Shown here piece by piece: positions 1-64,000 of a DNA stretch of 64,000 bases; the stretch's first letter is position 1; each line of letters begins with the position of its first letter. Under the pieces are notes generated by a model that had not been told where the DNA came from, did no database searches, and saw only the letters and a list, made by a program, of their open reading frames with translations. Source of the stretch: Paraspadella gotoi (Eukaryota; Animalia; Chaetognatha); NCBI GenBank assembly GCA_051294375.1, contig CM119266.1:2907812-2971811 (forward strand). Reading direction: 5' to 3'. A program made the position numbers and the translations under genes.

Positions 1-1
1 A

Positions 2-157
2 AAGCCTCATCCGCCAAGCACTCAATTACAAGAACCCGGCCCAGAGAAAGCAATGCCTCAATGGCTCAAGCACGCCCTTCTATACGGAGTTGCGGCCTTA
101 TTCTTCATCGCAATGCTCTCGAATGTCATGCATCAGGGAAAGGACGAAGCGGAGTGA
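2..157 (+). CDS. Possible 3' end of an upstream gene with a C-terminal transmembrane segment
   Basis: Open frame from the window edge: KPHPPSTQLQEPGPEKAMPQWLKHALLYGVAALFFIAMLSNVMHQGKDEAE*, with a hydrophobic helix followed by AT-rich sequence. No homology recognised. Confidence 0.3.
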   Translation, partial: KPHPPSTQLQEPGPEKAMPQWLKHALLYGVAALFFIAMLSNVMHQGKDEAE

Positions 158-325
158 AACAAGCAAAGCAAGCAAGGATACCAGCCAAGCGAAGAGCGAG
201 TTGACAGAATGAATACGAAAAAAAAAGATGAAGAGGGGAATATTTGTGATAAAATAAATGTTAATTGAGATGAGATAAAGATAATCTTAAAATTGAAGAC
301 GCGCTTGATAACAATCGTACGACAT

Positions 326-397
326 GGCGCAGTGGCCAAGCGGTAAGGCGTCGGTCTCGTAAACCGAAGATCACGGGTTCGAACCCCGTCTGTGCCT
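326..397 (+). tRNA. tRNA-Thr(CGT)
   Basis: Acceptor stem GGCGCAG/CTGTGCC; anticodon arm TCGGT-CTCGTAA-ACCGA; T arm ACGGG-TTCGAAC-CCCGT; followed by an oligo-T Pol III terminator. Confidence 0.95.
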
Positions 398-753
398 CAT
401 TTCTTTTTTTTTTAAATCATCAAAATTACAAAATGTCGTTCAAATCAAAACCTATCAGTATCAGTATCAGTATCACTTGACCTTGGGGGAAAAAAAAAAA
501 GTTTTAGTTTAGGAAATACAGGAAGGTCCAGCTCATTTGAGACTAACTTCAAGTTCTTACAGCACAGAAACGGTTAACGATAAAAGAAAAACGGGATCAT
601 ATTTAGAAACTCGGCTAATTTCTCGGGTTTAAATTTGAAACTAGAAAAACGAGTTGAAAAATTACAGGATTTTAATTTTTATTCTCGTCGAATTCATTTG
701 GGATTTTTCATCTCGAAAGGAAATTTAATTTTACCCTTTTAAACTTAAAGAAA

Positions 754-3700
754 ATGTCATCCATCAACGTTTGCCTGATCGGAGCAGGCGTTTCGGGTTG
801 CGCCTTTTTGAGCCACTTTGCTCGCCTGCAGCGAGAGGACGCCGCCTCCGACTCCACCGTCACCTGCTTCGAGAAGCAACGTGACTGGGGCGGGATGTGG
901 AATTACGACTGGCGCACCTCTGTGGACGAGTTTGGTGAACCCGTCCACTGCAGCATGTATAGACACTTGTGGACGAACGAGCCTAAGGTGTTGATTAGTG
1001 AGTTATTGATTAACCGGATTAAATTCTAGTAACGATGCAAATACTTATCAAAAGTTTTCTATATATAGTTAAAAAAAAAAAACAAACGGGAAAAATATTA
1101 ATTATCAATTACGCATTATTTTTCTTTTTTTTTTGCGGGGGGGGGGTTTAAAAAGAAAATTAATATAATATTTTTCGCCGACTATTTACCAATTCAAAAT
1201 TTACTCGGGTGTCCCAACTCGAGGAAGTGATGGAGTTCTCCGACTACACCTACTCTGACCACTTCGGACGAGCCATTCCGAGCTTCCCCCCTCGCGCCGT
1301 TGTCACCGATTATCTCAAGGCCAAGTGGGAGAAGGACGGGATTCGTCGCTTTGTGCGATTCGGTCACGTGATCAGGAGGGTGGAATACGACGAAAAACGA
1401 GGCGAATTCGTTGTCGTCGTCAAGGTTGGAAATCGGATTCGTATGTCTGTCTCTATTTATACATTATTAATTTCTGCCTATAGAATTAACGAAAAATATT
1501 AAATATTTCCATTCATTCAATAATCATTTATTTACTTTGCTCTTTTCATTAATGAGTAAATCCATAAATTTCGTTCATTAATTCTGAAGAGACAGTGATA
1601 ATTGATAAGTGTTAATGACAGAACCGTTCAATATAAGCAGTCCCTGAGCTTCGGATCAGGCTGTAACACCATGTTACAGGCGGGTTAAGCGCCCCGTCCC
1701 TCTTAACTGCTAGGCGGCCACCGGGCTAGAATGACCAATGACCACTGATGAACGGTTGGTGGATTTTGGTCCACCATACATCCCCCCCTCCCATAGGGAG
1801 AAGTCTGTTGCGTCTCTTCAGTGAATTGTTGGTGGAAAGTTCGTCACCAAGTTGAGGCATGTCGCCTGATGTGTTGTGGGCGGAAAGTGCATCGCCAGGT
1901 TGAGGCATGTCGCCTGAAAGTGTTGTTGTTGCTGTTGTGTTCGGAAGTCGGGCTCACCAATGAAGAGACAGTGATAATTGATAAGTGTTAATGACAGAAC
2001 CGTTCAATATAAGCAGTCCCTGAGCTTCGGATCAGGCTGTAACACCATGTTACAGGCGGGTTAAGCGCCCCGTCCCTCTTAACTGCTAGGCGGCCACCGG
2101 GCTAGAACCCCGGACCTTTGGGTTGGGAGGCGAATGACTTGCCTCCGGCACCAATGACCGCTGATGAACGGTTGGTGGATTTTGGTCCACCATAATTCAT
2201 TTAAGTCTTTAACTATTGTAATTCATTTATCATTCAGGTGGTCATTTTCTTCACATATTCATTTAATAATAAACTTTTTCAATAATTTACTGAATTTTTA
2301 AATTCATACACGCTTTCTTGTATTTATTCATTCATGCATTCCTTTATTAATCATTCTGTCACTTAATTCATTTATCCTTACATCCCGCCCATCAGGATCT
2401 AATCTCCGACGCCGATCTTCCTCCACTCCGGTTCTCCCACGTCGTGGTCGCCTCCGGTCACCACTCCGTTCCCAACGCCCCTTCCTTCACCGGAGTGGAA
2501 ACCTTTCCCGGTCGAGTCCTTCATTCCCACGAGCTACGCGACTTCGCCGACTTAACCGACAAGTCGGTCCTCGTTGTGGGCGGTAATCCGTCGGCCCATG
2601 ACTCGGCCCTTCAGTGCTTGAAGTTCGGGTCGCGAAAGATCGTCGTCTCCAGCCGATCGCGGAACTGGGTCGATAGAATGGTAATAGTATTGAATAAAAA
2701 ACAGAAGAGCAACAAAACGAAAGAGATCGAATAAGATGTTAATCATTTTGAGTGAGATTGACTTCCTCAATCTCATTTGCATATTGTCGTGTTTTGACCT
2801 AGACTAAAGTATGATATATATGGATAAATATGTTAACTGGTATGCTGGTAAACATCATCATGCTGCTAAATTTTTTTTTCACGAATTAGTTCTTAACATT
2901 TTACATGTTTCTATTTTTTATGAATTGGTACAACCAATTGAAAATTATCCATTCATTTAATAAATAAATCAGCAAGATAATATAGGATATAATATATATT
3001 ATATAATATATAATATAGCAGGTCCCTGCAAGCTTTCAATCAAGATTCTCTCACAGTCTCGTTTATTCACTCCTGATGCGTATTATTATTAATCATTGTT
3101 TATTTGATTTGTGCCTATTCTATTATCGTTTCCCTTTCAGCCCTGTGAGCATCGTGTGTCTATTATCATAGAAAGTACGTGTTTCAGTGTGAGTCCTATA
3201 TCAGTTGGCGTCCCCCGTTCTCTTGTGTATTCTTATTCACAGATCCTAAACAGTGGGCAACATTGTGGTCGACCGTGCCGTCCCGTGTGGTTAACTGACA
3301 ATGTGATCTACGCGTTAGAGGGTCTCGTGCTTCCCAAGCCCGGCCGGCGCCCGCCGGCATCGCCCACAACAATCCTCCTCTAACATACCAATGCATAAAT
3401 CTATTCCTTACAGGTGTGGCCCGAGGGCATGGAGTTGAAGCCGTTGTTGAAACGTTTCGATGGCAGGACGGCGGAGTTCGACGATGAATCGACGGAAGAG
3501 TTCGATGTTGTCATCTTTGCGACTGGATATTTGCATTCCTTTCCTTTTATGCAGGAAGGATTGAAGTTGAAGATGGGGAAGCAGAATAGGTGAGGGAGGA
3601 GGAGGAGGAGGAGGAGGGGGGAGGGGAAGAGAGAGAGAAAGCTAGAGAAAACCAGGAACGGTTATTCCAAGGTGTTGCGCCGAATTACTTTTCTTTTTAC

Positions 3701-6461
3701 TTATCTTTTCTTTAAAAAAAGGCGGTGCCAGAAGTTGCTTAGATTTGATTTTTAACAAATGAGCAACAAACTTTAGGCAAGTTATAAGCGTTTTTAACAT
3801 AAGTGGGACAGACCGACGGACAGACATACCGACCGACGGACCGACCGACCGAAAAGTGACTTATAGAGTCGCTCCACGAGTACTAGCGGCGCAACTAAAA
3901 AGAGAGAAAAAGATAGTAAGAAAATAAGAGAGACAGAAAAGTGACGTGTCATTTCATGAGATGTCATGTCGCCAAAAGAGAGTAAAAAAAAATTTAAAAC
4001 TACCGAAACTATTTTAAATTTGGTACAACCAATATAAAAAATATTCATTCATTCAATAAATAGTATTAAATAGTATTAAATAAATAAATAGTATTAAATA
4101 TGACTTTGGACAGGCGATGAATGGTTAAGTCTTCCGTCCCCCTTTTCAATCAAGACTATCTCACAGTCCATTGAGTTTATTTACAGGAGTATGATTAAAA
4201 ATTGGAAAATATCGATGCTTTTTGTTTTACTTTGAAATAAAACTCTTGCTCATTTGTTCTCCCATAATCAAGAATCACGTCGGGTCCGTTGCTTTACAAT
4301 CTCAGCCTCTTTCTCGGAGGCGGAGAACTGAAACTATTTTACCTCGGGATGGCATCCTTCATGGTCATGTCTTTCTTCGACGCATGCGCACTTTGGACGG
4401 CCAACGTCATTTTCGGTCGGTTCTCTTTGCCGACACCGGCGTACATGAAGGAGGAGGCGGAGAGGTGGTGTCGGGTTGAGGACGAAACCGAATTTGGGTT
4501 CCAGACGCTCATGAAGAAGGTATGACAACAACAACAAGAATAACAACAACAATCAGGAACCAATCTATCAGGGGGAAAGAGGGGTATATTATATAATAGT
4601 GATAAAAAGTATCTTTAAAATAGTAAAATAAAACATCTAACGATCGTATCATCGCAGGAGTATCAAGCCACCAAAAGCAAATCGGATCGGAGACTCGGGC
4701 GATCTCCGCGGAAATGGAATCGCCCAATCCTGATTGGTCAAGCATGGAACCGGAATCGACCAATTAGCTTGCAGAATCATTGGAACTGTAAATTTTACCC
4801 ACGTCGCCGATCCTCTTCCTTAGTTATAAATAGACTTAGCATGTTCTAGTTTCAGTAGTATTGATCAAGACTCCTGCGCGTGTCTCACCGTCACCTTTTT
4901 CTCAGAATAAAATCTCATCTTGATTTCGCCCCAAGAAATCCATGAGTTTTTCCTTAAATGTGGTGGCAGCGGTGAGATTCGAACCCACGCCTCCGAAGAA
5001 ACAATCCAAACTGCTAAAATACAGATCTGATCAAAAAAAGTTTAAACTTTGAACACCCTATTATCTCGCTTGTCTGCCGTTCTATTAATTAAAACTTGGG
5101 TTAATTTTAAAGCCAAGACAATTATATATGTGTTTTATTCGTTTACAACAATTAGTTGAAACAGTACATTCAAAAGGGCATACAGCATTACAGATAAACG
5201 CATAAATTATGTTTCTTTCGAGCCCATAACGAGGTTTCTAGTCAAAAGGATCAACATTTTGTCTTACATTTTACTTTTTATGTGTTTTTTTACCATGGAA
5301 ACTTCAAAACAGCTAACCTCCAAGATGATAGTTGTAATTGTTGAACTTTGGCACGCGGGTTTGTCAAGAGATAGGATCGCCAAACAGTTGAATTTCTCTC
5401 CAACTACCATCTGCAGAGTTGTCAAGAAATTTGAAGTAACTGGAGACCTTGGACGAGCTGTTGGAAGCGGGCGGCCTCGCATGGCAACGGATAGTGAGGA
5501 CGAGGACCTGAAAAGTTTTGCAATACAAGACCGTAAGGCTTCTGCAAACCATTTGAGAAAAAAATGGAGAGAAAGAGGAATTGTGGTCAGTCATCAAACA
5601 ATGAATAGGCGTCTTTTCATGGAGGATGGAGCTAATGGACACAAAGCGAAAACTACCCAAAAATGTCATGAGGAAAACGGGATCGAGGTGCTCGAAGGTT
5701 GGCCCGGAAACTCGCCTGACTGTAACATCATTGAAAACGTCTGGGAAAGGATGAAAAGGGACATTTGGCAGTACAACGCCATGACAGTTGACAAAATAAA
5801 GAAAATTGTAAAATGCATTTGGCGGGAGCTGAACCCTTCATTTTTGTGCAGCCTCTATGACTCTCTCCCTCATCGCATGGAAGCGGTGCTGGGAGCAAAT
5901 GGTGGTCCGACCAAGTACTAATTAACTGAGTCATAAAAAGTGTAATTTTCCTTCAAATAGCTAAATAATCTGCTTTTATCACTACTATTTTTTGAGCAGA
6001 TCTGTATGTAAATTGGATATAAAGACCTCAATCTAATTTTAAGTAAAACAAAAATACTAAAATCAACTACTATTAAGACAAAAATAAAAAAAAGATGAGA
6101 TTTAATAAATTTTAAATAAAAAAATGTATCTTTCATCAGTCCAGGCCAGCACATTTGGCAATAAACGGTCGCTACTAATCACGTATGAACTCACCCTTTC
6201 TCTCCAACTCCCATCACACTCTCACGACAGTTCGCCTTAATGGCTGAGATCAAATCCGCCAACGGCTCTGCCACCGACGACCTGGAGAGGATCGCCCAGT
6301 TGTACGCCTCCTTCGCCAAAGACTACAACAACAACCGAGTCACCTTTCGAGATCGAGGCTACACGTCTATTTACTCGGGCAAGATGGCGCCGCCGCATCA
6401 TACGCGATTCATGGAGGCGTTCGATGATTCCATGGAGGATTTCTTGAAGGCGGGAAATTGA
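754..6461 (+). CDS. Flavin-containing monooxygenase, bacterial trimethylamine monooxygenase (Tmm/mFMO)-like, 6 exons
   Basis: Phase-consistent exons 754-987, 1224-1424, 2396-2680, 3414-3589, 4273-4519, 6231-6461. Motifs: FAD GAGVSG; DWGGMWNYDWRT; SMYRHLWTNEPKEVMEF; FPGRVLHSHEL; NADPH-site GGNPSA; FATGY; C-terminal FRDRGYTSIYSGKMAPPHHTRFMEAFDDSMEDFL. AATAAA near 6663. Confidence 0.92.
1585..2194 (-). mobile_element. TRIM-type non-autonomous LTR element with a tRNA-like sequence inside the LTR (Helenus/Cassandra-like)
   Basis: Direct repeats at 1961-2194 and 1585-1780. On the minus strand the LTR ends TCTCTTCA and is followed by TGGTGAGCCCGAC (tRNA-Trp-type PBS). PPT GGGAGGGGGGGA precedes the TGTATGG start of the other LTR. 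ATTC flanks both ends. The 180-bp internal region shows no recognisable retroelement coding. Confidence 0.85.
3074..3385 (-). mobile_element. Candidate solo LTR
   Basis: Minus strand reads TGTTAG...AATAAA...CATCA; a more GC-rich 312-bp island that interrupts a dispersed repeat. No clear TSD. Confidence 0.35.
4645..4999 (+). mobile_element. LTR-like segment followed by a tRNA-Leu-complementary PBS extended to 39 nt
   Basis: TATAAA near 4825 and AATAAA near 4906, then TGGTGGCAGCGGTGAGATTCGAACCCACGCCTCCGAAGA (4961-4999), the reverse complement of a tRNA-Leu(AAG/TAG) 3' half including CCA. The 5' boundary is approximate. Confidence 0.6.
5022..6004 (+). mobile_element. Internally deleted Tc1-family DNA transposon in FMO intron 5
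   Basis: TA on both sides; TIRs CAGATCTGATCAAAAAAAGT and ACTATTTTTTGAGCAGATCTG; contains a transposase ORF. Confidence 0.9.
5295..5921 (+). pseudogene. Tc1-like transposase with in-frame internal deletion
   Basis: HTH region, GSGRPR linker and second HTH are fused directly to FMEDGANGH...WPGNSPDCNIIENVW...GGPTKY. The segment carrying the first catalytic Asp is absent. Confidence 0.85.
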
Positions 6462-9400
6462 GATTGTCGTCGTCTTTATGAGGTTCTCGTCGTTGTAGTC
6501 GTCGTCATTATAATCAATGTAATCGTCGTTGTTGTCATTATTATCGTTGTAATCGTCGTCGTTGTCATATTCGTCATCATCGTCGTTGTCATCGTCGTAA
6601 TTCGTAAAGCGATTTCTTATAAACTGCATCACCTCTTCGAGCAGTAGATTCATGTAGTATTAATAAATTTAGCTAGGAATAAACTAATCTGATTAATTAA
6701 TGATAATAAGTACATGAAAATTTTGTAATCTTAAAATTGGCGACGGGTTCGTATTTCTTTAGAATTTCTACAATAATGACATTTGTAATGGACAAGTTAG
6801 GTGGTATTTAAAATATTAATTTAAAATAAGTGGTATATAAAATATTCGCGTCCTAAAATGGTTTTAGAATTGAGTAAAAGAAATCTGTATGAGTGTCTCA
6901 CTCTCATTCTAGTTTGTTGAAGCAAGAATGTAGCCCCCTAAAAAAAAAAAATCAGAACAATAAAGTGCCATTTTGTTTTAAATGTAAAATTAAAATTTAA
7001 AATGTTACTAGGCCGAAAATATTCGAAAAAATAATGACAATGCTTATTTACAAAATATATTTGAATAATTGAATCTATTTTAAGAACCTAATTAAATGTA
7101 AACTATACCATAAGGCGTTAAAACTAAAACCATTTTCTTTTGATTGTTCTCTCTGAAAAGGATTTTCATAAAATAATTTATGAAATAAGTAACCTATAAC
7201 TGTATGTATAAAAAAATTGGTACAACCAATATATTCTATATTACATAGAAGTATGATTGATTTCAAAAGACAATTAGTACTGTTTTAACCAAACAGGAAG
7301 ACAAAAGTTTAAAGTTTAAAAAAATAAACAATGATAGTTAGACCGCAAGAATCCCGTAAATTGAGTAAAAATCGTTCTCTTCAGACTACAGTAATACGGT
7401 GTAATACGCAGGGCATTTAAAAGCCATGCGTATTTAAAATATGAGGAATATTTGTCATAAAATAAAGCAGACGAAGATCATTCGGAGAGGTATCTTTTAA
7501 CCACATTATATAAAAAACCAAAAAAATATAACCAATAATTTAAGCTTTTTAAGATTTTTAAGCATTAACGATCTATAAAATAGTTTGTTAATTGCTATAT
7601 AAATGTAAAAAATATAAAAAAATTTAAATATTTAATAATGAATATATTCATTAATCAAAACATGACTATTAATACGTTTGATATATTTAGGCTAATGTCA
7701 AAACCATTCATTTTGGATACATACCTCTCCGGCATACAGAAGGCTTCATATTATTAAATGAGGTACTGTGGAGTAGGGTGGAGTGATGAAAAGATTGAGT
7801 GATTGAACATTATTTTTTTGGACATATAATTAACGAATTTTAAATCTTTTAAAAATTTTTGTTTAGAATAACAGTATAGTAAATTCAATTATTTATGTAG
7901 TAATATATTTATATAATCATTAAATTTCAAAATAATTTTTTTTGATTTTTAAGAAAAAGGGTCATTCAATTCAACTTGCCAAAACTATGCGCCAAAAATT
8001 GCGAAGCTACAAATTCAGAAAGCTGAGCTCCTGGCGATTTCCGAAAATGTATTCACTTTAAGCATTTGATGCACATTCTACCCCATATTATATCGGTTTT
8101 AATTATATATAAAATAAAAGAAACCTATCTGAAGAGTTGCAGGTCAAACGAAAAGGCCAATCCATCTGATATTTTTTATGAATTTTTTATTACTGAATTA
8201 GAAAAATGTAATAGAGAGACATTTTTAAATTTCAACTTGTATCCTTGAAAATGAAACGTTTTTAAACTTTAACCCTGAATTCTTTCTAACTGGAACACGT
8301 TTATCAAAATGTCTCTCTATTACATTTTTACAAATGTTTTTAAGATTGCTCATCAAATTTTTAATTCAATATTATTGCAGTCGTCTAGGCTGCAACTCTT
8401 CAAATTCAGTTGTAGATTCATTGTAGCTCGAATTCTTTACCATCTATTAACTGAAGATTTTGTTCATGACTGGAAAACCCAACAGAGTAAGCAGATTAAT
8501 TGTTTAAATCTCCCCTTCTAAACTAACCCATACCGTGTTTTAACTTCTTACCTCAGAATTTTTTTAACAAACAGATTGAAAAACAAAATCTTTAAAAAAT
8601 GTGCTTACAGCCATTTAACTTAACAATTTTCTTATTTACTGATTTAAAAAAAAAATATTTAAAACACAATGTTGACATATAAAATAAAAACTTTTTTTGG
8701 TGATTACTGGTGATTACGATGTATTTATAAAATGTATTAGCTCTAATACATCAATGATACGTATTGTTATGCTGAATGATTTGCCTCTTAAGAACAGATT
8801 TGGATTCATCGTAACAAAATTAAGAAACTTAATAAAATATGTTATATGATATTTTTAATATTTTGACAGCAAAAAATTACTAAAACGTTTTAACGTTACT
8901 TACAGAGAATAAAAAATGTTTTATATTTTGATTCAACTTTTTTAAGAAGATCTTAAATTTTTATTTAAAAGTTTAAAAAAAATATTTTAAAAATTTATTA
9001 TTTTATAAGAATATTATTATAAATATATTGTATTTTTACTATTCTGTTCCCAAGACAATATGAGACAAAATATTTTTTTTACTAGATAATCATACTATCT
9101 TACGTCTAAATATCCTTGTTTGATCATTCAAATAAATTTTTTGTTCTTGAGTACTCCACTCTTACTGTGAGAGTCTGTACTGCGTGGACCAGAAAACCGT
9201 TCGGAAAAAAACTACTTGGACCAAATTCATTGAAATTTGGTATGAATGATCCCTATGTGTATACAAATAGAACTATCGAGGTGAATTTCAATATTTGACC
9301 CCTGAGCCGAGATATTTATAAACGTATTTATTACAACAAAAATATTAGTTTACCTTAATTTTCAGCTTCATGAACATCAGCGGTTGAAATTAGATTTAGA

Positions 9401-9512
9401 ATAAAAAGGGAAAATTGGAAGTAAAATGAATAATCATGCATCTTCATTGAAACTTTTAATTATAAAATGTTTTTTATATGTTTAAAACGTCAATGCACTT
9501 GATGCTACTAAA

Positions 9513-10290
9513 ACAAGTTTGAGCAAACAATGTCGGATCTGCCCACGATCATTATCGGTAATTAATTAATTATTAATTAATTAATAATTAATTCAAGTTA
9601 ATGAATTATTTAAATAATTAATAATTAATTTATTCAAGTTAATTATTTAATTAATTAGGCAATTAATTAATTAATTTGATCAGAAATGTTTGTTTTGATT
9701 GATTAATTGACTGATTAATTAATTATTGATTAATTAATTGACTAATTGATTAATTAACTGATTAATTATTTGATTAATTAATACATCTTGCATTTACATT
9801 TAAAATAAAAAGAAAAAAAAGCATAATCAATTAGTGAAATAGGTTCTTTGTTTTTTCTATTTAAACTCATTTCCACTCAAACGATTCCATTGAAACTTGA
9901 TTTCCAGTTTAATCACGAACTTTTCTACCCAAATACAAAATATCAAGTCAATCGCTCCATCTCATGAGTAATTGATGTTCAAATAGTGAAATAAATTTTT
10001 TATTTTTTCAATTTAAACTCATTTCCACTCGGACGATTCCATCGAAACTTCATATACAGCTCAATCACACACTTCCCTACCCACACACAAAATTTCATTC
10101 CAATCCATCCATCCAATCACGAGTAATTGATGTTTTTTGCTAAGGTGGGACGGACGGACGGACGGACAGACAGACAGACAGACGGACATTATTTTTTTAT
10201 AATTTATCATAATTCGATGTTTTGACATGATATAAGTGACTGCCCGACAATATTGAGGGGGCGACTGACAGACCGACGGATCGATAAAGA
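9513..10290 (+). mobile_element. DINE-1/Helentron-associated (HINE)-like non-autonomous repeat
   Basis: Starts ACAAGTTTGAGCAAACAATGTCGGATCTG, has a TTAATTGA-rich core, repeated TCAATCACACACTTCCCTACCCACA blocks and a GGAC/AGAC microsatellite. Related copies at about 12680-13117, 21101-21700 and 36522-36712 (-); end fragments at 10785-10812 and 20290-20318. Confidence 0.6.
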
Positions 10291-10344
10291 GTCGGGATCT
10301 GCTGAAAGTCATGCAGAGGCAGCCAGAAAAAAAGAAAGAAATCA

Positions 10345-10541
10345 AAAGGCAGCAGCAGAAGCAGCAGGAGAAAAGAGAGAAAAAGAAAGAGCCCCTGCAG
10401 AGCCAGCTGTAGACTCAAAAGGCAGCAGCAGAAGCAGCAGGAGAAAAGAGAGAAAAAGAACGAGCCCCTGCAGAGCCAGCTGTAGACTCAAAAGGCAGCA
10501 GCAGAAGCAGCAGGAGAAAAGAGAGAAAAAGAAAGAGCCCT
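10345..10541. repeat. Tandem repeat, about 72-bp unit x about 2.7
   Basis: AAAGGCAGCAGCAGAAGCAGCAGGAGAAAAGAGAGAAAAAGAAAGAGCCC is repeated; followed by ~21-bp AAAATGATGCAAGTTGAAA repeats to about 10730. Confidence 0.85.
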
Positions 10542-12679
10542 GAATCAGCACTAAAAATGATCATAAAAATGATGCAAGTAAACAAATGATACAAGTTGAA
10601 AAATGATGCAAGTTGAAAAAATGATTCGAATTGTAAAATGATGCAAATTGAAAAAATGATGTGAGTTGAAAAAATTATGTGAGTGGAAAAAAAATGATGC
10701 GAGTTGAAAAAATTATGCGAGTTAAAAAAAATGTTAAAAAAAATTGTGATTTATCATCTGATTATCTGATTAATTATCGTAGGCAGATCCGACATTGTTT
10801 GCTCAAACTTGTTGAAAAAAATGTTTTATTTTATGAGCAATTCTGATACGGTCTTAAAATTNNNNNNNNNNAAACTTGTTATTTAATGAAAATATTTTTC
10901 TAATGAAAGATTATTAATTATATTACATTTGTAAAATATTGTCTCGTCTCTTACACTTGGATGGAACTTTCACGTCTTCCAGACCATTCTTGCCAGGTTA
11001 TCCCAGTTTGCCCGCAACCTCCGCCACCAACGTAGCGAACTGATGCCGAACAAGACTCGACAGCTGCTAATTAAAGTTTTAAATATTAGGACAAATGGAA
11101 CGATGCGGATTGAGTTTTATAACACCCCAGAGGGACCGGTGAACAGCTTCGTGATCGTAATAGAGCTGTGGATGCCGAATCGGGATGGTAACAGTTAGCG
11201 CTGGGAATGTCATCCAGTTTTGGTCTGAGACGACAGCGATGACAATGTCTCTTCTGGTCAGCATAGTCTAGTCATTGTCTCTGTAGGGTTTGAACCCTCT
11301 TTCTTTCCTCCAATCTTGGGTGACTAGCCATCTCGTATAATGAGACATATATCTTCGAGAGTTTAATATTTTTATGAACTTAAAATAATTGATAATCAAT
11401 GTAAATAAAAGACTCTTCATAGAGATTCGATCTCGGGCCTTTCGGCCCACATCAATTTACTTAGTGGAAGGCGCCACTCTGTTTCACAAAATTTATATAT
11501 TCACTTTTATAATTTATCTATTGTAGTATGTCAATAACATTATTAAAACAAAAGACACTATAACACATATAGTTTAATAGGTGTCATCACTATTACTATT
11601 ATGTTCATTATTGTATCTACATTTCCATTGTTAAGTCTTTAACCTTCACAAAGTATTTCTCTTAATGTCATTTATGTTTACTACTTCATTTGTTGATATT
11701 TATTGATTTCGTTAATGTTTATTTGTATTAATGTTACTGTTTACAATATTGTGTAATATAGATATTTTGATTGCTTGTCGGTAAAAGCAGCCAGAATATC
11801 TATATGCTTTGATTATTTTATAAAGGCCTGTTTTCATGAATGAACAAATGAGACTTTTGTTCCGGAGAATATTTTATTATTCATACGAACTTTGGAGTCA
11901 AATCGTTTTAGCCACATTGGTGAAACCGACGCAGAACTGTAACGCCTCCATCATTCCGCGAGGCGTCACCCAACCTCTAAATAAATTGATTGATTGAATA
12001 ATTAATTAATAGTTAAATAATTGATTGATTTAATAATTAAATGATTGATTAATTGACTGATTAATTAATTTTTGATTAATTAATTAACTAATTGATTGAT
12101 TAATTAACTGATCAATTATTTGATTATAATTACATCTTGCATTTACATTTAATATAAAAATAAAAAGAAGCATATTCTGTTAAAGATATCTTGCCTCGTT
12201 TACTCATTTTTCGCCATTTTTAGGCCAATTCATTTTACGGTCATATTTTCGCGGGCATTTTTTTCCGACTCAATTTTCAGAGAGATTTTCGATCGTTTTT
12301 TTAGTTTCGCATGTAATCTCACTAATATTGTTTCGCCCGGAAGAAACTTCGTATTTACGAGTTTCTCAAGGAATATTGCTTTACAATAAAAGTCTCATAT
12401 TTTTATTCGCGACTTTTTCTCTTGGAATTTCACGTTAAGCAGTTCGACCGGGTGAAAACACGAACGTTCGTCTCCGCGGGCGTGAAGACAAATAAAAGGA
12501 AAGATCTTCGCAGGAAATACGGAGACTCGCTTCGTGGATTCGTCGTTTTCAAAAAGAAAACTCTATAAGAGTCTATATACATAACAAAATGGGTTTAACA
12601 ATGAAATAATGAAATAAAGAAGATGATCGAACCGCGAGCGTGAAGACAAATCAAAGGAAAAATCTTCGCATAATCAATT

Positions 12680-13117
12680 AGTGAAACAGATATTTTGTTT
12701 TTTCCATTTAAATTCATTTCCACTAAGACGAGTCCATCGAAACTTGATTTCCAGCTTAATCACACACTTTCATACCCACATACGAAATTTCAAGTTCATT
12801 GTCCCATCCACTCATGAGTAATTGGTGTTCAAATAGTTTAAACACTTTTTCACTCGCACGATTTCATCAAAACTTCATATCTAGCTCAATCACACACTTC
12901 CCTACACACACACAAAATTTCATTCCAATCCATCCATCCAATCACGAGTAATTGGAGACTTTTGCTAAGGTGGTACGGACGAACGGACGGACAGACAGAC
13001 AGACAGACAGAATTTATCATAATTCGATATTCTGACATGATATATGTAGTTAGCACACAATATTGAGGGGGCGGACCGACGGACCGACAAAGTGAATTAT
13101 AAGCAGATCCGACTAAA
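12680..13117 (+). mobile_element. HINE-like repeat, 3' portion
   Basis: Same internal blocks as 9830-10260; GACA microsatellite; ends GCAGATCCGACTAAAAA, which is complementary to the 5' GTCGGATCTGC subterminal motif. Confidence 0.6.
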
Positions 13118-14164
13118 AATTTAAAAATGAAAGCAAATTTTTAGCTTCTTGTCAGGGGTTGCTAGTGCCATTTAGGAGGTCTTTAAGACTATATATACAA
13201 AATTTCATGAAATTCGATCCGGTAGGTTGGTGGAAACAGATTCTGGTCACAAAAAACGGGTACCTCATTTTATATGATGTATAAAATATATATATAACAT
13301 GAAGCTTTCTGTATTTATTATTTAAATTAGCGTCAAAGATCAAAATACAGAAAAAAATGGTCAACGAATAAAATCTCTGGAAAATGGGTCAACGTGAAAA
13401 TAGAAATAGAAATAGAGCAATAGAAATCGAGAAAAAACATCATTATTCTCAATAGAATATATATATAGAATTTGGTTTTATTACAAAATAAATCATTTGC
13501 TTGGTTGGGGTTTTAGGGTTCAAATATGTTTAACCGTATGTAATGGCTTAAATCAAAGGCGTTTTTCCTAAGTAACAATATATCTTTGAAGAAGTTTTTT
13601 GCGTATATCTTTTATTTTAGCTGGGCTAGCTCTTTTATAGTTTCTTATAATTTAAAAAAAAATACACTACTCGGCAGCCTAATGGATTTGAACAATTAGA
13701 TATGGCAAACATTAACACACATACACGAGTAGAATGGGTTTGATTTCGATATGAGTTGGAAGAAATCTCAAAAGAAAACAATAATTTAAAAACATTTGTA
13801 TTTTGTTTATATTTAGACTTTTTTTTAAAGTTTGGTTTCAACTTTTCTTCAACATTTGCTTTAAATCTACGGAACAAAAATAATAGCTTCGTTTTGCCAA
13901 CAATAATAATTTTGCTCTTTGTTAAAAAAATATACGACGCAAGTGTTAGAGGAGGAAAAACGAATGTTCCTTTCTCGTTAGCGGCAGCGGAAGGAATAAC
14001 ATTCTTTTTTTATCTCCAGTTTTTTAAATTTTCAATCAGTTTGGATTTCAATTCTTCTTCGTTGTGAAACTGAGTTTCAACGTATCACACATCCAAGATA
14101 AAAAAAATCTTATGACCTTTCTTTGATTAAGATGAAATTACAACGGGACGTTGATGAACAGCAA

Positions 14165-38896
<24,732 letters not shown>

Positions 38897-40311
38897 CTAT
38901 GGAAGAGGAGCGGTGGTGCAATATCGTTATTCAATCTAATTTGCATATTGCAGCATTTTAGAATATCATTGTTAACTTATGATTTCTGATTGTAATTTGT
39001 CTTGATGTTACATCGAATCGTTAATAATAATTGTTTTGATTATTATAACTTTTAATATAGATAATTGCAAAGAGGAATTAATTTTTTTTAGCTGAAAATT
39101 GTAGTAAAATCTCTTTTCTTTATTTCTAGCTTTTTCTCTTTATCAAGTCTCAACCCTGAACCAATAATCAATATTCAATATTGAATTTCTTATCTGACGA
39201 CATAAACGACTACAACAACAACTTATATGATGCCGATATTGAATTTTTTTTTCATAACATAAAAAATTCGATTAAAAATTTTACGAAGCGAAAAAATATA
39301 TGAGGAAATATGAAGATCGACTGTTATCGCGTTTGTTAACCTTTAAGCTTTCTCTTTTGTTTTTTTGTGGTTTTTTTTTTATGTTTTGTTTTTGTCATTA
39401 AAAGGAAAACAATTCAATTTTTTTATGGTAATCTTATGCTTGGTATTATTCTTTTTTTTATGATCTAAGATAAAACAGTTTTTTTATTAAATACAATTTT
39501 AGTTTAACCCTAACCGATTTACTTTCCACTGACTGTCTTGTCGTAATGGTCTTGCTTTCACGCTTTCTATCTATCCCTGTCACTAACCCATTGTCAAATA
39601 TTATGCCTCGCCTCAGTAATTTCTCTCTCGACCGAAGTCTTATTTTGGGTTTTTGACCCTACCTTAGTTGTCCTTACGCATTCGCTCAAATTATTTACTG
39701 GTTAGTATTTCGTCGGTATTTGTCATTCTTTTAATTTAAAGAGACTCTATAGAAATATTTAGTTCATTTTTTGCCTTACTAAAAGTAGCATCGCCCGCCC
39801 TGTTCTTGAGTTTTACAGGATTTCTTATGGACATTTTTAACTAAAATACAAGTTTCTAAATCATCTCTACTTTTCATTCAGCATTTACTAAACATTCAGT
39901 CAAAAAGATTCACGAAAACCTACGTCAGACTAACAAGAGACAGATGTCACCGGAACGGTATTAATCGCGAGCGTGAAATGCTAAGTCATTTTACATTTCA
40001 TTCCAATCCAATGGGCGACTAATCCCCTAAGCATCGACCGTAAAACTTTCTCTTAGAAAACAAGACTTCCGACTTCCTCTCAGGTTTTCTTTTTTCTACG
40101 CTGATTTTTTTCAAATTTCCCGCCTTTTTTAATTCTCGATTTTTTCCTTTTTTTTTTAAATTTTCGGTTTCTTTTTCGGTTTCTCTTTCCATTTTTTAAA
40201 TTTTGATGCTAGGAAAACGTGAACACATAACAAAAGAATAAAGTGTTAATTATCGAGGAATTCTGAAGAAGAAATCCGTCGAACCGGAAATAATTTCTTA
40301 AGTAACCAGAG

Positions 40312-40375
<64 letters not shown>

Positions 40376-40511
40376 TAAATCTATAAAGATAGATAAGTTA
40401 TTAGATTGATAAGTAAAGAAAATGAGGAATAATCACGAAATGAGACTGAGAGAAGGAATATTCTCGTTTCCATTTTTCCGGTTCTAACATCGCCTTTCTC
40501 CAGCCCCAGCG

Positions 40512-43183
40512 ATGTGGCGTCGAGCGGCGTTATGTCTGGCGCGGATGGGGCGACCCGAGCGGCGTCGATGCTTCTCGTCTTTCGATCAGAACAGCGAGGA
40601 AGAGATGGTGAGTCACTGAGTCGGGTGGGTCAGGTGGGGTGAGGTGAAAGAGGGTTGGCATTCAGGGTAACATCCCAGATCCGACGAAAAACCAAAAACC
40701 AAATACAGACAAAAGTTTTTAATGAAAAAAATATATCGTAGGAAATGAAAGAGATCGAAGTCGGTAGTTCAAACAGTTTTATCTATGGACCATCTATAAA
40801 AACAAAACAAAAACAAAAACAAAAACAATAACGAAGGAAGGAGATGAGGCGAAGCCGCCTTTCCCCCGCAATATTGGGAATTTCACGCTTTGTCGATTCC
40901 CTAAGCGCGAGCGCCTCTGTTTCGGCTTTTGGTCATTGCTTGCTTGACGCGGTGAATGGGTGCTTGCTTCCTCGCTATTTTCTAGTAGAGCGTTCAAAGA
41001 TAACAAAATATAAAAATATTATATAATATATATTATATATATTATACAAAATATAAAATTCGGTTCATAATTATTTTAAATAAGATCTGAAGAATTCGAT
41101 GGTAATGACAATTTTTTTGTATAATTTCATTTTTCTTGTCGGAAATGACGGTTTTTAATGTATTTAATAAAATTTACATGAGCTTTTGAAATATAAAAAT
41201 AAAAACCTATAAAAATATTTTGGTATGTTTATTTTTAAATTTTATATTTTATTACAAGTTAGCTATATTTATTAATAAATATGAGTAAAAATTAGTCAAA
41301 ATTTTTATCCTGGATTCGCATTCTTTGCAAAAAGTTGATAAAAGAAAATATAATTCTTATTAAAAAATTATGTCATTAAGTTGTTAAAAATTTAGAAAAA
41401 CTATAATTTTAAACCAAAAATTGTAAAATTAAACAAAAATCAAAGTTTTTAACATTTTTAACTAACTTAATGAAAGAATTTTTTTAAATTGATTTTACTT
41501 TTTTATATCAACTCCAGGTTTTAAAATTTCAAAATTTATATTTTTTCACTTTGGCCTATTTTTACTATTAATTAATAATAAATATAGCTAACAAGCAGAT
41601 AATAAAATATAAAATTTGTAAATAAACTTACCGAAGTATTTTTATGGGTCTTTGTTTTCATATTATGTAAGGTAAATACAACTTTTATAAAATTTTAATA
41701 ATTTGAATTTCTTATTCTCTACATTATACTTATTATATTATTTCTTATACTCTTATTATTTCTTATACTCAATGTTTACGCCATTTTAATAGCACCTTAT
41801 ATGCTTCAAAAATCGCCATTGGCGACAAGGAAGATGAAACTATACCAAAAAATGGTTATCATCATTCTTCATTCTTTAAAATGATAATGAATGGAATTAA
41901 ATATCTTATATTTTGTTATCTTTAAACGCTCTATTGTCTTGGGTTACTGTTATTTGACGAGTTAGGACGTTTATTGTAAAAAAATATATTTAAGACTCGA
42001 TGAAAGTTAGCGTGGCGTAGTGTATGCAGTAAGGCTTAGTAAAAATTCTAAATTTAACTTTAATTAAAATTCTAAAAGTGAGAAACGAACAACTTTATAC
42101 TAATGAACATTTATGTATAAAAAACAGTTTAATAAATTTTACAATTTACGCAGAAGGCCATATTATGCATAGTACTAATCCAATAAATGTTAAAACTTTA
42201 AAGCAGTTTTTGTTAGATTTTTTTGGCAGATTTGGATTCGTCATGAAAAGGTGATATAAAAAATATAATTCTTTTTAAAAAATTATTTCATTAAGTTTGG
42301 TCAAATATCAGTGCTAAATATAGTTTTTTTAATTTTTAACTAACTTAAGAAAGAGAGAAAATAAATTTAAAGAAAGAAGTAAATGAAAAGGAAAACGAAG
42401 AAAGTCAGTCTATAAAACGAGCCTCTTCTCGTCCCTCCCTCCATTCACCCCTCAACCCCTACCACCTCCTACGACCCCCTACCACCCTCCTCCGACCCCC
42501 TACCACCCCTCCACCTCCTCCGACCCCCTACCACCCCTCCCACCCCCTCCCAAATCCACCCAAGATCTCCACCTCGTCGCTCGCCTCTCTCGTCTTCCCA
42601 TCGAGAGACAAAAGGAAATATTCGCGCCTCTCGAGGATTATTTCTCCGCCTTGACGGGAGATGTCTCCGCCGGCGTCGTCAACCGGAACGCCTCTTCGGC
42701 GGCGACGGCGACGAACGCCAAGGACGCCGCGTCGATGGAGGCGGCCTTGGACGAGGTGGTCTCTTGGCAACGTCAAATCGAGAGGTTGGTGGCGTTTGAA
42801 GGAAGGAAGGATCCGAGTTGAGGGGGGGAAGGATGATGTTTTGTTTTTCTTTTTTGGTTAATTAACTCAATTTTTAATTTAATCAATTAATCAATTTATT
42901 TCTCGATCGTGCAACGAATAACCCATTCGACAACTCAATCAATCAATCGGTCACTTAATCTATTAACGAATTACCCAATCAGTCATCAAATAAATAAATA
43001 AATTACCCAATCAGACGATCTATTTATTGCCCAATCACTCAATCAGTCACCCAATAAATCTTCCAATCAATCTCCCAATCACTTCAGGGCGGCGCGCGAC
43101 ATGGAATTGAAGGAGCTGCCCAACGGAGCCGAAGTTGAGGCCGAGACTTGGAGAAGAATCCGCGAGGCTTTGGAGAATAAAGG

Positions 43184-43221
<38 letters not shown>

Positions 43222-45599
43222 TCTATCTCTCCCATTTGTTTGATTTGATTCCAGACTCGGAAGAAATGATAAACCGCCTCGCTGCTTCAGACGAACCTCA
43301 CATCAACTTCAACATTTACGCTTGGAACTCGGAGGTGAGTGAGTGACTGAGTTAGGATGAAAGTAAAAGTGAAACTGAAAGTTAAAGTAAAAAAGAAAGA
43401 GAAATACAAATAGAGAAAGTGAAGTAAAAGCTGTTTAGTTGAAAGAAGTAACTAGAGAGTAAAACATTTCGAATGGTGTGTAGTCTGCAGTCATGACAAC
43501 GACGACGTTTACGACAACGACGACGACGACGATCTCACGGTCGCCACAACTTTTAAGTGAGTAGAGTCTCTTCTCATCCTAAGTACAAAATTTTCTCGAT
43601 AGAGGCGCTAGTTTTGCCTAAACAAAATCATAGACCGAAGAACCAAACAGGTGAACGAGGCGGCCATCGACGCGCGGCGTCGGGCGACCGATCCGCAGCG
43701 CGAAGCCGCTGCGTCGCGCGATGTGGAGACTTTTGCTACGCAACTGGCGCAGCCTACGAAGACGCCGACGACGCCGCCGACGCCGACGACGGAGAACAAG
43801 AGTTTGAATCGGAATCCCGATGTAAATATATATATATTTATTCATATAATTATTTATTTTTTATTATTTATTGATTTTATTAATTTATTTTAGTTTCAAT
43901 TTCAGAGCGACCAAGACTCCAGCGCTTCCTCCAACCACTTGACCCTTCGAGCGGCGGGAAAGAAGGAAGTGGACAATCTCATCCAAAGGTTGACCTTCGC
44001 AGCCGAGGCCCTCGCCTCCACTCGACCCAAGGAGGCCCAAGACTTGGGGATGCTCGTCGTGCGACTCTCCTCGGTCGGTTGGGGGGGAGGGAGTGGGTTT
44101 GATGGAGATGATGGTGGAGTTAATGACGCTGATGTTGTTTAATATGTTGAGGTTTGTCACGGGTGTTGCTTCTGTTTTTGGTCGGTGTTTATTTTTTTTG
44201 GTGGTCGTGGGGTGTTGTTGCCTTTTCAGACGGGATTTTTACTGTTTTTTTCGGTGCTGTTGTTGTTTTTACTGGTGTTTTAGAGGCTTTTGCTCTTGAT
44301 GTTGATGTATTTGCTAAGGTTATTGATTTTTTGATTGTGTTGTTAACGTGTTTACCAGTGTTGCAATTTTGTTGTTGTTTTTGCTGTCCGGCTTTGTGCT
44401 TATCGTTGTAATATTTTATCCCTTATTTGTCGCTATATATATAATATATATGTGTATATATATACATCTCGTTATTGTTTCCGCCATCGACGTCGACATT
44501 CCCCCCCCCGATTCAGGTCAGCGGCGACAGCGGCGACTTCGGCGTCGGTTTGAGGGAAGAAGCCGAGTCCGCCCTGACCGCCTTGACCCAAGAGCGGGCG
44601 GGACCGCTGACGGCGGCGGACATCAAGCGGATTCGCGTCATCGCCGAGACTGAGGCGGCGTCGGCGGCGGAGGACGGCGAGGCGGGCGCCTTCGAAGGGA
44701 TGGTCCCTGGCGGCGCGCAGGGGAACTCCACTAAACACAACGAGGAAGAGACTGGCGAAGTCGAGCAATTTCGTGAGTCGAGTAATATTTAATATTCAAT
44801 ATTTTCTAATATTAAATTAAGTTATTGTGATTTTAAATTTTGGGAAAAAAAAATGCCTAATTATTATATTTCGTTTAGTTATCCTTTCAAGTTTTCGCGA
44901 TGGTCGTTTTTAACTAGATCAAATCAAAGCAACAACTGCTGGCCCCAGTTTTGATTTTTCGTTTATTACTTATTAACGCCGTTAATTCTAAATTAATAAA
45001 TAATAATTCTAATTAATAAAAAAAAAAAAAACTGCGAAAATCTTTAGACGACATCAATATGGATTTGTCGCTGATTAAATTCTCCGACGATTTGAACGGC
45101 GGCGGCGCCGGCGGCGCCCCGTCTCTGCCGCTGCCGGCGCTGCCGGCGCTGCCGACGCTGCCGACGCCGCTGTCGCCACAATCATCTCAGCTCAACGAGA
45201 ACAATGACGCCGCGGATGTCGATTTCAATTCAGCCGTTGACGTTGGCGGCGCCGCTAATCGCGCCGCTGATTCCCAATCCGGCGGCGCCACTAGCGCCAC
45301 GAAGATTCTCGAAAACGCCCTCGTCGCTGCCGCAGCGAAACGCGACAGCGGCGACGCAGCGGCGGCGCTGGAAGAGACGGAGGCGGCGATCGAAGAGGCG
45401 TTGTTAGGGATTGCGGCAGCGGAAGCGGCGCTGGCGGATGAGAAGGGTGGGTTGATAGGAGATCGATTGTGGGGGGTGGTCTAAAGATTTCTCTCAACTT
45501 TCGTCTCTAAATTTTAATTTTTTTATCATCAAAGTGAAAAAATCTCAAATTTCTCTTCTTCTTCCTCCTCCTCCTCCTCCTTCTCCGCCTCTTCATCAC

Positions 45600-45658
<59 letters not shown>

Positions 45659-48600
45659 GCGGCCCTCTCTTCTACCTCCCGCACCGTCTCCATGGAAACG
45701 CCGCCCGTGTCCGACGCCCACGCCATGGAACCGGCGCCAGCTTGGGCAACCGACGCGATGGAAACGACGCCGCTTTTCGACTCCGTCCATGCTGAGGAAG
45801 CGACGACTGACGCGTCCTTCGCAGAGCGCGCCAGTGCCTTTGAAGGCGCCATGGGTGTGGCATGGGAATACGTGGTTCCCGAGGCGGCGCCGGCGATGGA
45901 ACCGGCGTCGCTGGAGGCGGCGGCGGCGTGGGCGGATAAAGTGGCGTGGCGGGCGAAGGCGGATGAGGCGGTCGAGAATGAGGCGGAGAGCGTTGGGGAG
46001 GCGGTGGAAGGAGTGGCGCTCGTGGCGGCGAAGGTGGAGGCGGTCGAGGCGGTGGAGGCGTTGGAGTTGGAGGAAGACTTCAGAGGTCATGTATCGTTTA
46101 ACAGTAATTGATGCAGTGATGCGATGTTGTTGATTCTTTTGCCAACGGCGATGTAGTGTTTGATTTTTTAATTAGACAAAATCTGTCCGTCTGTTTATAA
46201 AGATTCCATTAAAAAAAAACACTCTTTTTGTGGATCATTTGTTACTTAAATGGGATAAAAGAAATGAATCAAGGCGACTTATGAAAAAAAGAGTGATAGG
46301 ATATCGTTTCAGAGAAAATCACATAAGATCGCGGGAAAAATAGCACAAGAGCTTAAGAAATGGGAAACGTTTAGCTTTTTAGGGAATGGAAGTTTTAGTT
46401 TCTGACTCTATTCCTCAAACACATCCAGAAATCAATGCTTCTTCCAACGCCGAGAATGACCGACTGGACAAGAGGTCGAGAGAAGCGGAAGCTGAAGCGA
46501 ACGCGAAGGCGGATCCGGGAGTAAATGCTCAGGAGGTGACCACAAAAGTAGCGGAATTGGCAAAATCAAAGACCACAGATGTTGATCCAGAGCCAACGTG
46601 GCCCGAGCATTGGGTGCTGCCTGAAGAACTCCAAGGTATTTTGCTTTTTTTTTTTTTGGTTATGTTTTGTCAAAAGAAATTAACAAAAGTAATTGAATCT
46701 TTTTATTAATTTTCCATAACCATTTTCAATTTCAGCTGATTTCCACATAGAAAAAGAACGCGCGAAGCCAGAAAACGTCAGCCACAACCGGAAAATTAAA
46801 GACGGAGATGGAAATAAAAACCAAAATCAAGAGATAAAAAGATCACGAAAAAAACCGTCTCAAAAGATTTTGTTAGAAATAGAAAATAAAGAGCCTGCTC
46901 CAAGCAGAGAATGGATCGAACAATCACTATGGGCAAAAGGTGGAGAAAAGCTTGCTGCTGATTGGCTTATCATGGGAAGGAAGGAAGAAGACAATGCTGA
47001 TTGGGCAGAAGTGGGAAAAGGGAATAAAGATGTTGATTGGCTGACTGGTGAAACGCGAAAACAAAAGGATATTGATTGGCCATCTGAAGAAAAGAGAAAA
47101 GAAAATGAAGCCGATTGGCTGGCCGAAAAGAAGAGGACCGAGTTGGTCGCCGATTGGCTGGCAGAGGTTAGGGCCAAAGCTAGTGATCGTTTGCAAAAAG
47201 ATGAAAAAAAGCCCGAGGAGTTGATGGAAAATTCAAGGCTGCAGCTGGAGGAGCTAAGGACGCGGCTTAGGAATGTTAAGGAGCGAATGGACAAGACAGA
47301 AGCAGTGGTGGAAGCCGTCGTGAAAGCAGAGATGGTAGAAGCGATCGTAAAGGCAGAAAAGATTGGACAAGTGAAGAGCGAGGAAGCGGTCGAGGAAGCG
47401 GTCGAGGAAGCGGTCGAGGAAGCGAGACTCAAGGAGTCGAAGCCGTTTAGTTTTGAACGCGCGGAGGACGAGCTGATGGAGTCTCAGATGAGGATGGAGA
47501 TGAAGAGACAGATGGAGATGGAGAGGGAGTCAGAGAGAGAGACAATTATGGAGAAAGAGACGAAGGTACTGAAGCAGATTTATTGGGAAAGAGTTGTGTT
47601 GGTCACTGAGATTTTGTCATCGTCGTCGTTGTTGTCTTTATCGTAGTCGTTTTCTTTATGGTTGTCGTCTTCATTTTAGATAGAGTGTTGATAATGAAAA
47701 GTCTTTATCATAATTATAAAAGATACTCGTTATTAACTTATTTTGTTCATTTTACAAACGTCAGGACGAAGCGGCGCCTCCAGCGACGACATCCAGCACC
47801 ACCAGAACAACAACGCCGTCGAAGGGAGGAGGTGCGCTTCGGCCTCTTCGCTCAACCGGGGAGGTTTTGGGTTCGATTCCCCCATTGGTCGTTAGAGAAA
47901 TTTAAAAGCAGGGTAGGGGGGGGGAATCTTAGGAGTTTTTTAGACGAATAAAATCTAGTCTAATTTTAATAATAAAAATAAGAATAAATATAAAAAAACA
48001 AAAGAAGTGTAAATTTCTCTATACCTTGCTAAAATATGTATATTATTTATCAGGATAGTTTATTTTAACAAGAAATTTTTATTAAGTGAGTAAACTTTTC
48101 GGTCATCGGGCGATCGACAGCGCATACATTTGCCCGCAAGGATTCGGGCATAACCGCCGTTCTTTCGGTTGAGGAACAACCAAATCATTTCGTTGCGGTT
48201 TTTATAATTAATTAAACTTAAAATTTAACCATAAATATTTATGAATTGTTCTTCAGAATCGAAAGAACAAAGTCCAGCCTTGTCGGCTTCATCGACAACA
48301 ACAGCCACAGCAACAATGACGACTCCAGCGCTCCCCACGGCCGACGGTTGGGACTTGGATCAGTTGACGGCGTGGCTCCAGAGCGTGGACAGGCGCCGGT
48401 TGACGGCCGAGGCGGTCTTCGTCCCCGCCTCAGCCAACTACTCGACCGGATTCGGAGCGGAGGAGGCGACGACGAAAGCGACGACAGAACACGTCTTCAA
48501 CGCCATCTACAGAGTGGTCAACAACGCCGACGCCTTCCACAGTGTGGTCAACAACGCCGAGGCCGTGCGCAGAGTCGAAGACGCCGACGCCGCGGCGCAG

Positions 48601-51600
48601 CACAACGTCGCCACCAACGCCTCTACTGAAGCGACCAACGGAGGTGACATTCGCGAGAGCCCCGTCTCGATTAAAACCCCTTTTTGGTCGGTCGGTCCGT
48701 TTTGTAAAATATTAATTCATTCATTCTTACCTCCTGACTTTGGACCGGATATGGCGTGTTAAGACTTTGATCCTACCTACTAGATCATAACATAGCAGGA
48801 CCCAGCAAGCTATAGCGTGTTAAGGCTACGATCCTACTTAATAGATCATAACATAGCAGGACCCAGCAAGCTTTCAGCAAGAATCTCTAACAGTCTACTT
48901 AGTTTATTCATACCCAGAGTACTTGATTCCATTTCAATGAAGTGGTATTATGTTTTTAAAAACTTTTTCAATTGTATACAAAGGATCACTCCTAGCACTC
49001 CCATATATATATAAAACATAATAATAAAGTAATAGATCAAAAGAATGGACTCGCCGTGCCTATATATGACTAAGTATTTTGTTTGTTCGATAAACCTTTA
49101 GAATCGATTCTATCACGTATTTATTTGACAGAAACCTTTTCGCCAACGACATCGACGACATCCAAAGGTGAACCGTTGGTCGCCGACGGTTGGAACGAAA
49201 AGGAATTGATTTCGTGGTTGGGAAGAGTTGATAGACGGAGATCAGAGGCTAAAGCCAATGCCGCCTCCTCGAACGATGCCACTTCCTCCACTGATGCCAC
49301 CTCCCCCACTGATGCCATATCCTCCTCTGACAATTTCTACGCCGCTGGTACAGAAAAGAAAATTTAATTCCTTAGAATTTTTCCTTCAAATAAGAAAAAA
49401 AATTAAAGATTTTTTTTTTTTCGTTCATACGATCCAGATCCTCGAACGGTGAGGCCGAGGACGCCGCTTTGGACGACGCCCGAAAAGACGGCGCCGCCTC
49501 CGACGGCAACGAAGCAACAGCCCTCGAAGACGCCGTCACAGACGACGTCGCCGCCTACGAGGAGGACGCCGCTATGGACGATGCCAGAAGAGACGCCGCC
49601 GCCACCTCGAATGGAAATGACCTCACCGCCGACGCCGCCGCCGACGCCGCCACCGCCGCCATCTCTTGTCGAAGCCGACGGATGGAATGAGGCGCAACTG
49701 ATAGCGTGGTGGGGAAGCGTTAAGGAAGAGGCGTCGACGAGACACGACCACGACGCCGCCAGAATCAACGCAGCAAAAATTGATGCCGCGAAAATCGACG
49801 CCGCAAGAAGCGACGCTGAAAGAATCGAGGCCGCTAGAATCGAGGCTTCGAGAATCGAGGACGCTAGAATCGAGGCTGCGAGAATCGAGGCCGCGAGAAT
49901 CGAGGCAGCGAGAATCGACGCTGGTAGAATCGAGGCTGCAAGAATCGACGCCGCTAGAATCGAGGCTGCGAGAATCGAGGCCGCGAGAATCGAGGCTGCA
50001 AGAATCGACGCCGCGAGAAAGAACGCCTCGAGAATAGATGCCGCAAGAATAGACGCCGCCAGAAACGATGCCGCCAGAATAGAGGCCTTCTCTGACTTGG
50101 AGGACGCGGCTCTCGACGCACGCGTCAATGCTTCCGCCAACGCCGCCCAAAGGGAGACCGACAGTAAGAACGGGACTTTTATTTGTTTACTTTAATCGTT
50201 TGTATACATGTTTATCTTTTGTTTACGTATTTCTTTTACTTGTTTAATTGTTCGTTAATTTTTTTACTACTTCTTTATTTACTCGCTTGCTTGTTTGCTT
50301 AATGGTTTGTTGGTTTACTTGCTTGTTTAGTTGGTTGTTTTCTTGCTTGTTTAATTGTTTGCTTATTTGGTTGTACTTGTTTGTTACTGTTACAAAATTT
50401 TCAATTCAATTGCTCAATGCAATGGCAATGATTCAAATTGTTTAAACGAAGTCGTTTATAACGACGTTATCATTGGAAATAAACATCAACTTACTTTCAT
50501 CACGTAAACTTGTTACCATTTTAATTAACATATTTCGTTATGATTTCTCGATCGGCCAAATCTTCTCCTTTTTATCGTCCCTAACAGAGACGGCGTCCAT
50601 CGTAGGTGATGGTTGGGACGACGCGCAGTTGAAGAGCTGGTTGGGGAGCGTGGACCAGCGGAGAGCCGAGGCCGCCGCGGAGGCAGCCGACGCCCCAGCC
50701 GACGCCGCAGCCGACGCCGCAGCCGACGCCGCAGCCGACGCAATGAACGACGAAGGTGACATTTTTTTTTTCATCGAATCGTTTAAAACGTTTATTATAA
50801 AGATTGTCTTAATATATATCTTTATATACATTTACCTATAAAATGATCCAAAGCGCTTTAGATCGTCTCATACTTACGTGGTTGCCCATGGTTACGGCGT
50901 GTGTTTTAGAGGTTGGATGCGAAGTCAATGATGTAGTTGTTTGAAGGATAAGAACGAGAGCTGTTGTAGAACGTAGATAGCAATGGGGCGGGCATTTAAT
51001 TTTGCGTTCAGATGTTGTTTGGCAGTAATCTTTATTTTAATGTTGCTTCAACATTGCAGCAATCTTGCAAGTTGCAACACCATCAATCTCTCTCTCAGGT
51101 CTCCGCCGTAGATCCAAGCCTCGCCCGCCGCGTCCGCCGCGTCCGCCGCCGCAGCAGCCGACTTCGACGACGGACGTGGCAGCCGCCGCCGCTGGGCAGT
51201 GGGACGTGGAGCGTCTGAGGGCGTGGTTGAAAGAGAGAGACAGCGTCGCCGATTCCAAGGCCGACGCCGACAACGTCGAGAGATGGAGTGACGGGCGTTT
51301 GAAGTCGTGGTTGGAGGATAAGGATCGAGGCGGTGAGAACGCCAGAGCCACCGTGATTCACGACTCACCCGTCGCCGCCGCCGTGGACGACGCTGTCGGG
51401 AAGACGAGATCGCAGAAAGTCCTGGAGATCGGTGGGTAGTTTTTTGTTGCCGCTTTTTTTGTTTTCCTTTCCCAGGAGGTTTTTTCTTTAAATGGTCGCT
51501 AGGTGTCTTTTTTTTTTCCTTGCGAGTTAAGATTAGGAATAACAAAAGGGATTTGGATTTTGTTGGAGAGTGGAGAAGGACGACGATGATGACGACGCGA

Positions 51601-54600
51601 CGACGACGACGACGATAAGGAAATCGTTCGAACAAACAATCGTGTCAATTTAAAGAGACGATCAAATACGAGGAGGAAGTCGACGATGACGACGACGACG
51701 ATGACGATGACGACGACAACGACGTCGACTCTTATGACCTGCACATTAGTTGTCCCTCCAAAAACCAAACTAATGTGAGCCAAGGTGGGTAACACAAACT
51801 GCGACATTATTGTTAACCGCACTGATTTTCATGATTGACTTATAACATTCGGCTTAGAAAACAGATATTCGTCATGAAGTAAATGATAGTAGTATTTACT
51901 GCCAAATTATTATGATTACGATAACGAGGTTGAGGTCGATGATAACAACGATAGCGAAATTGTCTCGAACAAACTATCAGGAGTTTAGAATCAGGACGAC
52001 GACGACGGTGACCATGACGACAAATACGACGACGACGACGTTGATAACGACGACGAGTGCGACGACAACGACGATGACGACGACCAAGACGAAATCGATT
52101 CTCGGCCGAAAACTCGAAATTCGAGACGCAAATGTTTCTTTCTTCGGGAGTCGGGATTTGTCTCTGGGGGAAGAGAGGGGGAAGGAGGAAGAGAGGGGAG
52201 AGGAGGAGGGGGAGAGGAGGGGGAGAGAGGAGAGGGGAAGAAGCAGGGGAAAGAGTGGGAGAGAGGGAGGAAGGGAGGAAGAGAGGGGAAGAGAGGGGAG
52301 AGATGGGGAAGAGAGGGGGGAAGAAAGGGATGGAAGAGAGGGGGAAAAAGGATTAAGAGGGAATTTGTGGAGGTGAAAGAGAAAAGTAAGGAGGGTGAGG
52401 TAATACGAAGAATAAGCAAAAAGTTCATAGATATTAAACTTGAGTGAAACTATCACTTAAATATTATAATAAAACTGTTAGAAAAACCGAATTAGAAGAT
52501 ATGAGAAATAATCTAAATTGTTAAAATAAAAGAATTGAAGGGAATAAGAAAGAAAAATAGAGGAGAACAAAAAAGGGAAATGCGGACAGTACTCGAGAGA
52601 GTATAGAAAAAACTCTCTCTCTCTCTCTCTCTCTCTTCTAGCACAAGCGCTGGAGCGGCTCAAATACGAACAACAGCGAGGGACTATGCAGGAGCAACCC
52701 GCTCCAGTTATGCAGGAGCAAATCGATTTCTTTGAGGAGGAGCGGCCGCCGCCTAAAAGATCGGCGGAGATGGATAGACAATCAGGTTGACGAAATTTCT
52801 ATTTCTATCAACCACTGAATCAATCAATCAATCAATCAATCAATTAACCAATCAATCAATTAACCAATCAATCAATCGATCAATCAATCAACCAGTGGCT
52901 GCGCCAATACATGTAAATCACTTATTATCAATAAGATAGATTCTGGTAAAACTTGAACATACTGTTGCCATTCTAACTAAGTCTTAGCGATTAATTAATA
53001 TGTATAATATTATGCCTTATGATTCGATAGACATAGAATAAGAAAAAGAATAAATGAAAAAAATAAGAAAAAATACTTTTTATAAAATATAAAAAAATTA
53101 AAAGATTTAAGATAATAAAATTTATTAAAAACATATCTCTATTTGTTAAGAGCAGGGTGCAAGTGAGAATCTAGTGGGTGCAGTTAAAGTTTATTTTGAA
53201 TGTTCCTTTGTCTTACAAAAGGCTCTGCTTTATACAGCCCTCAGTAGTAGAATAGGGTGAAAAAAAAAAGAATATAATGGGACTGTTCTTTTGTTTCAGT
53301 AAAAAAAGTTTAAAAATCTCTGTGGATTACTTAAATGGTTTATTAAGACTAAAACAGGCAAAAATTTGCTATTTTTGTAAAAGCAATGCACAGTGGGTTC
53401 AGAGTGCAGACAGAAGAGCAAATTTCTTATAAAAGATAAAGGGAAAATGTTCCATAGTAGAGAAAGTAAGAGCAGACAAAGTGCACCGAGTACGGAATGA
53501 AATCATCGGGAATGTAGTCAATTCAACAAATAAATAAAGGCTAAATAACATTTCATTCATAATCGTTTCACTCATATCTCGTAACAGATTTCTCGCGAGA
53601 CAATCTTCTGATGGAGAGTCCACCTGCGGCTCAAAGATGTTGAGGAACAGGCATGCGTAGCTAGGCAGACACTCACGATGGCAGGCCGAGACGCCGGAAA
53701 GGTCAAGACTGCTGAGTAGCCGCGCAGCGGCAGAATCAGCAGCTCCGAGGAGTGGTGAGCCAGTGAGGCGAATCTCGCGAGCCTCTTTCAGCGTCACAAA
53801 CGGCCGACACAACAAACAAAACGACGAAACAACGCCGACAACAATGCAACGCCGCTGCCTTCGTGGAAGCTGACAAAGGAACCGCGAAGTCAGCGACAAA
53901 CATAGGAACAGCATAGAGACGCCGTGAGATGAGGATGGTGAATGAATGATGAAGCATGATGATGATGATGCGAGATTTTGATCGAGTACAGCATGAAAGA
54001 CTGTGAATATGATGATAATGAATCATGATGATGATAATGATGATGACTTTGATTATGATGATGATGATAATGAAGATGATAATAAGATTATGATCGTAAT
54101 GATGATAATTATGATGATGATTGTGATAATGATGACGAAAACGTTTATAACTATGATCATAATATCAGATATTACTTTCAATTTGGCAAAAGATCTATGA
54201 GTAATGATAGCTGCTGAGGGAACTCGAAGCGGACTGGAAGACGGTTCGGACGACGAACCCAAATCAGGAGACTTATGTGATCCCTACTGATAGACTCCCA
54301 TTAATCTTTTTAAAAATGGAACCCAGATCCCGTAGAACTGAAGGCGGTGCTGATGTCGGATCTGATCAAACGACACGAGATGACGGCCGAAGACATCGTC
54401 GTCGTCGACCGAATCCTTCAAGGAATCTTCGAGACGAAACAGCCCGTCGCCTCCAAGCCCAAAGGTATGGGCAGAGATGATTGCAATTGGATTTTGGGGT
54501 TGTTCCGTTTCCTTTTTCCCCTTCAGCGAGGGAAACTACTCAAGCTGCGGAGTCTGTACCGCAATCTCCGCCGCAGCAGACGACGATGCTGGAGCAGCAG

Positions 54601-55384
54601 CAGTTCGAAAAGCTGCAGTCGGCGCTGCAGCAGGAGCGCAATCGGCAGGTGCGAGCCTACGAAGCCGTGCAGCGTCCGGGACAATTTCCTAGAGTTTCGC
54701 AGATGGTGGCCGAGCAGCAGGCGCAGCAGGCGCGGGAGGCGGTCGTCGCCGCGGAGCAGCGGGAGAGGGAAAGGGCTGCTGCAGAGAAAGCGTCAAAGTT
54801 GGAGCCTGTCCGGGCTGCGCTGAGGAATGCGCAGCGAGCCGTGCAGCAAGAAGCCAGGTGGGGTCTTCTAGGAAGTGAAAATAGGGACCAACCTGTAAGA
54901 ATGTCTCACTCTCACTCTCTCTCACTCTCTCTTTCTTCCCATCTCCAGACTGGGCGCTCGGCAGGCCGTGGAGCGGGCGACGCAGAAAGCCTCGGCGGAG
55001 GCGGCTTTAAAGGCGGAGAGAGAGGCGGCGGAGGCGGCGGCTCTGGCGGCGGAGCAGGAAGCGGCTGAGGCGGCGGCGAAAGAGGCGGAGAGGCAATCGG
55101 CGATTGAGAGATTGAACGCCCCCAATCCGGAGCTGGAGAAGTTGACGAGGGCGTCGAAGAATTGGAACGCCGTCGCGGACGCGGCGGAGCAGGAGGAAGC
55201 GTGGTTGGCCGGAGAGCGAGACGTCCGATTGGTCGAGACGAAGCGAGGAGGGTCTTCGAAGCCGTCGACGGCTTGGAGTAGGATCGAGGAAGATTTGAGG
55301 ATCAGGATTTGCGGGAGACATCGGGATTTGTTGGGTGGGTTTGATGGAGTTTTGCTAATTATGGGTTTGATGGAGTTTTGCTAA
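40512..55384 (+). CDS. Large multi-exon Ala/Glu/Asp-rich low-complexity/coiled-coil protein of unknown function with repeated Trp motifs
   Basis: Phase-consistent GT-AG exon chain: 42565-42784, 43088-43182, 43255-43334, 43651-43821, 43906-44073, 44517-44772, 45048-45446, 45660-46085, 46429-46635, 46736-47565, 47765-47831, 48257-48643, 49132-49347, 49439-50163, 50588-50755, 51099-about 51431. Further probable exons at about 52641-52784, 54327-54463, 54526-54857 and 54949-55330. Probable first coding exon about 40504-40607. Start and end are uncertain. Confidence 0.75.
40988..41931. mobile_element. Palindromic MITE/foldback element with TA flanks
   Basis: TA-GAGCGTTCAAAGATAACAAAATATAA ... TTATATTTTGTTATCTTTAAACGCTC-TA; the imperfect inverted repeat extends several hundred bp inward; no ORF. 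Confidence 0.85.
49756..50086 (+). repeat. Coding 15-bp tandem repeat encoding (A-A-R-I-D/E) x about 21
   Basis: AGAATCGA(G/C)GCNGCN units with mostly third-position variation, inside an exon. Confidence 0.9.
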
Positions 55385-55668
55385 TTAAGGGTTTGATGGT
55401 GTTTTGCAAATTAAGGGTTTGATAGAGTTTTGCTAATTAAGGGTTTGATCTTTGATGGAGTTTTGCTAATTAATGGTTTGATGGAGTTTTGCTAATTAAG
55501 GGTTTGATGGAGTTTTGCTAATTGAGGGTTTGATGGAGTTTTGCTAATTAAGGGTTTGATGGAGGTTTGCTAATTAAGAGTTTGATGGAGTTTTACTAAT
55601 TAAGGGTTTGATGGAGTTTTGCTAATTAAGGGTTTGATGGAGTTTTTCTAATTAAGGGTTTGATGGAG
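55336..55668. repeat. 26-bp minisatellite
   Basis: GGGTTTGATGGAGTTTTGCTAATTAA x about 12; a longer inverted array lies at 57373-58120. Confidence 0.95.
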
Positions 55669-56034
55669 GGTTGACTTCTAGGAGCGTCTCAATAAATAAG
55701 TGTTATTAATGTTATTCGTTATAGATTATATCGTAGACGTAGACACACCTGATCGGCCTATAGGCCTATTTCCGTGATGATATATTTAATTATTAATTAT
55801 TAACAGCAATTATCGTAATAATGATTAACTGATGCCCCAGACTCGAACCACGAACCCTCTCAAGAAATGTTCTCCGATTGGCTGTCGCGTCAGGCCGGCG
55901 AAATATCATTGCGGAAGCTCAACTTATGTCGTGTTCTTTTTATTTCGTTCTTCGTCACTCCATTTTCGATTTTTTCTTGTCTTGACAAAGAGCCTCTCTT
56001 CTTCTCTTCTCTCTTTTCCTCTTCTCTCTCTCTC

Positions 56035-56068
<34 letters not shown>

Positions 56069-56725
56069 AATAAGCATTTGTCTTCGTTTTTCAATTCTTC
56101 TCACGTTGTGTGTATGTACACCTTCATGCATAAGATTTAAGTTGAATTTATTATTTAACCTATCTCCCTCTCTCTCTCTCTCTCGCCCTTCAATTCCACA
56201 TCACGTCCTCTTATCTCAGACACTTTCATGTCTTCCATTATTAGTTATTAATAACTCTATTCTATTTCATTTTATCTTCCAATGATGAATCTTCCAACCC
56301 ATATAGGGCCTCAATCAATCTCGGCTTCTCATTTAGTCCCGCCACCTAATCAGTGTAACCCCCCCTGCCCCCAACTCTGTCTCACACTTGGCACCAACTT
56401 CCACCCTCATCGCCACCTCCTATCTCCACCCCGCCCCCCCCCTCAAACCTGCTCCACTCTTCCTCTTTTCCTCTTCCTCCTCTCGGAACCGAACCGCCCT
56501 CAGGACGGCGTCTTCAGCGGCGTAAGCAGCCGCGTAAGCAGCGGCGGCGTGGCGCCACTGCTGGCGGCGTTATTGAAATCCGAGTTGGCGCCGTCTGAAA
56601 AAAATTAAGACGACTCGACGGTGAAGGAAGGAAAAGAGAGAGAGAGAAAAGCTTAATGGGGAAATCAATTCGGGAGACTGAGAAAGGCGCGTGAACTATC
56701 TCCCTGGAGAGAGAGAGAGAAAGAG

Positions 56726-56802
<77 letters not shown>

Positions 56803-56994
56803 GTGAGAAAAGAGAGAGAGAGTAGAGAGAGAGAGAGTGACTTAAATTTTTTTTTAAAATTCACTGAGGAGAGACGACGACGACGACACGACGACGACGA
56901 CGACGACGAAGACAAGAACCGATAAATTGAAGAGACGTTTAGTGTCTCACGGTGTGACCTCTCTCTGTCTCTCTGTCTCTCTGTCTCTCTCTCT

Positions 56995-57059
<65 letters not shown>

Positions 57060-57139
57060 TTACCGTTATTCCATTGAACGTTCCCGGCGCCAAAGTCTCT
57101 CTCCGCGCGCCGGTTCCGCGACGTTGGCCGATCGGCGCC

Positions 57140-58136
57140 GATTTTCGCCGGCCTGACGCGACAGCCAATCGAGAACATTTCTTGAGAGGGTTCGTGGTTC
57201 GAGTCTGGGGCATCAGTTAATCATTATTACGATAATTGCTGTTAATAATTAATATTAATATATCAATCACGGAAATAGGCCTATAGGCCGATCAGGTGTG
57301 TCTACGTCTACGATATAATCTATAACGAATAACATTAATAACACTTATTTATTGAGAGGCTCCTAGAAGTCACCCTCCATCAAACCCTTAATTAGAAAAA
57401 CTCCATCAAACCCTTAATTAGCAAACCCATCAAACCTTAATTAGCAAAACTCCATCAAACCTTAATTAGCAAACTCCATCAAACCTTAATTAGCAAACCT
57501 CCATCAAACCCTTAATTAGCAAAACTCCATCAAACCCTCAATTAGCAAAACTCTTCAAACCTTATTAGCAAAATCATCAAACTCTTAATTAGCAAACCTC
57601 TCATCAAACCCTTAATTAGCAAAACTCCTTCAAAGTCAAACCTTAATTAGCAAAAAACATCAAACCTTAATTAGCAAAACTCCATCAAACCCTTAATTAA
57701 AAAACTCCATCAAACCCTTAATTAGCAAAAACTCCATCAAACCCTTAATTAGCAAAACTCCATCAAACTCTTAATTAGCAAAACTCCATCAAACCCTCAA
57801 TTAGCAAAACTCCATCAAACCCTAATTAGGCAAAATCTACAACACTATACAACTCCATCAAACTCTTAATTAGCAAACCTCATCAAATCCTTAATTAGCA
57901 AAACTCCATCAAACCATTAATTAGCAAAACTCCATCAAACCCTTAATTAGCAAAACTCCATCAAACTCTTAATTAGCAAACCTCCATCAAACCTTAATTA
58001 GCAAAACTCCTTCAAGATCAACCTTAATTAGCAAAACACCATCAACCCTTAATTAGCAAAACTCCATCAAACCTTAATTAGCAAAACTCCATCAACCATA
58101 ATTAGCAAACTCCATCAAACCACCCAACAAATCCCG
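57140..58136 (-). repeat. Inverted duplicate of 55322-55905, including an expanded minisatellite and ending at an N-gap
   Basis: Reverse complement of GATGCCCCAGACTCGAACCACG and its flanks; many homopolymer-type differences from the first copy. Confidence 0.9.
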
Positions 58137-58161
58137 NNNNNNNNNNNNNNNNNNNNNNNNN

Positions 58162-58796
58162 TAGTTCACGCGCCTTTCTCAGTCTCCGAATTGATTTCCC
58201 CATTAAGCTTTTCTCTCTCTTCTCTTTTCCTTCCTTCACCGTCGAGTCGTCTTAATTTTTTTCAGACGGCGCCAACTCGGATTTCAATAACGCCGCCAGC
58301 AGTGGCGCCGCCGCCGCTGCTTACGCGGCTGCTTACGCCGCTGAAGACGCCGTCCTGAGGGCGGTTCGGTTCCGAGAGGAGGAAGAGGAAAAGAGGAAGA
58401 GTGGAGCAGGTTTGAGGGGGGGGGCGGGGTGGAGATGAGAGGTGGGGCATGAGGGTGGAAGTCGGTGCCAAGGTGGAGACAGAGTTGGGGGCAGGGGGGG
58501 TTACACTGATTAGGTGGGCGGGACTAAAGTGAGAAGCCGAGATTGATTGAGGCCCTATATGGGTTGGAAGATTCATCATTGGAAGATAAAATGAAATAGA
58601 ATGAGTTATTAATAAACTAATATGGAAGACATGAAAGTGTCTGAGATAAGAGGACGTGATGTGGGAATTTGAAGGGCGAGAGAGAGAAGAGAGAGGAGAT
58701 AGGTTAAATATAAATTCAACTTAAATCTTATGCAATGAAGGTGTACATAACAACGTAGAGAGAAGAATTGAAAAACGAAGACAAATGCTTATATAA

Positions 58797-58875
<79 letters not shown>

Positions 58876-58945
58876 CTCTGTTGTCAAGACAAAAGAAAAA
58901 ATCGAAAATGGATGACGAAGAAACGAATAAAAAGAACACGAGCGA
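58162..58945 (-). repeat. Inverted duplicate of about 55925-56698
   Basis: Near-identical ORF translations on opposite strands (56282-56608 + and 58262-58579 -). Confidence 0.9.
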
Positions 58946-59998
58946 TAAGTTTTTCGAGCTTCCGAAAAAAAAGGATTTTCTCCGAATTAATTTCGGGTCA
59001 TCAATCATTCAATCGGTCCCTCACTCAGACCCTAACTCACTAATCAGCTCATTAATTTCGGTTTTCAATGATTACTTTTCAGTTATCACCATTAAATTCC
59101 ATCATTCCTCGGAAATCGTAATTTTTAGATGGTATTAAATAACTATGAGACAATTTTCTTCGTCATCACGACGCGAGTCTCACTTGTTTTTCTGAATGAT
59201 CACGTGATTTGGAGGATTTTTGATAGCTTCATCTGTGAAACGTGAATCTGAAATTGAGGAAAAGTGAAGGAAGTCAGAAAGGAAGAGTTAAGAAAGGAAA
59301 TTACAGGGACTTCAATCAGAACTGATACGAAAAATCTTGTAATATAATCGAAACGAAGAGCAATCAGGTTATAAAATATTTTCATACTAATAGAAAAATA
59401 CTTGACTTGTTTTTTCTACCAATTTGTAACATTCTAGTTAGGATAGTTGCTATGTTATAAACATTTTCTTAGAAGGTAAATTTCTAAAGAAGCAGATTTT
59501 TTACTTTGAATGAATCTTACCATCAATTCTTAGTTCTCATTAAAACAATGGTTTTTTCTATGCTTTATTTTTTTTTATTAATAAGATACTGTAGTAAATG
59601 TATCATGAACCAGAATATAAAAAATTATATTATGATTTTCCCTTTAAAATCTATTAAAAATAAAAATTTCAGCTTGGGGGAAAATAACAAATCCCCAAAC
59701 TGACTTTTTATCATAAAATATTTTTATTTGTATATCAGATAACTTAACAATCAGCGTCAAAAATGTTAAAATAATAAAAACTGTTAAAATTTGGACAAAA
59801 TAAAATAGAAAAACGTGACTCCGCGCTTGAGAGCCACTGTCATTATACTATTAGGAAATTTGCCATTTTTTTTTAGGTCAACATAAACGATCCAGTAGAC
59901 TTCTAACTAATAAATGTTATATAGTGAAATAATTACGAGTTAATTAGGTCTTTTCGTATCGCCTCCAGATTGAAGTCCCTGGAGAGAGAGAGAGAGAA

Positions 59999-60036
<38 letters not shown>

Positions 60037-60050
60037 AGAGAGGAGAGAGA

Positions 60051-60093
<43 letters not shown>

Positions 60094-60195
60094 TCAAAGG
60101 TCACAAGGATACAGATTGCCTCGACAATGAGTTAAGGAAAGAGATCACGCGGCGGCTGAATCACGCGGGTCAGAAAAAAATGTGAGTGAGGAGAG

Positions 60196-60244
<49 letters not shown>

Positions 60245-61012
60245 AGAGGGAGAGAGAGAGAGAGAGAGGTGATCGAACAAAACATGTCGCAAAAAAAATT
60301 CACCTTTGAAGAAAAGGTCAAAGGTGAAACAGCGAGAAAAAAGTGAAGGGGAAAAATGAGAGAAGGAATTGAGCGTTGCGTTGATTGGTTATATATTTAT
60401 TAATTGTATTTATTTAGTAATGAGCAATTCGTTGCAAAGGTTCACAAGTGCAATTTTCAATTATTATTATTATTATTATGTATTAGTTATTATTATTATT
60501 ATTTTTATTTTTTTTTTCTTTTTTCTTTTTTTTTCTTTTTAATCCCACTACGAATATTTATATTCAAATTATTTTTATAATCTCATGAGATCTTTCAACA
60601 ATGTTTTAATTTCTTTTTTTTATCTAATTTAGTTTGTGAGATGAAATATAATTTCGACTCACGATGAGAGAAAATAATTCGACAGACTATCAACTTATAA
60701 TTAATATTTTTCGGCTTCTCACACCGACAGTTTCTGTAGTCTAGTCGGTAAAATGACCGACAAAATTCATCGATTTAACCGTGAAGAGAGATCGCAGATG
60801 GGCAGGACGAACTTCGTCCCTGAAGTACAGGGTCACCCGTTATGACTTGGCTGCGGTTGATAGGAATGAAGACGACGACGACGAGACGACGACGACGACG
60901 CACGACGTTAAGCCTCGCATCCAATTTTGTTTGTTTTCGCTCGACGTTTGTTTGTTTACTTCTTAAAATTATATCCGTTCGACGCGAAACGTGACATCGT
61001 CAACGTCGTCGT

Positions 61013-61044
<32 letters not shown>

Positions 61045-61089
61045 TGCCTTTGATGATGTCGTAATCTTGTCGTCTCGCGTCGTCGTTGT

Positions 61090-61427
61090 CGCCGTCTTCG
61101 TCGTAGTCAGCCTCGTCTTCGTCTGTCGCTCGCTTCGTCGTAGTCAGCTCGTCTTCGTCGTAGTCAGCCTCGTCTCGTCGTAGTCAGCCTCGTCTTCGCG
61201 TAGTCAGCCTCGTCTTGTCGTTAGTCAGCTCGTCTTCGTCGTAGTCAGCCTCGTCTCGTCGTAGTCAGCCTCGTCTTCGTCGTAGTCAGCCTCGTCTTCG
61301 TCGTAGTCAGCCTCGTCTCGTCGTAGTCAGCCTCGTCTTCGTCGTAGTCAGCCTCGTCTTCGTCGTAGTCAGCTCGTCTTCGTCGAGTCACCTTCGTTCA
61401 GCCTCGTCGTCGTAGTCAGCCTCGTTT
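61090..61427 (-). repeat. 21-bp tandem repeat, potentially encoding (DEADYDE)n
   Basis: CGTCGTAGTCAGCCTCGTCTT x about 15; the minus strand reads GACGAGGCTGACTACGACGAA. Confidence 0.85.
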
Positions 61428-62852
61428 CGAAATAACTTGTTCTCAATCGAGTTCATCGCAGTCATTTCTCGCCTTTTGATCGATGGCAGGCAAGCACAAG
61501 CATTGTCGAGACAAGCTTCTGCAATCAAGGTTTTTTTTTTCGATTTCGTCGAGAAAAGAAACATTAGACGGGTGAGAATCGAAGAGATAAAAGGGGAGAA
61601 GTGAGACAGGGGAATTTGGAAAGGAAGGGAGGGAGAGAAAGAGGTAGGAGGGAGAAAGGGTGGGAAGCGAGTAAAGTTTGAGGCTAATATCATGATAGAA
61701 TTCTCCAGAACGTTTACTCGATCTTCCCCATCCAATTCACCTTTACCTTCATCATATCCTCATCTCGTTCTCATCGCTCATTGGTTGAGCGATATGAAGG
61801 GATGTAGATGTGGATGTTGGCTCGGGGGTTGTTGCATGGAGTGGATGTATAAAAGATAAACCCTCTCATGGATCGGTCAGACACGCTCTTTACCACTCAG
61901 AGCTCCCCCACGGTTTTGTCTTACCACATGCTTTCTACTCTTTCTTCATAAATCCTTAAAGGTAATAGAGACAACGTGCTCCACTCAGCCAGTTAAATAT
62001 TCACATTGTAGCTAAGTATCTAGTCACAAACTAAGGAAAAGCGAGAGAAGCGAGATATCGGAATAAAGAGGTAAAAGATTGACAAAAACGAGAAGAAAAA
62101 GGGCGAAATGAAAACCGCGGGAAAAAACAGAGACAAAAATAAAAAATGGCGTTAGGAATACGAAGAGAAGGAGAAAAATGACATAAGAAGAAAAGGAGGA
62201 AGAAAAAACGATTGGGAAGAGGAAGGAGGAAGGAGGAAGGAGAAGAGGAAGGAGAAAAGGGAGAAAGAGAGGAGGGAGGAGGAAAAAAAGAAAAGAAAAA
62301 ACAAAAGGAAAGTGAAAAAAGAAACAAAGTAATTAAAAAAAAGAAAGGAAAAAGACTCGCATCTGTTAAAGAAGGAACAATGTCGTTGATGTTGGGTTTT
62401 TTCTTTGAATTGGGAATCCTTTTTTTAGAGGAGGAAGAGGATGCGGAGGAGGAGGAGGAGGAGGAGGAAAAGAGGAGGAAATAATGAGACGACGGAAAAG
62501 AAAGAGAGGGAAGGTAAGATAACGAAAGTCAGCGGCTGCGAGGACGAAAAAAGGTGGACAAAGGAAAGTAAGGAAAGACGGAGGATAAGAATATAAAACA
62601 AGTGGAGGATGGTTGGGGGTGAGGGGCGGTGTACGAGAAAAGGAAAGGTGAGTTCGGGTGAGAGACGGGGTGTGGGGTCTTAAACCGGAAAAAATGGTCT
62701 GTTTACGTCTCGAGGCGTTTTGTGAATAATTCTCGTTTTCCGTCTTCGCGCAACTAACGGCCTCTCACGCCAAACGGTAGCGTCAAACGGTATCGTAACG
62801 CGTTAACGCCGTAACATCGTTAATTTTGTGCTACTTCTCGATAACGTCCAAG

Positions 62853-62937
62853 ATGGCCGATCGCGGGTGGTCGAGAAAAAAAAGGGTCCGTCGTGTCTCA
62901 TTCCGAGCCAAAGAGGGCGGAATGCCGGCTTGGTTCG

Positions 62938-63032
<95 letters not shown>

Positions 63033-63238
63033 AGGAAGTTGGAATTAAAATCGGTAATTTCATGAAAATTTTCGTTTTCTTGCATCACTCTTAATGATAT
63101 CTTTTCAATTAACTACATTTACTACTTTAATTAATTAATTATGTCATTATTATATAGTTATGTCCATTCTTCCCCAGGATATCAAATTCCGTCAAAAACG
63201 AAAGCCACGACTTCTGCAGAAGAGGATGCCCTCTGGCG
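62853..63238 (+). CDS. Possible first exons of a downstream gene
   Basis: CpG-rich region with CAAGATGGC (YY1-like motif overlapping an ATG) giving MADRG...RKK. Candidate exon 63178-63238 (TCCCCAG...GTGAGA) reads [19 protein letters not shown] in one frame, weakly reminiscent of the LRRFIP N-terminus. Phase is unresolved. Confidence 0.3.
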
Positions 63239-63256
63239 GTGAGAAATATATACTGT

Positions 63257-63339
<83 letters not shown>

Positions 63340-63429
63340 TCTCTCTCCTTTACCGTTATTCATTGAACGTTCCCGGCGCCAAAGTCTCTCTCCGCGACGC
63401 TGTTCCGCGCGTTGGCCGATCGGCGGCCG

Positions 63430-64000
63430 GAAAAAAAGGATTTTCTCCGAATTAATTTCGGGTCATCAATCATTCAATCGGTCCCTCACTCAGACCCTCA
63501 CTCAGACCCTAACTCACTAATCAGTCATTAATTTCGGGTTTTCAATGATTACTTTTCAGTTATCACCCATTAAATTCCATCATTCCTCGGAAATCGTAAT
63601 TTTTAGATGATATTAATAACTATGAGACAATTTTCTCGTCATCACGACGCGAGTCTCACTTGTTTTTCTGAAATGATCACGTGATTTGGAGGATTTTTGA
63701 TAGCTTCATCTGTGAAACGTGAATCTGAAATTGAGGAAAAGTGAAGGAAGTCAGGAAGGAAGAGTTAAGAAAGGAAATTACAGGGACTTCAATCAGAACT
63801 GATACGAAAAATCTTGTAATATAATCGAAACGAAGAGCAATCAGGTTATAAAATATTTTCATACTATAGAAAAATACTTGACTTGTTTTTTCTAACCAAT
63901 TTGTAACATTCTAGTTAGGATAGTTGCTATGTTATAAACATTTTTCTTAGAAGGTAAATTTCTAAAGAAGCAGAATTTTTACTTTGAAAGTGAATCTACA
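63430..64000 (+). repeat. Direct duplicate of about 58965-59520
   Basis: Identical spurious ORF translations at 59200-59385 and 63677-63862; 63340-63428 also resembles 57050-57140. Confidence 0.9.

Follow-up and report, generated by a model that had tools for sequence, protein, structure and literature searches.

The analysed window, a stretch of 64,000 nt, harbours a mini LTR retroelement at 1585-2194, which lies on the minus strand within an intron and is organised as LTR, a site for primer binding (PBS), a tract of polypurine (PPT) and LTR; it is confirmed as a genuine element. In our preferred reading, to which we assign a probability of roughly 0.55, it is a high-copy, non-coding LTR retroelement with a decayed tRNA unit, likely serving as RNA polymerase III promoter, and with a twister motif predicted to cut the RNA once per LTR, likely as a double ribozyme. 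The resulting unit RNA would be circularised and copied by a helper, likely of the Gypsy type.

Element structure and boundaries

The first-pass annotation had described an LTR, a PBS, a PPT, a second LTR and a flanking tetramer, and all were found where it had placed them (Table 1). With 610 bp and no coding capacity found, the element falls within the size limit of TRIMs (<1 kb). PBS and PPT lie at the ends of the internal part, exactly at the borders of the repeats. The agreement of the PBS with tRNA-Trp at 12 of 13 positions, also noted earlier, was reproduced against the 3′ end of honey-bee tRNA-Trp (Kojima 2024, Fig. S2), and no variant was listed within the PBS in eight sequencing runs. 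The 180 bp previously given as spacer are the length of everything between the LTRs (1960-1781), with PBS and PPT counted in. Pairing of 1812-1823 with 1958-1969 closes this part in the predicted folds. Neither of the two internal frames has a Pfam match, and the 75-aa frame has no relative among 1.84 billion proteins. The protein and Pfam searches gave no support to an origin of the internal part from the end of a pol frame of Gypsy type, open for 75 codons across the PPT.

The two LTRs are unequal. They share 147 nt with 100% identity and 45 nt with 98% identity, and between these blocks 40 nt of the tRNA-like unit, both boxes included, are missing from the 3′ LTR. The joint across this deletion is present in four of eight runs (X1, X5, X7 and X8), and the deletion is therefore not an assembly slip. 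The 5′ LTR opens with TA instead of TG. Where flanks are unrelated, contigs terminate at 2194, 2195 or 2196 (for example 42, 34 and 19 contigs in run X5) and have no first letters in common, so that the family likely has its 5′ end at 2194, to which a 3′ LTR of 1778-1585 corresponds. For the second LTR, the earlier end at 1585 thus stands and its start is corrected from 1780 to 1778.

The flanking tetramer, reported earlier as a duplication, is indeed present with the same bases on both sides. It is weak evidence alone, because it occupies 2-5% of positions in the local flanks; readings of 4, 5 or 6 bp all fit in the one copy examined. In run X5, the contigs of the flanks terminate precisely at 1584 and 2193, the branch points expected from an empty allele with a single target, which is indirect evidence. 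No contig joining both flanks was present among the 15 of 64 and the 15 of 17 joints listed.

Table 1. Predicted and observed features of the element and of the second repeat family (positions in the window).
Feature	Position	Strand	Remarks
Target-site duplication (putative), copy 1	1581..1584	.	4 bp; 5 or 6 bp fit as well; contig breaks in X5
3′ LTR	1585..1778	-	194 nt; 40 nt missing from tRNA-like unit; undamaged twister motif at 1711-1636
Predicted cleavage site U^A, 3′ LTR	1686..1687	-	inferred
PPT	1781..1792	-	TG (1780-1779) next
Inverted repeat of 1958-1969 (LTR end / PBS start)	1812..1823	-	12 nt
Tandem repeat, internal part	1826..1926	-	48 nt, 2.1 copies
PBS, tRNA-Trp-like	1947..1959	-	12/13; sequence comparison
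5′ LTR	1961..2194	-	234 nt, TA...CA ends; loose contig ends at 1961 and 2194-2196
P5-type twister motif, 5′ LTR	2012..2087	-	layout match to consensus; second copy in 3′ LTR
P5 (5′ LTR motif)	2087-2082/2017-2012	-
P2 (5′ LTR motif)	2076-2075/2060-2059	-
Conserved G-A (5′ LTR motif)	2074-2073	-
T1 (5′ LTR motif)	2072-2069/2031-2028	-
P1 segment, self-complementary hexamer	2064..2069	-	monomer: one pair and palindromic tetraloop; two copies: 6 bp
Predicted cleavage site U^A, 5′ LTR	2062..2063	-	inferred from position in twister layout
T2 (5′ LTR motif)	2057-2056/2025-2024	-
P3 (5′ LTR motif)	2055-2037	-
P4 (5′ LTR motif)	2036-2019	-
tRNA-derived unit	2089..2161	-	acceptor stem and T arm preserved, D arm and anticodon arm disrupted; tRNA model R1
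B-box-like motif	2100..2109	-	one mismatch
A-box-like motif	2142..2153	-	one mismatch; family variant at 2147 is the canonical A
Hairpin, LTR 5′ end	2173..2192	-	7 bp; fold prediction
Target-site duplication (putative), copy 2	2195..2198	.	same four bases as 1581-1584
Further second-family twister motif copy	35237..35290	+
Second repeat family	38264..38534	-	1.5 units of 180 nt; same twister fold at 38372-38322

Copy number and distribution

Summed contig depth, which is not a copy number, is about 30 in the flanks and 2e5-1e6 inside the element. Thousands of contigs pile up on the element and break at its ends (10,612 contigs align to it in run X1), with unrelated flanks adjoining 1585, 1961 and 2194-2196. 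The pile-up recurs in all six runs of organism A examined, in which the internal part and the LTR are both deep. Depth and breaks together indicate the interspersed, multi-copy distribution that characterises Helenus elements. A second organism yielded a single contig over 1848-1998 with 9 differences in 151 nt. The biofilm run X11, with one 110-nt piece at a depth of 2, was left out. A metagenome match to the LTR-PBS junction was a chance match inside a bacterial gene, and a probe from the tRNA part had no match in viral or prokaryote contigs.

tRNA-derived unit

The acceptor stem, A-box-like and B-box-like motifs, T arm and three further stems of the earlier description are all present. The independent tRNA model R1 scores 2089-2161 with 17.1 bits (E 0.0015 over 64 kb), and a pattern derived from it matches 12/12 tRNA genes in register. 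ARAGORN and Rfam (up to E 10) called no tRNA at this place. The anticodon position reads CCC, yet the D stem and two of the five pairs of the anticodon stem are disrupted; together with the negative ARAGORN and Rfam results, this led us to reject the Gly-CCC isotype assigned earlier, while the tRNA-like character of the unit, in decayed form, is retained.

The mismatches of both boxes fall at conserved places. A and B boxes at tRNA spacing were obtained in 50 of 3000 shuffles, and the two variants within the A box stay in the consensus or shift to it. All four variant sites in the acceptor stem preserve pairing, and 2094-2145 is free of all 21 variant sites (P 0.004-0.016, for a stretch picked after inspection). 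The unit corresponds to the tRNA-derived LTR sequence with boxes A and B that defines Helenus; its score is weak, and in this copy the 3′ LTR has lost the boxes. From its sequence we consider it tRNA-derived and decayed, and likely an RNA polymerase III promoter. On the sense strand no run of four T occurs until 1496, beyond the element; such an absence was also seen in 16% of shuffles. A blastn search against phages returned seven short matches, none annotated as tRNA.

Twister motif in the LTRs

The further hairpins of the first-pass annotation do exist, but what it had missed is that they form a P5-type twister motif. Strand order and the conserved letters of L1 and L4 are the same as in the Rfam Twister-P5 consensus and in Table 1 of PMC8501958, where the Schistosoma twisters have nearly the same letters in P3 and loop L4 as the LTR motif. 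The single altered loop letter is matched by an altered T1 partner, a state found in 7 of 16 structured natural cores (six of the seven being close kin). Both pseudoknots can pair fully (T1 4/4 pairs, T2 2/2 pairs), P4 has 5 bp, and P2 has either two pairs and C.A or three pairs with a bulge. P1 amounts to one G.U pair in the monomer versus 6 bp between two copies. The Rfam model has a P1 of 8 bp, and natural twisters, from a set restricted beforehand to those with at least 5 bp in P1, have 6-9 bp; the stem is dispensable in vitro (PMC5408937). The motifs of the two LTRs are identical in sequence and are predicted to cut the RNA once per LTR. The unit between the two predicted cuts measures 376 nt here and would measure 416 nt with an undeleted LTR.

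A twister descriptor, written after the motif had been seen, matched in 3 of 20,000 LTR shuffles and in none of 10 shuffled windows. Model R2, built from 14 phage twisters, gave 15 matches, headed by 38372-38322 with E 0.003 and by both LTR copies with E 0.01; P1 and P2 are misregistered on the LTR copies, the E-values are rough, and the pattern that had retrieved the training set was itself designed on the LTR motif. Rfam reported no twister at the LTR motif, even at E 10. Since its score lies under the Rfam cut-off, we class the motif as a twister-like variant and not as a member of RF02684. No hammerhead was detected by Rfam in the element. Two narrow twister patterns gave no match, and the single bacterial match of a twister probe was by chance.

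In pseudoknot-free folding, T1b, P2a and T2a are engaged in a competing hairpin (pair probability 0.99), and the gap to the twister-compatible fold, 7.7 kcal/mol, is at the top of the range in 13 natural twisters (2.2-7.7). The two strands fold equally well (z -3.3 for plus, -3.4 for minus). Predicted pairing is not preserved by every family variant: of the 14 in the structured part, 3 disrupt a pair, versus 4.6-5.2 expected, which is not significant (P 0.16-0.22). The twister core holds 1 of 21 variant sites (P 0.06; 0.17 without the variable tail), and this variant breaks T1 in about 3-7% of the depth.

Second repeat family and pairing of P1

The window also possesses a second repeat family (1.5 units at 38264-38534) with the same predicted fold, and its first unit begins at the predicted cut. 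Compared with the LTR motif, it has two-sided changes in P2, T1 and T2, and a different P5. The P1 hexamer is self-complementary in four of six parsed copies, as two different sequences with the central pair swapped, where the chance is about 0.05 per hexamer. The two copies with a P1 that is not self-complementary break other pairs too. In both families, the swapped (dimer) skeleton gains about 10 kcal/mol over a pair of monomers. For the whole transcript, with pseudoknots not counted, the double skeleton lies 15 kcal/mol above the free minimum and is only 4 kcal/mol better than two monomers. In each family P1 is no more than a hexamer complementary to itself, and the two hexamers differ by a swap of the central pair; this suggests a double twister formed between two copies, an idea supported by only two independent hexamers. 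Hammerheads that cleave as dimers have been described with a one-pair helix III and a palindromic tetraloop (PMC7229834, PMC6765202).

Proposed replication cycle and alternatives

In the cycle that we propose, RNA polymerase III would start at about 2161 and meet no four-T run within the element. A lone motif copy would be almost without P1, and the hexamers of two copies would pair into a shared 6-bp P1 with two active sites, by analogy to double hammerheads. As the shared P1 needs two hexamer copies, cutting would be favoured once both LTRs are transcribed. The released unit (416 nt, or 376 nt in this damaged copy) would have no terminal redundancy and would thus need circularisation, presumably by a host ligase. 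On the circle, reverse transcription primed by tRNA-Trp would rebuild two LTRs, a route proposed for plant retrozymes (PMC4918200), and the integrase of the helper would insert the product, leaving a 4-bp duplication. New insertions derived from the copy studied here would carry its promoter deletion. The first-pass annotation had inferred an RNA polymerase III-driven, SINE-like parasite of a Trp-primed LTR retrotransposon. A non-coding LTR element in high copy, with tRNA-derived unit and Trp-like PBS, is upheld; the twister gives it a closer likeness to LTR retrozymes than to plain SINE-like TRIMs.

The twister might be active and yet mainly make the 3′ end, which we regard as unlikely. A transcript from 2161 would then be cut only in the 3′ LTR, and the linear RNA, whose ends would repeat about 100 nt, would be copied by ordinary strand transfer with no circle, the ribozyme replacing a T-run terminator. 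The lack of an internal four-T run would agree with this, as would the T run that many published Helenus LTRs have, by eye, behind the tRNA part where the twister lies here, and the Schistosoma twisters that trim retrotransposon RNA ends (PMC8501958). However, both LTRs have the motif in identical sequence, sharing P1 would make the two sites active together, and nothing was found that would silence the 5′ copy. Quite unlikely is an ordinary Helenus TRIM that moves via read-through polymerase III RNA and whose twister is a relic without activity, acquired perhaps from the second repeat family. The Rfam miss, the near-absent P1, the C.A in P2, the competing hairpin and the conservation tests that did not reach significance speak for such a relic. 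Against it, two-sided changes between the families preserve both pseudoknots and P2, the core is almost invariant across thousands of contigs, and a second-family copy begins at the predicted cut.

It is very unlikely that a twister LTR retrozyme is transcribed by read-through or by RNA polymerase II, with the tRNA-like unit as a structural relic or processing signal (acceptor stem and T arm) and no promoter. Such a role would account for the mismatch at a conserved place in each box and for an acceptor stem and T arm kept next to refolded D and anticodon arms, and retrozymes are said to be without promoters (PMC7761336); the box spacing, the variant-free stretch between the boxes and the consensus-conforming A-box variants favour a promoter. 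Hardly conceivable is a local tRNA-SINE duplication or an assembly artefact in place of an LTR element. The flanking repeat is weak alone and small assembly errors occur elsewhere (actin exons), but PBS and PPT sit at the repeat borders, the internal part and the LTR are deep in all six runs of organism A, and contigs break at the LTR ends.

Comparison with known systems

Joining these observations with published systems, we tentatively propose, somewhat short of even odds, an animal LTR retrozyme with its own polymerase III promoter and a palindromic-P1 double twister, which would produce a 416-nt RNA and follow a circular, tRNA-Trp-primed cycle. The double twister would also drive the second, non-LTR family, and ribozyme-bearing, Trp-primed Helenus would have gone unnoticed among the published elements of wasps. 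If true, the element would join three separately described designs, the TRIM with a tRNA promoter, the LTR retrozyme and the twister, and the circle route would be independent of the ribozyme class. A palindromic-P1 dimeric twister would parallel the double hammerhead and give twisters a concrete biological role. Neither such a dimer nor a twister LTR retrozyme was found in searches of the open-access literature.

Sequence features support a structural fit to Helenus (TRIMp3) as defined by Kojima (2024, PMC10886601), including a length of <1 kb, two LTRs, PBS, PPT, no coding, a tRNA unit with a GGTTC box and a putative 4-bp duplication, the length typical of animal families. The use of RNA polymerase III and a Gypsy helper with the same primer are also unvalidated for Helenus itself, and no ribozyme is mentioned there for any Helenus (PMC10886601). 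The element differs in its tRNA unit near the LTR start, followed by the twister instead of a T run, and in its host, which may lie outside the six animal phyla listed for Helenus. This host is a bilaterian that has no close relative with an annotated proteome: its actin exons are most similar (95-98%) to environmental actins without a species name, none of the 18 actin clusters inspected has a member assigned to a close taxon, the only taxon name, a nematode, goes with a conventional actin, and an adenylate cyclase exon reaches at most 87% identity to type-2 enzymes, those of arthropods and of vertebrates alike. Six short probes of the element had no match in the published Helenus consensus sequences. 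The nearest designs, Helenus-2_SyJa and Helenus-2_SyUm of Synergus wasps, are also Trp-primed. Right behind their tRNA part we noticed by eye what we take to be a hammerhead-like motif. The parts of the chaetognath genome paper that we consulted mention no tRNA-bearing TRIM.

The type-P5 twister (Rfam RF02684; PMC5408937) shares strand order, G-A, U-A-A, L4, pseudoknots, P2, P4 and the optional P3 and P5, and differs from the element, which has P1 reduced to a self-complementary hexamer and C.A in P2. Perere-3 twisters of Schistosoma (Liu et al. 2021, PMC8501958) likewise belong to an animal retroelement, have P1 weak or absent and almost the same letters in P3 and L4, and mark an element end at the cut; they are P1-type and occur once, at the 5′ end of a non-LTR element that is autonomous. 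The retrozymes of animals without LTRs and the PLE hammerheads that cleave as dimers (PMC7229834, PMC6765202, PMC7761336) are similar in their minimal helix with palindromic tetraloop, tandem ribozymes and small circles, and the second family with its 180-nt unit resembles these retrozymes. They carry hammerheads, however, and animal retrozymes are explicitly described as without LTR, PBS and PPT (PMC7229834).

LTR retrozymes have been described from plants, with hammerheads (Cervera, Urbina and de la Pena 2016, PMC4918200). Like these, the element is non-coding and has one ribozyme motif per LTR, PBS and PPT, a putative 4-bp duplication, a predicted unit RNA without repeated ends and a proposed Gypsy helper. 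The plant elements differ in their type III hammerhead, tRNA-Met primer, unit of 600-1000 nt and absence of a tRNA-type promoter, and circles and cleavage, demonstrated there, are here predicted from sequence alone. With a ribozyme motif in each LTR, a non-coding core, PBS and PPT, and a twister-type motif in place of the hammerhead, the element would work like a retrozyme, yet is not a member of the group as defined.

Structure and genomic context of the LTR element

The mini LTR retroelement lies on the minus strand at positions 1585-2194, and re-reading of the sequence confirmed the coordinates assigned to its features in the first-pass annotation. A flavin-monooxygenase-like gene of the plus strand has exons on either side of it, and splice motifs suggest that the element sits within an intron of this gene. 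The two LTRs have in common blocks of 147 nt at 100% identity and 45 nt at 98% identity. The 3′ LTR lacks the 40 nt between these blocks, and with them both promoter-like boxes; of eleven sequencing runs containing the stretch, eight were compared, and the joint across this deletion was present in four of them, near single-copy depth. The 5′ LTR starts with TA, and at the PPT the same letters are preceded by TG. TA is likely the family end, since contigs with unrelated flanks stop at 2194-2196 and possess no common first letters. Two published Helenus LTRs also start with TA (PMC10886601). With the LTR ending at TA the flanking repeat is 4 bp, 5 or 6 bp also fitting, and the flanking tetramer is frequent locally (2-5%). 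In run X5, flank contigs break off at 1584 and 2193, where an empty allele would branch, an indirect sign of such an allele.

Over 36 nt, the insertion flank at 1489-1524 resembles (81%) the AT-rich tail of a second repeat family. Positions 1812-1823 and 1958-1969 form a 12-nt inverted repeat, in which the 3′ end of the internal part pairs with the LTR end and the first PBS letters, a possible cyclisation or packaging signal.

No further copies of the element were found within the 64-kb window. In all six runs of organism A, a flank depth of 14-30 gave way to 1e4-1e6 within the element and fell again at the LTR ends, although summed contig depth does not equal copy number; in one of the six, X9, the flanks were barely covered. 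Contigs of these runs join many unrelated flanks to the element at 1585, 1961 and 2194-2196. The depth jump and the unrelated flanks at the LTR ends support a dispersed family over a local duplication. For a second organism, one contig of 151 nt runs from the internal part through the PBS to the LTR end and differs at 9 positions.

Other features of the window include a divergent actin gene nested within a type-2 adenylate cyclase gene, in one of whose introns it lies in antisense orientation together with a tRNA-Ser gene. Small deletions or frameshifts in two actin exons may reflect errors of the assembly. Protein comparisons identify the host as a bilaterian that lacks a closely related annotated proteome. 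A truncated tRNA-like fragment adjoins a decayed Tc1/mariner-like transposase frame, and large repeats surround minisatellite arrays, including an 800-nt inverted pair at 93% and a 575-nt direct pair at 95%.

Coordinates of gene features, repeats and copies of the second repeat family
Feature	Position	Strand	Remark
Flavin-monooxygenase-like gene	676-1026, 1164-1499, 2351-2731, 3399-3590	+	Pfam matches
Type-2 adenylate cyclase gene	14607-34227	-	
Actin gene	29015-33213	+	
tRNA-like fragment	4964-5015	-	16.8 bits by tRNA model R1
Tc1/mariner-like transposase frame	5160-5921	+	
Inverted and direct repeats	55322-59517, 63253-63997		
Second repeat family, twister fold	38534-38264	-	1.5 units of 180 nt; starts at predicted cut
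Second repeat family, same twister fold	35237-35290	+	
Second repeat family, same twister fold	34897-34775	-	
Second repeat family, same twister fold	48872-48725	-	
Second repeat family, fragments	3073-2919, 4062-4011		

tRNA-like unit and primer-binding site

Between the PBS and bee tRNA-Trp, 12 of 13 positions agree, consistent with the tRNA-Trp type assigned earlier. The tRNA-like unit reported in the LTR retains the acceptor stem and T arm; because pairing is lost in both the D arm and the anticodon arm, the unit is not a tRNA, and the Gly isotype given to it has no basis beyond three letters. Neither ARAGORN nor Rfam called a tRNA at the unit. The tRNA model R1 placed 2161-2089 fourth among 19 matches, after three true tRNA genes (17.1 bits, E 0.0015). 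Its training set comprised 15 phage tRNAs together with the tRNA-Thr of the window; long-arm tRNAs and a phage tRNA picked by a pattern derived from the unit were excluded. That 21-base pattern, whose free positions were chosen with tRNA in mind, matched 12 loci in viral contigs, all of them tRNA genes in register, corresponding to six distinct sequences (Thr, Asn, Ile). Each promoter-like box has one mismatch, and such a pair at tRNA spacing occurred in 50 of 3000 shuffles. Pairing is retained at all four variant sites of the acceptor stem, and one A-box variant has the canonical A.

Twister-like motif in the LTR

The predicted fold of the LTR has a z of -3.4. At 2087-2012 we found the strand order of a P5-type twister: P5, U-A-A, P2, G-A, T1, P1 segment, U-A-A, P2, T2, P3, P4/L4 and P5. 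Its conserved letters match the Rfam Twister-P5 consensus and Table 1 of PMC8501958, and its P3 and L4 letters are nearly identical to those of the Schistosoma twisters described there. The sole altered letter of L4 has a correspondingly altered T1 partner. Two loose twister patterns detected 177 viral loci with 116 distinct cores. T1 is complementary in all 16 cores possessing P1, P2 and P4, compared with 27 of the remaining 100, and in seven of these 16 cores the G-C state of the LTR motif recurs. Rfam called Twister-P5 at 13 of 18 chosen viral loci; three of the five misses were unstructured controls. Phage contig loci L160, L161, L186, L190, L191 and L203, Rfam-called P5 twisters, have a P2 of three pairs and a spacing identical to that in the window.

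Rfam called no twister at the LTR motif. In pseudoknot-free folding a competing hairpin dominates, and the gap to the twister fold is 7.7 kcal/mol, equal to the upper limit of the 2.2-7.7 kcal/mol spanned by 13 natural twisters. Within-family conservation tests were not significant. A twister descriptor, written with the motif already seen, matched in 3 of 20,000 shuffles. The twister model R2 was built from 14 viral loci (the 13 called by Rfam and L181), and the two LTR copies ranked second and third of its 15 matches in the window, a partly circular result in which their P1 and P2 are misaligned. The LTR motif is a twister-like variant below the Rfam cut-off, a predicted ribozyme.

A second repeat family with the same fold

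The top match of model R2 was 38372-38322, a place previously not looked at. In this second repeat family P2, T1 and T2 have changed on both sides, so that the twister fold is retained; it has the same C.A in P2 as the LTR motif, and its P5 is different. The start of its first unit, 38534, coincides with the predicted cut and lies 180 nt ahead of the next one, as Perere-3 likewise ends at the cut (PMC8501958). The two-sided changes and the unit start are the strongest evidence that the fold is selected and cuts there. No LTR-PBS-PPT layout was seen, and the family is a candidate twister-based non-LTR retrozyme or SINE. Behind the 35.2-kb copy, at 35295-35350 (+), a T-arm/B-box-like stretch followed by a T run was noticed by eye; tRNA model R1 gave it no score.

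In both families the linker from T1 to the predicted cut consists of six letters only, GGCGCT in the LTR and AGGCCT in the second family. Each hexamer is self-complementary (chance about 0.05 each), the central two letters, which would form the monomer loop, being swapped together. The P1 hexamer is palindromic in four of six parsed copies; in the remaining two, T1, T2 or P2 is disrupted as well. By exchanging halves, two copies could share a 6-bp P1 in a nested structure, with a computed gain of about 10 kcal/mol over a pair of monomer skeletons. Dimer-cleaving hammerheads show the same sign, one pair and a palindromic tetraloop cap (PMC7229834, PMC6765202, PMC7761336). A monomer may also cut without a partner, because P1 is dispensable in vitro (PMC5408937).

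Proposed mechanism

Most likely, Pol III would start at the tRNA-like unit and read through both LTRs; the first T4 beyond the unit is at 1496. Both twisters would then cut, likely together, and free a unit from 2062 to 1687 with U5, PBS, PPT and U3 and without repeated ends. The main rival explanation also keeps the ribozyme, as a 3′-end maker on linear RNA. Under the preferred reading, in which the freed unit carries no repeated ends, circularisation would be needed, a step shown for plant retrozymes (PMC4918200). The circle would be copied and inserted by a Trp-primed helper, presumably of Gypsy type, because Kojima pairs animal Helenus with Gypsy and the duplication is likely 4 bp.

Comparison with known systems

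By the structural definition in PMC10886601, the element is a Helenus (TRIMp3 class), since its tRNA unit and the PBS match to tRNA-Trp join the known anatomy. Six short probes found no sequence match in the whole file of the Helenus supplement, where more distant relatives are possible. The element would work like an LTR retrozyme but, without a hammerhead, is not a member as defined. In the open-access literature searched we found no animal LTR retrozyme, no LTR that carries a twister and no natural twister acting as a dimer. The text of PMC10886601 mentions ribozymes only via plant retrozymes. By eye, a type III hammerhead-like motif with complementary loops directly follows the tRNA part in Helenus-2_SyJa-LTR and Helenus-2_SyUm-LTR (Trp-primed, wasp); that text does not mention it. 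These motifs in two wasp LTRs hint that ribozyme-bearing TRIMp3 elements recur. The present analysis adds covariation between two families in a single window, an element whose end coincides with the predicted cut, and a palindromic P1.
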